Source: Clostridia bacterium (GTDB lineage Bacteria; Bacillota; Clostridia; Oscillospirales; CAG-272). Taken from it: DNA of 64,000 nt. Position 1 is the stretch's first letter; each line of letters begins with the position of its first letter. The translations under genes and the position numbers were made by a program. The DNA lies in the NCBI GenBank assembly GCA_017508195.1, contig JAFVZL010000039.1, positions 18,271-82,270 on the forward strand, read 5' to 3'. Shown piece after piece: positions 1 to 64,000 of the stretch. Under the pieces are notes generated by a model. The model saw nothing but the letters and a program-made list of their open reading frames with translations, did no database searches and was not told the DNA's origin.

Positions 1-488
1 GCTTAGTTGGATGCGCCGACTACACAATTACCATCACGAACTGCGCTAACAGCGGCAGCATTTTCGGCAGCTATGCTACCGGCGGCTTTATAGGAGGTGC
101 CGCCCACGCAGTCGCTATCACGGGAAGCACCAATAGCGGCACTGTTAGCGGCGGTAACAGCACCGGCGGATTCTTAGGACATATCCATTTCTATGATGAA
201 TTCAACTTCTCGTTCACGATCACGGATTGTACCAATACGGGCAGCGTTAGCGGTGATGTCAATGTAGGCCACTTGGTCGGATACTCATATTCTCAGCCAC
301 AGATCACGAATTCCTATTCTCTCGAAGGCTTAGACTATTACGAAGGCTACAACGGTGACACCTGCACCACAGAGCAGCTCAACTCCAAGGAGTTCTACAC
401 GGATACACTCAGCTGGAGCGAGGATATCTGGGATCTTTCGGAGCTTGATATTGAAAACGGGAAGTGCCCAACCATCAAAAACGCATAA
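1..488 (+). CDS. C-terminal part of a secreted/surface repeat protein (GLUG-like GGF(I/L)G repeats); 5' end outside window
   Basis: Frame 3 stays open from the window edge to the stop at 486-488. The translation (LVGCADYTITITNCANSGSIFGSYATGGFIGGAAHAVAITGSTNSGTVSGGNSTGGFLGH...) shows ~25-aa N-x-G-x-(V/I)-x-G...GGF(I/L)G repeats typical of GLUG-motif adhesin-like proteins. The listed ORF 273..488 is only its tail. Confidence 0.6.
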   Translation, partial: LVGCADYTITITNCANSGSIFGSYATGGFIGGAAHAVAITGSTNSGTVSGGNSTGGFLGHIHFYDEFNFSFTITDCTNTGSVSGDVNVGHLVGYSYSQPQITNSYSLEGLDYYEGYNGDTCTTEQLNSKEFYTDTLSWSEDIWDLSELDIENGKCPTIKNA

Positions 489-496
489 ACAGTTTT

Positions 497-655
497 TGGG
501 CTGTGGTATTTGGGCATAACCGAATAAAAAACACCGGGGTATTGTTTAGGCAGTACCTCGGTGTAAATTTTGCGCTATAAAAAAGTTAAGGTTGAAAACC
601 TTTGGTTTTCTTCTTTTATGGTGTTTTTATTCTACCGCCGTTTCCTCGCTTGGTG
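497..655 (+). repeat. Copy 1 of a ~150-bp dispersed intergenic repeat (GGCATAACCG box + long-loop hairpin + AAGGTT-GAA-AACCTT hairpin)
   Basis: Near-identical to 848..1004 by direct reading. Hairpin ACACCGGGG(531-539)/CCTCGGTGT(556-564) has one G:T pair that is acceptable only on the + strand. Confidence 0.8.
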
Positions 656-847
656 TACACCGCGCACGAACAAAGCGATAGGCAAACCTTTAGCAGCACG
701 GGTCAAGCAAAGGGCGAAACGGAGCTTTGATCCGTTTCGATTTGCTTTGCAAATTGCCCCTTTGTTTGTCAAACATTGTTAAAGACAAAGCCACACACCT
801 CTTGCTTGTCAGCCGACGGTTTCTGCACCAAATCCCTTTGCCCCGAG

Positions 848-1004
848 GGGCTGTTTCATTTTGGGCATAACCGAATAAAAAACACCGGGGTATTGTTTCG
901 GCAGTACCTCGGTGTAAATTTTGCGCTTTAAAAAGCTTAAGGTTGAAAACCTTTACTTTTTTTTAATGATGCTTTTATTCTACCGCCGTTTCCTCGCTCG
1001 GTGG
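848..1004 (+). repeat. Copy 2 of the ~150-bp dispersed intergenic repeat
   Basis: Same order of blocks as 497..655 (TTTTGGGCATAACCGAATAAAAAACACCGGGG...CCTCGGTGTAAATTTTGCGC...AAGGTTGAAAACCTT...TTTATTCTACCGCCGTTTCCTCGCT) with a few substitutions and indels. Confidence 0.8.
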
Positions 1005-1043
1005 TTTTCCCCGGCACAAGACTAAAAAACAACTGAACGGTAC

Positions 1044-1072
1044 TTTACAACCGAGGGATTATATGCTATAAT
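1044..1072 (+). promoter_or_regulatory. sigma-A-type promoter for the 1112 gene pair
   Basis: TTTACA (1044-1049), 17-nt spacer, TATAAT (1067-1072), ~40 nt upstream of the start codon. Confidence 0.6.
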
Positions 1073-1111
1073 ACCACTAGCGCTCTATACACGCGCACAC
1101 GAGGTGCATTT

Positions 1112-1807
1112 ATGAAAATAGGAATTTTTGCCGACGCACACTACTCATCGAAGGAAGTGGTCGACGGAAACAGATATAACAAGCAGTCTCTCCGAAAAAT
1201 CAAGGAAGCGTACGAGTTCTTCGAGGAGGAGGGCTGTAAGCTCGTTATCTCGCTCGGAGACCTTATCGAGGGAGATGACGACCACGCACTGGAGGTTAAC
1301 AACCTCAAAGAGATAGCAGAGATTATCTCGGCATCTCCCATACCGACCGTGTGTCTTATGGGTAACCACGATGCCTTTACCTTTGGTAAAAAGGAGTACT
1401 ACTCCACCCTCGGCATCGGTGAAGCACGCGATCTCAACATCGGCGGTAAAAGCTTTATTTTCCTTGACGCCTGCTTCCACGCGTCGGGTGAACGCTATAC
1501 GACGGGTGGTGTCGATTGGCGCGACTGCTATCTACCCGACACCGAGGAGTTATCCGAGGTTCTCGAATCGCTGAGCGAGGATAGCTACGTCTTTATCCAC
1601 CATAATATCGATCCCGCACTTCCCGAGGAATACAAGCTATCAAATTGCGACGAGGTATTTGCAATGATATCCTCGACCCCGTTAGTAAAAGCGGTATTCC
1701 AAGGTCACTACCATCCCGGCAAAATAAGCGAGTACGACGGCGTGAAATACTACGCACTCCCCGCCATGTGCGAGGGCGAGGACAGAGCCTTCGTATTCGA
1801 TCTTTGA
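1112..1807 (+). CDS. metallophosphoesterase (calcineurin-like phosphoesterase family)
   Basis: 231 aa with a GAGGTG SD. Ordered motifs D-x-H (FADAHY), GD (SLGDLIEG), GNHD (LMGNHDAF), HH (FIHHN) and GH-x-H (FQGHYH). Confidence 0.85.
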   Translation: MKIGIFADAHYSSKEVVDGNRYNKQSLRKIKEAYEFFEEEGCKLVISLGDLIEGDDDHALEVNNLKEIAEIISASPIPTVCLMGNHDAFTFGKKEYYSTLGIGEARDLNIGGKSFIFLDACFHASGERYTTGGVDWRDCYLPDTEELSEVLESLSEDSYVFIHHNIDPALPEEYKLSNCDEVFAMISSTPLVKAVFQGHYHPGKISEYDGVKYYALPAMCEGEDRAFVFDL

Positions 1808-1820
1808 TAATGGAGGAAAA

Positions 1821-2543
1821 ATGAACGTCTTAGCTATAGGAAACAGCTTCTCGCAGGATACGACAAGATATCTGCACGCGATAGCGAGGGCAGACGGAGA
1901 AAAATTAAACGTAGCGAACCTCTATATAGGCGGCTGCTCGCTCGAAAGGCACTTCCGCAACATGATGACCGAGGCGGCAGAGTACGAGCTTCAGTTTAAC
2001 GGTGAATGTACGGGCTTCAAGGTCTCGCTCTTCGAGGCACTCACCAACCGCGCCTGGGATATTATCACCGTCCAGCAAGTCAGCCACCAATCCTTCAATA
2101 AGGACAGCTACTTCCCCTATATCACCGAGCTTATAGACTACGTAAAGAGCCTTGTACCCAAGGCGAAGATATACCTTCACCAGACCTGGGGCTACGAGGA
2201 CGGCTCCGCACGCCTTGCCACAACTCCCTACGCGACCTTCGGTGATATGGCAAGCGACGTCATCATGACGAATGCCGAGGTTGCAGACGAGATCACAGCC
2301 GACCGCATCATCCCCTCGGGAGAGATGCTTCTTAAGCTCCACGAGGCAGGCATCGCTAAGATCCACCGCGACACCTTCCACGCATCGCTCGGTATCGGAA
2401 GATACGCACTTGCCCTTATATGGTACCGCGCCCTTACGGGAAAGAGCGTCCTCGAAAACACCTTCGCGGACCTCGACGAGGAAGCAAGTGACGAGGAGAT
2501 GAAGCTCGCACGCGACTGTGCCGAGAGCTTTGCTTTTGAATAA
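1821..2543 (+). CDS. SGNH/GDSL-fold hydrolase, DUF4886-like
   Basis: 240 aa with a GGAGG SD. N-terminal block-I motif AIGNSFS. Starts 13 nt after the previous stop, so it is probably co-transcribed. Confidence 0.65.
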   Translation: MNVLAIGNSFSQDTTRYLHAIARADGEKLNVANLYIGGCSLERHFRNMMTEAAEYELQFNGECTGFKVSLFEALTNRAWDIITVQQVSHQSFNKDSYFPYITELIDYVKSLVPKAKIYLHQTWGYEDGSARLATTPYATFGDMASDVIMTNAEVADEITADRIIPSGEMLLKLHEAGIAKIHRDTFHASLGIGRYALALIWYRALTGKSVLENTFADLDEEASDEEMKLARDCAESFAFE

Positions 2544-2570
2544 CGCAAAGCGAATCTAAATAAAAAGCTC

Positions 2571-2606
2571 GAGCGAAGCTACCGTCTACGATAGCTTCGC
2601 TCTTTT
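2571..2606 (+). terminator. rho-independent terminator
   Basis: GAGCGAAGCTA ... TAGCTTCGCTC stem followed by TTTT, 28 nt after the stop at 2543. Confidence 0.8.
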
Positions 2607-2873
2607 AAAAATATCTGAATAATGCAACACCCTTAACGGTTAAGCCTATGGGGAGCACGTTATAATGATTATAGAATGTCGAAAAGGCGGGAAAGCCTTT
2701 TCGCGGCTGATACATCAGCCAATCAAAAAGCCCAAGATGGCTTTTTGTAACTATATCATTTCAACAGAAATCGACAAATTTCCCATTCCGAAATTTGTTC
2801 GCAAATCCCGGATTTGCGGTCGAAATCGGGTAATTTCGACTTTCGATTGTCGTTATATAGTCCCACTCTTTTT

Positions 2874-3125
2874 TTAATCTTCCTTTAACTTGCGAATGTT
2901 CGATATAAACCCGAGAGTGCTTAAAACGGCAATCGTGTAGGATATAGCCATAAACGCCAGCGCAAGCCCCGGCGTACCAATAGAATCCACAAAACCTTCT
3001 GTGAGCATTCTTATTAAGTATAAGGTGGACCACCACAGAAAATACAAATTCAAAGCAGCCACAGCCCCGGTGATTACGAGAGAAATAATGCGGAAAACCT
3101 TCTTAAATACAGAGGATTTAGCCAT
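2874..3125 (-). CDS. small hydrophobic membrane protein (83 aa), unknown function
   Basis: Two to three predicted TM stretches. The start ATG overlaps the upstream stop by 8 nt (ATGGCTAA), suggesting translational coupling. A+T-rich codon usage differs from neighbouring genes. Confidence 0.5.
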   Translation of the reverse strand: MAKSSVFKKVFRIISLVITGAVAALNLYFLWWSTLYLIRMLTEGFVDSIGTPGLALAFMAISYTIAVLSTLGFISNIRKLKED

Positions 3126-3930
3126 TTTCGTTTCTCCTTATTATTTCACCGCTATAATACTTTGCCATTTCACGCCTTAGTTCTGTCATTGTCATTCTGC
3201 TGTATTCCTCGGGGAAGCTCGTGTAGTTATTAATCGAACGGCCACTACTTAAGGTATAGTTTTCCGGTGCAACGTACTTAAAGGTTGTGGAGTTTGTGCA
3301 ATAACCTGTATAATCGTTATATGCAAAAGATCTGTTGTTTTCATGCCCATCTATGTTTTGTATGCTATCCTTTAATGTAGCCGGGAAATTTGCAGGGAAA
3401 AAGTATGAATTTACTTGCATATCAGATGGAGCAACGCTGTTCCATATTGTCGAAGCAAAGTAAGAACAGTTATTGAACAAGTCCCAAGCATTCATCTGTA
3501 TGCATTTCTGGCTAACAGCTGACAATTGCTGTGAGGTTATCGTTATAGTTAATGAAGCGGTATTTTGCGTTCCCAACTCAGCTTGTGCTTCAAGATTTAA
3601 CCAAGCACCTTGATATAAACTTCCGGTGTCAAGATCTATGACATTGCCCCATGTTCCAATACTAACGGTTTCTCCCGAAGAAAGTGTTGTATTGTAAAAA
3701 CTGTAATCATTATCCGTTTCATTTTCTACGACCAACCATGCGTGTCCTAAATCAAGTCCAGCAGAGCTAGCGCTACTACCATTACCATGCATCGAATAGA
3801 TAGATAGTTGAATTGAGCCGCTTCCGTCTGCATACGTTGTTATTTGCAAACACAAAGTTGATACAGTAAATATCATAACAATCGTAAGTACCATAGCTGT
3901 CATTTTTCTTAGTGCTACTTTTTTAGTCAT
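3118..3930 (-). CDS. secreted protein of unknown function (270 aa)
   Basis: N-terminal signal peptide (KMTAMVLTIVMIFTVSTLCLQITTYA|DG) and a GGAGG SD. Asn/Ser/Thr-rich. No family recognised by eye. Confidence 0.6.
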   Translation of the reverse strand: MTKKVALRKMTAMVLTIVMIFTVSTLCLQITTYADGSGSIQLSIYSMHGNGSSASSAGLDLGHAWLVVENETDNDYSFYNTTLSSGETVSIGTWGNVIDLDTGSLYQGAWLNLEAQAELGTQNTASLTITITSQQLSAVSQKCIQMNAWDLFNNCSYFASTIWNSVAPSDMQVNSYFFPANFPATLKDSIQNIDGHENNRSFAYNDYTGYCTNSTTFKYVAPENYTLSSGRSINNYTSFPEEYSRMTMTELRREMAKYYSGEIIRRNENG

Positions 3931-4198
3931 TGTTCTTCCTCCTTATTTGTTTTGTTTTTTTAAGACAACCAACCGGCACGATAAATTGTGGGGCAACTCT
4001 ATTTTACCATATATGGGTGTATTTGTCAAATATATCTTTAATATCATTCGTCGGGAAACAATTTCGATCTACAATCACATCCAAAAACATTTGCATGTTA
4101 TATCGCCCGCGACAAAAACGCTTCACAAATGGACACGAAAAAACCTTCATTCAACGCATAAAACCTCGGTTTTGACAACAATAGTTATCATTACAACG

Positions 4199-4233
4199 CA
4201 AAAAGCTGCCCGACATCCATCGGACAGCTTTTT
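4199..4233 (-). terminator. rho-independent terminator of the 4246..5064 gene
   Basis: GCTGCCCG/CGGACAGC stem flanked by A6 and T5. The single non-Watson-Crick position is G:T on the minus strand but C:A on the plus strand, which fits minus-strand use. Confidence 0.7.
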
Positions 4234-4245
4234 ATATTTTGCATT

Positions 4246-5064
4246 TCACCTCACGAACGAAAGCAGATACTCCGCCGACTTATCAAGAAGCTCGGTATCG
4301 AAGGGTCTACCGTTCACCTCCAGAAGCAGGCTACCCGAGTAGCCGTCGTCACGCATTCTCGTGATGAGAGTATCAAGGGGCAAAAGGCCCTTACCCATAA
4401 CCGCGCTGCGCAGTGGGGGCATATAGGATCTGACGATCCTTCCGAACTCGTTATACTCCCAATCCTTGATGTGCGAGTGTACTATCCTGTCGCGGAAGAC
4501 CTCGTAAGCCGTGAGAACGTCCTCGCGAACGCAGAAGAAGTTGCCCGCATCGAGAACGAAGCCCACGTCGGGAGCGTTATCAATGATATATTTACAGTCC
4601 TCGATGAGCGAATCTGCGCGCTGTCTGACCGACTGATTTTCAATCATGACGGTAACGCCCGAGCCGCGTGCGTACTCAGCCATAGACTGATATCCCTCGA
4701 CCATCCTCTCACGCATCGCGTAGTATTCCTCGGGGCTCTCGGCATTCCTGACGTTCGGCGCGAGCATGATCTTCGGCACGCCAAGACGCTCGAGCTCATC
4801 GATAAAGCCCTTGACCCGTGTCAGATTTTCCTCGAGATTCACGCCCTCGGCGGTGATAATATCGGTAGTTGCGACGAATGCACCGAAGTCCATCCCCGCA
4901 CGGTTCAGCTTGCTCTTATACTCCTCTAAGGAATAGTCGACAAGCTCGCTCTCAAGCACGTCGGCGGCAACGATGCCCATATTGCGGTAATGCCTGAATG
5001 CGGCATCCTCGTCGTGCCAGTCGCTGAGCTGCCTTACGTGTACTGCATAAACGGAAACGTTCAT
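4246..5064 (-). CDS. sugar phosphate isomerase/epimerase (xylose-isomerase-like TIM barrel)
   Basis: Family-typical blocks (IMLAPN, VMIENQ, GFVLDAGNF, HSHIKDWE). I place the start at ATG 5064 (MNVSVYAV) because GGAG lies 7 nt upstream and this removes overlap with the AraC stop at 5066. The listed ORF runs to 5094. Confidence 0.8.
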   Translation of the reverse strand: MNVSVYAVHVRQLSDWHDEDAAFRHYRNMGIVAADVLESELVDYSLEEYKSKLNRAGMDFGAFVATTDIITAEGVNLEENLTRVKGFIDELERLGVPKIMLAPNVRNAESPEEYYAMRERMVEGYQSMAEYARGSGVTVMIENQSVRQRADSLIEDCKYIIDNAPDVGFVLDAGNFFCVREDVLTAYEVFRDRIVHSHIKDWEYNEFGRIVRSYMPPLRSAVMGKGLLPLDTLITRMRDDGYSGSLLLEVNGRPFDTELLDKSAEYLLSFVR

Positions 5065-5065
5065 T

Positions 5066-5836
5066 TTAATCTCCTTCATTTTCTCTGCGTTCATCTGACG
5101 GAAGCGTCAGTCCGTGCTTTTTCATAGCCTTCCAGAAGCCGGCATAGGTACGATATCCGACGTAGCTCGCGATCTCTCCGAGCGACATATCCGACACTGC
5201 GAGCAGCTGCTTCGCCATATTGACTCTCGTCGAGGTTAGCGTCTCACGGAAGCCCGCCCCCATATAATCAATGACAAGCCTCTCGGTCTGCCTCTCGGAC
5301 AGATGAAGCGATGCCGCAAGATCTCCGAGGCGTATATCCTCACTGTACTTATTCGAGAAGAACTCAAAAATGAGGAAGCCGGGGTCGCTGATATGCTCAC
5401 TTCTCACAGGCTCGACCGCGAGAAAATGGCGGCAGAAAAGCGTTATGTATGCGCTGATACCCGTGTAATCCTCGGTCGAGATGCATCTGTCGATCTCGGA
5501 GAAGAACTCCGCGAGCACCGCGGAGCCAAGCATGTACACACCGAACTCGCTGACCTCGCAATCAATCTGAAAAGCCGCCTGATGGGCATTTTCATCCCTC
5601 TCGACACCGGCATGGAAAACTCCGGCAGGAATAACGAGCATCGAGCCGTTTTTCGCACGGTAGATCTCCTCGCCTATGCGGTAAACGACGTCGCCGCCGA
5701 GGAGAAAGTGCACCTCGGCATAATTGTGCCTATGTATTTTGCTTGTTAACAGGCGCTTGTTGAAAAAGCCGTCCTGCATAAACACCTTGTGAGTGTCACT
5801 GCCGATTCTTACGTTTAATTCCTGATACATATACAT
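5066..5836 (-). CDS. AraC-family transcriptional regulator (cupin sensor + HTH)
   Basis: 256 aa. The C-terminal AraC double HTH is LGDLAASLHLSERQTERLV ... LGEIASYVGYRTYAGFWKAMKKHG. The N-terminal part is cupin-like. Confidence 0.85.
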   Translation of the reverse strand: MYMYQELNVRIGSDTHKVFMQDGFFNKRLLTSKIHRHNYAEVHFLLGGDVVYRIGEEIYRAKNGSMLVIPAGVFHAGVERDENAHQAAFQIDCEVSEFGVYMLGSAVLAEFFSEIDRCISTEDYTGISAYITLFCRHFLAVEPVRSEHISDPGFLIFEFFSNKYSEDIRLGDLAASLHLSERQTERLVIDYMGAGFRETLTSTRVNMAKQLLAVSDMSLGEIASYVGYRTYAGFWKAMKKHGLTLPSDERRENEGD

Positions 5837-5880
5837 TTCCTATCACGACAAAAAGTGCATCGTGTTGTCCGTTTGATATA

Positions 5881-5908
5881 TTGAATTCACATTATTTTAT
5901 GCTACAAT
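5881..5908 (+). promoter_or_regulatory. sigma-A-type promoter (extended -10) for the aldolase gene
   Basis: TTGAAT (5881-5886), 16-nt spacer, TGcTACAAT (5900-5908). Divergent from the AraC gene. Confidence 0.6.
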
Positions 5909-6009
5909 ATTATTATACCACAGCAAAACACGATGTCAAGTGGGTAAATGTTACATCCCACCGACAGAGAACCGTAAATAAGGATAAAAACCGAAAGGAA
6001 TTTACTGAA

Positions 6010-6891
6010 ATGATGAAATTTGAAGGCATTATGCCCGCCCTCGTTACCCCTCTCCACGATGACCAGACTGTAAACGTCGAGGTTCTCCGCGAGCTTCTCG
6101 AGTATCAGCTTGACAAGGGCGCAGACGGCTTTTACGTAGGCGGCGCTACCGGTGAAGGCATCAACCTTAAGACCGAGGAGAGAATGATCCTCGCCGAGGA
6201 GTCAATCAAGACCGTTGCTCACCGCAAGCCCTGTATCATCCAGGTCGCAGCATACGACTTCAACGATGCTATCCGCCTTGCTAAGCACGCAGAGGCTATC
6301 GGTGCTGAAGCCATCTCGGCAACTCCCCCGCTCTTCTACAAGTACGACGAGAAGGATATCTACAACTACTACAAGGCGCTTGCCGATGCAGTACATATCC
6401 CCATGATGATCTACTACAACCCTGCGGCAGGCTTCCAGATCACGGCAGATTTCGCAGCGAAGATGTTCGAGGTAGACAACATCACGGCTATCAAGTGGAC
6501 CAGCCCCAACTTCTACGAAATGATCAGACTCAAGGATCTCACCCACGGTGAGATGAATATCATCAACGGTCCCGATGAGATGCTTCTCATGGGTCTTAAC
6601 GCGGGCGCAGACGGTGGCATCGGAACGACCTACAACGTTCAGCTCGGCATCATCAAGTCGATCTACGAGAACTTCAAGGCAGGCAACATCGCCGAGGCTC
6701 AGAAGATGCAGACCCTCGCAGACCGCATCATCCACGCCATCATCCGCCACAGAACCATCCCCGTAACCAAGCTCGTCCTCGAGGCAATGGGCTTCGCAGT
6801 CGGTAACGCGACCTTCCCCATGACCCGTTACACCCCCGAGGAGAAGGCAGCCATCGTCGCAGAAGTAAAGGCAGCCGGCCTCGATATCTGA
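6010..6891 (+). CDS. DapA/NanA-family class I aldolase (N-acetylneuraminate-lyase-like)
   Basis: GFYVGGATGEG, MIYYNPAAG and the Schiff-base lysine context ITAIKWTS. Start chosen at ATG 6010 (MMKFEGIMPALVTP). The listed ORF 5881.. begins inside the promoter. Confidence 0.8.
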   Translation: MMKFEGIMPALVTPLHDDQTVNVEVLRELLEYQLDKGADGFYVGGATGEGINLKTEERMILAEESIKTVAHRKPCIIQVAAYDFNDAIRLAKHAEAIGAEAISATPPLFYKYDEKDIYNYYKALADAVHIPMMIYYNPAAGFQITADFAAKMFEVDNITAIKWTSPNFYEMIRLKDLTHGEMNIINGPDEMLLMGLNAGADGGIGTTYNVQLGIIKSIYENFKAGNIAEAQKMQTLADRIIHAIIRHRTIPVTKLVLEAMGFAVGNATFPMTRYTPEEKAAIVAEVKAAGLDI

Positions 6892-6913
6892 ATCTGATAT
6901 CAGAAAAACAAAT

Positions 6914-6969
6914 AAAACCACCGTTTAGTGTGTTATCCTTAACTAAAGGATGCCTTACGGTGGTTTTTT
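6914..6969 (+). terminator. rho-independent terminator
   Basis: CCACCGT (6918-6924) ... ACGGTGG (6957-6963) followed by T6. Confidence 0.7.
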
Positions 6970-7111
6970 CTACAATCTTCGCGGTTGACAAAGGCGCGCG
7001 CATAATATATAATTAAAGTGATAATGATAAACCCGAAAATCGGCGTTGAAGCAGTGCCGGGCGGCTCTGTTTTAACTTTTTTGACCGTTACAACGAAAAT
7101 GGGAGGCGCGT

Positions 7112-9091
7112 ATGCATACAAGGACCGAAAACAGGTATCTCTTAGAGCTGGCTAAATCCTATCCGAACCGCACGGCGGTGTCCAGCGAGATTATCAATCT
7201 CTCGGCTATCCTCGAGCTGCCGAAGGGCACCGAGCACTTCCTCAGCGACATTCACGGAGAGCACGAGGCGTTTCTGCACATAAGGCGCAACGCGTCGGGC
7301 GTCATACGCAAGAAGGTCGATCAGCTGTTCTCAAAAACCATCACCGCGACCGAGCGGGCAGAGCTCGCTACGCTCATATACTACCCCGAGGAGAAGCTCG
7401 ACGAGCTTCGCGAGAGGATAGACGATCTCGACGATTGGTATCAGGTGACGCTTATGCGTCTTATCGAGATCTGCCGACTCGTCAGCGGTAAGTATACCCG
7501 GTCCCGTGTCAGAAAAAGACTGTCTAAGGTCGCAGGCGGATATGAATATATCATCGACGAGCTCCTCAACGTCGATGCCGCATCCGAGCACAAGGTCGGC
7601 TATTATGAAAACATTATCGGCACGATCATATCGACAGGCTCATCCGAGAGCTTCATTGTCGCAGTCGCAGCGGCGATCAAGGCGCTGATCATCGACCATC
7701 TCCATATCGTCGGTGATATCTTCGACCGAGGACCGAGGGCGGATATCATCCTCGACGAGCTTCTTAAGGAGGAGTCAATAGACGTGCAATGGGGTAACCA
7801 CGACGTTCTCTGGATGTCCGCGGCAGCAGGCTCGCGCACCGCGATAGCAACCGTGCTCAACAACTCTATAACCTACAAGAATCTCGACGTTATCGAGATG
7901 GGCTACGGCATTTCCTTAAGGCCCCTCACCCTCTTTGCGAGCGAGATATACCAAAGCTCCGACGTATCCTGCTTCATGCCCAAGGGCGGAGCCTATCACG
8001 GCTTCACGGCTAAGGATGACGACCTTCTTATCGCGAGGATGCACAAGGCTATAAGCATCATACAGTTCAAGCTCGAGGGTCAGACGATACTTCGTAACCC
8101 TTCATTCCACATGGATGACAGGCTTCTCTTAGATAAGATCGACTACGCGAAAAGGATCGTGCGCATCGACGGGCGCGACTACCCCTTACGCGACACAGAC
8201 TTCCCCACCGTAGACCCCGAGGATCCTTACCGTCTGACAGACGAGGAAGAACAGGTGATGCGCTACCTTAAAAACGCATTCATGCGTTCAGAAAAGCTTC
8301 AAAGACACGCCGCTTTCCTCTACGAAAAGGGCGAAATGTACACAATATTTAACAAAAACCTGCTATTTCACGGTGCAATACCGCTCGATGACGACGGCAA
8401 TCTTCTCGCGCTTGACTGCGCGGGCGGACGCTCGGGCAAGGCTCTGATGGACTATTGCGACAACATGGCAAGGCGCGCATACTTCTCGAAGGACGGCACA
8501 CCGCAAAGGCTCGAGGCAAAGGATTTCCTCTGGTTCTTATGGTGCGGAAAGGACTCTCCGCTGTGCGCGAGGAAGAAGATCGCGACCTTCGAAAGACTGC
8601 TTGTCAAGGACGAGAGCACCTGGGATGAGCCGAAGAACGCATACTACCACTGCTGGGAGAGCGAAGCCACCGCGAATATGATCCTCTCGGAGTTCGGCCT
8701 CGGCGGTGATCGCTCGCATATCATAAACGGTCATATACCGATCAAGTCGAGCGACACGCCCCTTAAGGCGGGCGGAAAGCTGATAGTTATCGACGGCGGC
8801 TTCTGCCGTGCATATCAGCCCAAAACGGGCATCGCGGGATATACACTCATCTACAATGCCGAGGGCATAAGAATATCCGCGCACGAGCCATTCTCGGGGG
8901 CAAAGGATGCCATCAAGAACAACCGCGATATCGTATCCGACACCGTCGTGTTCGAGCACTCGGCAAACAAGATCAAGATCCGCGATACCGACGGCGGCAG
9001 AGCGATAATGCAGAAGATCGACGATCTCGAGCTCCTTCTCGCAGAATACGAGGCGGGCTGCATCAAGGAGCGCGGCGTGAGATCGCGCTGA
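7112..9091 (+). CDS. fbp: fructose-1,6-bisphosphatase, class 3
   Basis: 659 aa. The N-terminus (YLLELAKSYPNRTAVSSEIINLSAILELPKGTEHFLSDIHGEHEAF) and the length are characteristic of Firmicute class-3 FBPase. GGGAGG SD. Confidence 0.9.
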   Translation: MHTRTENRYLLELAKSYPNRTAVSSEIINLSAILELPKGTEHFLSDIHGEHEAFLHIRRNASGVIRKKVDQLFSKTITATERAELATLIYYPEEKLDELRERIDDLDDWYQVTLMRLIEICRLVSGKYTRSRVRKRLSKVAGGYEYIIDELLNVDAASEHKVGYYENIIGTIISTGSSESFIVAVAAAIKALIIDHLHIVGDIFDRGPRADIILDELLKEESIDVQWGNHDVLWMSAAAGSRTAIATVLNNSITYKNLDVIEMGYGISLRPLTLFASEIYQSSDVSCFMPKGGAYHGFTAKDDDLLIARMHKAISIIQFKLEGQTILRNPSFHMDDRLLLDKIDYAKRIVRIDGRDYPLRDTDFPTVDPEDPYRLTDEEEQVMRYLKNAFMRSEKLQRHAAFLYEKGEMYTIFNKNLLFHGAIPLDDDGNLLALDCAGGRSGKALMDYCDNMARRAYFSKDGTPQRLEAKDFLWFLWCGKDSPLCARKKIATFERLLVKDESTWDEPKNAYYHCWESEATANMILSEFGLGGDRSHIINGHIPIKSSDTPLKAGGKLIVIDGGFCRAYQPKTGIAGYTLIYNAEGIRISAHEPFSGAKDAIKNNRDIVSDTVVFEHSANKIKIRDTDGGRAIMQKIDDLELLLAEYEAGCIKERGVRSR

Positions 9092-9213
9092 CAGTCCCAA
9101 AAGAAGACCGACGCGTCTTAATATAAGAGATATGAGATCGGGCAAATATATTCCCGTAAAACCGACACGGCTTACGATCGCGTCGGATATAACGCCGACA
9201 AAAGCCAAAATAC

Positions 9214-9241
9214 AAAAAAAGAGCGTACAGCGAATACGCTC
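9214..9241 (-). terminator. terminator-like hairpin oriented for the minus strand
   Basis: A7 then GAGCGTA-CAGCGAA-TACGCTC. The U-tract exists only when read on the minus strand, although both flanking genes are on the plus strand. Confidence 0.4.
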
Positions 9242-9301
9242 ACGCAAACGGATAATTAAAACATTTTATACATCAAGACCTTAAAGGAAAAGGAGATTTA
9301 A

Positions 9302-10936
9302 ATGAAAAGATTCGGAGTAATGATCGATATGTCGCGCAACGCAGTAATGCGCCCCGATGAATTAAAGAAATTTATCAAGCAGCTTGCCGACTTCGGCTAC
9401 AATATGGTCCAGCTCTACACCGAGGACACCTACGAGATCAAGGAGGAGCCCTACTTCGGCTACCTTAGAGGAAGATATACCAAGGAGGATCTCAAGGATA
9501 TTGTCGCATATGCTGCAGAACTCGGGGTCGAAATCATCCCCTGCATACAGACTCTCGGACATCTCGAGGGTATCTTTAAGTGGGCACCTTACACCGAAAT
9601 AAACGATGCGGGAGCCATTCTTCTCGTCGGCGAGGAGCGTACCTACGAGCTTATCGAGAGAATGTTCGCAACCATCCGCGAGTGCTTCACTACCGAGATC
9701 GCGCATATCGGTATGGACGAGGCGTGGACGCTCGGACTCGGTAAATACCTTGCGAAGCACGGCTTCGAGAACAGATTTGACATTCTTTCCCGTCACCTTA
9801 AGAGAGTGCTCGAGATTGCAAAGAAGTATAATTTCAAGCCCATAATCTGGTCGGATATGTTCTTCCGCCTTGCTAATCCCGACGGTGGCTACTACGGCTG
9901 GGAAAACATCACCGACGATGTCGTCAAATCCTGCCCCGACGATATCGGACTCGTTTATTGGGACTACTACCACAACGAGAAGAAGTACTACGACGGAATG
10001 CTTGCCGCGCACAACAAGTTCGGCAAGGAGGTCTGGTTCGCAGGCGGTGCATGGACCTGGATCGGTCTTGCTCCCTACACCAGCTTCACCATCGATTCAA
10101 TGCAAAAGGCTATGCTCTCCTGCCGCGAGCAGAATATAGATAACATCATGCTCACCATGTGGGGAGATAACGGTAAGGAGTGCTCCAACTGGTCGCTGCT
10201 CCCCGCCCTCTTCAAGGTCAAGCGCTTCTATGACGGAGTTACCGATATGGACGAGATACGTCGCGAATTCAAGGAGCTGACGGGTGAGGACTATGATGCT
10301 ATGCTCGATCTCGAGCTGCCCAATATGGTGGCAGGCAATAACAGAGATTGCCCCTCTAACATATCCAAGACAATGCTCTACTCGGATCCCCTTCTCGGCT
10401 TCCTTGACGTCACCGTCAAGGAGGGTGTCAGCGAAGAATTCACAAAGCATAAATTCAAGCTTCTCGATCACGCAAGGAACAGCAAGAGATTCTCTTACCT
10501 CTTTGAGGTAGAGGCAGCCCTTGCCGACGTACTCGAGATAAAGTACGACCTCGGAGTAAGAACGAGAACCGCGTACAAATTGGGCGACAAGACAGCTCTC
10601 GAGGCACTCATTCCCGAATACGAGGAATGTGCAAGGAGAGTAAAGAAGCTGCATAATCTCTTCAGCATCCAGTGGCATAAGGAAAACAGACCCCACGGCT
10701 TCGAGGTGCATGACTCGCGCTTCGGCGGCATCATCCTTAGACTCGAGGCGTGTGTCAAGAGGATCAAGGCGTACCTCAACGGCACCGTCGAAAAGCTCGA
10801 GGAGCTCGAGGAGGAGCTTCTCCCCTACGCACTCGCAAAGGATAAGTACTTCGCAATCGAAGGCATACCCGGCACCGAGGGTATCCCCGCACTCGATCGC
10901 CACTCCTACGCATTCACCGTAAGCCGCGAGGATTAA
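9302..10936 (+). CDS. glycoside hydrolase family 20-like (beta-N-acetylhexosaminidase family)
   Basis: 544 aa. GVMIDMSRN near the N-terminus and HIGMDEA (the H-x-G-x-D-E catalytic block) fit the GH20 TIM-barrel pattern. AGGAG SD. Confidence 0.7.
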   Translation: MKRFGVMIDMSRNAVMRPDELKKFIKQLADFGYNMVQLYTEDTYEIKEEPYFGYLRGRYTKEDLKDIVAYAAELGVEIIPCIQTLGHLEGIFKWAPYTEINDAGAILLVGEERTYELIERMFATIRECFTTEIAHIGMDEAWTLGLGKYLAKHGFENRFDILSRHLKRVLEIAKKYNFKPIIWSDMFFRLANPDGGYYGWENITDDVVKSCPDDIGLVYWDYYHNEKKYYDGMLAAHNKFGKEVWFAGGAWTWIGLAPYTSFTIDSMQKAMLSCREQNIDNIMLTMWGDNGKECSNWSLLPALFKVKRFYDGVTDMDEIRREFKELTGEDYDAMLDLELPNMVAGNNRDCPSNISKTMLYSDPLLGFLDVTVKEGVSEEFTKHKFKLLDHARNSKRFSYLFEVEAALADVLEIKYDLGVRTRTAYKLGDKTALEALIPEYEECARRVKKLHNLFSIQWHKENRPHGFEVHDSRFGGIILRLEACVKRIKAYLNGTVEKLEELEEELLPYALAKDKYFAIEGIPGTEGIPALDRHSYAFTVSRED

Positions 10937-10950
10937 TTACATATAGAAAA

Positions 10951-10999
10951 AGAGTAAGACCCGAAGAACGCACCGCGCTCTAAGGTCTTACTCTTTTTT
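10951..10999. terminator. bidirectional terminator between convergent genes
   Basis: AGAGTAAGACC ... GGTCTTACTCT with an A-run on the left and a T-run on the right. Lies between the GH20 (+) and malQ (-) 3' ends. Confidence 0.75.
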
Positions 11000-11060
11000 A
11001 ATTCACGCTCGTTAACACATCCGTTTTTGACGCGTTATTACGTTGTTTGTAAATATATAT

Positions 11061-12503
11061 TTACCTTTTATAAAGGTTGTGCAGATATTTGTACTTCTCC
11101 ACGGGGAATTTCTCGAGGGCATCTCGTGTAAGTCGAAAGCCCCAGTTACCCTTTGCAACGCCGGGTGTATCCATCCTCGTGTCGGCACCGTAGCCGTAGA
11201 TATCCTGTATCGGTATGATGACCGCCCTTGCCGCCGACTGATAAAGCGATCTTATCGCGGCATCGGGTGCGCTCTCCCAGCGCGAGTGATCTGCGCCGAT
11301 ATAGTCGAAAAATCTGACACGCCCCCCGTCATCGAGCTCCCATGTGTAGCCGAGAATGGTGTTGTTGTCATGCGTTCCCGTATATGCGATCGAGTTCTCG
11401 GGAATGTTGTGCGGAAGATGCAAGGAATCGTCATCCGACAAAAATCCAAACTGAAGCACCCTCATACCGGGCATTTTGCTATATTTAAGAAGCGCTCTTA
11501 CCGAATCGGTGATGTCACCGAGGTCCTCAGCAATAACGAGTCTGCCGTCTGCGATCTCGTTTATCAGGCTGACAAGAGCCCTACCCGGCCCCTTGACCCA
11601 TCTGCCCTCCTTCGCGCTCACGGCCCCCGCAGGCACCGACCAATAAGCCTCGAGAGCACGGAAATGGTCTATCCTCACCCCGTCGTACATAGTGAATGCG
11701 TGCCTGAGTCTGTTAGCCCACCAGGCGAAGCCGTCATCCCTCATTTTCTTCCAATTGTAGAGCGGGTTACCCCAGAGCTGACCGTCTTTCGCAAAATAAT
11801 AGGGCGGAACGCCCGCAACCTCGGTGGGATATCCCTTCTCGTCGAGCAAGAACTGCATAGGCTCAGCCCATACGTCGGCAGAATCCTCGGCAACGTATAT
11901 AGGAAGATCGCCGATAATGGATATACCGCGGCTGTTCGCATAGCTCTTCAGCGCATACCACTGCGTGTAGAATTTAAACTGAACGAACTGCCAGAAGAAG
12001 AGCTCGTCAATGTCACACTCAAAATTCTGCCAGGTCTGCCACGGCGCACCGCCGTTCGCGCTTTTCAGTGCCATAAAGCACGCAACTCTCGAAAGATCCT
12101 GCCTCGAATCCACGTACTCTGCTATCTCCGTGCGGTCGAGCACCCTCGTCGAAGCCAGACGCAAAAGCGAAAGCCTTTCTTCTATAAGTCGGTCATACTC
12201 GACCGCGTATTCGCTCGTCTGCACCGCAGAAGCAAGCTCCTCTGCCGTGATCAGACTCTCCTCATAGAGAGTAGGCAGATCTATAAGCATCGGATTCGCA
12301 CCGAAGGATGCCATCGACTTATACGGTGAGTTGCAATCGTCAGCCATCGAGAGCGGCAGCACCTGCCAGAGCGAGAAGCCCGCCTCGGCAATCTTGTCAA
12401 CGAACAAGCGCGCGACCTCGCCGAACGATCCTATGGAATACTCTCCCGGCAGAGAGCTTATATGCATCAGTATACCTGCCTGCCTTTGCTTCATCTTTCC
12501 CAT
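11061..12503 (-). CDS. malQ: 4-alpha-glucanotransferase (amylomaltase, GH77)
   Basis: 480 aa. N-terminal RQAGILMHISSLPGEYSIGSFG signature and GH77-typical blocks throughout. The true start may be the second ATG (12494). Confidence 0.9.
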   Translation of the reverse strand: MGKMKQRQAGILMHISSLPGEYSIGSFGEVARLFVDKIAEAGFSLWQVLPLSMADDCNSPYKSMASFGANPMLIDLPTLYEESLITAEELASAVQTSEYAVEYDRLIEERLSLLRLASTRVLDRTEIAEYVDSRQDLSRVACFMALKSANGGAPWQTWQNFECDIDELFFWQFVQFKFYTQWYALKSYANSRGISIIGDLPIYVAEDSADVWAEPMQFLLDEKGYPTEVAGVPPYYFAKDGQLWGNPLYNWKKMRDDGFAWWANRLRHAFTMYDGVRIDHFRALEAYWSVPAGAVSAKEGRWVKGPGRALVSLINEIADGRLVIAEDLGDITDSVRALLKYSKMPGMRVLQFGFLSDDDSLHLPHNIPENSIAYTGTHDNNTILGYTWELDDGGRVRFFDYIGADHSRWESAPDAAIRSLYQSAARAVIIPIQDIYGYGADTRMDTPGVAKGNWGFRLTRDALEKFPVEKYKYLHNLYKR

Positions 12504-12666
12504 CCTTGATGATAAAATATTACTAGCGTTTTACCATACCGTCTGAAAAAGTTCAAGTGGGAGATAATTATTTTTATGTATGTGACCGCATTTTTCTGTT
12601 TTTAAGCCCGAAAACGCTTAATTTTTGGCTAAAATTGCCGAAATTTCACCAACTTTACCATTTTTA

Positions 12667-12695
12667 TTGAAATATCGGACTCATTGTGCTACAAT
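12667..12695 (+). promoter_or_regulatory. sigma-A-type promoter of the ABC sugar-transport operon
   Basis: TTGAAA (12667-12672), 17-nt spacer, TACAAT (12690-12695). Confidence 0.7.
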
Positions 12696-12779
12696 ACCTT
12701 TGAGGGATACGCGCGCGTGAACGTTATCCCGCGCCCGCGCCCCGCGCAAACGATTTCAATCTACCGAAAGGAGATCACG

Positions 12780-13691
12780 ATGGAAAAGAACAATCTGAAG
12801 GCGTGGCTATACCTTCTGCCCGCGATACTTTTCCTCGGTGTGTTCTTGGTCTATCCTCTCGTCGACGTGTTTATCTACTCGTTCGAGGAGGGCTTCAACT
12901 CTGCTTCGCAGACGCACCTCGGAATAGGCTTCTATAACTACGCGTACGTGCTTCGCGATCCGTATTTTCTTCAGGCGCTCGGCAACACCTTCGTGCTCGT
13001 GTTCATCACGGTACCCGTGTCCACCTTGCTCGCGCTCGTGATCTCGCTCGGTCTATCCTCTATCAAATGGCTGAGGAAGCTCTTCCAGACGATCTACTTC
13101 CTGCCCTACGTCACTAACACTCTGGCGGTAGGCCTCGTCTTTATGATCCTCTTCCAACAGACTCCCTACACCGACGGTATGGTGAACTTCGTGCTCTCCT
13201 GGTTCGGCATAGCGCCGATAGATTTCATCACCGGCCCCTATTGGGCTAAGATGCTTGTGCTCTCGATCTACACGGTATGGACGGTGCTTCCCTTCAAGAT
13301 ACTTATTCTGACTAGCGCTCTGGCTTCGGTCAACGATACCTACTACCAGGCGGCTCGCGTTGACGGCACCACGGGTATGAGAATGTTCACGAGGATCACC
13401 CTGCCGATGATCTCCCCCTCGCTCTTCTATCTTATCATAACCGGCTTCATCGGTGCTTTCAAGGCGTATAGCGACGCGGTCGCTCTCTTCGGCACGAACC
13501 TGAACTCAGCCGAGATGAATACGATCGTCGGATATATATACGATATGCTCTACGGAGACGGCGGAGGATATCCCTCGTTCGCTTCGGCGGCAGCGGTGAT
13601 ACTGTTCGTCATCGTGCTTACGATAACGGTTATTAATCTGCTTGTCAGCAGAAAAACAGTCCATTACGGAGGAGGTGCAGGAAATGCTTAA
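12780..13691 (+). CDS. ABC sugar transporter permease (CUT1, MalF/UgpA-like)
   Basis: Six hydrophobic segments and an EAA-loop-like AARVDGTTGMRMFTRITLP. Start at ATG 12780 (AAAGGAG SD). The upstream part of the listed ORF is untranslated leader. Confidence 0.85.
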   Translation: MEKNNLKAWLYLLPAILFLGVFLVYPLVDVFIYSFEEGFNSASQTHLGIGFYNYAYVLRDPYFLQALGNTFVLVFITVPVSTLLALVISLGLSSIKWLRKLFQTIYFLPYVTNTLAVGLVFMILFQQTPYTDGMVNFVLSWFGIAPIDFITGPYWAKMLVLSIYTVWTVLPFKILILTSALASVNDTYYQAARVDGTTGMRMFTRITLPMISPSLFYLIITGFIGAFKAYSDAVALFGTNLNSAEMNTIVGYIYDMLYGDGGGYPSFASAAAVILFVIVLTITVINLLVSRKTVHYGGGAGNA

Positions 13692-14580
13692 CTCCGAGAT
13701 ACGGACGAAAACAGCCGAGGAATACGCAAAGGATGCGAAGCGTGCAAAGGTGCTCGGCATACTCAAAAGCATCGGCATTTACACTATGCTCACCATCTGG
13801 GCGATAGCCGTGCTCTTCCCCTTCTTCTGGATGCTTATAACCTCGTTCAAGACCTTCGGCTCCTACAACGCAGAGCGCGTACCGTCCCTGCTCATTAAGT
13901 ACCCCACGATCGGTAACTATCTCTCGGCATTCACCGAGATCAACCTTGCAGGCTACTTGCTCAACACTCTGATATTCACCGTCATAACAACGCTTGCCAT
14001 GGTGATCGTCAGCGTGCTCGCAGCTTACGCATTTTCAAGGCTCGAATTTAAGGGAAAGGAGATAGTGTTCACCATCTTCCTCGCTCTTATGATGATCCCC
14101 ACCGAGCTTGTCGTTATCACCAACTTCGTCACGGTTACCAACATGGGCCTCAGAAACACCTTCACGGGTCTTATTCTTCCCTCTGTAACAAGTGTATTCT
14201 ATATTTATCTTCTTCGCGAGAATTTCTCGCAGATACCGAATAATCTCTACCTCGCGGCAAAGGTCGACGGTACGGGAGATTTCAAATACCTGTGGAAGGT
14301 AGTTATCCCGATATGTAAGCCTACGATAATTACCGTTCTTATCCTTAAGGTGATCGAGTGCTGGAACTCCTTCGTGTGGCCGAGGCTGATCACCGACAAC
14401 GATGCCTACTTCCTTATCTCTCAGGGCATTCAGGCAATACGCGAGTCGGGCTTCGGACGAGAGAACGTTCCCGCTATGATGGCGGCGGTGGTGCTCGTAT
14501 CTCTACCCCTGATAATTCTCTTCCTCGTTTTCAGAAATAAAATCATGGAAGGCGTTGCGAGAGGAGGTACAAAGGGTTAA
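13684..14580 (+). CDS. ABC sugar transporter permease (CUT1, MalG/UgpE-like)
   Basis: EAA-loop-like AAKVDGTGDFKYLWKVVIP. ATG 13684 is preceded by GGAGGAGG and overlaps the previous stop by 8 nt. Confidence 0.85.
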   Translation: MLNSEIRTKTAEEYAKDAKRAKVLGILKSIGIYTMLTIWAIAVLFPFFWMLITSFKTFGSYNAERVPSLLIKYPTIGNYLSAFTEINLAGYLLNTLIFTVITTLAMVIVSVLAAYAFSRLEFKGKEIVFTIFLALMMIPTELVVITNFVTVTNMGLRNTFTGLILPSVTSVFYIYLLRENFSQIPNNLYLAAKVDGTGDFKYLWKVVIPICKPTIITVLILKVIECWNSFVWPRLITDNDAYFLISQGIQAIRESGFGRENVPAMMAAVVLVSLPLIILFLVFRNKIMEGVARGGTKG

Positions 14581-14581
14581 A

Positions 14582-16177
14582 ATGAAAAGAATTGTTAGCA
14601 TTATACTTTGTTTATCCCTGTTATTGTCACTTTTAGCGCTCACATCATGTCACGGCGCGCCCGTAACTCATGCGTTTGAGGTGCCTGACGGACTTGACGA
14701 AAGCAAGACCTACGAGATAACCTTCTGGGCCAAGAACGACTCGAACCAGACGCAGATAGATATCTACGAGGGTGCCATCCGCGACTTTGAGGCACTATAT
14801 CCGAACATCAAGGTAAACCTCAAAAGATATACCAACTACGGCACGATATATCAGGACGTTCTCACCAACATCCCGACGGGAACTACACCTAACGTATGTA
14901 TTACCTATCCCGACCATATAGCGACCTATATGACGGGTGAAAACGTAGTCGTCCCTCTCGATGCACTGATTACGGATCCGAAATACGGTCTTGGCGGCTC
15001 TGAGCTACGGTTTGATGGAGTTGATAACGGCGAGATCGTCGAAAAATTCCTCACCGAGGGAGTTCTCGGCGGAACGCAGTACGCCATTCCATTCATGCGC
15101 TCGACCGAGGCGGTCTACGTTAACAAGACCATGGTTGAAGCACTCACCGGAGAGCCCATCCCCGAGATGATGACCTGGGACTATATCTTCGGCGTTGCAG
15201 AAAAGGCAATTGAAAAGAACCCCGACGGTACCTACAAGGGTAACGGGCAGGATACTCTCATACCTTTCATATATAAGTCAACCGACAATATGATGATACA
15301 GATGCTGAAGCAGAAGGGTGCGGGATATTCGAGAGAGGACGGAAGCATCCTCTTATTCAACGATGATACCAAGGAGATTCTCTATACCGTTCACGAGGCT
15401 ATCGAGAACAAGAGCTTCTCAACCTTCGCGGTATCCAGCTACCCGGGCAACTGGTTCGTCAGAGGTCAGTGCCTCTTTGCGATAGACTCCACCGCGGGTG
15501 CAACCTGGATGGGTCCCGATGCGCCTTTACTTGAGGTGCCGGAGGAGGAGATAGTCGACTTTGAGGTAGGAGTATATCCCGTTCCTCAGTTTGATGTGGA
15601 AAACCCCAAGATGATATCTCAGGGTCCCTCGCTTTGTATATTTAATAAAGAGGATCCCGAGGAGGTGCTTGCATCCTGGCTGTTCGCTCAGTTCCTTCTT
15701 ACGGACGATATACAGATAGGCTTCTCGATGACCGAGGGATATATTCCGGTAACCACCACCGCGCACGAGAGCCCCGAATATCTCGATTATCTATCGAGAG
15801 CGGGCGAGGATAACACCACCTATTACGACGTCAAGATAAAAGCAGCAAGAGTGATGCTCGACAACATCGACTCAACCTTCGTCACTCCCGTTTTCAACGG
15901 CTCGACCTCGCTGAGAAACGCCGCAGGTCAGCTTATCGAGGAGGTCGTCAAGGGCACCAACCGAAAGCAGACCATCGATGACGAGTTTATCGAAAAGCTC
16001 TACGATAAGATGAACTCTCTATATAAGCTCAACGAAACGAAGTCGATGAGCGGCAAGCCAGCCCTCGGAGAAATGCCGACCGAATCGATAATCCTTCTCT
16101 CATCCATCGGGGCGGTCTGGCTTGGCATCGGCGGCTACTTGGCTTACGCTTTTATTAAAAAACGTGAAAATAAGTAA
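14582..16177 (+). CDS. ABC transporter extracellular solute-binding lipoprotein with an extra C-terminal TM segment
   Basis: Signal peptide plus lipobox (LLALTSC|HG). Family-1 SBP-like body. The last ~35 aa (IILLSSIGAVWLGIGGYLAYAFIKKRENK) form a hydrophobic helix followed by basic residues. Confidence 0.8.
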   Translation: MKRIVSIILCLSLLLSLLALTSCHGAPVTHAFEVPDGLDESKTYEITFWAKNDSNQTQIDIYEGAIRDFEALYPNIKVNLKRYTNYGTIYQDVLTNIPTGTTPNVCITYPDHIATYMTGENVVVPLDALITDPKYGLGGSELRFDGVDNGEIVEKFLTEGVLGGTQYAIPFMRSTEAVYVNKTMVEALTGEPIPEMMTWDYIFGVAEKAIEKNPDGTYKGNGQDTLIPFIYKSTDNMMIQMLKQKGAGYSREDGSILLFNDDTKEILYTVHEAIENKSFSTFAVSSYPGNWFVRGQCLFAIDSTAGATWMGPDAPLLEVPEEEIVDFEVGVYPVPQFDVENPKMISQGPSLCIFNKEDPEEVLASWLFAQFLLTDDIQIGFSMTEGYIPVTTTAHESPEYLDYLSRAGEDNTTYYDVKIKAARVMLDNIDSTFVTPVFNGSTSLRNAAGQLIEEVVKGTNRKQTIDDEFIEKLYDKMNSLYKLNETKSMSGKPALGEMPTESIILLSSIGAVWLGIGGYLAYAFIKKRENK

Positions 16178-16183
16178 TTTTCA

Positions 16184-16211
16184 TTGACAACTCACCTAAT
16201 TCGTGTATAAT
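16184..16211 (+). promoter_or_regulatory. sigma-A-type promoter in front of the 16262 lipoprotein gene
   Basis: TTGACA (16184-16189), 16-nt spacer, TATAAT (16206-16211). Confidence 0.6.
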
Positions 16212-16261
16212 AGTTATTGTCGAACTTTAATTATTCGATTTTCAAAAAGGAGAACAAAAAA

Positions 16262-17662
16262 ATGAAAAAGCTATTGGCAGTACTTCTTGCCCTCACACTC
16301 GTTTTCGCTCTCACCGCGTGCTTCGCACCCGATTGCACCGAGCACGTTGACGAGAACAATGATGGCAAGTGCGACGTTTGTGACACGCCCATCGAGCCCG
16401 ATGACGGCGGCGATGAGGAGATCATGACTCACGCAGAGTACGTAGCGGCAGAAGACAATGCTGCGGTTAAGGTTAAGACCTACGTTCAGGCTAAGCAGTC
16501 CTGGTGGGAAAACAAGGGTACCTTCTATACCCAGGCTCCCGACGGTGCTTACTTCCTCTACAATATGCCCTGCACCGAGGAGCAGTACAACGCACTCGTG
16601 CCCGGCACCTGTATAATCGTCAGCGGCTTCAAGGCTGACTTCTCCGGCGAGAAGGAGATCGTCGACGCGACCTATGAGATCGTTCCCGATGATACCTACA
16701 TCGCTACCGCTACCGACCTTACTGAGAAATTCGCGAACGGTGACGATCTTCTCGCAAACCAGAACGAGTTCTTCGCTCTTAAGGGCGCAACCGTAGTTTC
16801 CAAGGCTATATACAACTGGGACGGCACAGGCTCCGCAGGCAACGACCTTTACCTCACCGTCAGCATCGGTGCTAAGCTCTACACCCTCGTTGTTGAGTCC
16901 TACCTCACCGCTGACGGCACCGAGCTCTACGATGCAGTCGAGGCTCTCGAGGCAGGCAACGTTATCGACGTTGAAGGCTTCCTCTATTGGTACAACGGCG
17001 TACAGCCTCACCTCACCAAGCTTACCGTAACCGACGAGGGTAACGTTTCTACTCACGCCGAGTTCGTAGCAGCAGAGGATGACACCGAGCACACTATCAT
17101 TACCTACGTTCAGGCTAAGCAGTCCTGGTGGGATAACAAGGGTACCTTCTATACCCAGGCTCCCGACGGTGCTTACTACCTCTACAATATGCCCTGCACC
17201 GAGGAGCAGTACAACGAGCTTACCGCAGGCACCTGCATCATGGTAACAGGCTTCAAGGCTGACTTCGCAGGTGAGAAGGAGCTCATCGATACCACCTACA
17301 CCATTCTCGGCAAGGGTGGCTTCTCTCCCAAGGCAAACGACCTCACCGATGCTTTTGCTAACGCTGAGGATCTCTTCGTTTATCAGAACGAGTTCTTCAC
17401 CGTTAAGGGTGCTACTGTAACCGCTAAGGCTATTTACAACTGGGACGGCACAGGCTCCGAGGGCAACGACCTCTACCTCGCAGTTACCGTTGGCGAGAAG
17501 GCATACACCTTTGTTGTAGAGTCCTACCTCACCGGTAACGGTACCGAGGTATACGACGGAGTAGAGGCTCTCGAGATCGGCGACGTTATCGACGTCGAGG
17601 GTTACCTCTACTGGTATGATGGCGTACAGCCTCACATCGTAAAGGTTACCGTTCAGGAGTAA
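16262..17662 (+). CDS. lipoprotein made of two tandem ~208-aa repeats, unknown function
   Basis: Lipobox LALTAC|F. An N-terminal CTEHVDENNDGKCDVCD motif. Repeat 1 (16427-17050) and repeat 2 (17051-17659) align along their whole length. Confidence 0.75.
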   Translation: MKKLLAVLLALTLVFALTACFAPDCTEHVDENNDGKCDVCDTPIEPDDGGDEEIMTHAEYVAAEDNAAVKVKTYVQAKQSWWENKGTFYTQAPDGAYFLYNMPCTEEQYNALVPGTCIIVSGFKADFSGEKEIVDATYEIVPDDTYIATATDLTEKFANGDDLLANQNEFFALKGATVVSKAIYNWDGTGSAGNDLYLTVSIGAKLYTLVVESYLTADGTELYDAVEALEAGNVIDVEGFLYWYNGVQPHLTKLTVTDEGNVSTHAEFVAAEDDTEHTIITYVQAKQSWWDNKGTFYTQAPDGAYYLYNMPCTEEQYNELTAGTCIMVTGFKADFAGEKELIDTTYTILGKGGFSPKANDLTDAFANAEDLFVYQNEFFTVKGATVTAKAIYNWDGTGSEGNDLYLAVTVGEKAYTFVVESYLTGNGTEVYDGVEALEIGDVIDVEGYLYWYDGVQPHIVKVTVQE

Positions 17663-17683
17663 TCACAAACCGATAAATACATA

Positions 17684-17712
17684 AGAGCCGCGGATTCCGC
17701 GGCTCTTTTTTT
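17684..17712 (+). terminator. rho-independent terminator
   Basis: AGAGCCGCGG-ATT-CCGCGGCTCT followed by T8. Confidence 0.9.
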
Positions 17713-17861
17713 ACTTTTTCGCTGAGCGAGGCGAGGTAGCTTTTCGGTGAAGCTCTCGACGCACAAAGCAAAGTCTTCACGCAGTGAAGTTTTACTGAGG
17801 CAAAAAACGAAGCTCCCCACACGGCTCGCAGTGAATATCATAATCTTGAATATAAACACAG

Positions 17862-17890
17862 AAAAAGCCTGACCGAAGTCGGGCTTTTCG
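17862..17890. terminator. second terminator-like hairpin (A-run/T-run on both sides)
   Basis: AGCCTGAC-CGAA-GTCGGGCT. The T:G pair is tolerated only on the + strand. It could also serve the convergent GH2 gene, with one mismatch. Confidence 0.5.
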
Positions 17891-18039
17891 TTCTCGCCAA
17901 ATTATTTTAGAGCGATGCTCGGGAAGGCAGATTTGGATGAGGATCGAGGTTATTAGTAGCGACGCTGTAGAAAACTACTGCAAGCTACTAAAACATCGAT
18001 AGAGGCTTGCCTCGTCCTCGCCGAATATGCCAACCGAGA

Positions 18040-20316
18040 TTACTTGAGAAGATTTTTGGGCTTCCTTATCTTATTCAGCTGCTTATTGATCTTAAGAAGC
18101 TCTTCCTTTGTGAAGCTGACGTTTGCCATGCCCATCATGCTCGAGAGACGGAGAACGGTGAAGCCGCCCATCATCTGGATAAGACCCTTACCCATCTTGA
18201 AGCCTGCTACCTCGAAGCCGCCTTCCTTCTTCTCGCCCTTCTTCTCGCCCTTCTTGGACATCTTCTTCTTTAAAGAAAGGCCGAAGCGCATGAACCAGAG
18301 CTTGCCCCAGAAGCAGCTCATGATATCACCGAGCTTATCGTTAAGGGAGAATCTTCCCTCGGGAGCGTCGACGTCGAACCAGTTAAGAACGGCGCCGGTC
18401 TCCTTAAGAACGTAATCCATATTTCTCTCTTCTACCTTGCGGATGGTGCTCTCGTCACGGTACTCGCCCGCGATAGCAACGAGCCGGCTCTCGCCGACGT
18501 TCGGTACGTCAAAGTAGAAGAAGTGATCGGGAGCCTGCTTCTTTCCGATGGACTCACCGTTGAGGAAGAGCTCGACCTCGGGAAGGTTCGAGTAAACGGT
18601 AACCTTTGTAACGTCCTCAACGCGGTCTACGTATCTCTTGCCGCAAATGTGTACGAAGGGATCGTCGGAGAGCCATGCCTTGTAAGCATAGAAGGAATCC
18701 TTCTTATACTTTCTGTCCATGGTGATAAGACCCTTATGGTTCTGTCCGTTCTCGCCGCCCTCTGCTCTCGCATCTGCGCCGAAGTCGAACATATTCCATA
18801 CGTGGGTAGCCCAAAGGTAGGGGCGTGCCTTTATCTGCTTGATAAGCTCCTCGTGGTAGTATGCCTGATATTCCTCGGTATAATCGCCCTGAACGGGATC
18901 GGAGGTATGCCAGTTAAGCGCCTCGCAGCCGTACTCGGAGCAGCCGATCGGAATTTCGGGATGCTTCTTATGGAACTCGTCGAACCAAGGACCGTTCATA
19001 GAAGTATCTCCGCCGTACCAGCCGAAGTAGTGGTTATACGATACTACGTCGGGGATCTGTACGTAGGGATCATCCATCGAGCACATAGAAACGCAAGCGA
19101 TGGTAGTAAGACGGGTCTTATCGAGCTCGTGAACGAGATCGTTAAGAATGTTGTGATTCTCGAGAAGGTCGGGAGTCGAACCGCTGATGGTGATCTCGTT
19201 GGAAAGACCCCATACTACGATAGAGGGGTGATTGTAATTCTGAATTACAAGCTCCTTCATCTGGTTGACGGTGTTCTCGCGGCCGCCGGGCATATGGCGA
19301 GAGATATAGGGAATCTCCGCCCAGATGACCTGACCGTACTCGTCACAAAGATCGTAGAAGTACTCATCGTGCTGATAGTGAGCAAGGCGGATTGTGTTGG
19401 CGCCCATCTCGCAGATGAGCTCCATATCCTCCTTATGATGCTCGGGAAGAAGTGCGTTACCGATGCCGAGTCTGTCCTGGTGACGGGATACACCGCGGAG
19501 GGGGTACTCCTCACCGTTGAGGATAAAGCCGCGGTCGGGGTTGATCTCGAAGGTACGGCAGCCGAATCTCGAGGATACCGCATCGATCTCCTCACCGTCT
19601 CTTACGATAGCCACCTTAGCGGTGTAGAGGTAAGGATCGCGGCGGCCGTGCCAGAGATGAGCCTCACCGATAGCGAGAGTCGCACGGGTCTCGGACGAGG
19701 TTGCGGATGCTACCTCGGCACCCTCCTTATCAAAGACGGTGTAGGATACAACATCTCCGTCCTTAAGTGCGGTAACGTAGGTCTCGATCTCAACGTCCCA
19801 GCCGCTCTCACCTTTCTTAGGAGTGATAACAACGCCTCTGCCGCCGTAGTACTCGAGGTCGAAGTGTGTCTCACTGACACAAACTATATTCACGTCACGG
19901 TAAAGACCGCCGTAGAAGGTAAAGTCAGCCATCTGCGGATATACAGTCTCGTTCGCGCTGTTGTCAACGATAATCGAAAGGTCGAGGGTGTCGCCAACGT
20001 ACTCTGTAACGTCGACGCGCCAGGTGGAGTATCCGCCGTCGTGGCTTGCGAGCTCCTTTTCACCTGCGTATACCTTAGCAGATGAGTTTGCGCCCTTGAT
20101 CTCGAGGAAGTAACGGTCAGCTAGAGGGAGCTCGGATCTTACTACCTTCTTTGCATAGAGGCAGGGGCCGCGGAAGTAATCGTTTCCACCGTCGTGACCG
20201 TCCTCGGCATTCCATGTGTGAGGAAGGTTAACGGTTACCGCGCCCTCGGTTGCCATGGGGTCGGAGCAATTCTTAATGAATCTCCAGCCCTCGTTTATGT
20301 TTAAAATATTTCTCAT
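18040..20316 (-). CDS. glycoside hydrolase family 2 (beta-galactosidase/beta-glucuronidase family) with unusual Lys/Met-rich C-terminal tail
   Basis: N-terminal INEGWRF, NTIRLAHYQ, WGLSNE (acid/base Glu context) and CSEYGCEA (nucleophile Glu context). Start set at ATG 20316 (AAAGGAG SD). Confidence 0.85.
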   Translation of the reverse strand: MRNILNINEGWRFIKNCSDPMATEGAVTVNLPHTWNAEDGHDGGNDYFRGPCLYAKKVVRSELPLADRYFLEIKGANSSAKVYAGEKELASHDGGYSTWRVDVTEYVGDTLDLSIIVDNSANETVYPQMADFTFYGGLYRDVNIVCVSETHFDLEYYGGRGVVITPKKGESGWDVEIETYVTALKDGDVVSYTVFDKEGAEVASATSSETRATLAIGEAHLWHGRRDPYLYTAKVAIVRDGEEIDAVSSRFGCRTFEINPDRGFILNGEEYPLRGVSRHQDRLGIGNALLPEHHKEDMELICEMGANTIRLAHYQHDEYFYDLCDEYGQVIWAEIPYISRHMPGGRENTVNQMKELVIQNYNHPSIVVWGLSNEITISGSTPDLLENHNILNDLVHELDKTRLTTIACVSMCSMDDPYVQIPDVVSYNHYFGWYGGDTSMNGPWFDEFHKKHPEIPIGCSEYGCEALNWHTSDPVQGDYTEEYQAYYHEELIKQIKARPYLWATHVWNMFDFGADARAEGGENGQNHKGLITMDRKYKKDSFYAYKAWLSDDPFVHICGKRYVDRVEDVTKVTVYSNLPEVELFLNGESIGKKQAPDHFFYFDVPNVGESRLVAIAGEYRDESTIRKVEERNMDYVLKETGAVLNWFDVDAPEGRFSLNDKLGDIMSCFWGKLWFMRFGLSLKKKMSKKGEKKGEKKEGGFEVAGFKMGKGLIQMMGGFTVLRLSSMMGMANVSFTKEELLKINKQLNKIRKPKNLLK

Positions 20317-20427
20317 TTTACTCTCCTTTAATGGGGAAATGCCCGACGGTACTATTATGCACCGTCGGGACATCAAAAATCACTCGGGGTGCTTTATTAC
20401 CGATAAATCGGTTGAAAAGCCCCAAAA

Positions 20428-21528
20428 TTAACCGTAAATAGTATAAGGAACGCTGATCTTTTTACCGTCAACGTAGTCTGCTACAACATCCTTGAGAGGC
20501 TCATTGCCCTTGATGAAGTTGCGGAGAATAACTGCCGCAGCGGTAGCCATAGCGTCGTCATCCTCGAGAGCAGCTGCGGAAACGTAGCCGGAATCGATCG
20601 TGTTCATTACGGAGTATGCAGCCTTCTCCTCGTCCTTTGCAGTCTCTGCAAGAAGAGAGCCTGCGTTAGCGGATACACCTACGGTGTAAAGAGGAATGAA
20701 GTGTGTTACGAGCTTGTTATAGTTAAGCTGGTATGCGCGCATAGCGAGAAGGATATCGTCGATATCGCCGTCCTCCATAGAGAGAAGGAGCTCCGCGTTT
20801 GTAGCAACCTTATCGTTGCCCTCAGCACCGGTGAAGCCCTCGAAGATAGAGGTAACGTTCTCACCTGCGGTAAGCTTAGGTGCGAATATTGCTGCCTCGA
20901 GAACAGGCTTTACAGCAGCATTGGACTCGGAGATGTACTTCTCAATAGCCTGTACAAGAAGCGAATTTCCGATAGCCTCAAGGCTGACAACGTCCGTAAA
21001 AGCATAGGAGATCTTACCGTCACCGTTACGGTCGTAGTCGTTCTTCTTATCCTTGTCGTTTGCATTCTCGATAAGGTCCTTAGCGATGCGCTCGCCAAGC
21101 TTTTGGGTGAGAGATGCTGCGTCTACGTCGATCGAGTATACCTTGTCGTACTGAACGAGATTCAGAACGGTGTCAAGAATACCCGTAGCGCACATGAAGA
21201 TAAGCGGAATGTTTGCCTCCTTGGCAGCCTTAAGGGCATGGAGAGCAACAACATCGTTACAGGGATTAAGGACAAGCGCGGGAGCGCCGCCTGCGATAGC
21301 ATCGTCGACAAGCTTCTTCTGAGCATCGGAATCACCGTTTGCATCGTAGTGCTTATACTTGATGTTCTCGATATAAAGTGCTCTGTCAAGAGCGTCTGCC
21401 ATAGTAGCGGAGAAGTCGTCGGTCTGCTTAGCCCAGATAACGGCAACCTCTTTATCGTTAATGGAGCAGGAAACCATTGCGGTAAGTGCAAGAGCAACTA
21501 CCAATACAAGTGCAAGAATCTTTTTCAT
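20428..21528 (-). CDS. lipoprotein with periplasmic-binding-protein type I (sugar-binding) fold
   Basis: Lipobox AMVSC|S. The block VAVIW..DDF...DAL......NIKYKHYDANGDSDAQKKLVDDAIAGGAPALVLNPCND...AKEANIPLIF matches the RbsB/LacI-type PBP1 pattern. GGAGG SD. Confidence 0.6.
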   Translation of the reverse strand: MKKILALVLVVALALTAMVSCSINDKEVAVIWAKQTDDFSATMADALDRALYIENIKYKHYDANGDSDAQKKLVDDAIAGGAPALVLNPCNDVVALHALKAAKEANIPLIFMCATGILDTVLNLVQYDKVYSIDVDAASLTQKLGERIAKDLIENANDKDKKNDYDRNGDGKISYAFTDVVSLEAIGNSLLVQAIEKYISESNAAVKPVLEAAIFAPKLTAGENVTSIFEGFTGAEGNDKVATNAELLLSMEDGDIDDILLAMRAYQLNYNKLVTHFIPLYTVGVSANAGSLLAETAKDEEKAAYSVMNTIDSGYVSAAALEDDDAMATAAAVILRNFIKGNEPLKDVVADYVDGKKISVPYTIYG

Positions 21529-21549
21529 ATCAGTTTTCTCCTCCTTTAT

Positions 21550-23034
21550 TTATGCTTCCTCGGAAACGGTCTCGAGCGCGGGAGCTGCCTCAGCTGCCTC
21601 GACAGCCTCTGCTGCTGCCTCGTTACCGTTCTCGTCACGTCCAAGATCCTTGTTCATCTGGGCGAGAGTCTTCTTATCGAGGTTGTAGATAAGTGCAAGT
21701 CCTACGAACTGCATAACTGCCGCAAGGAGGTAAAGAGCCGCAACGAGATAACGCATGTTGAGCGCTACGAGGAAGGTCTGATTACCGCCGTGGTACTCGG
21801 AATAACCGAGAGCAGCCATAATTACGAGAACGATAGAGGGGCCTGCGCCCTGTGCGAGCTTTCTGAAGAAGGAGTGAAGCGAATATACAACGCCCTCCTC
21901 ACGGGTACCTGTCTTCCACTCGTTGTAGTCGATAGCGTCACCCATAAGAGCCCACGATACGGTGGAGTAGATGCCGAGACCGAGAGAGTAGATGAGCTGG
22001 CAGACAACGTAAAGAACCATACCGAGAACGGTAGGAGTAATAGGAAGGATGAGCATAAGCACACCTGCAACAACGCTGCAGATAGCACCTACGGTCGAGA
22101 GCTCCTTCTTACCGTACTTGGTAACCATCTTACGCGCAAGAGGAGTGAATATTACGATCGGGATCATCGAGAAGAGCTGGATAATACCCGAGACCTGTAC
22201 GTTCTTGAAGTAAGACTGGAAGAGAACGGTAACGGCGGTAGCAGCACCCTGCATACCGATGAACATACCCATAGCGGCGAGAGTTGCGCCTACTGCGGGA
22301 CGGTTAAGCATGAAGTTCTTGAAGGCAACGAGAATGTTTACCTTAGGAGCCTCCTCGCTTACCTTGAGGTCCTCCTCAACTCTGATCTCGGTGGTACGGA
22401 TCATGAACTGGAAGGAGATGAAGCCGAGCACGCCCATGATAAGAGCTGCAAGGAATACGTTCATACCAACGATGTTGTTGTTCTGATCGTAAATGATCAT
22501 AGGAAGGATAACCATGGGAACCATGTTACCTAAGATCGAGCCGATGGAACGCCATGCGGAGAGAGACGCTCTGTCAGCGGTATCATTCGAGATAAGGGAC
22601 AGGAGCGATCCGTAAGGAACGTTAGCGATAGTGTAGAACGCATCCCAGACAACGTAGCCGGCGATGAAGATAATGATCTTCGCCCAGTCGTATGCGTTGG
22701 GAATAGGAAGGAAGCATAGCGCACCCGCTACAAGAAGTCCGATAGAGCCGAACCAGATGTATGTAAGGAACTTGTTGCGCTTATACTTTCGCTTATCCGC
22801 ATCTATTATCGAGCCGATAAGGGGATCGTTAATTGCATCCCATACCTGAACGATAATAAGGAGAAGCGCGTAGAGAATGGAGTCCATTTTCATGAACTGA
22901 GTCCAGAAAATGATGAGAGTTGACTTGAGAGCAAAGCTCATGTTACAGCCGAAGTCGCCTGCAGCATAAGAAATACTGTCGAGTATACCAAACTTGCGTT
23001 TGCCATTCTCATCAAGCTGAATTTCTTTAGCCAT
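21550..23034 (-). CDS. glycoside-pentoside-hexuronide (GPH):cation symporter family MFS transporter
   Basis: 12 hydrophobic segments and the GPH-typical N-terminus (ISYAAGDFGCNMSF ... DAINDPLIGSIID). Start set at ATG 23034 (MAKEIQ). Confidence 0.8.
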   Translation of the reverse strand: MAKEIQLDENGKRKFGILDSISYAAGDFGCNMSFALKSTLIIFWTQFMKMDSILYALLLIIVQVWDAINDPLIGSIIDADKRKYKRNKFLTYIWFGSIGLLVAGALCFLPIPNAYDWAKIIIFIAGYVVWDAFYTIANVPYGSLLSLISNDTADRASLSAWRSIGSILGNMVPMVILPMIIYDQNNNIVGMNVFLAALIMGVLGFISFQFMIRTTEIRVEEDLKVSEEAPKVNILVAFKNFMLNRPAVGATLAAMGMFIGMQGAATAVTVLFQSYFKNVQVSGIIQLFSMIPIVIFTPLARKMVTKYGKKELSTVGAICSVVAGVLMLILPITPTVLGMVLYVVCQLIYSLGLGIYSTVSWALMGDAIDYNEWKTGTREEGVVYSLHSFFRKLAQGAGPSIVLVIMAALGYSEYHGGNQTFLVALNMRYLVAALYLLAAVMQFVGLALIYNLDKKTLAQMNKDLGRDENGNEAAAEAVEAAEAAPALETVSEEA

Positions 23035-23234
23035 TTTTAGTTCACCTTTCTTTATAAAAATATTATTTTGTGAATACACAACTATATAGTATCACATACA
23101 CGAGCACATTTCAAGCCCACAAAATGAAACAAGTGTGACACATGTGTTAGAATTTTCACATGCCTATTTGTTAAACATTACCAAGGGACGCGCAAAAAAC
23201 ACCAATTTCAATGTAGAAAATAGATAAGGCACTA

Positions 23235-23263
23235 TTGACACACTCGTAACAGTAGTGTATAAT
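23235..23263 (+). promoter_or_regulatory. sigma-A-type promoter of the TetR-esterase pair
   Basis: TTGACA (23235-23240), 17-nt spacer, TATAAT (23258-23263). The spacer contains ACACT...AGTGT arms that could be an operator. Confidence 0.7.
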
Positions 23264-23293
23264 GTAAGAACAAAACACTAATGGGAGTTTTTT

Positions 23294-23881
23294 ATGTTCA
23301 AGGAATGTAAAACCGAAAGATCTGCCAAGAGGCAGCGACTTATAGAAAACACTCTGTTCGATATGATGAAGCGCCGAAGCTATGACGATATCACCGTCAC
23401 CGACCTGTGCGAGGAGCTGAAGATGCCGAGAAAGGCGTTTTACAGATACTTCGACAGCAAGGACTGTGCCCTTCAGGGTCTCATAGTACATACCCTGCCC
23501 GAATACGCGAAAGAGCAGACACCGATAGCGGGACAAAGAGTGCTGCGAAACGAGCTTATGGGCTTCTTCGAGTTCTGGAAAAAGCGGCACGAGCTTCTCG
23601 AGGTGCTCGACAGAAACGGTAAGATATCCATCGTTATGGAGTGTTGCCTCAGCTTCCCGGTCGAGACCTTCGTAAGCATAGAGAGAATACTGCCCGATGA
23701 GGAGCCTGCTATGCGCGACAAGATCTATCGCTTCGCCATAGGAGGGCTTATATCCATAGTGATAGAATGGTACCGAGAAGGTTTTAAAGAGCCGGCGAGC
23801 GAGATAGCGAGGCTGGCAGTAAGGGTATTGACCAAGCCCCCCTTCCCCGCACTTTCCCGTATGGGAATGAGCGATATTTGA
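23294..23881 (+). CDS. TetR/AcrR-family transcriptional regulator
   Basis: 195 aa. N-terminal HTH block YDDITVTDLCEELKMPRKAFYRYFDSKD. Confidence 0.85.
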   Translation: MFKECKTERSAKRQRLIENTLFDMMKRRSYDDITVTDLCEELKMPRKAFYRYFDSKDCALQGLIVHTLPEYAKEQTPIAGQRVLRNELMGFFEFWKKRHELLEVLDRNGKISIVMECCLSFPVETFVSIERILPDEEPAMRDKIYRFAIGGLISIVIEWYREGFKEPASEIARLAVRVLTKPPFPALSRMGMSDI

Positions 23882-23897
23882 GAATTTTTGAAAAGTT

Positions 23898-24575
23898 ATG
23901 TTTACAGAATCAATTAAAATCAACTCGATGGAAGTGGTTATTCGCTTCCCGGATAATTATGACAGCACCAAGCAATACCCGACACTTCTCCACCTACACG
24001 GTGCAGGATTCAGATATTCGTCAAGAGAAAAGCTCGAGAGGAGCGCCTTCTTTACGAACACCGCCGAGCACGTAAACGATCTAGGGATCATCACAGTCTC
24101 GCCTATCTGCTCCGAGGACACCTGGTTCAATCTTATGGGAGAGCTTCACGAGCTGCTCAGGACTCTATCCGAGCTTCCATACGTCGATAACGACAGAATT
24201 TACATTATGGGCTGCAGTATGGGCGGGTACGGCACCTGGATACTCGCCATGTGCTATCCCGAATACTTTGCCGCAATGGTCCCCATCTGCGGCGGTGGAA
24301 TGAGCTGGAACATCGCAAGATACAAAAACATTCCCATCTGGGCGCATCACGGTGCACTTGACGACGTCGTTCCCTTAAACGAGAGCGAAAAGATGGTCGA
24401 GGCAGCAAAAAAGGCGGGGTGCGACGTCAGATTTACGGTCTACCCCGATATCCTGCACGCATCCTGGATTCCCGTTTACAGAAGCAGAGAGGTATTCGAA
24501 TGGCTTCTGTCGAAAAAACGCAGCAGTACCGAGACAAAGGCACTTCAATATGACGACGGTGTCAAATACGGATGA
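23898..24575 (+). CDS. alpha/beta-hydrolase esterase (carboxylesterase/peptidase S9-like)
   Basis: Nucleophile elbow GCSMGG with downstream Asp (GALDDVV) and His (ILHASW). 225 aa. Confidence 0.75.
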   Translation: MFTESIKINSMEVVIRFPDNYDSTKQYPTLLHLHGAGFRYSSREKLERSAFFTNTAEHVNDLGIITVSPICSEDTWFNLMGELHELLRTLSELPYVDNDRIYIMGCSMGGYGTWILAMCYPEYFAAMVPICGGGMSWNIARYKNIPIWAHHGALDDVVPLNESEKMVEAAKKAGCDVRFTVYPDILHASWIPVYRSREVFEWLLSKKRSSTETKALQYDDGVKYG

Positions 24576-24698
24576 TCTTTTATGAAGATCCCGTCATCCG
24601 CCCGCTGTACACCCGGCGGCAACAGCATTTTTAACAGTACAAAAGCACCCCCGTGTCAAATTTCAGGCACTTAAGTGCAAAAAAGGAAGGAGTACATT

Positions 24699-25340
24699 AT
24701 GCCTACCCAGAATTCTTACAAAATCAGAACAAAGAGAGCAAACCTCTTACTCAGAGTATCGAAGGGGCACTTTGCAACCAACCACAGCCACATCAATTAT
24801 TACATCGACGTAACTACGCAGAAGATGCGTCTGTCCGAGGCACAGGCGGTTGCCGAGGAGCTCGTATCCTACTACAATACAAATACGATCATCGACGCCA
24901 TTCTATGCCTCGACGGTATGGAGGTTATAGGAACCTGTATCGCAAACGAGCTTACCAAGGGCAGCTTCATGAACCTTAACGCGCATCAGACCATATACGT
25001 AGTAACACCGGAGCGCACCTCGGGCAGCCAGATCATTTTCCGTGACAGCACGCGCCAGATGATAGAGGGTAAACACGTGCTCATTCTCGCGGCATCTGTT
25101 ACAACAGGCTACACCACAGGCTCGGCTATCGAGGCTATCAACTACTACGGCGGTCACGTTGCAGGAATCGCTTCGATATTCTCGACGGTTGACGAGTGCG
25201 GCGGATATCCCGTACATTCCGCTTTCGATACCGCAGACCTTGACGGATACGTTACGTATCCTGCTCACGAGTGTCCGTGGTGTAAGGCGGGAGAGCGCAT
25301 TGATGCGCTGGTTAATGGCTTCGGTTACTCCAAACTTTGA
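24699..25340 (+). CDS. type-I phosphoribosyltransferase-fold protein with degenerate PRPP loop
   Basis: PRTase-like core VLILAASVTTGYTTGSAI, where Ala-Ser replaces the usual acidic pair. C-terminal HECPWCKAGE. Start at ATG 24699 (GGAAGGAG SD). Confidence 0.55.
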   Translation: MPTQNSYKIRTKRANLLLRVSKGHFATNHSHINYYIDVTTQKMRLSEAQAVAEELVSYYNTNTIIDAILCLDGMEVIGTCIANELTKGSFMNLNAHQTIYVVTPERTSGSQIIFRDSTRQMIEGKHVLILAASVTTGYTTGSAIEAINYYGGHVAGIASIFSTVDECGGYPVHSAFDTADLDGYVTYPAHECPWCKAGERIDALVNGFGYSKL

Positions 25341-25383
25341 GTGGTTGGCGCATTTTGGTATAACCGTAAATGGAATATTTATT

Positions 25384-25411
25384 GCGGGGCACTTATGTGC
25401 CTCGCTTTTTT
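25384..25411 (+). terminator. rho-independent terminator (inside repeat unit 1) for the 24699 gene
   Basis: GCGGGGCAC-TTAT-GTGCCTCGC followed by T6. The G:T pair is compatible with the + strand only. Confidence 0.75.
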
Positions 25412-25625
25412 CTTTCTACTTACCATATCAATAGGGTTGGAAAACTGCGTTTTCCTCAATTTCATTTTAATTCCATTTACTATTTCCGTTTTCCTCCTTC
25501 GCGGTACCTTTGTACCGCTCTCAGTCGGAACAACGAAAATTTCTCCTCAAAATCCCCTCAACCACTCCTCTCTATCCTCTCTTTGTGGTTGGTGCATTTT
25601 GGCATAACCGTAAATGGAGAATTTT

Positions 25626-25664
25626 AGGAGTAAGGGGCATTTGCTTCTTGCTCCTTCTTTTTTC
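25626..25664 (+). terminator. terminator-like hairpin at the equivalent position of repeat unit 2
   Basis: AGGAGTAAG ... CTTGCTCCT (one T:G pair) followed by TCTTTTTTC. The sequence is unrelated to the unit-1 hairpin but sits at the same place in the unit. Confidence 0.55.
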
Positions 25665-25812
25665 GTGGCTAAGGGCGGAAAACTCCGTTTTCCATTTTTA
25701 TTATTCTCCATTTATTATTTCCGTTCGCTTACTCTCGCTGTACCATCGTACAGCTTCGGCGCGCGAAACGAAAATTTCTCCTCAAAATCCTCTCAACCAC
25801 ACCTCTCTCTTT

Positions 25813-25970
25813 CACGTTCCCCAACGGGGAACATATCGCGTTTCGCGCCGCGAAACATATCGCTCCGCCACAGGCGGAATATCGCGTCACCCCCGGTGAC
25901 ATATCGCGCTTCGCGCAAGCGAAGCATCATAACTGCTGCCCGCGGCAGCGCTGCTTCGCAGGTCGAAGCG
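25813..25970. repeat. hairpin-train element, family 1 (copy A): about 7 short GC hairpins; ATATCGC(G) occurs four times, separating the first five
   Basis: ATATCGC(G) occurs at 25833, 25857, 25879 and 25901 (spacing 24/22/22 nt). Each interval holds a perfect 6-7-bp stem with a 3-4-nt loop. Confidence 0.8.
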
Positions 25971-25971
25971 C

Positions 25972-26013
25972 AAAAAACCACGGCTGAGTTTTTCTTCTCA
26001 GCCGTGGTTTTTT
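25972..26013. terminator. bidirectional rho-independent terminator
   Basis: A6-CCACGGCTGAG ... CTCAGCCGTGG-T6. It serves the minus-strand MFS gene (stop at 26040) and any plus-strand transcript through the repeats. Confidence 0.85.
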
Positions 26014-26039
26014 ATTGTATTTTTGCATTTTTGTAAATC

Positions 26040-27362
26040 TTAGTTTGCAATATCCGCTTCTACGGCATCATTTTCTGTCGATTTTGCGCTCTCGCGTGCG
26101 AGCACCTCTATTTGGGTTTTGCGAGCCGAAGAAATGACGAATTGCACGATAACGATAACTGCCACCATCGCGACTGCGGCGGCAATGAAGCCGACGTTGT
26201 AGCTTTTTGTGATATCGTAGCAAAGATTGAACGCAGGGGAGCCGAGGGCATAGCCCGCGGTGTTCACCGAAACGAAGATACCGAGAACCTTGTCAAAGGA
26301 TTTTGCACCGAACAGATCGGATGCGTATATCGGCAGCATGATCGTTTCAAGCGGAAGTGCGAAGGATGAAATCGCAGAGTATACAAATGCAAGTGCAATA
26401 CCTAAGGGTGATGGGTCGATAAATACGAGTATCAGCGACGATATAATTGAGACACCGATACACCATGATGTGGTGGCTCTGAGTCCTGCCTTATCGTAAA
26501 TAACGCCCGTTAAAAACTTCGCGGCTGCGAGCACCAACGAATGGAAGCTGAGTATAAGAGATATCGTATCCGCATCGATATTCACGTCACGGTAATGCGC
26601 GGCAGTTACACCCGACAGTCCCTGAAGAATAAAGCCTGAGATAAAAATGCATACGAGAATTCCCCAGAAATACTTCTTGTGAAGTGCCTCCTTGAAGCTG
26701 ATACCGACCCAATCCGTACCGCGCTTTTTCTTTGCGCCCGATTTTGCCGGCACGGCATCTATCGGCTCACGCTTGGGGTCCTTAAAGAATATGAGAAGAA
26801 GAACGCCAACTACTGCAAGCACACAGGCAACGACGATATAAGCGGTTCTGTATCCCTCCGCGCCCGATTCGATGATCGGAGAAATGATCTGTATCGCTAT
26901 CGCTCCGCCGATACCGTTAGAGGCGAGCACCGCACCCATGATCGTACCTTTATTTTCCTTACAAAGGCGCGTTACAACGTATCCGACCATCGTGGTCGTG
27001 GTCCATGAAAGACCGATGCCGAGGAACACACCCGCGAGGTAAATAAGCCACACGTTAGGTGCGAACGCATACAGAAGTGTCGATATGATAAGCGAGCCGA
27101 AGCCTGCTACGATAAGCTTCTTCGGTCCGAATTTTGCAACGAGGAAGCCAAAGAACACGTTTATTATAGCAGTAGATACGTATCTGCAGCTGTCGGTGAT
27201 CGAATACACGCTTCGGTCGATTCCGAGCGCGTTGCTTATAGGAACGATATATAAGCTCTTAGGCGACGAGCAAAAGCCGAGCGCCACAAGAACCATCAGG
27301 AAGCAAAGTCCGATAATGACCCATTTGTAATCGAAGCGCTTCCTTTGATCCGAATTATTCAT
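26040..27362 (-). CDS. MFS transporter (440 aa)
   Basis: About 12 hydrophobic segments with a central basic loop (KDPKREPIDAVPAKSGAKKKRG). Subfamily not assignable by eye. Confidence 0.75.
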   Translation of the reverse strand: MNNSDQRKRFDYKWVIIGLCFLMVLVALGFCSSPKSLYIVPISNALGIDRSVYSITDSCRYVSTAIINVFFGFLVAKFGPKKLIVAGFGSLIISTLLYAFAPNVWLIYLAGVFLGIGLSWTTTTMVGYVVTRLCKENKGTIMGAVLASNGIGGAIAIQIISPIIESGAEGYRTAYIVVACVLAVVGVLLLIFFKDPKREPIDAVPAKSGAKKKRGTDWVGISFKEALHKKYFWGILVCIFISGFILQGLSGVTAAHYRDVNIDADTISLILSFHSLVLAAAKFLTGVIYDKAGLRATTSWCIGVSIISSLILVFIDPSPLGIALAFVYSAISSFALPLETIMLPIYASDLFGAKSFDKVLGIFVSVNTAGYALGSPAFNLCYDITKSYNVGFIAAAVAMVAVIVIVQFVISSARKTQIEVLARESAKSTENDAVEADIAN

Positions 27363-27518
27363 TTCTACGCCCTTCTTGTCTTACGAAAATTCATGAAGAA
27401 TTATAGCACCGCAGCCCCTTTTTGTCAACACGCAGCGGAAAAAAAGATCCATTCAAGCATGACGGAGCAGAAGAACGGTATAGATATGCGGGATATAGCC
27501 CCCGAAAAAGCCCGGATG

Positions 27519-27556
27519 AGAGAAAAGGCTGCCCGTGCATAGCATCGGGCAGCCTT
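27519..27556 (-). terminator. rho-independent terminator after the 27629..31639 gene
   Basis: AAGGCTGCCCG ... CGGGCAGCCTT, followed on the minus strand by TTTTCTCTC. Confidence 0.75.
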
Positions 27557-27628
27557 GCTGATTATTTTACATTCGGTGATAGTGTCAAGCCTTTATAACG
27601 GCACTACCGCCAAACATTCTTCTGAAAA

Positions 27629-30600
27629 TTACTTTTCAGTGATCGTTACGCTGGTCTCGGGAGCCACGTCAACAAGAACGTATCTTCTGCCGCTAGCCTC
27701 GGTATTGACCTTAAGAGTGAGGTCACCGCACTCAGCCTCAGCCCACGTTGCGGGAACGTACGCCTTAACGGTGAGAGGCATATCGTAGATATCGTCGCGC
27801 TCGTTGTCGGTAAGGCTTACGGTAAGCTCACCCGTCTCGGCGTTGTAGCTCGAGGTGGTCTTTGCACTCGACCACTCGTGATAGTAGAGAGCTGCATCGG
27901 TATAGTTTGCGATCCATACCTTATCTCCGTAATCAACTGCGTGCTTGAAGAGTGCCTCGCCCTGAACCTTGGTGATCTTGTGACCGCCCGAGCCCTCTTC
28001 ATCAAGAGTGTCGGTTATAGCGTGGATACAGTAGGATACCCATGCCTGCTTGGATACCGCGGTGTCAATATAGCCGATCCACTTTTCGAGATCGCTTTCT
28101 ATATTTGCCTCACTTGTGGTAGACGCGCTGAAGGAGAGAGTCTTCTGTCTGTTGTTTACAGAGGTGAAGTAGTCCTTGGTGTGGTATCCGCCGCCAGCCG
28201 TGTTACGGCAGCCGATCGTCACGCCCTCCTCGTACGCCTTATCATAGATCTCTGCCCAATAGGTACCGTGTCCGATGATCTGGGTGCCCTTGGGAATGGT
28301 GGTCGAATAATTGACTACCTTGATAACGGTGCCCGCGGGAATAACGCTGTTGGTGTATTCTGCATTCGTAGTGATCGCGGTTCCCGAGGGGATAGTGATC
28401 TTGTTGGAAATAAGGTCTATCACCGCATCCTCTGCAACGATAAGAACACCGTTCTGAACGGCTACCGCCGTATCCGACACGAGTCTTACAACGCTTCCGT
28501 TGAGTGTTACATTAACGTCGGTTTCAGTAGCCTTTGTCGAGCCTGTCACAGCAATTCCGGGAGTGATGAAGGTGATGGCTCTTGAGCCAAGATCTCCGAA
28601 GAGATCCTTTATCATCTGCTGAGCACCGAACATCTCCGCGCTGGTGCTGCCCTTGGCAAAGGTGGTAGGAGTCTTGCTGATAGTATCGCTGGAGTTTCCG
28701 ATAGCGAACATAGATCCGCCCTCGTCGTTAACACCCCAGAACTTATGACTGTAGGAGTGAGCGATTATCTCGCTTCTGCCGGGAGTTGCCGAGAGAATGT
28801 CGCGCCAGAAGTCAACGACAAGACCCTGGCTCTCGTCACCGTCAACGTACTTATCGATTGTGTAGGTGTAATTACCGTTCTCGTCCATTACGTACTCAAG
28901 GATTCCGTCACCGTCAAGGTCCTCGGTAATAAGAGTACCGAACTTGCTCGGATAAATACCGAAGGAAAGAGCGAGCTTCGGATACTTAAGAAGCATATCC
29001 TTGGCAAATCTGCCCGTACCGATAAATCCGTCGTCAATAACGAAGGATACGGTAGCATCAGCACCGTTCTTATTTACTACGGTCGAATCTGCATCGAGCT
29101 CACCCGTAACGTTGAGCTTGATGGTGTAGGTGGAGATCGAGAGTCCGTCAGCCGAGGTAACCTTAACCTTTACCTTGCCGTCCTCGAGCTCGCCTATCTC
29201 ATATCTTGCGAGAGTGGAGTTAGGAATAACCGAGATCTCACCGAAACCGGTGTTTATATCCGCATCAACGGTGTAATCGTAAACATCCGACTTGAAGCCG
29301 GGGATGAACGCACCGCCAACTCCTATAGCGAGAGCCGAGGAATCGGAGGGATCGGCTACTCTGTAGCTCTCCTTGTTCATACAGTAATCCTCATAGGTCT
29401 TATTAAATACTACTACTGCCGACTTGGTGTCGGAGATGCTTCTATAATACTCACCCCATGCCGCAACCGACTCGAAGCTCTCGACTACGATAAGAAGGTC
29501 GTCGTCACAGCCATAGAAGGGAGATACCTTAGCGGAAGCAGATGCAGGGATCGAGATAACGCTACTCGGAACGTAGATATCTCGAAGTGAGGTGCAGCCG
29601 CTGAATGCATTTATACCGATCTTGGCAACCGATGCACCGATATGGATGCTCTTGATGGAAGAAAGGTTCATAAATGCGTATGCTGGGATCTCAAGACAGC
29701 TGTCAGAAATAATAACGGTGGAAAGAGACGCGGGAACGAAGCTTGCACCCGCTGCAGCTGCATCAGAGCCGAAGAAGTATGCAAGGAACGGATGAGAGGA
29801 GTTCACACTGCCGCCGATAAACGGAACGGTGAGCTTCTCGAGCTTGTCACAGCCCTCGAAGATACCGAAGCCGATAGCAACAAGGCTGTCGGGAAGATCG
29901 ACCACTGCGAGTGCAGTATCGGCAAACGCCTTCTGACCGATGGTCTTAAGCTCGCTGGCACCGGTGGTAACAAGCTCACCATTAGCGTTTACACTTACGG
30001 AGAAGTCAGCGAAGTGAACGCCCGTAAGAGAGGTACAGCCGTAGAATGCCGCGTTACCGATGTTCGTTACGGTCTCGGGAATGTAAACGTACTTGATAGA
30101 TGTCATTGCGCGGAAAGCGTTAGACTTGATGGATACAACCTTCTCACCGTTGTAGGTAGAAGGAATAACAACCATAGAGGGCTCGCCTGTGATGCCCGTT
30201 ACGGCATATCCGCCGTCCACTGCCTCGTAGGTCAGCTCGGGGTTAACACTCGCTGTTGGGTCAGAAAGAACGATATTCATAACCGCGCTCATGGGAGAAA
30301 CGTAAACGTAGTTATCGTTTGCCTCAAAGCTTACGGTAACGATGTATCTGCCGGGCATCGTCTTTGCGTTGCCGGTAAAGCTTACCTTAACGTCAGCGGG
30401 AATATCACCGATAAGCTCGATGGATTTTTCCTTTCCGTCATAGATGAACTGAGTATCCTTGATAGATGCCGAGAACGCTGCCTTGTTGACTACGACGGTA
30501 GCAACCATGGGAGCAACGGGCTCATAGGATATCGAGGACGAGAAGGTCGCGGTTACGGTGTAAACTCCTACGTTAACGATATCGTCTACCTCATTACCGC

Positions 30601-31639
30601 TTTCATCGACTGCGGTATAAGTGACACCGAGTCCCGAGGGAAGCTCACCCGTGATCGCGGGCATCTTCGAGGTGCCGTCATAGGTCTCGACCGAGCCGAG
30701 AAGGTGAATTCCCGACATATCGTGAGTCAGCTTGTAAATGGACATGGTCGCACTCATATTCCCGATGGGCTCGTAGTTATCGCTGACCGTAAAGCTCGCG
30801 GTAACGGTATAGGTGCCGACGTCGGTCTGTCTGTTTCCAACGTAGCTTACCTCAACGTCCTCGGGAACGCCGATTGCGAGGATGGATTTGGGAGTACCGT
30901 CGTAAAGGAATGCGGCATCCCTCATGGATATACCCGTCACGGTCGCGCGTCTGATCTCCACGGTCGCGCTGAGGGGCTCCATATCATTATAGTTTACGGA
31001 ATCACCGACGAGAGTAGCCCACACGGTATATTCACCGACGTTTACGATCTCATCGACGGTATTTCCGTCCTTGTCCTTATAAACGTATGTTGCGGAAACG
31101 CCTGCGGGAAGTCTGCCCTGGATCTCACCTGTCACCGCTACACCGTCATAGATCTTGGTCGCTCCGACAAGAGTAACACCCGAAACGTCGTAGGTAGCCT
31201 TATTTATCGTAAGGGTAGCGGTCTTGGACTCACCCTCGAGCTTAACACCCTTAAAGTAGAAGTCCGCAGTTACCGTGTAGGTACCTGCATTCATATATCT
31301 GTTGGTGGAATAAAGCACCGTTATGCCCTCGGGCACGGTAGCCTTGTCAATAGACAGATCGTGATAGGTGCCGTCATAGGTGACGGTCTTATCGTTAAAT
31401 ACAACGCCCTTGAGGTCGGGAGCTTCTGTCTCAACGCCGGGGCCGGGGGTGGGATCGCCACCCTCGAGCTTCTCTTCGCACTTGTCGCAGATCTTATCAC
31501 CGTTGGCATCCTCGTGGACACAGGTATCGTCACCGCCGGGAAGAAGCGAATTAATAATATCGCAGGATGACATTGCAAGAACGAGCGCAAATGCCAGAGC
31601 GAGGAGAAGAATATGCTTGAATTTTAAGTTTTTCATCAT
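27629..31639 (-). CDS. giant multidomain surface lipoprotein: YDG/MBG-type repeats + BspA-type LRR + cadherin-like sandwich + polysaccharide-deacetylase (NodB/CE4)-like C-terminal region
   Basis: Lipobox LAMSSC|D. A CVHEDANGDKICDKC motif. At least 5 ~90-aa repeats with (K/T)xYDG(T/V)...VGxYTVTA. LRR units such as IPETVTNIGNAAFYGCTSLTGV. Cadherin-like GFKSDVYDYTVDA. NodB motifs VSFVIDDG and HSYSH. Confidence 0.75.
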   Translation of the reverse strand: MMKNLKFKHILLLALAFALVLAMSSCDIINSLLPGGDDTCVHEDANGDKICDKCEEKLEGGDPTPGPGVETEAPDLKGVVFNDKTVTYDGTYHDLSIDKATVPEGITVLYSTNRYMNAGTYTVTADFYFKGVKLEGESKTATLTINKATYDVSGVTLVGATKIYDGVAVTGEIQGRLPAGVSATYVYKDKDGNTVDEIVNVGEYTVWATLVGDSVNYNDMEPLSATVEIRRATVTGISMRDAAFLYDGTPKSILAIGVPEDVEVSYVGNRQTDVGTYTVTASFTVSDNYEPIGNMSATMSIYKLTHDMSGIHLLGSVETYDGTSKMPAITGELPSGLGVTYTAVDESGNEVDDIVNVGVYTVTATFSSSISYEPVAPMVATVVVNKAAFSASIKDTQFIYDGKEKSIELIGDIPADVKVSFTGNAKTMPGRYIVTVSFEANDNYVYVSPMSAVMNIVLSDPTASVNPELTYEAVDGGYAVTGITGEPSMVVIPSTYNGEKVVSIKSNAFRAMTSIKYVYIPETVTNIGNAAFYGCTSLTGVHFADFSVSVNANGELVTTGASELKTIGQKAFADTALAVVDLPDSLVAIGFGIFEGCDKLEKLTVPFIGGSVNSSHPFLAYFFGSDAAAAGASFVPASLSTVIISDSCLEIPAYAFMNLSSIKSIHIGASVAKIGINAFSGCTSLRDIYVPSSVISIPASASAKVSPFYGCDDDLLIVVESFESVAAWGEYYRSISDTKSAVVVFNKTYEDYCMNKESYRVADPSDSSALAIGVGGAFIPGFKSDVYDYTVDADINTGFGEISVIPNSTLARYEIGELEDGKVKVKVTSADGLSISTYTIKLNVTGELDADSTVVNKNGADATVSFVIDDGFIGTGRFAKDMLLKYPKLALSFGIYPSKFGTLITEDLDGDGILEYVMDENGNYTYTIDKYVDGDESQGLVVDFWRDILSATPGRSEIIAHSYSHKFWGVNDEGGSMFAIGNSSDTISKTPTTFAKGSTSAEMFGAQQMIKDLFGDLGSRAITFITPGIAVTGSTKATETDVNVTLNGSVVRLVSDTAVAVQNGVLIVAEDAVIDLISNKITIPSGTAITTNAEYTNSVIPAGTVIKVVNYSTTIPKGTQIIGHGTYWAEIYDKAYEEGVTIGCRNTAGGGYHTKDYFTSVNNRQKTLSFSASTTSEANIESDLEKWIGYIDTAVSKQAWVSYCIHAITDTLDEEGSGGHKITKVQGEALFKHAVDYGDKVWIANYTDAALYYHEWSSAKTTSSYNAETGELTVSLTDNERDDIYDMPLTVKAYVPATWAEAECGDLTLKVNTEASGRRYVLVDVAPETSVTITEK

Positions 31640-31650
31640 TTACTCCTCCT

Positions 31651-34600
31651 TTAGTTTTCGTCGGCAGAGGACGAATCGACTGCCGTCGAGAATGTGTGCA
31701 GACTGTGGCCTGTCACACCGACTACGTTACCGGGAACTCTCGAACGAATTACCTCGGGATCGTCTACGCTTATATAATAGGTCTTGCCGTTGCTTGCAAC
31801 GATAGTTACGGTACCGCTTGACTTGTCGTAAGTGTATCCGTCCTTGACGAATCTGATTACATCTCCGTTCTCGAGCTCGAGAAGAGATATTCCGAAGCCG
31901 TATCTTACGTATTTAGCCTCGGTGATGCCGTCGGCTGTTAGAGTGATGGTTCTGCCCTCGGCGGTAGCCTTGGCGGGCACGAATACCTTATCCTCACCCG
32001 CGATCTCGAAGCCCTCGATCTCATCACCGTAAAGAAGAACGAAGTCACGGTCGAGAGTTACCTTAACCTCGGCACCCTCGGTCACTACCTCCTCGACCTC
32101 GGGGTTAGCGATAACTACGTTATCATCCTTGAAGTATACGTTCTCAAGAATACTGTCTGCCATCGCAAGACCGATGGGAGACTTTCTTACTGCGTGGACG
32201 TGTCCGTACTGGAAGCCGTCTCCGGCATCATACTTGAAGTCGCCCTTGGAAAGAGTCGAGCCTACCCAGTTCGCGCCAACGAGATGATAGTGGTCGTTAC
32301 CGCTCGCGATGCTCTCCTGATATGCACGGAAGAAGGAGGGAGCACCCATGTGCGCGGGAAGCTGAACTATAAAGAGCTCGAGTGGATCGTTAGCCTCGCC
32401 TACGTTGCAGGTATCGGTGAAGGTAGCGTAGAGCTGATCGATGTTGAGGCCGTAATATCCGTCACCGAACTCGTCACACTCACTCGCATCCGCTGTAGCT
32501 TCGCCCTGATACCAGCCCATGCCCTTGATATTGTATCCCTGAAGGGGAGCTATCATGGCATTGTAGATCTGGTGCTCGGCAGCGGAGCTCGAAGCCATAG
32601 GATCGTAGGCGTTAGAAATAAAGTTGGATATTGCCTTACCGTTATAGTTAAGGTCAATTATTGCTATGGTGGGGTTGCCCTCAAGCTCGACCGCAAGTCT
32701 TGTAGCCATTACGTAGCCTACCGCGGAAATACCCTCGGTGCTGTCGTCTCTTGAAAGAGTCTTGCTGTTTACGTCGAACCAGGACGCTCTGCCAAAGTCA
32801 TCGAGCACGCTCTCAGAGAGGCTCGCACCGATGCTGAAGCAACGGATGTTATCGTAGTTATCCGCAAGAGCCTTATACTCAGCGAAGTCCTCCATCTTGT
32901 AAGCGCCGAAGTTAGCGTTACTCTGACCTGCCATTACCCATACCTCACCGATATCGATATCGGTATAGGTCGCACCGCCGAACTTGCCCTCCTCCTTAAC
33001 GTCGAGGGTGAGTCCCTTGGCATAATCCATAGCGGGAAGAGTGGCATTCCACTTTCCGTCAGCGACGGTAGCGGTCACACTGACATCACCGAGAGTTACG
33101 GTGATAACCGAGCCGTTCGTGGAGCAGCTTCCCCATACGTTTATAGGCTTACCTGCCTGGAATACCATGCCGTTTGCGAACAGCTTGTTATTTATCTGAA
33201 GCTTAGTCACGTTATCTCCACTCATAAGTATGTATGTTCCCGATACGGTATCAAATACGAGCGTGCACTCACCGTCAAAGGTATGCGTACCCGAAACACC
33301 GTTCTCGGCACGGATAACGGTATTGCCGTCACCCTCTCGGAGCATAACGTTACCCGAAGCGAGGGGAACGTCACCGAGTGTAATATCACAGTCGCTTATT
33401 ACGATGGGATAAGCCGTACCGTTTCCGATAAAGGGAGTATTAACCGTATTTACCTTGCAGTCCTTGAGCCACATTTTATTCGTAGAGCCTGCCGCGGTCG
33501 TACCGACTCTGCTTACACCGTCGAACTCGCAGTTCTTGAAATAAATGCTGGAGTCCGTGGAATGGCTAACAACGGGAATCGAATTAACGAGTCCCTTCTC
33601 GGCAGCTACACCCGAAATGGCAACCTTGAAATTACAGTTCTCGGCAGTCATAAATGCCGTGGACTGAAGATAGATCATCGGGAATGAAAGCGACGATTTA
33701 TAGTAGTAATCATATGAATACCTATTGTTGGCATCGGGACCGAGAGTAAGATCGCATCCGTAATCCTCACCAGTGTAGGTAAAATCAACGTTATCCATAT
33801 AGAAACGGCAGTCCTGAAGCTGGATCATATTAGCCGATCCGTTGGTTACCTTACCGTTTGCGATCTCAGTACGGATCCTACCCGAAAGGTTCGTTTCAAC
33901 GAAGTCTATATTAGTGAAGCTTACGACAGACTCGGGGTCAGCATTATTGACGTAGATCAGACCGCCCGCATATCCTCTGAGCTTGACAGTGCATACGTTG
34001 CCCTCGGCATCCGCGCCGTCAATAGAAAGACGGAACAGTCCGCCACCGCTGAAGAAATGAGCCGCTCTTTTGTTTCCAACGTCAAATCCGTTAAAGTCGA
34101 GGAATAAGGAGCCGTTGCCGTTGCCGCTGCCAGTAAGACTCGTCGCAAGGTTATTACGCTCAGCAACAACCTTAGTGACCGCTGCGGTAGCAACAGTTTT
34201 TACATCGAATGCCGCACCAAGAGCTCCGGCACCCGAGAGTATATTATTGTAAAGCGTCTCGCTTACCTCTCCTCTGTCGGGAATGATCGTTACGGTGGTA
34301 ACGTAGCTCGCGCCGCTCTTATCAACGAGAGTCCACTTTCCGCTCTCGAGCTCGGCAAGCTCTGCATGAGCGGTAGCAACGGTGAGGGACTCCGAAACGT
34401 TCGCGGTAGGCACGTCGATAAGCGTGCTACCCGTGCCGTACCAGAGCTTGATCATATCCTTGGTCGCACCTGCACCGAGAATGGAAACACCGCTGAAGGA
34501 AACGCCCGCACCGTGGAATACGTCACCGTTCACGTCGGACGCACCGCCGAAGATAGCCTGAGAAGCCACAAACGAGGTGTCAACAGCCGTACACCAGCTG

Positions 34601-35370
34601 CCCGCCGCCATACGGTATGCGGTACCTGCGGCGATCTTGGAGCGTTCAAGTCTTACGGTAGAGCCCTTTGCGTAGACACCTATCGATGCATCGGTTGACG
34701 CGGTAATCTCAGAGCCGATAACCGTAAGGTCAACGGTATCAGCCGCTACGAGCACCGGGCTCGCACCCGTTTCTAGAGCATTGTGGGTGACGTCTGCATT
34801 TCTGAGGATGAGCTCACCCGCCGTACCCTTGGCACAAACACCGTATACGTCGATAACGTCAGCAGAATAAGTGATATCGATATCGTAGATCTCTGCATAA
34901 GCAACGGAGTCGAGCGCGATAACACCGTTATACTGATCAGCCACAAGTATGCCGCCGACCTCGGCGTCATAGTTATATCCGCCGTCAATCTCAAGTACCG
35001 CGAGATCCTTAGCAGAAATAACCGATCCGCCCTCGGTAGCAGTTATACCCGAGAAATCGAGCGTGTAACCGCCAAGATCAACGTACACGCTCTCGACACC
35101 CGTACCGCCGAGCGCTACCCGCTTGGTTGCCGCAGCATCCGAGAGCAGCTTAAGTGTAGCAGTACCGGCACCGAGTGTGCCAACCTTTTCACTGAGCTCC
35201 TCTGCCATCGCATCAAACGTACCCGTCACCGTGGTAGCATCGCCACTCGCGGGGGACAGGATAAGCTGTGCCTCGTTCGTGCCCTCTGCCGAAGTCAAGA
35301 GCACGAGGCTCACAGACAACAGAAGCGCAAGAACGAGAATGACAGAGATAATTCCAATCCTTCTTTTCAT
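31651..35370 (-). CDS. giant secreted protein: beta-helix-like N-terminal ~800 aa + sialate O-acetylesterase (SASA/SGNH)-like C-terminal domain
   Basis: Signal peptide. Gly/Thr/Val-rich ~20-25-aa periodic region. C-terminal FANGMVFQAGKPINVWG ... GEVWVMAGQSNA, which is the family hallmark. Start at ATG 35370 (AAAGGAG SD). 11 nt upstream of the next gene, so an operon. Confidence 0.75.
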   Translation of the reverse strand: MKRRIGIISVILVLALLLSVSLVLLTSAEGTNEAQLILSPASGDATTVTGTFDAMAEELSEKVGTLGAGTATLKLLSDAAATKRVALGGTGVESVYVDLGGYTLDFSGITATEGGSVISAKDLAVLEIDGGYNYDAEVGGILVADQYNGVIALDSVAYAEIYDIDITYSADVIDVYGVCAKGTAGELILRNADVTHNALETGASPVLVAADTVDLTVIGSEITASTDASIGVYAKGSTVRLERSKIAAGTAYRMAAGSWCTAVDTSFVASQAIFGGASDVNGDVFHGAGVSFSGVSILGAGATKDMIKLWYGTGSTLIDVPTANVSESLTVATAHAELAELESGKWTLVDKSGASYVTTVTIIPDRGEVSETLYNNILSGAGALGAAFDVKTVATAAVTKVVAERNNLATSLTGSGNGNGSLFLDFNGFDVGNKRAAHFFSGGGLFRLSIDGADAEGNVCTVKLRGYAGGLIYVNNADPESVVSFTNIDFVETNLSGRIRTEIANGKVTNGSANMIQLQDCRFYMDNVDFTYTGEDYGCDLTLGPDANNRYSYDYYYKSSLSFPMIYLQSTAFMTAENCNFKVAISGVAAEKGLVNSIPVVSHSTDSSIYFKNCEFDGVSRVGTTAAGSTNKMWLKDCKVNTVNTPFIGNGTAYPIVISDCDITLGDVPLASGNVMLREGDGNTVIRAENGVSGTHTFDGECTLVFDTVSGTYILMSGDNVTKLQINNKLFANGMVFQAGKPINVWGSCSTNGSVITVTLGDVSVTATVADGKWNATLPAMDYAKGLTLDVKEEGKFGGATYTDIDIGEVWVMAGQSNANFGAYKMEDFAEYKALADNYDNIRCFSIGASLSESVLDDFGRASWFDVNSKTLSRDDSTEGISAVGYVMATRLAVELEGNPTIAIIDLNYNGKAISNFISNAYDPMASSSAAEHQIYNAMIAPLQGYNIKGMGWYQGEATADASECDEFGDGYYGLNIDQLYATFTDTCNVGEANDPLELFIVQLPAHMGAPSFFRAYQESIASGNDHYHLVGANWVGSTLSKGDFKYDAGDGFQYGHVHAVRKSPIGLAMADSILENVYFKDDNVVIANPEVEEVVTEGAEVKVTLDRDFVLLYGDEIEGFEIAGEDKVFVPAKATAEGRTITLTADGITEAKYVRYGFGISLLELENGDVIRFVKDGYTYDKSSGTVTIVASNGKTYYISVDDPEVIRSRVPGNVVGVTGHSLHTFSTAVDSSSADEN

Positions 35371-35439
35371 TTTTTTCTCCTTTATAGATTTTCTCATAGG
35401 TAGTCGCGCCCATCGCGCGAAGTATTTAAGAGTATAAAT

Positions 35440-35467
35440 ATTTTAGCATAACGAACGTACCGTGTAA
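35440..35467 (-). promoter_or_regulatory. candidate sigma-A promoter (extended -10) of the 35370<-27629 operon
   Basis: Read on the minus strand: TTACAC, 16-nt spacer, TGcTAAAAT. About 70 nt upstream of the start codon. Confidence 0.5.
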
Positions 35468-35651
35468 ATTGACACTCTTCACAAAAAAAAGAGGGGCTTA
35501 TACCCCACTAAGCATAAAGCTTTGAATATTTTTTACAAATATTTTCTCCCTTTTTAACGAAATTTCAAAAGAGAGCAAAATGCAGCATAAAAAACGTAAG
35601 AAAACTACGCCGACAAGCCGTTTTCAGCGGTGTCGACTCGGGAAATGCAAC

Positions 35652-36030
35652 CTATTCTCCTCGTTTCCCTCACGTTCTCGCACCGCGAGAACATATCGCG
35701 CTTTCCCTCGGAAAGCATATCGCTCCGCCACAGGCGGAATATCGCGTCACCTCTCGGTGACATATCGCGCTTCGCACAAGCGAAGCACTCATAACGCGAC
35801 ATAGTCGCTCATAACTGCTACCCGTGGCAGCCCTTCTCCTCGTTCCCTCACGTTCTCGCACCGCGAGAACATATCGCGCTTTCCCTCGGAAAGCATATCG
35901 CTCCGCCACAGGCGGAATATCGCGTCACCTCCCGGTGACATATCGCGCTTCGCACAAGCGAAGCATACCCGGGCTTCATCCTCTGGAGCAGGATTTCATT
36001 TATAGCTTCTCCCCCTCACGTTCTCGCACC
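35652..36030. repeat. hairpin-train element, family 1 (copies B and C, tandem 178-bp units, plus a truncated third start)
   Basis: ATATCGC(G) at 35693/35717/35739/35762 and again at 35871/35895/35917/35940 (offset 178). CACGTTCTCGCACC restarts at 36017 and then diverges. Confidence 0.85.
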
Positions 36031-36097
36031 TTACAATCCATCACTGCCTTATAAGGAAAATAAGTTGTTGCAACCCTGATTCATTTGAAGCATCACA

Positions 36098-36129
36098 AAG
36101 AAAAAGGCGGAGCACAAAAACTCCGCCTT
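36098..36129 (-). terminator. rho-independent terminator (minus strand)
   Basis: AAGGCGGAG-CACAAAAA-CTCCGCCTT. The T-rich tract (TTTTTCTTT) is present only in the minus-strand reading. Confidence 0.7.
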
Positions 36130-36171
36130 CATATTCAATTTATAGTTATGAGCCAAGCTCACCGTTAAGTT

Positions 36172-36491
36172 CGGTAGCTAATTAATTTTGATGGATAGTG
36201 TCAGACGCGACCCGAAGCAATAGTGACCTATTGCGAGCTTGGGAGCGATCGGGTGCTTGCCGCGGTAGCTGATTACGCGGTAGCTGATTAATTCCGATGG
36301 ATAGTGTCTGACGCGACCCGAAGCAATAGTGACCTATTGCGAGCTTGGGAGCGATCGGTGCTTGCCGCGGTAGCTGATTACGCGGTAGCTAATTAATTTC
36401 GATGGATAGTGTCAGGCGCGACCCGAAGCAATAGTGACCTATTGCGAGCTTGGGAGCGATCGGGTGCTTGCCGCGAAATTAATAGCTACCG
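36172..36491. repeat. 3 x ~105-bp tandem array bracketed by 18/19-nt inverted repeats (MITE-like)
   Basis: Units start at 36172, 36278 and 36383. Left end is CGGTAGCTAATTAATTT. Right end is CGAAATTAATAGCTACCG, the reverse complement of the unit start minus 1 nt. No ORF. Each unit contains a GCAATAG-TGAC-CTATTGC hairpin. Confidence 0.8.
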
Positions 36492-37087
36492 ATTGACAAC
36501 ACCGCAGATATAGCTACAACCAATGGGAACACAGCAAGCACTCCCGATGCAATCATCTCACAGAGCGATACTATACTGAGTATGCCCTCCGAATGCTTTC
36601 TCGAATAGCGCGCGAGCACGAGCACGATAATAGAAATAATGAGGGAACATATACCGTACGCCATAAGAAGCATTACCGACGTCGCCATGCTTATACCCGC
36701 CATAACAGCGTTTTCGCCGCCTGCCATAAGCATCGAAAAAGCGACAGAAAGATCTGAGGATGCCTTGAATGCAAAGCATATGAACACAACGTTCAGTATG
36801 ATGAAAACGCCCGAAGCGATAGCAAATCCGAGCGCGGATGCAAAGCTCTTTACGGGTGCTTCACTCTCCCCCTCGTCATTCTCCTCGCTCTCGCTCTTTT
36901 CCGCATCCGACTTATCGGCACCGTCTGTATCGGCATTATCCGCCTCTCCCTCTTGTATAGGAGTATCGGATAGTATTTCCCCATCCGCCGTATCGTCATC
37001 GCTTTCTGTTATATCGAGCTCTTCATTGTCATAGCTTTCGTCAGGAGCAACGTCGAGCTGCTGTTCTAGATAATCCGGTTTAGCCAT
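36479..37087 (-). CDS. membrane protein with ~85-aa highly acidic N-terminal region and 4 TM segments, unknown function
   Basis: ATG 37087 is preceded by GGAGGTGA (the listed GTG 37096 lies inside the SD). The last 4-5 codons and the stop lie inside the right inverted repeat of the 105-bp array. Confidence 0.6.
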   Translation of the reverse strand: MAKPDYLEQQLDVAPDESYDNEELDITESDDDTADGEILSDTPIQEGEADNADTDGADKSDAEKSESEENDEGESEAPVKSFASALGFAIASGVFIILNVVFICFAFKASSDLSVAFSMLMAGGENAVMAGISMATSVMLLMAYGICSLIISIIVLVLARYSRKHSEGILSIVSLCEMIASGVLAVFPLVVAISAVLSIGSY

Positions 37088-37212
37088 AGCGTTCACCTCC
37101 GATAGTGCTATTTTACCACTTTTTTACCTTTAAGTCAATACCGTTTAAGAACATAGGCACGGATGCGGGAATACAATAGAAAAAAAGCCATAAAAAAATC
37201 TGTAAATGCCTG

Positions 37213-37241
37213 TTGACAAGCATATTGTGCTGTGCTATACT
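37213..37241 (+). promoter_or_regulatory. strong sigma-A-type promoter
   Basis: TTGACA (37213-37218), 17-nt spacer, TATACT (37236-37241). Confidence 0.7.
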
Positions 37242-37308
37242 CGAATTGAAGATGGCACCACCACCTTAGTATAACAGTTTAAAGCCGATTATAAGGCAAG
37301 GAGATCGT

Positions 37309-37722
37309 ATGACGCTTTGTGAAGAGCTGTATTTTGAGATTACCGTAAGCGGTATTAAATCAGAAGTTAGAAAATTTGTAAAATTCATAAAATCGGGAGA
37401 GCTTGACGAGTTCTTCGAGGTGGAGCCCGATTACATCGATTATAAGGACGGATACGAGGACCAGGACGATTCCGAGGTCACGGGATTCACCTTCTCCAAC
37501 GACGACTGGGGCATCGAGATAGATGAGTTCGACACCGATGAGTTTCTCGACGTGTTCTGTATGGCGGGCAAGGCGCTCGACATAAGCGGCAGACTCTTTG
37601 ACGTCGATGACGAGGAATATTCCTTCATATCTCAGGCAGGAGATTCTTATTACCTCAACGCAAAGAAGGCAGGCAAGTTCAACGAGGAAATGGACTCTGC
37701 TTACTTCGATGACGGCAACTGA
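37309..37722 (+). CDS. small, very acidic cytoplasmic protein (137 aa), unknown function
   Basis: AAGGAG SD with its own promoter and terminator. Asp/Glu-rich throughout (EPDYIDYKDGYEDQDDSE, DEFDTDEFLD, DVDDEEY). Confidence 0.6.
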   Translation: MTLCEELYFEITVSGIKSEVRKFVKFIKSGELDEFFEVEPDYIDYKDGYEDQDDSEVTGFTFSNDDWGIEIDEFDTDEFLDVFCMAGKALDISGRLFDVDDEEYSFISQAGDSYYLNAKKAGKFNEEMDSAYFDDGN

Positions 37723-37741
37723 TTTGCCGCACTTTTTAATT

Positions 37742-37770
37742 CGGGAGCCGTATCGCGGCTCCCGTTTTTT
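37742..37770 (+). terminator. rho-independent terminator
   Basis: CGGGAGCCG-TATCG-CGGCTCCCG followed by T6. Confidence 0.85.
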
Positions 37771-37956
37771 CATGATAATCCAAGCATAAAGTAAATAATT
37801 ATGTACATATAAACGGCTTTTCGCAAAAAAGTGAAAGAGTAAGACGTCTGTACGGCTTCTGCTTTTGCAATCGGAAATACGCCCGTTATGCTGTGCGAGA
37901 ACGGCAAAGACACCGAGTCCGCGAGGGTGCGGAAACGGCGCAAATCAATTACAAAC

Positions 37957-37981
37957 AAGAGCTAAGCGGTGCTCTTTTTTT
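37957..37981 (+). terminator. terminator-like hairpin with no annotated gene upstream
   Basis: AAGAGC-TAAGCGGT-GCTCTT followed by T7. About 190 nt after the previous terminator. Confidence 0.5.
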
Positions 37982-38079
37982 ATCGTTCCCGCCACGCAGA
38001 ACCGTGCTACTGCGGCATTTTGAGCCTGCATCGAAATTTGTTGCAATTTTGTGAACATTGTTAAATTTCACAAAAACTC

Positions 38080-38108
38080 TTTATTTTCTCACGCGCGTAT
38101 GTTATAAT
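38080..38108 (+). promoter_or_regulatory. candidate promoter (extended -10) of the DUF1385-prmC operon
   Basis: TGtTATAAT (38100-38108) with a weak -35 (TTTATT) 17 nt upstream. Confidence 0.45.
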
Positions 38109-38171
38109 GATATTTGCTACGCATATTCATAGCGCGCGCTCTTGCGCCGCGCACTGAAGGAGAAATATATT

Positions 38172-39443
38172 ATGGCTAAAAAAGAAAAGGCTCCCGCGAA
38201 CTGCAGACTCAACCGCGTCGGCGGTCAGGCAGTGCTCGAGGGCGTAATGATGAAGGCGGGAACGCACACCGTAACCACCTGCAGAAGGGAGAACGGCACG
38301 CTCGTCGTAAACGATGACAGCTTCGTATCAGTAAGAAAGAAATTCAAGATACTAGACATTCCGATCCTCAGAGGCGTTGTCAACTTTGTTGAAATGATGG
38401 CGCTCAGCGTAAAGACGCTTAACGCATCCGCCGAGGCTATGGGCATCGAGGAGGAAGAGGGTAAATTTGAGAAATGGATGAAGAAGCACCTCGGTATAGG
38501 CGTCACGGACGTGATCATGTTCATCGGTGTCGTGCTCGGAGTTGCACTCGCACTGTTTCTCTTTATGTTCCTTCCCACCTGGGCGGCAGAGGGCGTAAAC
38601 TACCTCCATATGACACTTGCCAACGCCACACTGCCGATCAACGAATACCTCATCGCCACGATCGAGGGAGTGCTGAAGATATGCATCTTCCTCTCCTATC
38701 TCGCGCTCGTCTCTCTCATTCCCGACATAAAGCGCACCTTTATGTACCACGGTGCAGAGCATAAATCCATAGCTTGCTTTGAGGCAGGCGAGGAGCTCAC
38801 GCCCGAGAATGCGATGAAGCACAGAAGATTCCACCCCCGTTGCGGAACGAGCTTCATGTTCCTTATGATAGCGCTCGGCATAGTTGCGGGTATGTTCGTA
38901 AGAAATCTCATCCCGGGTCTTTCACCGTTTGCATATACGGGCATCAGACTTCTTATACTTCCTCTCGTTATGGGTATCGGATTCGAGCTGCTCATGATCA
39001 TGGGCAAGCACGATAACATCGTCACTCGCATCATTGCCGCACCAGGTATGTGGGTACAGCGCCTTACCACGAAGGAGCCCACCCCCGAGATGCTTGAGGT
39101 CGCGATAGTATCCATCAAATGCGCTCTGCGCGACGATTTCCCCGAGTTCAAGGAGTACTTTGATGCGCGCCCCTGGGAGGCTGACGGCGGTGAGACCATA
39201 ATCGTATCCGAGAAAAAGAAAAATGGTGCTAACGCAGAAAAGCCCGAGGACACCGTCCAAGATGCCATAGAGTCCCCGGATACGGAAAACCCCGAAAAAC
39301 CCGACACGGGTGCCGAGGCTAACTTAAATATCGACGCAAACGGCGGCACGGACACAGATAACGGTATATCCCCCGAGGGCGGCGATGCCGATACGGGAGC
39401 CGACAGTCCGAAGCCCGAAAAAGAAGACGGTAAGGCAGAATGA
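38172..39443 (+). CDS. DUF1385-family membrane protein with ~95-aa acidic/Pro-rich C-terminal extension
   Basis: N-terminal VGGQAVLEGVMMK and HGAEHK motifs typical of DUF1385, the usual upstream partner of prmC in Firmicutes. Start ATG 38172 (GAAGGAG SD). The stop overlaps the prmC start (ATGA). Confidence 0.75.
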   Translation: MAKKEKAPANCRLNRVGGQAVLEGVMMKAGTHTVTTCRRENGTLVVNDDSFVSVRKKFKILDIPILRGVVNFVEMMALSVKTLNASAEAMGIEEEEGKFEKWMKKHLGIGVTDVIMFIGVVLGVALALFLFMFLPTWAAEGVNYLHMTLANATLPINEYLIATIEGVLKICIFLSYLALVSLIPDIKRTFMYHGAEHKSIACFEAGEELTPENAMKHRRFHPRCGTSFMFLMIALGIVAGMFVRNLIPGLSPFAYTGIRLLILPLVMGIGFELLMIMGKHDNIVTRIIAAPGMWVQRLTTKEPTPEMLEVAIVSIKCALRDDFPEFKEYFDARPWEADGGETIIVSEKKKNGANAEKPEDTVQDAIESPDTENPEKPDTGAEANLNIDANGGTDTDNGISPEGGDADTGADSPKPEKEDGKAE

Positions 39444-40270
39444 CACTGCGCGAGGCGATAGCCACACTCACCGAGGCGGGCATAGACTCCGCTGAGCACG
39501 ATGCGCGCGCACTGTTCAGGCACTTTCTCGGCAACAACGAGGGATATATCCCGAAGGATACCGACTGCACCTCGGATGCTCTTGTCAACGCGGTGAAAAG
39601 ACGCCAAGAAAGAGAGCCGCTTCAGTACATCATAGGACGGGTAGGCTTCTATCGCGAGGAATATCTCGTCACCGATGCCGTTCTCATACCGCGCCCCGAT
39701 ACCGAGCACCTCGTCGAATACGCGGTCAAGCATATCCCCCGCGGTGAGTGCTTTCTCGACGTATGCACGGGCAGCGGCTGCATAGCCGTATCGACTCTGA
39801 AGAACACCGCTGATACGACCGCAACGGCAGTAGATATATCCCGCGATGCACTTTCCGTCGCGAAGAAAAACGCGGAGCTTAACGGTGTATCCGACAGAAT
39901 AACTCTGCTCGAGCGCGATATACTCAAAAGCCCATATACGGGCGGCGAAAAATTCTACGCGCTGCTATCAAATCCACCATATGTAAGCCACGAGGCATAT
40001 GCCTCGCTCGAGCCCGAAATATATAAGGAGCCGAGGATAGCATTCGTGGGAGGAGAGGACGGCGGTGATTTTTACCGCGCGCTTATTCCTATGGCAAAGA
40101 ACATTGTCAAGCCCGAGGGCTTTATAGCCTTCGAGATAGGCTACGATCAAAGAGAGCTCTTATGCTCCCTCTCCGAGAGAGAGGATATGGATATCGAGAT
40201 CATCCGCGACTATTCGGGTAATGACCGAGTCGCAGTCCTTCGGTTCAGAAGGGCAAGCAAGAACGGCTAA
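39440..40270 (+). CDS. prmC: peptide chain release factor N5-glutamine methyltransferase
   Basis: SAM motif LDVCTGSGCIA and the catalytic NPPY (LLSNPPYV). Confidence 0.9.
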   Translation: MTLREAIATLTEAGIDSAEHDARALFRHFLGNNEGYIPKDTDCTSDALVNAVKRRQEREPLQYIIGRVGFYREEYLVTDAVLIPRPDTEHLVEYAVKHIPRGECFLDVCTGSGCIAVSTLKNTADTTATAVDISRDALSVAKKNAELNGVSDRITLLERDILKSPYTGGEKFYALLSNPPYVSHEAYASLEPEIYKEPRIAFVGGEDGGDFYRALIPMAKNIVKPEGFIAFEIGYDQRELLCSLSEREDMDIEIIRDYSGNDRVAVLRFRRASKNG

Positions 40271-40315
40271 ACCAAAAATCACCTGCCGCATATACTGTGT
40301 GCGAGGTGATGAAAA

Positions 40316-41314
40316 TTGAAAAAGCTTAGCGTTGCAATAATATACGGCGGCGAGGGCGGTGAGCATGAGATCTCGTGCGCGAGCGCGAAGAACATACTCA
40401 ATAGCATCGACAGAACAAGGCTTGACCCCTACCCCGTGTTAATTGACAAGGCGGGAATATGGCGTCATACCAATTACAACGGCAGGCGCGTTCATCTCGC
40501 CAAAGCAAACGGCAAGACCGTCATACGCGACAGGTACGGAAGTACGGAGATCGACGCAGCATTCCCCATTCTTCACGGTGACTACGGAGAGGACGGACGG
40601 ATACAGGGCGCGCTCGACGCGCTCGGGCTCCCCTACGTCGGATGCAGTGTTACGGCAGGGGCTGTAGCTGCTGACAAAATTCTTACAAAGCGTATCGCCG
40701 ACTCGCTCGGTATCCCCACAGTTCCGTCGGTGTCGCTGACGGGAACCGAGAGCCTACCCGAGGCAAGAGAGATTGCCGAAGCGGAAATAGGCTATCCGAT
40801 GTTTATCAAGCCCTCGGGGCTCGGCAGCTCGCTCGGCTGCTCGCTCGTCACGGAAAGGGATGGGTTTGATGACGCTCTTTCACTTGCACGGGAGTGTGGC
40901 GCAAGGGTGCTCATAGAGGAATATCTCGACGGAGCGCGCGAGGTTGAGTGCGCATACTTAAAAACACGCACCCGTGGAGAGATTTTCACCGACCCCGGTG
41001 AGATATTAAAGCGCGGTGTCTACACCTACAATGCCAAGTACGGTGATAACAGTACCGTTCGTCTATCCGTCCGTGCCGAGCTTGATAGCTCAACGAAAGC
41101 TCGCGTAAAGCGATACTCAAAGCTGCTCGTAGATGCCATAGGCATCCGTCAGCTCTCGAGGATAGACTTCTTCTTAAAAAACGGCGAGCTTTATCTGAAC
41201 GAAATAAACACCATGCCCGGCTTCACGGAGGGTAGCCTTTACCCGATGATGATAAACGCGTGTGGGATAACCACGCCCGATCTTATCACAGAGCTTATCG
41301 GGGACGCGATATGA
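40316..41314 (+). CDS. ddl: D-alanine--D-alanine ligase
   Basis: VAIIYGGEGGEHEISCASA N-terminus and ATP-grasp blocks (PMFIKPSGLGSSLG, LNEINTMPGFT). TTG start 5 nt after GAGGTGA. Confidence 0.9.
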   Translation: MKKLSVAIIYGGEGGEHEISCASAKNILNSIDRTRLDPYPVLIDKAGIWRHTNYNGRRVHLAKANGKTVIRDRYGSTEIDAAFPILHGDYGEDGRIQGALDALGLPYVGCSVTAGAVAADKILTKRIADSLGIPTVPSVSLTGTESLPEAREIAEAEIGYPMFIKPSGLGSSLGCSLVTERDGFDDALSLARECGARVLIEEYLDGAREVECAYLKTRTRGEIFTDPGEILKRGVYTYNAKYGDNSTVRLSVRAELDSSTKARVKRYSKLLVDAIGIRQLSRIDFFLKNGELYLNEINTMPGFTEGSLYPMMINACGITTPDLITELIGDAI

Positions 41315-42003
41315 TAGGCGTCTTTGACAGTGGGCTCGGCGGCGAGAACGTTATCAGGGCTATCAGGTCACGCTCGGATGCCGCCGACTTAGTCTTTTTT
41401 GCCGACCGCGCCAACGCACCATACGGCACGAAATCCGAGAGCGAGCTTATCAGGCTTACCGAGTCGTCGATAGAAAGGCTCGTCAGCGCGGGCTGCAAAA
41501 AAATTCTGATAGCTTGCTGCACGGCGAGCACCGTACACCCCTTGATAAGACGGGAGCTTGCCGATTTATCGATACCGATAATCGCTCCTACCGCACGCGA
41601 TGCGCTGAGTGCGACGGGTAACGGAAAAATTGCCGTTATAGCGACCGATGCCACCGTGCGCTCTCACGCGTTCAGGAGAGCACTCGGCTCGGGATGCACT
41701 ATCGAGATAGCCGCAAGCAGGCTCGTCGACGAGATAGAGGCGGGAGCCTCGGACGGCAATATCGACTCCGAATTAAAGAATTACCTGTACACCATCCTCT
41801 CTCCGCTCGGGAATACCGACACCGATACGCTTGTACTCGGATGCACACACTTTGTAAGGCTGAGAGGGGAAATAGAAAAAGCATTATACGACATTTTAAA
41901 TAAGCAAATAATTACCGTAGACTCGTCGGAGGCAGCAGCGGGAGAGATATTTTCCTCGCCCGTGTGCGACCTTTCGGGCGAGGGACGGCTTCTCAGGATA
42001 TAA
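41311..42003 (+). CDS. murI: glutamate racemase
   Basis: IGVFDSGLGG, ADRANAPYG and the two catalytic Cys contexts IACCTAS and LGCTHF. The ATG overlaps the ddl stop (ATGA). Confidence 0.9.
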   Translation: MIGVFDSGLGGENVIRAIRSRSDAADLVFFADRANAPYGTKSESELIRLTESSIERLVSAGCKKILIACCTASTVHPLIRRELADLSIPIIAPTARDALSATGNGKIAVIATDATVRSHAFRRALGSGCTIEIAASRLVDEIEAGASDGNIDSELKNYLYTILSPLGNTDTDTLVLGCTHFVRLRGEIEKALYDILNKQIITVDSSEAAAGEIFSSPVCDLSGEGRLLRI

Positions 42004-42021
42004 AAGAAAGGATAAACTCAA

Positions 42022-42381
42022 ATGGGAAAATACAGAAGAGGCAGAATAAACGATGCCGTGAGAGAGGAGCTCGCAATAGCTCTCGGCGGTGTCAGAGAGC
42101 CTAAGGTCACAAACAACTTTGTCAGCATCACCCGTGCAGAGGTCGCTCCCGATCTTAAATATGCGACCGTCTACTTCTCCGCTATCGGCGACTTTGACGA
42201 GGCGGCAGAGGGGCTGAAAAAATGCACGGGAATGCTCAGACACCATCTCGCAGTTACGCTCAATCTGAGAGTGACGCCCGAGCTCCACTTCGTCAAGGAC
42301 GGCTCAATAGAGCACGGAGCAAGGATCGCAAGAATTCTTGAAGAAATCAAAAAGGACGAGCGCCCCGAGGGCGACAACTAA
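42022..42381 (+). CDS. rbfA: ribosome-binding factor A
   Basis: 119 aa. RINDAVREELAIAL ... VSITRAEVAPDLKYATVYFS ... TPELHF pattern. Confidence 0.85.
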   Translation: MGKYRRGRINDAVREELAIALGGVREPKVTNNFVSITRAEVAPDLKYATVYFSAIGDFDEAAEGLKKCTGMLRHHLAVTLNLRVTPELHFVKDGSIEHGARIARILEEIKKDERPEGDN

Positions 42382-42398
42382 GAAAAGAGGACAGAAAA

Positions 42399-43277
42399 AT
42401 GAAAAAGATCACCAAGGCAATTATCCCCGCAGCAGGTCTCGGCACGAGAATGCTCCCCATTTCCCACGCAGTATGTAAAGAAATGCTTCCAATTGTTGAC
42501 CTTCCCGCGGTATATTACCTCGTCGAGGAGGCGGCTCGCGCAGGAATAACCGATATACTCATCATAACGAACAGAGACAAGGACGCGATGGAGGACTTCT
42601 TCGATCTGTCTGTCGAGTACGGACAGGCACTTACCGCAAAGGGTAAGATCAAGGAGGCAGAACGCCTTTACGAGATCGCAAATATGGCTAACGTATTCTT
42701 CCTTCGTCAGAAGGAGACCAAGGGTCTCGGACACGCGGTAGGCAGAGCGCGCAGCTTCGTCGGAGACGAGCCCTTCCTCGTTCTCTACGGCGATGACGTT
42801 ATCTTCTCCGAGGATCCCGTATGCCGTCAGATGATCGAGGTGTATGAGAAATACGGCAAGGCGGTAGTAGGTGTAAAGCCCGTTCCGATCGAGCAGGTAC
42901 AGAAATATTCTTCGCTTAAGGTAGAGGCTATCGAGGGCGAGGACAGAGTCACCTATTGCACCGATATGATAGAAAAGCCGAAGCCCGGCGAAGAATTTTC
43001 CAATCTCTCCATTCTCGGCAGAGTGCTCCTTACCCCCGAGATATTTGATATACTCGATAACCTCGAGCCGGGTGCGGGCGGAGAGTATCAGCTCACCGAC
43101 GCGATGAAGAAGCTCGCTAACACCGAGGGTGTCTACGCACTTGATTTCATCGGTGACAGATACGATATGGGCTCGAAGCTCGGTTTCCTCAAGGCAAACG
43201 TTACAAAGGGTCTCGAGCACCCCGAGTGCGCGAAGGAATTCCGCGAGTACCTTATCGAGCTCGCAAAAACGCTCTGA
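42399..43277 (+). CDS. galU: UTP--glucose-1-phosphate uridylyltransferase
   Basis: KAIIPAAGLGTRMLPISHAVCKEMLPIVD, KGLGHAV and VLYGDD blocks. Confidence 0.9.
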   Translation: MKKITKAIIPAAGLGTRMLPISHAVCKEMLPIVDLPAVYYLVEEAARAGITDILIITNRDKDAMEDFFDLSVEYGQALTAKGKIKEAERLYEIANMANVFFLRQKETKGLGHAVGRARSFVGDEPFLVLYGDDVIFSEDPVCRQMIEVYEKYGKAVVGVKPVPIEQVQKYSSLKVEAIEGEDRVTYCTDMIEKPKPGEEFSNLSILGRVLLTPEIFDILDNLEPGAGGEYQLTDAMKKLANTEGVYALDFIGDRYDMGSKLGFLKANVTKGLEHPECAKEFREYLIELAKTL

Positions 43278-43729
43278 TGGACTTCGCACGCTCGGTACCC
43301 GACGATGCCACAGGCATCGCACAGCTTGAAGAAAAGATATTTCCCGACCCCTGGAGCTACCGCTCGGTGGTCGACCTCATCACAACCGAGGGTGCTATGT
43401 GCTTTACCGCCAAGGAGGGCGGCAGAGTCATAGCCTACGTAATAGGCAGGCTTATAGCACCCGAGGGTGAGATATACCGCGTCGCGGTTGACGAAAAATA
43501 CAGGCAGCGAGGTATCGCTTACCGCCTGATCGACTACGCGGTAAAGACATCCCGGGGAAAAGGGCTCGAGAGCCTCTTTCTCGAGGTGCGCTCGAAGAAC
43601 TACCCCGCAATAAATCTATACCGCGCATACGGCTTCCGCGAGATCGGAGTGCGGAAGAACTATTACCGAGATCCTACGGACGATGCGATAGTCATGCTTA
43701 AGGCAAGCCGCGCGGATCTTATGGATTAA
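43277..43729 (+). CDS. rimI: ribosomal-protein-alanine N-acetyltransferase (GNAT)
   Basis: GNAT acetyl-CoA motif YRQRGIAYRLI. The ATG overlaps the galU stop (TGATG). Located directly upstream of tsaD as usual. Confidence 0.8.
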   Translation: MDFARSVPDDATGIAQLEEKIFPDPWSYRSVVDLITTEGAMCFTAKEGGRVIAYVIGRLIAPEGEIYRVAVDEKYRQRGIAYRLIDYAVKTSRGKGLESLFLEVRSKNYPAINLYRAYGFREIGVRKNYYRDPTDDAIVMLKASRADLMD

Positions 43730-43820
43730 AGCACTTTTGCTTGGAAAGACGGATGAAAGTGCCGCCCCGTGTGAATTTTTAAGAAATCATCTCCTACATA
43801 ACACAGAAACGGAAGAACAG

Positions 43821-44897
43821 ATGCTTATACTCGCCTTTGAGTCATCCTGCGATGAGACCTCGGCTGCGGTCGTTGAATGCTCCGATGCAGGCTTCAGTGT
43901 AAAATCAAATATAATTGCCTCTCAGGTAGAAACACACCGTCTTTACGGAGGAGTCGTACCCGAGATAGCGAGCAGAGCGCACATAGAAGCGATATCCTCG
44001 ATAACCTACGAGGCATTATCAAAAGCCAAAGTCACGCTCGACGATATAGATGCCGTTGCAGTCACGAGAAACCCAGGTCTTATCGGTGCGCTTCTTGTCG
44101 CTGTGAATTTTGCCAAAGCTCTTGCGGTAGCTAATAACAAGCCGCTCATCCCCGTCGACCACATAAAGGGTCATATTGCCGCGGTATATCTCGAGCACGA
44201 TCCTATGCCGAAGCCCCCGTTTATCGCTCTTGCGGCATCGGGCGGCCACACCGCCATCTACGAGGTGAAGAGCTTCACCGACGTGTCGGTAATAGGCACG
44301 ACGCGCGATGATGCGATAGGTGAATCCTTTGATAAAATAGGTAGGATAATAGGCATACCCTACCCTGCCGGCGCAGGCTTTGACGCGCTTTCCGCCGAGG
44401 GCTTTGCCATGGCGGTTGGTGACACCGAGGATTACCTTGAAAAATACAAAAAATCAGCAGAATATAAGTCTCCCGAGCTCGCACTTCCCTCCCCAGCCGT
44501 GAAGGACGATTCTCTCGACTTCTCCTTCTCCGGTCTTAAGACCGCTGCAATAAATCTCATACATCGCTACGAGCAGCGCGGGCTGGAGCTGCCCCGTGCG
44601 GCATTCGCGGCGAGATACACCTTTGAGGCGGTCGAGGCGGTCGCAAAGAAGCTCGGCATGGCACTCGACAGATATGAGGGCTACGACCTCGTTATCTCGG
44701 GCGGCGTTGCCGCAAACTCCCACTTAAGAAAAAGGCTCGGGACTCTGGCTAAGGAGAGGGGACGCTCACTTTATCTGCCATCCCTTTCGCTATGCGGAGA
44801 TAACGCGGCTATGATTGCCGCGCAAGCATATCACGAATTCAAAATAGGTAATCTCGCAGATTCATCGCTCAACGCCAGCGCGATGGACATGCTTTGA
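43821..44897 (+). CDS. tsaD: tRNA N6-adenosine threonylcarbamoyltransferase
   Basis: ILAFESSCDETSAAVV, metal-binding DHIKGHI and GGVAANSHLR. Start chosen at ATG 43821. Carries a ~20-aa insertion (EDYLEKYKKSAEYKSPELALP) relative to what I expect. Confidence 0.9.
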   Translation: MLILAFESSCDETSAAVVECSDAGFSVKSNIIASQVETHRLYGGVVPEIASRAHIEAISSITYEALSKAKVTLDDIDAVAVTRNPGLIGALLVAVNFAKALAVANNKPLIPVDHIKGHIAAVYLEHDPMPKPPFIALAASGGHTAIYEVKSFTDVSVIGTTRDDAIGESFDKIGRIIGIPYPAGAGFDALSAEGFAMAVGDTEDYLEKYKKSAEYKSPELALPSPAVKDDSLDFSFSGLKTAAINLIHRYEQRGLELPRAAFAARYTFEAVEAVAKKLGMALDRYEGYDLVISGGVAANSHLRKRLGTLAKERGRSLYLPSLSLCGDNAAMIAAQAYHEFKIGNLADSSLNASAMDML

Positions 44898-44926
44898 CAA
44901 TAGTAGTTTACAAAAGGAGTACATAA

Positions 44927-45628
44927 ATGGAAAGTATCGACAAGCTTCCCGGTACCTTTGAAAAAAGAATAAACGAAAGCAAGGCGAACGTACCCACGGC
45001 GGTTATCAAAAGACTGCCTCGCTATCACAGATGCCTCACAGACCTTATCCGCGACGGAAGAATGAGAATATCCTCGAAGGAGCTCTCCGAGATCATGGAG
45101 GTCACCGCATCACAGATAAGGCAGGATCTCAACTGCTTCGGCGGCTTTGGTCAGCAGGGATACGGATACAACGTCAAATATCTGCATGCAAAGATCAGCG
45201 AGCTGCTCGGTGTCACCGACGGATACCGTGCGGTCATTATCGGTGCGGGTAATCTCGGCAGAGCGCTTGCCGCAACGCATATGTTCGAGCGCAGAGGAGT
45301 CACGAGGCTCGCGCTCTTCGACAACAACCCCGAGCTTATCGGCACGAGCATCTGCGGTCTGCCCGTACACTCCATCGACGAGCTTGAAAGCTTCTCGCGC
45401 GAGAACGCGGTGGACATCGGTGTTCTCACCGTACCGAAGGAGGCGGCTTACGAGGTCGCAGACAAAATGATACGCGCGGGAGTAAAGGGCTTCTGGAACT
45501 TCGCTAATATGGAGTTGAAGTTTGATAATCCCGACATCATCGTAGAGAACGTTCATATGGGTGACTCCCTTATGACGCTTTGCTACGCAATCAAAAATAG
45601 CTCTCAAAACGGTGACGCTAATGCCTAA
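44927..45628 (+). CDS. rex: redox-sensing transcriptional repressor Rex
   Basis: Winged-helix block VIKRLPRYHRCL and Rossmann motif IIGAGNLGRAL. Confidence 0.9.
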   Translation: MESIDKLPGTFEKRINESKANVPTAVIKRLPRYHRCLTDLIRDGRMRISSKELSEIMEVTASQIRQDLNCFGGFGQQGYGYNVKYLHAKISELLGVTDGYRAVIIGAGNLGRALAATHMFERRGVTRLALFDNNPELIGTSICGLPVHSIDELESFSRENAVDIGVLTVPKEAAYEVADKMIRAGVKGFWNFANMELKFDNPDIIVENVHMGDSLMTLCYAIKNSSQNGDANA

Positions 45629-46631
45629 ATACATATATAAACTCGACACGGGGGTAGTTCTTCCCCTCGATATCTGGCAGGGCGCGAGTCTCGACGAGCT
45701 GCGCGTTCTGACCTTCCTTATGACAGATCCCGACGGCTTTTCGGATAAAGATATTGCCGAGAGCACGTCACTCAGCACGGCAAGAGTGAAATCCGCACTC
45801 GCTCTGTGGCGCGAGGCAGGCATCGTAATAAAAGAGGATGCTTCAAGAAGCGCGGCAAGCCATTCGTCTGACGATACCACACCTACGGTAAGATACGAAT
45901 TTGAGGAGCGCGAGGACACGGGCAGTATCTACGAGGAAAGCTCCGTCGAGGTCGCAGACTCACTCAGGGATGAGTCCTTAAAGGAGCTATACGATGAAAT
46001 AGCGAAAATGATGGGTAAGCCGATGCTCTCGACCCCCGAGATAAAACGCATCGCAGTGATGCACACTCAGCTGAAGCTCACCCCCGAATATATCCTTACG
46101 CTTGCCGCGCATATGGCGGCATCCTCGACCCTCTCACCCTACCGCCTCGCATCAAAGGCAGAGAGGCTTGTAAAGACGGGAACCGACACGGTCGAGGCTC
46201 TCGAGGCGTTCATATCGGCAAACGACAAGCAGTCGGGAACCTACTACGAGGTACGCAGAATACTCGGCATATGGAACAGAAACCTCTCCGAGGAGGAGCG
46301 TGAGTGTATCGACAGATGGACTCTCACCTACGGATACGGCATCGGCATCATTAATAAGGCATATGACGTCAACATCCACAACCGCGGTGAGCGCTCTATG
46401 CCGTATATGGATAAGGTGATCGAGGCTTGGTACAAGGCGGGAGTAAAGACCGCTGCCGAGGCAGACGAATATATCGCCAAGAATAAGCCCGTAAGAACAG
46501 AAACCGCATCCGCACAGGTCGCACCGCGCTCGAAAAAGAAGACCGCAGAGGTACCCGCATACTCATCCTTCAACTCCGAGGATGCTCTCAAGCGTGCGCT
46601 CGAGAGAAGCTACAGAGATGACGACAACTAA
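45621..46631 (+). CDS. DnaD-domain replication/primosome protein (DnaB_2/DnaD family)
   Basis: C-terminal DnaD-domain pattern (YYEVRRILGIWNRNLSEEERECIDRW ... MPYMDKVIEAWYKAGVKT). The ATG at 45621 overlaps the rex stop by 8 nt. A GTG at 45612 is also possible. Confidence 0.75.
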   Translation: MPKYIYKLDTGVVLPLDIWQGASLDELRVLTFLMTDPDGFSDKDIAESTSLSTARVKSALALWREAGIVIKEDASRSAASHSSDDTTPTVRYEFEEREDTGSIYEESSVEVADSLRDESLKELYDEIAKMMGKPMLSTPEIKRIAVMHTQLKLTPEYILTLAAHMAASSTLSPYRLASKAERLVKTGTDTVEALEAFISANDKQSGTYYEVRRILGIWNRNLSEEERECIDRWTLTYGYGIGIINKAYDVNIHNRGERSMPYMDKVIEAWYKAGVKTAAEADEYIAKNKPVRTETASAQVAPRSKKKTAEVPAYSSFNSEDALKRALERSYRDDDN

Positions 46632-46648
46632 TTCAAGGGAGAAAAACT

Positions 46649-47596
46649 ATGTCCGGATATTCAAATTATCAGAAGGCTAAGGAAATAATAGAGAATCGAA
46701 GACTAAGCTCCATCGCAAGAGCGGAGATGAGAGATGAGGAGGTCAGAGAGAGGTCGTCGGTAATTGCCGAGATCGACAAGGAGCTCACAGGCACAGGTCT
46801 GCTTCTCTTCAAGACCGCGTGTGCGGGCGGAGACATCGAGCCTATCAAAAAGAGAAATCTCGAGCTCGTTGCAAAAAGAAAAAAGGAGCTCGTCAGGATG
46901 GGTCTGCCCGAGGACTACACCGAGCTCAAATACTACTGCCCCAAGTGCTCGGATTCGGGCTTTATCGACACGAGAATGTGCTCCTGCCTAAGAGAGCTCG
47001 TTGTCACGATGAATATCAAATCCTCGGGCATGGGTCACCTCATCGAGAAGCAGAGCTTTGACAACTTCGACCTTGAATGGTATAAAAGCGACTCGAATGC
47101 ATACGAGCTTATGTCAAGGAACCTTGCCACGGCAAAAAAATTTGCCGAGCAGTTCGGCAAAAAGTGTCAGAATCTACTCATGATAGGCGACACGGGTACG
47201 GGTAAGACCCACCTTTCGACCGCGATAGCGCGCGAGGTCATCCACCGCGGATACGACGTTCTCTACGACTCGGCACAGAACATCGTTGCCGCCTTCGAGC
47301 ACGACCGCTTCCACTCGGGCTACGGAGAGAGCGAGAGCGAATCCGAGAAGTACATGGAGTGTGACCTTCTCATCCTCGACGACCTCGGCACCGAGTTCGT
47401 AAATCAGTTTACGGTGTCCTGTCTTTACAACCTCATCAACACAAGGCAGAACCGCGGCAAGTCCACGATAATATCCACCAATCTCCCACCCGAGGAGCTC
47501 TCGGGCAAATACGAGGGCAGGATATACTCGCGCATCGTCGGATGCGACTACAAGGTCCTCGCCTTCAAGGGCAACGACCACAGAATTTTCAGATAA
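46649..47596 (+). CDS. DnaI/DnaC-type helicase-loader ATPase (IstB-like AAA+)
   Basis: Zn-binding Cys cluster (YCPKCSDSGFIDTRMCSC), Walker A (GDTGTGKTHL) and Walker B (LLILDDLG). Confidence 0.8.
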   Translation: MSGYSNYQKAKEIIENRRLSSIARAEMRDEEVRERSSVIAEIDKELTGTGLLLFKTACAGGDIEPIKKRNLELVAKRKKELVRMGLPEDYTELKYYCPKCSDSGFIDTRMCSCLRELVVTMNIKSSGMGHLIEKQSFDNFDLEWYKSDSNAYELMSRNLATAKKFAEQFGKKCQNLLMIGDTGTGKTHLSTAIAREVIHRGYDVLYDSAQNIVAAFEHDRFHSGYGESESESEKYMECDLLILDDLGTEFVNQFTVSCLYNLINTRQNRGKSTIISTNLPPEELSGKYEGRIYSRIVGCDYKVLAFKGNDHRIFR

Positions 47597-47617
47597 ATCC
47601 TTACCTTAATACGAAAA

Positions 47618-47653
47618 GCGGAGGCACCAAAACGGTGCCTCCGCTCCTTTTTT
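47618..47653 (+). terminator. rho-independent terminator
   Basis: GCGGAGGCACC-AAAAC-GGTGCCTCCGC followed by TCCTTTTTT. Confidence 0.85.
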
Positions 47654-47697
47654 AGTTATTTCGCCACGCATATTTTCACCGCAGCGTATTAATTGCT

Positions 47698-50691
47698 TCA
47701 TGAAGGAAGGTTTGCGTAAGACTGCTCAAGAGCCTCAAGGCTGATCTGCTTCTTGGTTCTGAGACGAGCATACTCCTCGGAAATTGCAGAAGCTTCCATC
47801 TGGAACTTAGCAGCGAGGATCTGGTTGTGCCACTTCTCACCGTTCATCTGGGTATCACCGCTCTTCATGTAGTGCCGCATAATTGCGTCCTCGTACACCT
47901 TATCAAAGTCGGAGCGAATATTTTTACGAATGTAATTGAGCATTTCATTGCTCTCCGGAGAGCTTACTACATCAGTCCTAAGTATCATATCGTAGTAATC
48001 TTCCAGAACATCGGCAGAATTCAGCGACTGATAATTCAGGAACGCTGTGCACTGAGCAAACTTAGTGGTCTTTACGCCAATTGCTCCCACGCGTGCGAGA
48101 TTGTGTATTGAGGTTTTATAATTATCCACCCTCACCGCTCCGTCGACGTCGACGTAGCTCGTTCTGTAAAGCGGCACGGGAACAGCGCCGAATCCGCCGC
48201 CTTCCTCTGCAACCATACCACCGTAAGCGCTATCCTCAAGATGACCGAGCAGAACTATTCCGCCGAAGAGCACCTGATTATTTGCAAAGGCATAGCGAGC
48301 AACGGTCTCAGTAGACTCGGTAGACTTGGTGTTGGAGGTGCCTGCATCCTTGTTGATACAAACAACACCGGTGGACTCGAAGAGTGCCTTAAGGTTGCCC
48401 GCAAACTCCTCGAGGGGCTTGGAAGCGTTTGCATCCTTCTCGGAATCCGGATAGCTGAAGGTATAATCCTGATAATAAAGGGGATCATCGGGTCCATACG
48501 TCCAATCCGTCTTCATCTCTACTTCTCTGTCAATTATCTCAACCGACGTCGAATAAAGCATACCTGCAGCGCTAAGGCTGTTCGAGGCTACCGCGAAGCC
48601 GTAAACGCCCTTACCGTCGGGGTTAAGAACGTCGGAGGTATCGTTGGGAGCTATGTATATAGAGTTGGAGAAGCCCTTTACTGCATCGTAGTTCCAAAGA
48701 CCGTCAGCAACGAGTCTGTAGAAGTCGTAGAGCTCGTATCTACCGTTCTCGTTGTAGTCATAGTTCCAATCACCCTTGGTAGTGCTGACGTTAGAGCCGA
48801 TACCATCCTCAATAAGGGAGATGTTAACGGGAACCACGTATGCTGCGCGAATAGTATCGATAAAGTAATCGGATGCCAGAATGTATATCTTACGCTGAGA
48901 GAGGCTGAGCGACTGCATATACTCGATCATATATCCGTCACCCGTGTCCACATAATCAGAGTTATACTTTCCGTCCTTGGCGAACGAGAAGTAGTTCTGA
49001 AGCTCACCCGTCTTAACACCCTCGGATGAAACCTTGTTGGTGTAAAGGTTATTGAACGCACCGAGAAGCGATGTCGATACCATGTCGTAAACAAAGTTAC
49101 AGAACATGTCCGGTCTGCCCGTCACGGTGTCGGAGGTCGCTGCTGCAAGCATCTTCTCGATACCTCCGCCCCATCCGTATCCCGAGGAGTTGGGATAGTA
49201 GACATATTGAACGTCAACGTTTGCGTACTCGCAAGCAAGAGAGTTTCTATTCTTTGCGTTCTGCTCAACGAAGCCGGTATAGTCGGACTCACCGGAGAGA
49301 AATCTTCTCGATCCCGATGAAAGCTCATCGTTGTTGGTGTTATCGGTCATCTGGAACAAAAGCTGTGTCTTTGTTGGCCAGGTTACCGCCGGAAGACTCT
49401 CACCGTTAACGCCCGCAGCGGGCTTGTTATTGCCGATTATCTCCGCACCGCAAACATCGCATTCTCTATCGCTGTTCTGATCAGCGTGAGGGTAGCACCA
49501 CTCGGTAGGGATACCGTCCACGTAACGCCAATATCCTTCGGCATCAGGATCAACCGCCGAATAATAGAGCACCGTCTGCTGAATTTCGCTGGGAGCTATC
49601 TCCGCCCAGCTATCAGCAGTACCATTATAGTATATAACGGCATTTGCCGGTAGTACAACAAACGTTCCGTATTCGATACCGCTAAGCTCGGAGCTTATTA
49701 CCACGTATTCAAGTCTGGAGCAACGCCAGAATGAAAAGCTGCCAAGATTCTCTACACCATCTCCAACCCTCACGGACCTTATACTATTATTAACCGTGAA
49801 GCTAATGCTAAAGATAGAATATTTTTCACCCATGAAATCATCGGGTAAAGCTATATCCGTTTCGGAGCCAACGTAATTAACGAGATAATTTTCACCTTTG
49901 TAACTGTAGAATAAAAATCCGTCAACGTTCGTAACTTGGCTTTCGTCATCTCTGACGTCGATGGCATACTGTGCTACACCGCCGTGCTTGGTGCCACCTG
50001 CTACTACATCGAGCAGCGAGTGATTGATAACCTCGACAAGGCCTAGACACTCGCTAAACGCGCCGTCCTTTATCTCGGTAACGCCCGAGGGAATAGTAAC
50101 GCTGCTCATTCCGCTATACGCAAACGCTCCCTCGCCAATGGTGGTGATGGTATCCGGCATTACTATCTCGGTAAGCGCGCCGTTGCGCCTTGCCTTAGTA
50201 TGATCGAAACCGTTAGGCGCTATCTCGGTAACCGACCTTCCTTTGTAGCTCGGCGGAATAGTAACTTTTGTTAAAAAGCCCGAATTTCCGGCAGCAACCA
50301 TATAAGTACCGTCGTCCTTGAGGTAAAAATCGAGTCCCTGAGGGTTATCATCATCACCAACCTCAGCCTTAACGTCGGTCTTTACACCGTCGATTACCCA
50401 ATAGCCATCCTCACTTATCTCAATGACAGGCGTGTGACCGTCTTTACCGTCCACACCGTCTTTACCGTCCACGCCGTCTTTTCCGTCAACGCCGTCCTTG
50501 CCGGCATCGCAGGCGACCTTTCCGACTATCTTCTCGGTGCCGTCGCTATATATGAGCAAAAGCTCACCGTCATCATTCACCGTAACGTCGGTAATAAGCC
50601 TTTCAACACCTAGCACCTCGCACGATGAGAAGAGGAATAGTGACACAACGATCAGTAAGAGAGTCGCCAATAAGTATAGCCTTTTCTTCAT
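47698..50691 (-). CDS. large surface lipoprotein: collagen-like GKDGVD repeats + BspA-type LRR + Cys/Asp motif + ~560-aa C-terminal region of uncertain (possibly solute-binding-protein-like) fold
   Basis: Lipobox LFSSC|E. (GKDGVD)x4. LRR units (TIGEGAFAYSGMSSVTIPSGVTEIKDGAFSEC). A CYPHADQNSDRECDVCG motif. AAGGAG SD. Confidence 0.7.
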   Translation of the reverse strand: MKKRLYLLATLLLIVVSLFLFSSCEVLGVERLITDVTVNDDGELLLIYSDGTEKIVGKVACDAGKDGVDGKDGVDGKDGVDGKDGHTPVIEISEDGYWVIDGVKTDVKAEVGDDDNPQGLDFYLKDDGTYMVAAGNSGFLTKVTIPPSYKGRSVTEIAPNGFDHTKARRNGALTEIVMPDTITTIGEGAFAYSGMSSVTIPSGVTEIKDGAFSECLGLVEVINHSLLDVVAGGTKHGGVAQYAIDVRDDESQVTNVDGFLFYSYKGENYLVNYVGSETDIALPDDFMGEKYSIFSISFTVNNSIRSVRVGDGVENLGSFSFWRCSRLEYVVISSELSGIEYGTFVVLPANAVIYYNGTADSWAEIAPSEIQQTVLYYSAVDPDAEGYWRYVDGIPTEWCYPHADQNSDRECDVCGAEIIGNNKPAAGVNGESLPAVTWPTKTQLLFQMTDNTNNDELSSGSRRFLSGESDYTGFVEQNAKNRNSLACEYANVDVQYVYYPNSSGYGWGGGIEKMLAAATSDTVTGRPDMFCNFVYDMVSTSLLGAFNNLYTNKVSSEGVKTGELQNYFSFAKDGKYNSDYVDTGDGYMIEYMQSLSLSQRKIYILASDYFIDTIRAAYVVPVNISLIEDGIGSNVSTTKGDWNYDYNENGRYELYDFYRLVADGLWNYDAVKGFSNSIYIAPNDTSDVLNPDGKGVYGFAVASNSLSAAGMLYSTSVEIIDREVEMKTDWTYGPDDPLYYQDYTFSYPDSEKDANASKPLEEFAGNLKALFESTGVVCINKDAGTSNTKSTESTETVARYAFANNQVLFGGIVLLGHLEDSAYGGMVAEEGGGFGAVPVPLYRTSYVDVDGAVRVDNYKTSIHNLARVGAIGVKTTKFAQCTAFLNYQSLNSADVLEDYYDMILRTDVVSSPESNEMLNYIRKNIRSDFDKVYEDAIMRHYMKSGDTQMNGEKWHNQILAAKFQMEASAISEEYARLRTKKQISLEALEQSYANLPS

Positions 50692-50726
50692 ATAATCACT
50701 CCTTTATGTAAATTTTTGTTATCATT

Positions 50727-51950
50727 TTACGTATTGTTCGGTTCAGTTTTCGCCTTTGAAGGCTTCACCGAGCCTGACCTCAGCTTGTTTATCAGAATGA
50801 TAACGCCTACCGATATGACGGATATCAATATCCATGAAATGAACATCGGCACATAGCCGAAGCTCTTGATAACGATGCCGTATATCGCGCTGGAGACGCC
50901 CGCTCCGAGATAGGATGCGAAGTCGAGAAGTCCCGAAACCGAGGATACATTACCCGACTCGAGATAGCTCATCGGATATATCGAGGTAATTGAGGTGTTT
51001 ATCATCGAGGTCGATGCGTAGACTACGCCCAGTGCTACCACCGCGACCGCGAGTCCAAGCCCGGAAAACAAAAGAACGACCGATGCCGCAAGACAAACGG
51101 CAAAGCCGAAGAGCGCGACCGAGTTCTCCCTCTCACGAAACAGCTTTAGGAAGAAGGGGTATATCAGCCTTCCGATAAGACCTATCACGGGGATAAGCAG
51201 AACGTAATATGCCGACTCACCGAGGTCAACGCCAAAGGCAAAAGCGGTATAAGCCACCATCCACACCGTTACGTTCTCCTTCATAACACCGTGAAAGACC
51301 GACGGGATGCACATAAGAAGAATATCGCGGTTTTTCAGAAGACCGAATATCGAGCTGTGCGAGCGCTTGTCCTCTACCTCATCGGCAGGAGATATCTTCC
51401 TCGTAGCTAGAAATACTCCGCCACCGAGCAGGATATTGAGAGCACCGGGGATGATAAATGCAAACTCCACGCCAAAGGCGAGTATAAGCCATCCGCCAAG
51501 AAGTATAGCAATTATATTTCCGCTTGCAACCGCCGTTACCATAAGCGAGGTCATACGCTTAAGATACGGTCCCTTGTAGATAGAGGATACAACGCACAGA
51601 ACGCTCGACCAGAGCATCGACTGTGCATAAGCGTTTATGCTCCACAGAAGCAATATTCCGATATATGGCGGAAGAAATCCGATAGCGATATTTGCCGCGC
51701 CCGCGACACCGAGACCGATGCTCAGCATAAGCCAGGGCGGTGCCTTGTCACCGATAGTGCCGTTCACGAGTCTGCCTATCGAATATACGGTGGAAAAGAG
51801 TCCGCCGATAACGCCGTAGCCCGCCGCGTCAAAGAGCGACATAGCCTCGAGCGAGGGCTCGGCAACCGAAAGATTTACTCTCGAGATATAGATAGATGTG
51901 TACGCAAGATATACGATAAGGTATATCAGGCGTTTTTTATTAGCGCTCAT
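50727..51950 (-). CDS. MFS transporter, organophosphate:Pi-antiporter (GlpT/UhpC)-like
   Basis: 12 hydrophobic segments. N-terminal YISRVNLSVAEPSL ... GRLVNGTIGDKAPP resembles the OPA-family signature. Confidence 0.7.
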   Translation of the reverse strand: MSANKKRLIYLIVYLAYTSIYISRVNLSVAEPSLEAMSLFDAAGYGVIGGLFSTVYSIGRLVNGTIGDKAPPWLMLSIGLGVAGAANIAIGFLPPYIGILLLWSINAYAQSMLWSSVLCVVSSIYKGPYLKRMTSLMVTAVASGNIIAILLGGWLILAFGVEFAFIIPGALNILLGGGVFLATRKISPADEVEDKRSHSSIFGLLKNRDILLMCIPSVFHGVMKENVTVWMVAYTAFAFGVDLGESAYYVLLIPVIGLIGRLIYPFFLKLFRERENSVALFGFAVCLAASVVLLFSGLGLAVAVVALGVVYASTSMINTSITSIYPMSYLESGNVSSVSGLLDFASYLGAGVSSAIYGIVIKSFGYVPMFISWILISVISVGVIILINKLRSGSVKPSKAKTEPNNT

Positions 51951-51978
51951 TTTATAGTCTGTTTGCGATTAAATGCAA

Positions 51979-52010
51979 GGGTTCTCCCACAGATAAAGGC
52001 GAGAGAACCC
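51979..52010 (-). terminator. hairpin between the esterase and MFS genes (weak terminator/attenuator candidate)
   Basis: GGGTTCTC ... GAGAACCC 8-bp stem. On the minus strand it is followed by TTGCATTT, a poor U-tract. Confidence 0.35.
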
Positions 52011-52021
52011 GTATAAGTTGT

Positions 52022-55000
52022 TTATTCTGCCGTAAGAGCAACATTAAACACGGGCATCGGGAGACCCGAAGCATTCGTGATATTACCGTAGTCAATGGTT
52101 CTTAAATACTCGGTCGCATCATTTAGAGTATATACCACACCGTTCTTCGCGGTGATGGTGATAGTCTTTGCGGTAGCATCGGTCTTTACCGATGATGTGT
52201 TAAACTCAACGACCGTACCGTCACCAAGCTCGGCAAAGCACTCACCGTAAGCGTATCTTACTCTCGTAGCAGTGCCGCCCGTAGCGGTAAGGATGATCTT
52301 ATTACCGTCAACCGCACCCGAGGCATCGACCCACGTGCCGTTAACCAGAAGCTCGAAGCCGATAGGCTTATCTCCGAGAAGGAGCTTGATATCAGAGTCA
52401 AAGGTAAGAGTTACGGTAGAGCCCGAAACGGTAGCCGAGATAAGCTCGGGGTTGGTATACTCGTTAGCGAAGGTGAAATCGTACTCGTTGGCGAGTATCA
52501 TCATTGCAGCTCTCTGTCCGATGGTGGACTTTCTTCCGGGATGGATATATCCCTGATCAAAGAGAGTGAAGCCGTGAACAGCTCCGTCGAGCATGTTCGT
52601 TACGAGATAGGTATTATCGAGAGCCTCGCAGAAATCGTACTGCTCTGCCTTGAAATCGGCAAGATCCGCAGAATCGTACGAGCTGCTTACGAAGGGAGCG
52701 AGCTCCATTACGTAGAAGGGGAGCTCAGAATCGTTACCGAATACGCGTCTGTATACCTTCTCAAGCGCAGTGAAGTACTCGGTATAGGTAGTACCCTCAA
52801 CGCCGAGAGAGGTCTTGCTTACATCACCGCAACCCTGATACCACATTACACCCGCGACCTCGAAGCCCTCGAGGGGAGCGATCTGGTGATTGTAACAAAC
52901 CGTACCGAGAGTCGTATGACCCTTAGTAGGAAGCGTCAGACTGCTGTCATCCATATATTCCTTTATCTTAGCTGCCTCTGTGGGAGAGAGCGTAAGGAGA
53001 GCCTCGTAGTCTACCCACGCCTTGATCTTACTTGCACCTCTTGCAACGTGCATCAGTGCGATCGGAACGTCGGGGCCGAGCTCGTCTGCGAGCTTAGCGA
53101 CTGCGGCGTAGCCTGCCGCCGACATAAGAGAGGTGGAGCGAACGCTCTTGCCGTCAACCTTAGACCATGAAGCGGAGCCGTACTTTGAAGGATTGGCAAC
53201 GAACGAAGCCGATGACTTATAAAGGCGGATATTGCCGTATGCATCCGCAAGGGTAGCGAACTCCTCAACGTCCTCCATGTATCCCGCCTGGAGCTGAGCG
53301 TTACTCTGTCCCGACATTACCCAGACCTCGCCGACGCATACGTCGGTGAATTCAACTATGTTGGGAATGGACGCGTTCGTCTGCTCAACGGTAAGAGTAA
53401 GATTCCATTTTGCCTCCGCGATAGCGGGAAGCTCAATATAGAATTTGCCGTTTTCATCGACCTCGGTAGTACCCGAGATATCACCGAGCGTTACCTTAAG
53501 CTCCGCCTCGGTATCATCGCAGTATCCGAATACGTTTATAGTCTTTCCCCTCTGGAATACCATTCCGTTTGCGAATACGGCGGGGAAGGTGATAGGCTTG
53601 GGAGCACTGACACCGCTTGTGAGCTGATACTGACCCGAGCTTGTAGGAACCATTGCGTAGCCCTCGTTTGTAATGTAAATGCCGCTGAGAGTATTACCCT
53701 TGGTATCAACTACCGTAAGGCACTTCTCCGTCTCGTGAATGTTGACCGTACCGCTTGTAGCGAGAACGCCCGAATCAACGGTAATTTTTGTATCGTAGAT
53801 ATGCGAAACACCGCCCGTAAATACGGTGCCGGTTACGTTAAGCGTGGAGTTCATCACGGTTGCCGTTGCATCCGCACCGGTCGACATTGCCGCATAGCAG
53901 CCGTTAACTGTGAGGTTATCCGCATAGACCACAGCCTCAGCACTTAAATTGAAGGGGTATACCTTAAGACCCGAGGAGGATGTATCGTACGCCTTTACGT
54001 TCTTAAGGTGTGCAACGACCTCGGGACCGAACGAGTGGTCGAAGCCGCAAAGGTAAACGTAGGTATTGGTAGCAGTCTCGCTAAGCATCTCACCCGTGTA
54101 AGTAAGATCCACGTTCTCGAGGTAAGCCGAGCCCGAGTTGAAGTTGATAAACGCGTTAGAGCCCGCAACGCCCATATTGGTTGCAACGAAGTTGATATTC
54201 GTCACTCTCGTCACAGTCTCACGGTTGTTGATACCCGTAGAGCTCGACTGACGGGGATAGAGGAACATAAAGCTACCCGAATTTGAGAGCATCGTGCCGC
54301 GCTTGCCGTCAACGTCGGCACCGTCAAGCGAGTAGTGCATATCGCCCACATAGGCGAAGGACTTTGAGCCGGTTTCCTTCCAAGTGAGATCGTAGCCGTT
54401 GAAATCAACTATTACAGAGGTGTTATCGTTACCCGCGAAGGAGTAGTTCGATGCGATTTCGGCATTCTGTAAAAGAGTGCATATACCGACGGTAGCCTCG
54501 GTAGCAGAGCCGGTGATCGCACGCTTGATGCCGTCGGCACCCATACCCTTAACGTAGGATGAGTGGTAGGTAACAACGGGAGCCTCGCCTACCGAAGCGG
54601 TGGTAGCCATAGCTACCCTGGAGCTCAGGGTACCGGTATACTTAAGCACGTAGGTCTCACCGACGAGCACGAACTCGCAGCCTGTCTGCGCGAAGCTGCC
54701 TCCGTTAGGTGCATCACCACCCGCAACCGTCATTTCACCGTCACCATAGTAATAGAGGGGCGCCGACGTGTTGAGCTTCGAGTTATCGAAGAGTTCCGAG
54801 CTTACGAAGAGATTACCGCCGAGAATATAGAGCGTATTATTCTCCGAGGTGGAGTTGAAGGCTATAACAGCCTCGAAATCAACGGATGCAAGGAGCGCGT
54901 TGGCAGCCGTGCCGTCCGTCTCACTCAGGTTAAGTATCTTTCCTGCGAAGATATCTCCGCCCTCAATATAGCCGTTAGCACCGTAGAGATCAAGAACGAG

Positions 55001-55684
55001 GAGCTTGTCGCCGCCCGTAATATCCACGTACTTGAGGTTTGCCTTAGCTCCCGCAAACGCGGTGATAACCGTCGCTGCATCCGAAGAGGTACTCGTTACC
55101 GAGGACTCGCGGATAGTTACGGTACCGTCCTCAGCGGTAGCAAGATTCGTACCCGAGTAGGTGATATCAAGGTTCTTCACGTCAACAAGACCCGCACCGG
55201 GTGCGGCGGTAACGAGAGAGCCGTTTTCATTCGTCAGCACGAAGGCTCCGCGCTCACCGAGTGCGTTGTAGCCGCCGTTGATTCTGAACTCATACTCGGC
55301 GGTCGAAATGAAAGCAGCTTCCGACGCGGTGCTGGTGATGGTATGACCGTTCAGGTTGATATATACCTCTGCGAGAGCACCCGCGGAGATAGTTACAGTC
55401 TCGGTATGATTGACGTCCTTATTGAGCGAGAGTATGTATCTCGTCGACACGGTAGGGTCGAGATTATCGAGCTTTTTGAGAAGCTCGGCGTACGTGCCGC
55501 CCTCTCTCGAAACTTCCTTGGGCTCACCCTCATAGCCCGTATCGAGATAGGAGAACGTCTCGGTGATGAGCACCGCCTCGTAATCGCTCTCGGCATTCGC
55601 AATAAAGGTGAATACCGTCATGGTTGTGACCGCGATAGCGAGCACCAATATCAAAAGTAAAATTGATCTTGTGCTTTTCTTCAT
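52022..55684 (-). CDS. giant secreted protein, paralog of 31651..35370 (beta-helix-like region + sialate O-acetylesterase-like domain)
   Basis: Signal peptide. Shares FANGMVFQRGKTINVFG, VTLGDIS, GEVWVMSGQSNA, DFNGYD and SLDGADVDGK blocks with the 31651 protein. Start at ATG 55684 (GGGAGG SD). The listed ORF extends to 55756. Confidence 0.75.
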   Translation of the reverse strand: MKKSTRSILLLILVLAIAVTTMTVFTFIANAESDYEAVLITETFSYLDTGYEGEPKEVSREGGTYAELLKKLDNLDPTVSTRYILSLNKDVNHTETVTISAGALAEVYINLNGHTITSTASEAAFISTAEYEFRINGGYNALGERGAFVLTNENGSLVTAAPGAGLVDVKNLDITYSGTNLATAEDGTVTIRESSVTSTSSDAATVITAFAGAKANLKYVDITGGDKLLVLDLYGANGYIEGGDIFAGKILNLSETDGTAANALLASVDFEAVIAFNSTSENNTLYILGGNLFVSSELFDNSKLNTSAPLYYYGDGEMTVAGGDAPNGGSFAQTGCEFVLVGETYVLKYTGTLSSRVAMATTASVGEAPVVTYHSSYVKGMGADGIKRAITGSATEATVGICTLLQNAEIASNYSFAGNDNTSVIVDFNGYDLTWKETGSKSFAYVGDMHYSLDGADVDGKRGTMLSNSGSFMFLYPRQSSSTGINNRETVTRVTNINFVATNMGVAGSNAFINFNSGSAYLENVDLTYTGEMLSETATNTYVYLCGFDHSFGPEVVAHLKNVKAYDTSSSGLKVYPFNLSAEAVVYADNLTVNGCYAAMSTGADATATVMNSTLNVTGTVFTGGVSHIYDTKITVDSGVLATSGTVNIHETEKCLTVVDTKGNTLSGIYITNEGYAMVPTSSGQYQLTSGVSAPKPITFPAVFANGMVFQRGKTINVFGYCDDTEAELKVTLGDISGTTEVDENGKFYIELPAIAEAKWNLTLTVEQTNASIPNIVEFTDVCVGEVWVMSGQSNAQLQAGYMEDVEEFATLADAYGNIRLYKSSASFVANPSKYGSASWSKVDGKSVRSTSLMSAAGYAAVAKLADELGPDVPIALMHVARGASKIKAWVDYEALLTLSPTEAAKIKEYMDDSSLTLPTKGHTTLGTVCYNHQIAPLEGFEVAGVMWYQGCGDVSKTSLGVEGTTYTEYFTALEKVYRRVFGNDSELPFYVMELAPFVSSSYDSADLADFKAEQYDFCEALDNTYLVTNMLDGAVHGFTLFDQGYIHPGRKSTIGQRAAMMILANEYDFTFANEYTNPELISATVSGSTVTLTFDSDIKLLLGDKPIGFELLVNGTWVDASGAVDGNKIILTATGGTATRVRYAYGECFAELGDGTVVEFNTSSVKTDATAKTITITAKNGVVYTLNDATEYLRTIDYGNITNASGLPMPVFNVALTAE

Positions 55685-55745
55685 TTTATTTTCCTCCCGG
55701 ACAATGTGTAAAGTAGCGCGTGCGCTTGTATAATATACTAAAATA

Positions 55746-55775
55746 ATTATAAACAAAAAATTATTCCCGTGTCAA
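55746..55775 (-). promoter_or_regulatory. sigma-A-type promoter of the 55684<-47698 gene set
   Basis: Read on the minus strand: TTGACA, 18-nt spacer, TATAAT. Confidence 0.55.
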
Positions 55776-55809
55776 TAAAAAAAGGGGGCATTTTTAAATC
55801 TTACCCCCG
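55775..55809 (-). terminator. rho-independent terminator of the DUF1294 gene
   Basis: GGGGG ... CCCCC stem. On the minus strand it is followed by a T8-9 run. Confidence 0.65.
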
Positions 55810-55864
55810 TTTTTATGCCGTTTTCAACAATTAAATAAAATATTTTAGTGCAATTATCACAGTT

Positions 55865-56140
55865 TCACCCCTTAAGCGCAAGAAAAACGATAAGCGCGCT
55901 CTGCCAGATAACGCCAAGCGCATTAACGAGCATGAAGGATGCGTGCTTCGTCTTATGCCTGAATAAGATCATCGCGAAAAGTCCGCCGATACCGCCGCCG
56001 AAGAGCGATAGCAGAAGCAGCGTCTTCTCGGATATTCTCCACTCTCCGCGCACCGCGCGCGCCTTGTCGACACCGTAGAGCACAAAATTTATGACCGACA
56101 GTATCACTATTGCCGCAGTTACTATCTCAAACAGGTACAT
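55865..56140 (-). CDS. DUF1294-family small membrane protein
   Basis: 91 aa. YGVDKARAVRGEWRISEKTLLLLSLFGGGIGGLFAMILFRHKTKH matches the DUF1294 pattern. Confidence 0.8.
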   Translation of the reverse strand: MYLFEIVTAAIVILSVINFVLYGVDKARAVRGEWRISEKTLLLLSLFGGGIGGLFAMILFRHKTKHASFMLVNALGVIWQSALIVFLALKG

Positions 56141-56231
56141 TTCCCCACCCCCACTGAATACGCCTTTTACGATTATATTATACCAAAGTTAGGGGGAGGA
56201 TGCAATAGCAAGTCCCGAATAAAGCAGTGCG

Positions 56232-56260
56232 TTGACAAACAGGAGCGGCTGTTGTATAAT
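56232..56260 (+). promoter_or_regulatory. sigma-A-type promoter
   Basis: TTGACA (56232-56237), 17-nt spacer, TATAAT (56255-56260). Confidence 0.7.
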
Positions 56261-56286
56261 AAACTTGCTTAAGGAAAGGCGGTGAG

Positions 56287-57342
56287 ATGGTGCAATACGA
56301 TATCGCGATAATCGGTGCCGGCCCTGCGGGCGCAACGCTCGCGAGAGTGCTCGGACAGAAATGCCCCGACAAGAAAATACTTCTTCTAGACGGTGAGACG
56401 GGCGGAATAAGAAAGGTCTGCGGCGGACTTCTCTCGGAGGACGCGCAAGAGCTGCTCGCAAAAATGAACCTTGTCTTACCAAAGGACGTGCTCGAGGATC
56501 CGCAGATATTCTCGGTAGATACAATCGACCTTACCCTCGGCTTTGGGCGCAGCTATGTGCGCCACTATCTCAATATGGACCGTGCCGCCTTCGACAGATG
56601 GCTGATCTCCCTTATCGGAAAGAGCGTGGATATCACCGTCGGACGCTGCATAAAGCTCGAAAAAACCGACACGGGTCACGCCCTGACCCTGAAAACCGAC
56701 TCGGGTGTGGCACTCGTCAATACAAAATATCTCGTCGGTGCTGACGGTGCGTCATCGATAGTAAGAAGGACCTTTTTCAAGGATAAGCTCTACCGCTACG
56801 TATCCATACAGCAGTGGTTCAGAATAACAGACCCGAAGCTCCCCTACTACTCCTGTATCTTTGATAAAAAGACCAGCGACAGCTGCTCTTGGACAATAAC
56901 AAAAGGAGATTACTACATCTTTGGCGGAGCATTCCCGAAAAACGGATGCCGTAAGGCATTCGAGGAGCAGAAATCGCGCCTCGAGGATTACCTCGGTGTA
57001 AAGCTCGGAGAGCCTGTAAGGACCGAGGCCTGCCTCGTTGCATCCCCGAGAAGGCGCAGTGACTTCCTTACCGGTAAAGACGGTGTATATCTCGTAGGTG
57101 AGGCGGCAGGCTTCATCAGTGCGAGCTCCTTTGAGGGCATAAGCTCGGCAATGCTCTCGGGTATGCTCTTAGCGGATGCCATCGCTGAAGGAGCATCGAC
57201 AGAAAAAGTAACCTTTCTCTACCGCAAAAAGGTAAGAAAGCTGATATCCAAGCTCTCGCTTAAAATACCGAAAATGAAAATACTGACCTCTCCCCTCTTA
57301 AGAAGCATCATTCTTAAAAGCGGAATCACAGCAATAAAATGA
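56287..57342 (+). CDS. FAD-dependent oxidoreductase (geranylgeranyl-reductase/UbiH-like family)
   Basis: N-terminal dinucleotide fold YDIAIIGAGPAGATLA, internal LVGADGASSIVRR and C-terminal GEAAGFISASSFEG. Confidence 0.7.
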   Translation: MVQYDIAIIGAGPAGATLARVLGQKCPDKKILLLDGETGGIRKVCGGLLSEDAQELLAKMNLVLPKDVLEDPQIFSVDTIDLTLGFGRSYVRHYLNMDRAAFDRWLISLIGKSVDITVGRCIKLEKTDTGHALTLKTDSGVALVNTKYLVGADGASSIVRRTFFKDKLYRYVSIQQWFRITDPKLPYYSCIFDKKTSDSCSWTITKGDYYIFGGAFPKNGCRKAFEEQKSRLEDYLGVKLGEPVRTEACLVASPRRRSDFLTGKDGVYLVGEAAGFISASSFEGISSAMLSGMLLADAIAEGASTEKVTFLYRKKVRKLISKLSLKIPKMKILTSPLLRSIILKSGITAIK

Positions 57343-57380
57343 TCAGAGTCCCGAATCAAATAAATTGATCTCTATACTAA

Positions 57381-57446
57381 AAAAAGAAGTCCCGGCGGCG
57401 TGCTATCACAAAAGGATAACGCGTAGCGCAGGACTTCTTTTTTCTT
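57381..57446. terminator. bidirectional terminator with long loop
   Basis: A5-GAAGTCC ... GGACTTC-T6. Lies between convergent 3' ends. Confidence 0.6.
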
Positions 57447-57546
57447 TTTGTCAGCTCTGAAAATCTCCAAAATTTAAGAGGCTTTGAGCATATAAATACC
57501 GCAAATAGCGGCTTTATTGCAAATAATTATTGTCGAATTACCAATT

Positions 57547-58098
57547 TCAGAGCTTGCTTTCGTCATATACGGCACGCACACCGCCGATAAACTTAGGTCT
57601 TGTTCTGGCAGCGACGACGATCGCCTCACCGATGCGGTTGTTAGTGAGCCGCACGGGAACGGCAACCCTTTTCAGATGCATACCGATAAGAGTAAGACCG
57701 ATATCAATACCCGCATCTGCGCGTATTTCCTCAACAACGATAGCATCACTCATCATGGCGTATGCCGCAGTTGCCATCGATCCGCCCGCCTTCGGCTGCG
57801 GTACAACGTTTACCGTCTCTGCATACGGGAGCGCCTCACGCTCTGTAACGATCGCACGGTTAAGATGCTCACAGCACTGAACGGCAAGGTATATTCCCTT
57901 CTCCCTCGCATACTCATAGAAGGCACCGAACACCTCTTGCGCCACCTCGGGAGCAGAGTTGGTTCCGATTTTCTCTCCTATGATCTCACTGGTAGAGCAG
58001 CCGATGACAAGTATCTGTCCTTTTTTCAAGCTCGCTGCATCGGCTATTTCGGATATAACGAGCCTTGCCTCGTCATAGAGCGTTTTTTTCATTCCCAT
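57547..58098 (-). CDS. TIGR01440/UPF0340-family protein (YwlG-like)
   Basis: GQILVIGCSTSEIIGEKIGT and LAVQCCEHLNRAIV blocks. Start at ATG 58098 (AAGGTGGG SD). Confidence 0.8.
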   Translation of the reverse strand: MGMKKTLYDEARLVISEIADAASLKKGQILVIGCSTSEIIGEKIGTNSAPEVAQEVFGAFYEYAREKGIYLAVQCCEHLNRAIVTEREALPYAETVNVVPQPKAGGSMATAAYAMMSDAIVVEEIRADAGIDIGLTLIGMHLKRVAVPVRLTNNRIGEAIVVAARTRPKFIGGVRAVYDESKL

Positions 58099-58197
58099 GG
58101 TAAACACCCACCTTTTCATTTTTGAGATAATTATAACATACTTTCCGAAGAAAAGAATCTTCGGATATTTAATAACGTCGGATTCTAAAACCGGAGA

Positions 58198-59007
58198 TTA
58201 CCGTTCTCCCGCGCTATCCTGCGACCCCTCCGCCACGGAGCACCGGCTATTTCCGTTCTCATCTCCCGACACAACTGTGACATCTGCATTGACGCAGCGC
58301 TCCTCTGTCTGCTCACGGTAAAGCCTTCTCACCGAAAAGAACTGTCTCATAACGCATATGAGCGAGTAGATCGAGAACACGAGATAGGTTATCTGAGCAG
58401 GATGATCCTGCATCATCGAAATATCAAGCGCAATGCTGATAAACGAGCCCGCAAGCATAAACCAGGAATACTCCCTGAACGAAAGCATTGAGAGCAGCAT
58501 CGTTACGATGCCGACAAGTGTAGAAGCATTATCGAGAAGCGGATATTTTGCATCCGTATTCGTCAGTATAAAGTTTATCGCTATATAGCAAAGAGCGAAA
58601 GCGATCAGCAGAATGACGAGCTGCGCGGGTGTCAGACGCTTGAACATTGTCGAGCTTTTATATGCGCTCCTGCTCCATCTGATAAATGTGATGATCTGCA
58701 CGGGGAAGGAGACGAGCACGCAATAGGTCGTCATAGCGTAAAGCCCGAAGGAAAAATACACTACCGCATACAGTATCGAGTTAAGACCGCCGAGCAGGTT
58801 TGCGTATCTGTTAGCACCCGCCTGTAGCATACCGATGACGAGCGAAACGTAAAGAGGCACAATTCTTAGTACCTCCTGACTCGTCAGAATACCGAGCACG
58901 GTTATCATTACGCCGGCAACCGATATCAGAATGAGTGAAAAAAGATTCTTTCTCGAGAATATCTCGGCAAACAGACCGCGCTTCTCTTCCTTAACAACAC
59001 CGGACAT
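58198..59007 (-). CDS. PnuC-like nicotinamide riboside/NMN transporter family membrane protein (tentative)
   Basis: 7-8 TM segments. GANRYANLLGGLNSILYAVVYFSFGLYA...FPVQIITFIRW and a later REYSWFML resemble the two PnuC repeats. The C-terminal ~45 aa are hydrophilic. Confidence 0.5.
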   Translation of the reverse strand: MSGVVKEEKRGLFAEIFSRKNLFSLILISVAGVMITVLGILTSQEVLRIVPLYVSLVIGMLQAGANRYANLLGGLNSILYAVVYFSFGLYAMTTYCVLVSFPVQIITFIRWSRSAYKSSTMFKRLTPAQLVILLIAFALCYIAINFILTNTDAKYPLLDNASTLVGIVTMLLSMLSFREYSWFMLAGSFISIALDISMMQDHPAQITYLVFSIYSLICVMRQFFSVRRLYREQTEERCVNADVTVVSGDENGNSRCSVAEGSQDSAGER

Positions 59008-59098
59008 ATTATACCTCGTTATTATTTGGGGGCTGCCTCAAGCTCTTTAAACGAGAGGTAGCCCCTTAAGTTAAATAAAGGAAATCGTCTTAGTAAAG

Positions 59099-60910
59099 TC
59101 ACCCGAGAATAAGCTCATAAAGCGACTTATCAATAATTCCGAGGTGAATGAGGATAATCACCTGCTCCTCACCGCCGAGGCTCGCAATAAGCTCGTTGAG
59201 CTTCTCGCGCTCGGTCTTCTCTATCTTCGGTATGGTAGTTACACTCTCCTCACCGCAGACGGTACAGGTCTTCTTCTCCGAGCCCGCCTTATCCTCGGTA
59301 GGCTCGACCCTTACGGGCTCACCCCACTTATGATCACCCGTCGCAGGAACACTCTCGCCTGCCTCTATAAAGTATCCGCAATCGGAACAGTAAACGTCAC
59401 CCGTATAGCCGGGAGTATGGCAGGTCGCCTCAGTCACGTTTCTATATTCTGTATTAGTATGATTGCAATCGGGATCGATAGCGGGTATAGACTCGGTCTT
59501 GGTAGCTCCGCAGACCGCACAGGTCATCTTGCCCGTACCCGTAGAGTTAACGGTAGGGGGTGTGATCACCTCGAGTCCGCCAAATGCGTGCTGTCCCGTA
59601 GCAAGCACCGAGCTTCCCGATGAAAGCTTCTCATTGCAGTCAACGCAATACGTGTCACCGGTGTAGCCCATAGCACCGCAGGTTGCGGCAACCTTATTTC
59701 TGATCTCGGTATTCTCGTGCTCACAGGGAGGCACGATAACGGGTATCGTCTCGGTAGTAGTCGCATCGCACACGGTGCAGGTCTTTTTACCGACACCCGT
59801 CGTGGTCTCGGTAGCGGGAGTAACGACTACAAGCTCACCCCAGGTGTGTCTGCCGGTGGCTGAAATTGCCGTTCCGGTGGCGATCTTCTCACCGCACGCG
59901 GTGCAGTATGTATCACCGGTATAACCCGATTCACCGCAGGTAGCACTAACCTTGTTTCTGATCTCGGTAGAGGAGTGACGGCAGGTAGTATCACCCGAGC
60001 CGCCCGAGCCCGAGCCGCCAGAGGGGGTGGTCATATCCGAGGGGGCAGTCTTGCCAAAGAGATTCCACGCAAGCTCTGGGTAGTCGATAAATACGTTTCT
60101 GTTACCCTGATACTTTTCAACGATATCGTTTCTGCTCATCTCCCAGGTGTCAACAGGGTCGAGCGCACACCACTTAAGAAGAACGTCAACGCTTTCAAAT
60201 ACGTTGGTGATCTTGTCACATGTGTACTGCGACATACCGCCGTATCTTACGTACATATAAAGACATATTCTCGCAACGTCACCCTTGGCGAAGTCCAGAG
60301 GCTCGAAGTAACTGTTGCCGGTATAGCCGCCGAGCATTCCGCTTGCAGCATTTCCGCCGATAGCCTCCTTGGTTCCGCCCTCACCAAATTTGTCGTTGCC
60401 GCGAATGGAGTTGACTCTGTTATCCGAGGGACGGATATGGTGAAGATCGGCACCGGGGCCCGAGGTCTCATAACCGCCGAGCGACTTCGGCCATACGTGC
60501 TCCTTATTCCACGAGCCGCCGTGTCCGCTCTGAGTAGACGTTCCGTTTGTGTAGAGCAGAACGACGTTACCCTTTCCGTCACTGCAGTCGGTGTTAGAGC
60601 CAAAGTCTCTGCAATCGTTGTAGCTCGAGTTTTTGTGATGCGTGCTTGTAGTAAGCGTTCTCAGCTTCTGCAAAAGGGCATCGTTCTTAAGTCCCGAAAG
60701 GTTTGAATAAGAATACTCACCCGTGTAATAATTATTCGCCTGCGTGCTGAGTGAGGTACATTCGGTATCACGGTTTCCCGAGTTATAATAACCACTTAAG
60801 CTCGAAACAAGCTCCGACTTCGGCAACGCCGATACAGGCAGCACCAGCACCGAAAGAAGCACTGAGAAAAGCAGCAGTAAAGCTACGATAGATTTTATAT
60901 TTCTTTTCAT
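59099..60910 (-). CDS. secreted endonuclease I-family nuclease fused to three 86-aa Cys/His-rich repeats
   Basis: Signal peptide. Endonuclease_1 motifs EHVWPKSLGG and DLHHIRPSDNRVNSIRGNDKFGE. A Gly/Ser linker. Three tandem repeats with an exact 258-nt period (first Cys codons at 59981, 59723 and 59465). Confidence 0.8.
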   Translation of the reverse strand: MKRNIKSIVALLLLFSVLLSVLVLPVSALPKSELVSSLSGYYNSGNRDTECTSLSTQANNYYTGEYSYSNLSGLKNDALLQKLRTLTTSTHHKNSSYNDCRDFGSNTDCSDGKGNVVLLYTNGTSTQSGHGGSWNKEHVWPKSLGGYETSGPGADLHHIRPSDNRVNSIRGNDKFGEGGTKEAIGGNAASGMLGGYTGNSYFEPLDFAKGDVARICLYMYVRYGGMSQYTCDKITNVFESVDVLLKWCALDPVDTWEMSRNDIVEKYQGNRNVFIDYPELAWNLFGKTAPSDMTTPSGGSGSGGSGDTTCRHSSTEIRNKVSATCGESGYTGDTYCTACGEKIATGTAISATGRHTWGELVVVTPATETTTGVGKKTCTVCDATTTETIPVIVPPCEHENTEIRNKVAATCGAMGYTGDTYCVDCNEKLSSGSSVLATGQHAFGGLEVITPPTVNSTGTGKMTCAVCGATKTESIPAIDPDCNHTNTEYRNVTEATCHTPGYTGDVYCSDCGYFIEAGESVPATGDHKWGEPVRVEPTEDKAGSEKKTCTVCGEESVTTIPKIEKTEREKLNELIASLGGEEQVIILIHLGIIDKSLYELILG

Positions 60911-60969
60911 TTTCTTCTCCTATAAATCAATAATATCCACAAATTTCAAACAATTGTTAACAATATTGA

Positions 60970-61767
60970 TTATTTCACGATCGTATCGAGCGTTACACTC
61001 TCATAACCTGTCGCATCAGCGGGAGCAGTCACGGATACCTCGCTCGAGTAATCGTAGAAGGTCTCGATCTCAACGGTAACGGGGTAACTTGCGTCACCTA
61101 CGGCAACCGCATAGTAGCAACCGAGAACGGTCTTGAAAAGCTCACCGCCGAGAAGCTCTACCGTGTAGTATACGCTGCTCTTTACCATAACCGCCTCTCC
61201 GCCTATCGACTCAAAGCGAGACGTAAGAGCCTCGGTAAGAGCCGCGAAGGGCTCGTCCTTTATCTTCGAGCAGGTGATAACGGTCTTAGCACCGCCATCC
61301 TCCTCGGAGAAGCTCTCGAAGTCATCAGCACCGATATCGAGTCCCGATCCAAGCCTCTCGGTAAGATCGGCAATATCATTTTCACCTATCGCAGCCTTCT
61401 CCTTGACCGTAGCACTTGCAGTGCCGCTGTTCGCGGTGGTAGTGCGGTAAAGAACACCGTCAATAAGAACGTACTCATTAGTAAGCTCGAGTCCGTCGAG
61501 GCTTATCTCTGCCAGCACCTTAGAGCTCTCACCGTCATAGATGACCTTTGTACTGCTCGATTCAACGCCCTCGAGTGCCGCCTTAAGCTCCTCGTTATCT
61601 GTAGTTATTGTTGTTGTAACTATGGTCGTATACTTTCCGCCCTCGAGCGAAGCCTCAGCCGCCTCTATCTTATCGGCAGGACCCCCACCGATGCCGAACG
61701 CATCGCAGGACGCAAGACAACATACGATGAGCGCGATCACGCTCACGAAAGCTATTAATCTTTTCAT
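60970..61767 (-). CDS. lipoprotein of unknown function
   Basis: Lipobox CLASC|D after MKRLIAFVSVIALIVC. Start at ATG 61767 (GGAG SD). The listed ORF extends to 61833. Confidence 0.6.
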   Translation of the reverse strand: MKRLIAFVSVIALIVCCLASCDAFGIGGGPADKIEAAEASLEGGKYTTIVTTTITTDNEELKAALEGVESSSTKVIYDGESSKVLAEISLDGLELTNEYVLIDGVLYRTTTANSGTASATVKEKAAIGENDIADLTERLGSGLDIGADDFESFSEEDGGAKTVITCSKIKDEPFAALTEALTSRFESIGGEAVMVKSSVYYTVELLGGELFKTVLGCYYAVAVGDASYPVTVEIETFYDYSSEVSVTAPADATGYESVTLDTIVK

Positions 61768-61971
61768 CCGTATATTTCTCCTATTTAAATATTTTACCAT
61801 TTTAATTGTACACCACGCGCGCCCGTTTGTCAATATGTGGGTGGAATTATGGCGATTTCGTCATTCAGCGAGCTCGATTCGAGCCCCAAGCAAGCATGAA
61901 GGGCACCGCATAAGCTGCGATGCCCGGAGCTATTTATTAGTCGGTGTTATTGGTCGGCGTGGCGTTTGGAT

Positions 61972-62406
61972 TTAGTTGCCATTTAACAAATTTTCAACCT
62001 CTCGTTTTAATCTTTCAGCCGGTTTTACGAAAGTGAAATGCAAAAAAAGCAGCACGAGCGGGAACATAACTATGGTAAACAATGACGCAACGTACATAGG
62101 GATAAAAAGAATCAGAACAAGCAAGTGCATTCTTACAACAATTGATACGGTGCTTATGCCATCCTTTTCAACAATTTTTGCTTTTACCACGGGAGCAAAA
62201 GAATTTTTGGTATGTACGAATGTAGAATGCTTTAAAGGCTTTTCGCCAATAAAAAATCCGGATTCCGAAATGCTGCCGTAATAGTCCGTATATCCAGGAT
62301 CTGCAAACGATTTAACTCTGTCCAGTATTTGCTGCTTTGACAATTTAGTTTTTATTTCGAATTTTTCAAAAAGAAGTAATCTTTGTAGGATTTTGTTCAT
62401 ATTCAT
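61972..62406 (-). CDS. hypothetical protein with C-terminal double TM segment (144 aa)
   Basis: ORF with A+T-rich codon usage. No recognisable motif. Confidence 0.45.
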   Translation of the reverse strand: MNMNKILQRLLLFEKFEIKTKLSKQQILDRVKSFADPGYTDYYGSISESGFFIGEKPLKHSTFVHTKNSFAPVVKAKIVEKDGISTVSIVVRMHLLVLILFIPMYVASLFTIVMFPLVLLFLHFTFVKPAERLKREVENLLNGN

Positions 62407-62436
62407 GATCTCGCTTGTTCATTGATTTGCCTTAAA

Positions 62437-62778
62437 TCACTGGTTTTTCAAAGTCGTAACAGACGAGACAAGCATACGGCGGATACTGCCGCAATCGTGA
62501 AGTGCTTTTTTTAATGCTTCTTCCGGTATAATGGATGCTCTTTGCATTAACTCCAACCAATACTCCGTTTCATAACGCTCCTTGAGTGCGATTTGTAATT
62601 TCGAGGTGAGATCCGCTTTACTTTGAGCATATTTTGCTTCTCTTATATTTGCACCTATACTTGTAGCAGCGCGTTCGAGTTGGTTTTTGAGAGAATAATG
62701 CCCTTGAATTTGGTCACATAGATTTAAAATTTTCACGGAAAAATCCATAGATAAGTCAGCTAACCTATTCTCTTTCAT
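62437..62778 (-). CDS. four-helix-bundle protein (TIGR02436; 23S rRNA intervening-sequence protein family)
   Basis: 113 aa. SIGANIREAKYAQSKADLTSKLQIALKERYETEYWLELM is the family signature. Confidence 0.8.
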   Translation of the reverse strand: MKENRLADLSMDFSVKILNLCDQIQGHYSLKNQLERAATSIGANIREAKYAQSKADLTSKLQIALKERYETEYWLELMQRASIIPEEALKKALHDCGSIRRMLVSSVTTLKNQ

Positions 62779-62796
62779 GAAAGCTCTCCAAATAAT

Positions 62797-62989
62797 GAAA
62801 TCCCGCGACCTTCAGTCGCGCGAAGAAATCTTCACTGCGTTCAGAAGAAATCCGCCTTCAGCGGAATAAGTCGAAAACTTTGTTTTCGGTTAGAATTAAA
62901 TCCACCCACCGCCGCAGCGATTTCTTCCGAGCTTCAGCGAGGATTTCTTCTGCGTAGCAGATTTATTCCACCATCAGGTGGATTTAATT
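62797..62989. repeat. hairpin/linker train, family 2 (GAAGAAATC linker in both orientations)
   Basis: Partial GAAATCC at 62797, full GAAGAAATC at 62822 and 62844, and the reverse complement GATTTCTTC at 62919 and 62942. Hairpins are CGCGAC-CTTCA-GTCGCG, CCGC-CTTCA-GCGG, CGAAAAC-TTT-GTTTTCG and TCCACC-ATCA-GGTGGA. Confidence 0.7.
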
Positions 62990-63010
62990 GAAAACACCAT
63001 CGGTGTTTTC
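62990..63010 (-). terminator. probable guaA terminator
   Basis: GAAAACACC-ATC-GGTGTTTTC, 2 nt after the stop. The U-tract lies partly within the stem. Confidence 0.5.
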
Positions 63011-63011
63011 C

Positions 63012-64000
63012 TCATTCCCATTCGATCGTTCCAACCGGCTTCGGTGTCAGATCATAGCAAACTCTGTTGATTCCCTCGACCTCTTTGGTGATACGGTCGG
63101 TGATGCGGTGAAGCAGCGCATAGGGGATCTCCTCGATAGTTGCGGTCATGGCATCGGTCGTGTTAACGGCGCGGATGATCGCGGGCCATCCCTCGTATCT
63201 CTTTCCGTCCTTCACACCCACCGACTTAACGTCAGGAACGGCAATGAAGTACTGCCATACCGTCTTTGAAAGTCCGCTATTCTCGAACTCCTCGCGGAGT
63301 ATCGCATCCGCCTCGCGCAGAGCCTCAAGTCTGTCGCGCGTAATTGCGCCGAGGCAGCGCACGCCGAGACCGGGACCCGGGAAGGGCTGTCTGTCTACCA
63401 TGGACGAGGGCAGACCGAGCGCACGGCCTACCTCGCGTACCTCATCCTTATAAAGGAGCTTTACGGGCTCTACGAGCTCGAACTGAAGATCCTCGGGCAG
63501 ACCGCCTACGTTGTGGTGCGCCTTGACACCGTCGGACTCTATGATATCGGGGTATATAGTACCCTGAGCGAGAAATTCGATGCCCTCGAGGCCTCTTGCC
63601 TCCTCCTCGAATATTCTGATGAACTCAGCGCCGATTATCTTTCTTTTCTCCTCGGGAGAGCTTACGCCCTCGAGCTTCGAGAGATATCTGTCGGTAGCAT
63701 CGATATAAACGAGGTTAGCACCAAGACCCTTTTCAAAGACGTCAATAACCTGCTCGCTTTCGCCCTTACGCATAAGGCCGTGGTTGACGTGTACGCATAC
63801 GAGCTGCTTTCCGATAGCCTTGATAAGCAGAGCTGCGACAACGGATGAGTCTACTCCGCCCGAGAGCGCGAGAAGGACTTTTTTGCTGCCTACCTGCTCT
63901 CTCACCGCCTTGATCTGCTCGTCGATAAAGGCGTTGGCAAGCTCGCGCGTGGTAATGCGCTTCATATCATCGGGTCTTTTGTTGGGATTCATCTCAATTC
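63012..64000 (-). CDS. guaA: GMP synthase, ATP-pyrophosphatase/dimerisation part (5' end at or beyond window edge)
   Basis: SGGVDSSV P-loop, HHNVGGLP and the C-terminal GTIEWE. The frame stays open past the Met at 63992 to the window edge. A fused GATase domain and a split GuaA-B subunit therefore cannot be distinguished. Confidence 0.85.
   Translation of the reverse strand, partial: IEMNPNKRPDDMKRITTRELANAFIDEQIKAVREQVGSKKVLLALSGGVDSSVVAALLIKAIGKQLVCVHVNHGLMRKGESEQVIDVFEKGLGANLVYIDATDRYLSKLEGVSSPEEKRKIIGAEFIRIFEEEARGLEGIEFLAQGTIYPDIIESDGVKAHHNVGGLPEDLQFELVEPVKLLYKDEVREVGRALGLPSSMVDRQPFPGPGLGVRCLGAITRDRLEALREADAILREEFENSGLSKTVWQYFIAVPDVKSVGVKDGKRYEGWPAIIRAVNTTDAMTATIEEIPYALLHRITDRITKEVEGINRVCYDLTPKPVGTIEWE

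Follow-up and report, generated by a model that had tools for sequence, protein, structure and literature searches.

Tandem Hairpin Arrays with an Invariant ATATCGC Linker in a Clostridia Bacterium Are Variants of the Gut-1 RNA Motif and Are Related to Inverted Arrays Upstream of Avd-like Genes

RESULTS

Anatomy of the Hairpin Arrays

In the window (the 64-kb stretch of DNA that was analyzed as a whole), positions 35652–35965 are occupied by two tandem units of 178/179 nt that are 99% identical, followed by an 18-nt stub at 36013–36030 (Table 1). Each unit contains five perfect hairpins, between which the spacer is always exactly ATATCGC. The genes neighboring these arrays encode SASA, LRR, and MFS proteins and a DUF6442-like protein. 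The earlier note on this DNA, made from the letters alone, was correct in describing a constant 7-nt linker, variable perfect hairpins, and tandem units; its linker length of 7–8 nt becomes a uniform 7 nt when the flanking G/C is assigned to the stems, but the constancy that it reported stands. The units are spaced by 178 nt, or 179 nt in the leader through a 1-nt indel, and they differ otherwise in the loop of the fourth hairpin, which is TCCC in unit 2 versus TCTC in unit 1. Because of this 99% identity, the 178-nt tandem duplication appears to be recent. In unit 1 the train continues into a mini-array with a second linker flavor, (T)CATAAC, and an ATATAAC-type array is present in one related locus (L070). 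These additional hairpins had also been noticed, and they do extend the train; the seventh hairpin of unit 1 includes one T·G wobble, which is a pair only on the + strand. The tail after unit 2 contains the sequence GGATTTCATTTATAG, which resembles the center motif GGATTTATA of the complete elements described below, and the third unit consists of the leader CTTCTCCCCCTCAC and the 5′ half and loop of the first hairpin (GTTCTCGCACC), after which it breaks off. This third copy had been placed 178 bp further on, from 36017, but the copy CCCTCACGTTCTCGCACC lies at 36013–36030, 168 nt after the second. A weak −10-like sequence, TATTCT, is located at 35653–35658 by the leader of unit 1. A coding interpretation of the 74-aa open reading frame at 35580–35804 was rejected because the module period of 22–24 nt is not a multiple of three, and is also contradicted by the recurrence of the array in other frames and contexts.

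Table 1. Features of the arrays and of the complete element in the window
Feature	Position	Strand	Remarks
Leader of unit 1, TCTCCTCGTTTCCCTCAC	35656–35673	+	Pyrimidine-rich; ends ..YCAC-G, a boundary common to the arrays of relatives
Array 1	35674–35786	+	Five perfect hairpins, stems 6–8 bp, loops 3–4 nt, four ATATCGC
Unit 1, hairpin 1	35674–35692	+	GTTCTCGC-ACC-GCGAGAAC
Unit 1, hairpin 2	35700–35716	+	GCTTTCC-CTC-GGAAAGC
Unit 1, hairpin 3	35724–35738	+	TCCGCC-ACA-GGCGGA
Unit 1, hairpin 4	35746–35761	+	GTCACC-TCTC-GGTGAC
Unit 1, hairpin 5	35769–35786	+	GCTTCGC-ACAA-GCGAAGC
Unit 1, ATATCGC linkers	start at 35693, 35717, 35739, 35762	+	
Mini-array, linker (T)CATAAC	35787–35831	+	ACTCATAAC-[GCGAC ATA GTCGC]-TCATAAC-[CTGCTA CCCG TGGCAG]
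Unit 2, leader and array 2	35834–35964	+	Tandem copy of unit 1; 123 nt, 99% identity
Diverged tail and truncated third unit	35966–36030	+	
Terminator-like hairpin	36103–36130		GGCGGAG/CTCCGCC; bounds the array region; T-run good on −, weaker on +
Sister array	25816–25925	+	Five hairpins; ATATCGC at 25833, 25857, 25879, 25901
ATCATAACT linker, two hairpins, bidirectional terminator	25926–26013		GCTGCC-CGC-GGCAGC and GCTTCG-CAGGT-CGAAGC
PF05635/TIGR02436 gene	62437–62778	−	Four-helix-bundle (Avd-like), 113 aa
Complete bipartite element	62790–63010	−	Linkers AATAAAT/AAGAAAT (distal), ATTTCTT (proximal)

The arrays at 35.6–36.1 kb are not unique in the window, since a third array is present at 25.8 kb. 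Its first two hairpins (GTTCCCC-AAC-GGGGAAC and GTTTCGC-GCC-GCGAAAC) differ from those of the 35.6-kb units but are fully compensated, and its third to fifth hairpins have stems common to those units. The bidirectional terminator beyond it, at 25972–26013, is shared with a convergent MFS gene (26040–27362, − strand). Both ATATCGC loci thus adjoin terminators, at the two ends of the MFS/BspA-LRR/SASA operon; the previous description of the repeats as upstream of a giant surface-protein operon is true but incomplete, since the position of the sister array at the 3′ end of the operon means that the two arrays flank it as direct repeats.

The window has 26 copies of ATATCGC, compared with 15.2 ± 3.6 in shuffles, and 12 of them fall in the three phased clusters. 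The three arrays form runs of 6–7 perfect hairpins; in 20 shuffles, the number of runs of at least three hairpins, counting runs of any length from three up, was 0–3 in each. The folding z score of unit 1 is −5.9 as RNA and −6.2 as DNA on the + strand and −4.7 as RNA on the − strand, with none of 200 shuffles folding as well. The + strand fold is a clean string of seven hairpins with every linker unpaired, and the − strand fold involves long-range mispairing. The earlier note had proposed that stems decaying without compensatory change would indicate a decaying duplication. The structure is instead kept: despite divergence between the 25.8- and 35.6-kb arrays at several positions of hairpins 1 and 2, all 12 linkers are intact and every stem is perfect. 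This comparison, like the nearly complete Watson-Crick pairing in relatives described below, supports selection or active maintenance of the structure over decay. The arrays are identical in L205 and L206, two further assemblies of this organism, which therefore offer no variation from which selection could be judged.

No phased GCGATAT, which would mark a partner arm, occurs on the + strand anywhere in the window, and no four-helix-bundle gene is present among the genes neighboring the ATATCGC arrays. Both ATATCGC loci in the window are orphan single arms. By contrast, a different element in the window, at 62437–63010, has both an inverted partner arm and an adjacent PF05635/TIGR02436 gene. 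Look-ups of the 205-aa neighbor and of an NCBI homologue (P0011) returned no record, and a metagenome scan with the hairpin 4 module for close relatives of the window's own module gave no match.

Relation to the Gut-1 RNA Motif and Distribution in Relatives

The Gut-1 RNA motif (Rfam RF01706; Weinberg et al. 2010, Genome Biol 11:R31, PMC2864571) comprises three hairpins separated by GUGAAAU and was described in 2010 without a function, host, partner gene, or bipartite context (PMC2864571). Its consensus, CAAUGAAAU-hp-GUGAAAU-hp-GUGAAAU-hp-GUGAAAU, has the architecture of the window arrays, at least three short variable hairpins with an invariant 7-nt linker, and the two also share a habitat and hosts (gut metagenomes, Clostridia) and, in relatives, a genomic setting as the distal one of two inverted arms that precede PF05635 genes. 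The Rfam collection gave no match at gathering threshold over the whole window, but Gut-1 is the best Rfam match, below threshold, of all three arrays, scoring 29.2 bits on the sister array (25804–25887, −) and, weakly, 18.7 bits on unit 2 (35890–35973, −), where the gathering score is 50. This shortfall is explained by the different linker of the window arrays (GCGAUAU versus GUGAAAU on the Gut-1 strand). In relatives, 14 of the 18 loci scanned score 51–90 bits with Gut-1 on the distal arm, and there is continuity with Gut-1 members in that GTGAAAT, GTGATAT, GCGATAT, GTGAAGT, and AAGAAAT elements are all located upstream of PF05635 genes. The window arrays differ from Gut-1 in having ATATCGC on the + strand in place of the GUGAAAU linker, five hairpins, other loops, and no AAATCCC/GGGATTT first hairpin, and in being tandemly duplicated and not beside a PF05635 gene. 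It is therefore well supported that the repeats are a variant of a described motif, Gut-1 being the only described member of the family, and the statement that they belong to no described RNA or repeat class does not hold. Literature searches on ATATCGC with hairpins and on tandem hairpin arrays in Clostridia found nothing relevant.

The genome scan for phased ATATCGC that had been proposed, carried out for three phased copies, yielded more than 120 loci. These include 77 trains in which every spacer is a hairpin, almost all in Clostridia/Oscillospirales MAGs, and ATATCGC hairpin trains are present in dozens of gut and rumen Clostridia MAGs. The proteins encoded in the window are likewise annotated as belonging to a “Clostridia bacterium” MAG. 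Phage origin was rejected: 81 viral contigs match three phased ATATCGC, of which one (L170) is a true hairpin train and the rest are coding tandem repeats. A covariance model (R1), as had also been suggested, was built from 29 MAG arrays (ATATCGC-type distal arms) with the window excluded. On the 64-kb window it gave exactly three matches, which are the three arrays, and recovered no other site: array 1 at 35663–35768 (−; 23.4 bits), array 2 at 35842–35946 (23.5 bits), and the sister array at 25836–25922 (−; 27.3 bits, E 7e-4). It should be noted that R1 used the RNAalifold structure, which has a long-range helix, GATATAAATCCC/GGGATTTATATC, in place of the local first hairpin; since the window arrays lack this helix, their scores are conservative.

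The array start in MAG loci is of the same type as in the window, ..CCCCTCAC-G or ..CCACCAC-G. Among stem pairs in relatives, 995 of 1013 are Watson-Crick, over 178 different hairpins. Single-arm arrays are common; several copies may occur per genome with some hairpins in common and others different (L029, L036, and the two window loci), and many linker flavors are found side by side in one genome. Specific hairpin positions carry features that are conserved across genomes, namely AAATCCC/GGGATTT and tandem G·A pairs. Thus, two conclusions are well supported: that the DNA at 35.6 kb contains a hairpin-array module in about 2.1 tandem copies, from a family that is common among uncultured Clostridia of the gut and rumen, and that this module opens with a short pyrimidine-rich leader, whose last letters are CAC, and continues with 4–5 repeats of a free-sequence perfect hairpin plus an invariant 7-nt motif.

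Complete Bipartite Elements and the PF05635 Gene

The complete form of the element, a well supported assignment, consists of two inverted arrays about a short center immediately 5′ of a PF05635/TIGR02436 (Avd-like) gene. In a strict test that required an exact 6-mer at least three times in phase and then at least two phased copies of its reverse complement, 42 of 63 metagenome loci passed, as opposed to none of 315 shuffles. The linker flavors across loci number at least six (GTGAAAT, GCGATAT, TGATG, GTGATAT, GTGAAGT, and AAGAAAT). The check for a linked gene that the earlier note recommended was productive, since PF05635/TIGR02436 genes are tightly associated with the arrays: nine PF05635-like genes were found in MAG loci by a search for the motif S[IVL]GAN, and each is no more than about 40 nt away from an array, with the exception of that of L027, which is a doubtful gene call. 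Pfam was run on L080, one of the nine, and on the gene in the window, which has an array of its own. The clade of the protein tracks the linker type (mean identity 0.64 within versus 0.56 between types, with none of 1000 permutations as extreme), and the ATATCGC clade has 78% identity internally and 48% to the ATTTCAC clade. This correlation could be simple co-inheritance of neighboring DNA. Complete elements often lie just past the terminator of a tRNA cluster, and an upstream gene was called for 16 bipartite MAG elements, 12 of which lie 4–176 nt after the end of a co-oriented gene. In 16 of 59 loci, the interval from the arrays to the start codon contains an extended −10, which places the arrays upstream of the promoter, outside the mRNA, in those loci.

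The window contains one complete element, immediately past the guaA stop (63012) and immediately ahead of a PF05635 gene; Gut-1 scores 23.6 bits on this element (62915–62990, −). The gene product matches PF05635 with an E value of 3.7e-24 and TIGR02436 with 95 bits, and the closest solved structure is PDB 2RLD (five chains, E 3e-24). This gene carries arrays of the ATTTCTT type and not of the ATATCGC type, so a cognate protein for the tandem arrays is not seen within the 64 kb. The four-helix-bundle protein has no PADLOC match that would link it to a defense system, and its family is absent from the HEPN survey.

Strand-specific and Compensatory Signals

In the proximal arms of relatives, 28 tandem G·A/A·G mismatches are found on the ATATCGC/ATTTCAC-sense strand versus none on the other, and four distal-arm cases are T·C/C·T, corresponding to G·A on the same sense. 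The relatives also have GNA or GNNA loops on this sense, which is opposite to the Rfam orientation (GUGAAAU sense), as are the G·A tandems. Two observations count against the model proposed below: the window arrays are without GNA loops (the + strand loops are ACC, CTC, ACA, TCTC, and ACAA), and the strand assigned to Gut-1 by Rfam is the opposite one. A scan for a σ70 promoter before unit 1 gave none that is convincing, with promoter-like sites on the − strand only. G·U pairs are nearly absent (8 GT versus 7 AC in 1013 pairs; 8:5 in a second count), and these counts are uninformative with respect to strand because hardly any stem pair departs from Watson-Crick. GNA/GNNA loops closed by C-G, which are frequent in the relatives, are a hallmark of very stable DNA mini-hairpins. 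Together with the near absence of G·U, they suggest a character more DNA-like than is typical for RNA families, which counts against an RNA interpretation. Linkers are identical within an element; where a linker deviates, 52 cases are uncompensated in the partner arm and one is compensated.

DISCUSSION

Comparison with Other Repeat Systems

The comparison that had been drawn with the REP/BIME elements of Enterobacteria and Pseudomonas, which are associated with RAYT transposases, is fair as to position, since both are extragenic palindromes clustered past gene ends and terminators. The two also resemble each other as mosaics of palindromes and constant linkers, in their inverted doublets, and in having a short conserved single-stranded motif by each hairpin. 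However, the REP palindrome is a conserved, imperfect sequence of 20–40 nt with a GTAG-type 5′ tetranucleotide, whereas here 178 different perfect hairpins of 12–19 nt are found and it is the linker that is conserved; in addition, the units within an arm have one orientation and the associated gene encodes a four-helix-bundle protein. No RAYT-like gene is present among the window ORFs scanned (64 kb of genome). The description of the arrangement as the reverse of a CRISPR array holds as a formal analogy of alternating constant and variable segments, but the constant part is 7 nt as opposed to 23–47 nt, the variable parts are palindromes of 12–19 nt, and no cas genes were found among the ORFs scanned. 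The palindromes do not record arbitrary insertions, since particular hairpin positions have features that are conserved from genome to genome.

Two further candidates were rejected. Integron attC sites form one long imperfect hairpin with R″/L″-L′/R′ boxes (RYYYAAC...GTTRRRY), in contrast to these separate short hairpins, of which the first reads GTT...AAC, the reverse arrangement. ToxI-like arrays of type III toxin-antitoxin systems have identical 34–47-nt repeats and an endoribonuclease toxin; the present modules are variable and of 22–24 nt, no toxin gene is nearby, and the partner protein has no PADLOC match. Avd, a protein of diversity-generating retroelements (DGRs) such as that of Bordetella phage BPP-1, is a pentameric nucleic acid-binding four-helix bundle that works with RNA in a ribonucleoprotein complex. 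The PF05635 family next to the arrays is homologous to Avd (PMC10053308). The PF05635 genes here differ in standing alone; no reverse transcriptase, template repeat, or variable repeat was found near the ORFs scanned.

A Model and Its Alternatives

The explanation that we regard as the best overall, held tentatively and at somewhat less than an even chance, is that the family module provides a single-stranded, multivalent display of the 7-nt motif for a binder, with the four-helix-bundle pentamer as prime candidate. The array would act as a single strand reading ATATCGC (+ here), most likely as RNA, in which stiff, interchangeable hairpins may hold the motifs unpaired and evenly spaced at about 22–24 nt, so that 4–5 identical short sites would be offered to a sequence-specific protein. 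Complete elements would then represent the home site of the binder, for autoregulation or assembly, and orphan arrays may serve as decoys or additional binding sites, carried by small transcripts of their own or by untranslated regions, as CsrB/RsmZ titrate CsrA. The proposed logic would resemble that of the CsrB/RsmZ sponge RNAs in presenting many short motifs on a hairpin scaffold to a multimeric protein, but this is a functional analogy only, since their GGA motifs lie mainly in hairpin loops and their partner is CsrA/RsmE. The model is favored by the identity of linkers within an element and their uncompensated deviations, by the nearly pure Watson-Crick stems, by the G·A tandems and GNA/GNNA loops on one sense, by the + strand fold and wobble of unit 1, and by the association with PF05635 genes, the five chains of 2RLD, and the homology to Avd. 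It is disfavored by the lack of a convincing promoter before unit 1, by the ATTTCTT type of the window's own four-helix-bundle locus, and by the loci in which the arrays precede the promoter.

The position of both window arrays next to terminators, and of 12 of the 16 bipartite MAG elements shortly (4–176 nt) after a co-oriented gene, would also be expected if these were REP/BIME-like extragenic palindromes without a dedicated partner, which we consider unlikely but to be taken seriously. Such elements would protect or terminate transcripts, as an exonuclease block or two-way back-up terminator, or fold in single-stranded DNA. Their spread would come about through duplication and through recombination at the linkers, perhaps with the help of an HUH/RAYT-type enzyme. 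The mixture of common and differing hairpins among the copies of one genome (L029, L036, and the window loci), the many linker flavors in a genome, and loops of the DNA mini-hairpin type are consistent with this, as is the ability of both strands to fold, which follows from perfect stems without a G·U excess on either strand. However, within a genome it is the hairpin sequence that REPs conserve, whereas the present hairpins are free and the linker invariant, and this account gives no reason for a 7-nt linker to be the same in all 4–8 copies of an element and from species to species. It also leaves unexplained why PF05635 genes are a near-obligate accompaniment and why clade correlates with linker, and no RAYT/IS200-like gene was seen beside the arrays examined. 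It is improbable, on balance, that the motif functions as duplex DNA, with 7-bp sites about two helical turns apart bound by, for example, the four-helix-bundle protein, in autoregulation of its gene or in a nucleoprotein complex like those of ParR/omega-type iteron arrays. The phasing of 20–27 bp, the inversion of the arms about a center directly upstream of the gene, the extended −10 that makes the arrays promoter-upstream DNA in 16 of 59 loci, and deviant linkers that are uncompensated, as binding sites would show, all point in this direction, but duplex binding needs no perfect palindrome of arbitrary sequence in every spacer and does not account for strand-specific tandem G·A mismatches and GNA loops, or for orphan arrays by terminators far from promoters.

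Decay is quite improbable as an account of the flagged arrays, which would then be what remains, without present function, of a complete element after a chance tandem duplication. The near identity of the units, and hence their recent origin, the truncation of the third copy, the absence of the partner arm, the AAATCCC/GGGATTT hairpin, and the center motif, and the identical arrays in two other assemblies of the organism fit this account, but the perfect stems of hairpins 1 and 2 in spite of divergence between the two loci, the 12 intact linkers of 12, and the frequency of single-arm arrays in relatives argue against it. Very improbable, and rejected as the main model on the compensation test, is an RNA ladder in which GCGAUAU linkers of one arm pair with AUAUCGC of the other, in cis or, for orphans, in trans, to form a rod of 7-bp helices with hairpins at four-way junctions. 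This very ladder is what RNAfold gives for several complete elements, and distal and proximal linkers are reverse complementary in every flavor; such complementarity is automatic, because the arms are inverted copies of one motif. Within elements, 52 of the 53 rungs with a deviant linker are uncompensated, a helix does not need all of its rungs to be identical, and nowhere in the window is there a complementary arm for the flagged arrays.

Implications for Gut-1 and for Avd-like Proteins

The flagged locus is, by itself, a further copy of a repeat family with a new linker flavor, and its value lies in what followed from it. In this genome the same element marks both ends of a surface-protein operon. 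The analysis places Gut-1, a motif without host, context, or function since 2010, in Clostridia, and indicates that the described 77-nt motif is one arm of an inverted pair, whose 7-nt linker occurs in at least six flavors that track the clade of the adjacent gene for an Avd-like four-helix bundle. From their sequences, the complete elements of relatives appear to give this orphan motif a candidate partner. A broader proposal, which goes further than the display model and is doubtful though plausible, is that the arrays (Gut-1 and its linker variants) and stand-alone Avd-like proteins form an unrecognized two-part system, in which each clade of protein would read its own 7-nt “address” (GTGAAAT, GCGATAT, TGATG, and others), the 4–5 copies shown on a single-stranded hairpin scaffold would match the pentamer, complete inverted arrays by the gene would be its home site, and orphan arrays would extend its reach to other loci, in this case the two ends of a surface-protein operon. 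If true, this would suggest that the strand chosen for Gut-1 in Rfam is the wrong one, and would provide a function both for Gut-1 and for the very large non-DGR PF05635/TIGR02436 family. Gut-1 and the stand-alone “23S rRNA intervening sequence” proteins, both of them old puzzles, thereby become one testable pair.

Structure of the Arrays

The hairpin arrays at 35.6 and 25.8 kb are maintained, noncoding, single-strand-folding modules of the kind represented in Rfam by the Gut-1 RNA motif (RF01706), and their invariant part is the 7-nt linker, which is exactly ATATCGC once the flanking G/C is assigned to the stems. The sequence description of 35652-36030 in the earlier note matches what is present, but the third unit that it placed at an exact 178-nt spacing is a stub lying 168 nt past its counterpart. 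Unit 2 repeats 123 nt of unit 1 with 99% identity at a distance of 178 nt, and the spacing of the two leaders is 179 nt because of a one-base indel.

Coordinates of features in the window
Feature	Position	Strand	Basis or remark
Unit 1, pyrimidine tract	35656-35673	+	Sequence
Unit 1, five perfect hairpins	35674-35786	+	Sequence
Unit 1, exact ATATCGC linkers	35693, 35717, 35739, 35762	+	
Unit 1, two further hairpins, (T)CATAAC linker	up to 35831	+	
Unit 2, copy of unit 1	35834-35964	+	
Third-copy stub, 18 nt, CCCTCACGTTCTCGCACC	36013-36030	+	
Sister array, ATATCGC-type	25816-25925	+	Phased linkers, shared stems
MFS gene	26040-27362	−	
BspA-type LRR protein gene	27629-31639	−	
SASA-domain protein gene	31651-35397	−	
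Gut-1 match	25804-25887	−	29.2 bits
Gut-1 match	35890-35973	−	18.7 bits
Gut-1 match	62915-62990	−	23.6 bits
PF05635/TIGR02436 gene, stand-alone	62437-62778	−	Pfam
Complete bipartite element with PF05635 gene	62437-63010	−	Directly after guaA stop codon

The arrangement of hairpins and linkers is far from chance. ATATCGC occurs 26 times in the window versus 15.2 ± 3.6 times in shuffles, with 12 of the 26 copies in the three phased clusters, and a window scan gave runs of 6–7 perfect hairpins at the three arrays, whereas 20 shuffles gave 0–3 runs of three or more hairpins each. The + strand of unit 1 folds cleanly, as seven hairpins in a row with all linkers unpaired (z = −5.9 for RNA, −6.2 for DNA); the − strand likewise gives a good fold (z = −4.7), though one with long-range mispairing.

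The sister array has the same ATATCGC phasing (25833-25907) as the 35.6-kb units and shares the stems of the third to fifth hairpins with them; its first (GTTCCCC-AAC-GGGGAAC) and second (GTTTCGC-GCC-GCGAAAC) hairpins differ, yet both are perfect, and none of the 12 linkers in the three window arrays is altered. The earlier note had named uncompensated stem decay as evidence against a selected structure, and the pattern here is the reverse. The two loci are direct repeats on either side of the minus-strand MFS/LRR/SASA operon. On its 3′ side the sister array is followed by a ATCATAACT linker, two hairpins, and a bidirectional terminator (25972-26013) that it shares with the convergent MFS gene.

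Several other repeats were observed nearby. Two tandem units of ∼245 nt (25343-25816) both end in the same pyrimidine-rich leader, beginning TTTCTCCTCAAAATCCYCTCAACCAC; a terminator-like hairpin (25626-25655) comes after the first unit and the ATATCGC array after the second, and there is a promoter-like site at 25689-25718 (+). A 105-nt tandem repeat (36146-36475; ∼2.9 copies, 94% matches; no Rfam match) lies between a gene for a 205-residue protein (36479-37096, −) and a terminator (36130-36103). Each unit has CGCGGTAGCTGATTA twice, the core of which, GCGGTAGC, may resemble the RfaH ops element; assemblies of this organism differ in copy number (L205 and L206 are longer by 155 nt), and short contigs break inside the repeat. 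Elsewhere, the intergenic segment 2661-2840 has eight perfect back-to-back hairpins without a constant linker, several having stems with GAAAT/ATTTC.

Relationship to Gut-1 and Distribution

Gut-1 was first described from human gut metagenome sequences only, with 43 members, no sequenced organism, and no function (PMC2864571). Its consensus is three hairpins with GUGAAAU between them. At the Rfam gathering threshold, the distal arm of GTGAAAT-type elements is Gut-1 (51–90 bits, 14 of 18 loci), and the proximal arm matches the model on the opposite strand. Gut-1 is also the best Rfam match for all of the window arrays, on the minus strand, with every score short of the gathering cutoff of 50. 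Searched with a covariance model of 29 ATATCGC-type distal arms from MAGs, to which the window did not contribute, the window gives exactly three hits, at the three ATATCGC arrays (27.3, 23.5, and 23.4 bits). Taken together, these matches identify the flagged feature as of the Gut-1 kind with a variant linker, rather than a structure outside any described RNA or repeat class as the earlier note had it; the kind is known but uncharacterized, and the locus is not categorically new. It is an orphan single arm, without a partner arm, an AAATCCC/GGGATTT hairpin, or an adjacent gene.

Proteins of the window match a “Clostridia bacterium” MAG. The copies elsewhere that the earlier note had proposed to seek are numerous: a scan for three phased ATATCGC copies, run on one genome for each species, found at least 120 stretches. 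Among the matches listed, ∼77 are trains whose spacers all form hairpins, most of them by far from Clostridia/Oscillospirales MAGs of rumen and gut, and 995 of 1013 stem pairs in 178 distinct hairpins are Watson-Crick (8 G.T, 7 A.C). In viral contigs, 1 of 81 phased matches is a true hairpin train. Arrays in relatives start at the same boundary as in the window, a pyrimidine-rich stretch ending in CAC and then G[hairpin]C-ATATCGC, and many loci have two inverted arrays, with GCGATAT in the distal and ATATCGC in the proximal arm, around a centre ..GGGATTTATATC. Other linker flavors in MAG loci are ATATAAC (L070), ATGATG and GTGAAGT (L047), and TCGATAT (L078, 6450-6549). In L009, an AATTCAC-type array is mirrored exactly in architecture 5 kb away (1967-2092 and 6976-7101), the hairpins of the mirror being the same but in reversed order and its linker GTGAATT; the two resemble terminal inverted repeats around a segment.

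Association with PF05635 Genes

The array family is tied to PF05635 genes; the earlier note had suggested a comparative check for a linked gene. Nine MAG loci have a gene with an S[IVL]GAN signature ∼15–40 nt past the proximal arm (with some doubt over the gene call in L027); the one of the nine on which Pfam was run, from L080, is PF05635, the 23S rRNA intervening-sequence protein, and NCBIfam names it “four helix bundle protein” (TIGR02436). Among solved structures the closest is 2RLD, with five chains. PF05635 is homologous to the Avd protein of DGRs (PMC10053308). Upstream of the window gene of this family is a bipartite array whose linkers are AATAAAT/AAGAAAT in the distal and ATTTCTT in the proximal arm.

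An alignment of PF05635-like proteins, used to search metagenomes, gave 80 loci, and nearly all with sufficient upstream sequence have the same plan: often a tRNA gene, a terminator-type hairpin, and three to four linker-plus-hairpin modules; a centre in which the first hairpin's 3′ half recurs; and three to four further modules, their linker being the reverse complement, followed by the ribosome-binding site and start codon. The linker pairs are GTGAAAT/ATTTCAC (commonest), GAA(AT)/(AT)TTC, TGATG/CATCA, GTGATAT/ATATCAC, GTGAAGT/ACTTCAC, and GCGATAT/ATATCGC. A strict test, requiring an exact 6-mer at least three times in phase and then at least two phased reverse-complement copies, was passed by 42 of 63 upstream regions versus 0 of 315 shuffles. 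A co-oriented tRNA gene, of many identities, ends 220–320 nt 5′ of the start in 24 of the 60 loci scanned; at these loci the gene and arrays lie at the 3′ end of tRNA genes or clusters, the arrays starting right past the tRNA terminator. Protein clades track linker type: mean identity is 0.64 within versus 0.56 between types (0 of 1000 permutations as extreme), and ATATCGC-clade proteins are 78% identical to each other and 48% to the ATTTCAC clade.

In three loci, a second distal-type arm or Gut-1 match in the same orientation lies just 3′ of the PF05635 gene (L080, ∼2780-2900; L255, 2291-2367; L210, 2332-2408), which places the gene between direct arm copies, the geometry of the window arrays around the MFS/LRR/SASA operon. 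In complete elements of the MAG and metagenome loci, the centre duplicates the first distal hairpin's 3′ half, with ATTT/ATATC added, and centre and hairpin covary (examples are aaatccc/gggattt, aaattcc/ggaattt, ggatcc/ggatcc, and ccgtc/gacgg), so that the 5′ end GATATAAATCCC can pair locally or with the centre; RNAalifold chooses the long-range helix. The complementary strand of the ATATCGC-type centre, TGATATAAAT, is extended −10-like.

Folding Strand and Possible Function

Counts of G.U give no strand signal, the stems being nearly all Watson-Crick, but three signals point to the ATATCGC/ATTTCAC-sense strand as the folding strand. Tandem G.A/A.G mismatches in proximal arms number 28 versus 0 on this strand, and the four distal tandem mismatches are T.C/C.T, i.e. 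G.A on the same sense; the loops on this strand are GAA, GCA, GTA, GCAA, GTAA, and GTCA; and in the window one T.G wobble pairs on the + strand only, which also gives the cleaner fold. Rfam models Gut-1 on the opposite strand, and the orientation of RF01706 may need re-examination. Both the scarcity of G.U pairs and the GNA/GNNA loops with their C-G closing pairs are in keeping with stable DNA mini-hairpins. The window loops (ACC, CTC, ACA, TCTC, and ACAA) match neither loop rule. In the ATATCGC-type MAG loci, a ribosome-binding site follows the last linker by only ∼15–40 nt, and the proximal array must therefore be transcribed; the arrays are upstream of the promoter in 16 of 59 other loci, which have an extended −10 separating array from start codon. 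Twelve of 16 bipartite MAG elements lie 4–176 nt past a co-oriented gene.

RNAfold predicts for several complete elements a ladder of 7-bp linker-linker helices with four-way junctions, as expected of an RNA in which the linkers of both arms pair. This reading is weakened in that 52 of 53 rungs with a deviant linker within elements are uncompensated and the orphan window arrays have no complementary arm; the complementarity of the arms is thus better read as one motif in inverted copies, with each linker copy held constant independently, as in a binding site. A functionless relic is likewise weakened, by the compensated divergence between the 25.8- and 35.6-kb loci. The rivals that stand beside a single-stranded binding site are a REP/BIME-like structural repeat without a dedicated partner and arrays of duplex iterons. 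On the reading favored here, the hairpins would be interchangeable spacers that keep 4–5 motif copies single-stranded and at regular intervals, and the reader of the motif would most likely be the pentameric four-helix-bundle protein. The orphan arrays would then be extra sites or decoys, probably carried on + strand RNAs reaching the neighboring terminators.

To our knowledge, the host assignment, bipartite architecture, linker flavors, association with PF05635 and tRNA clusters, and strand signals all go beyond the 2010 description of Gut-1, and together they make the function of Gut-1 approachable by experiment.
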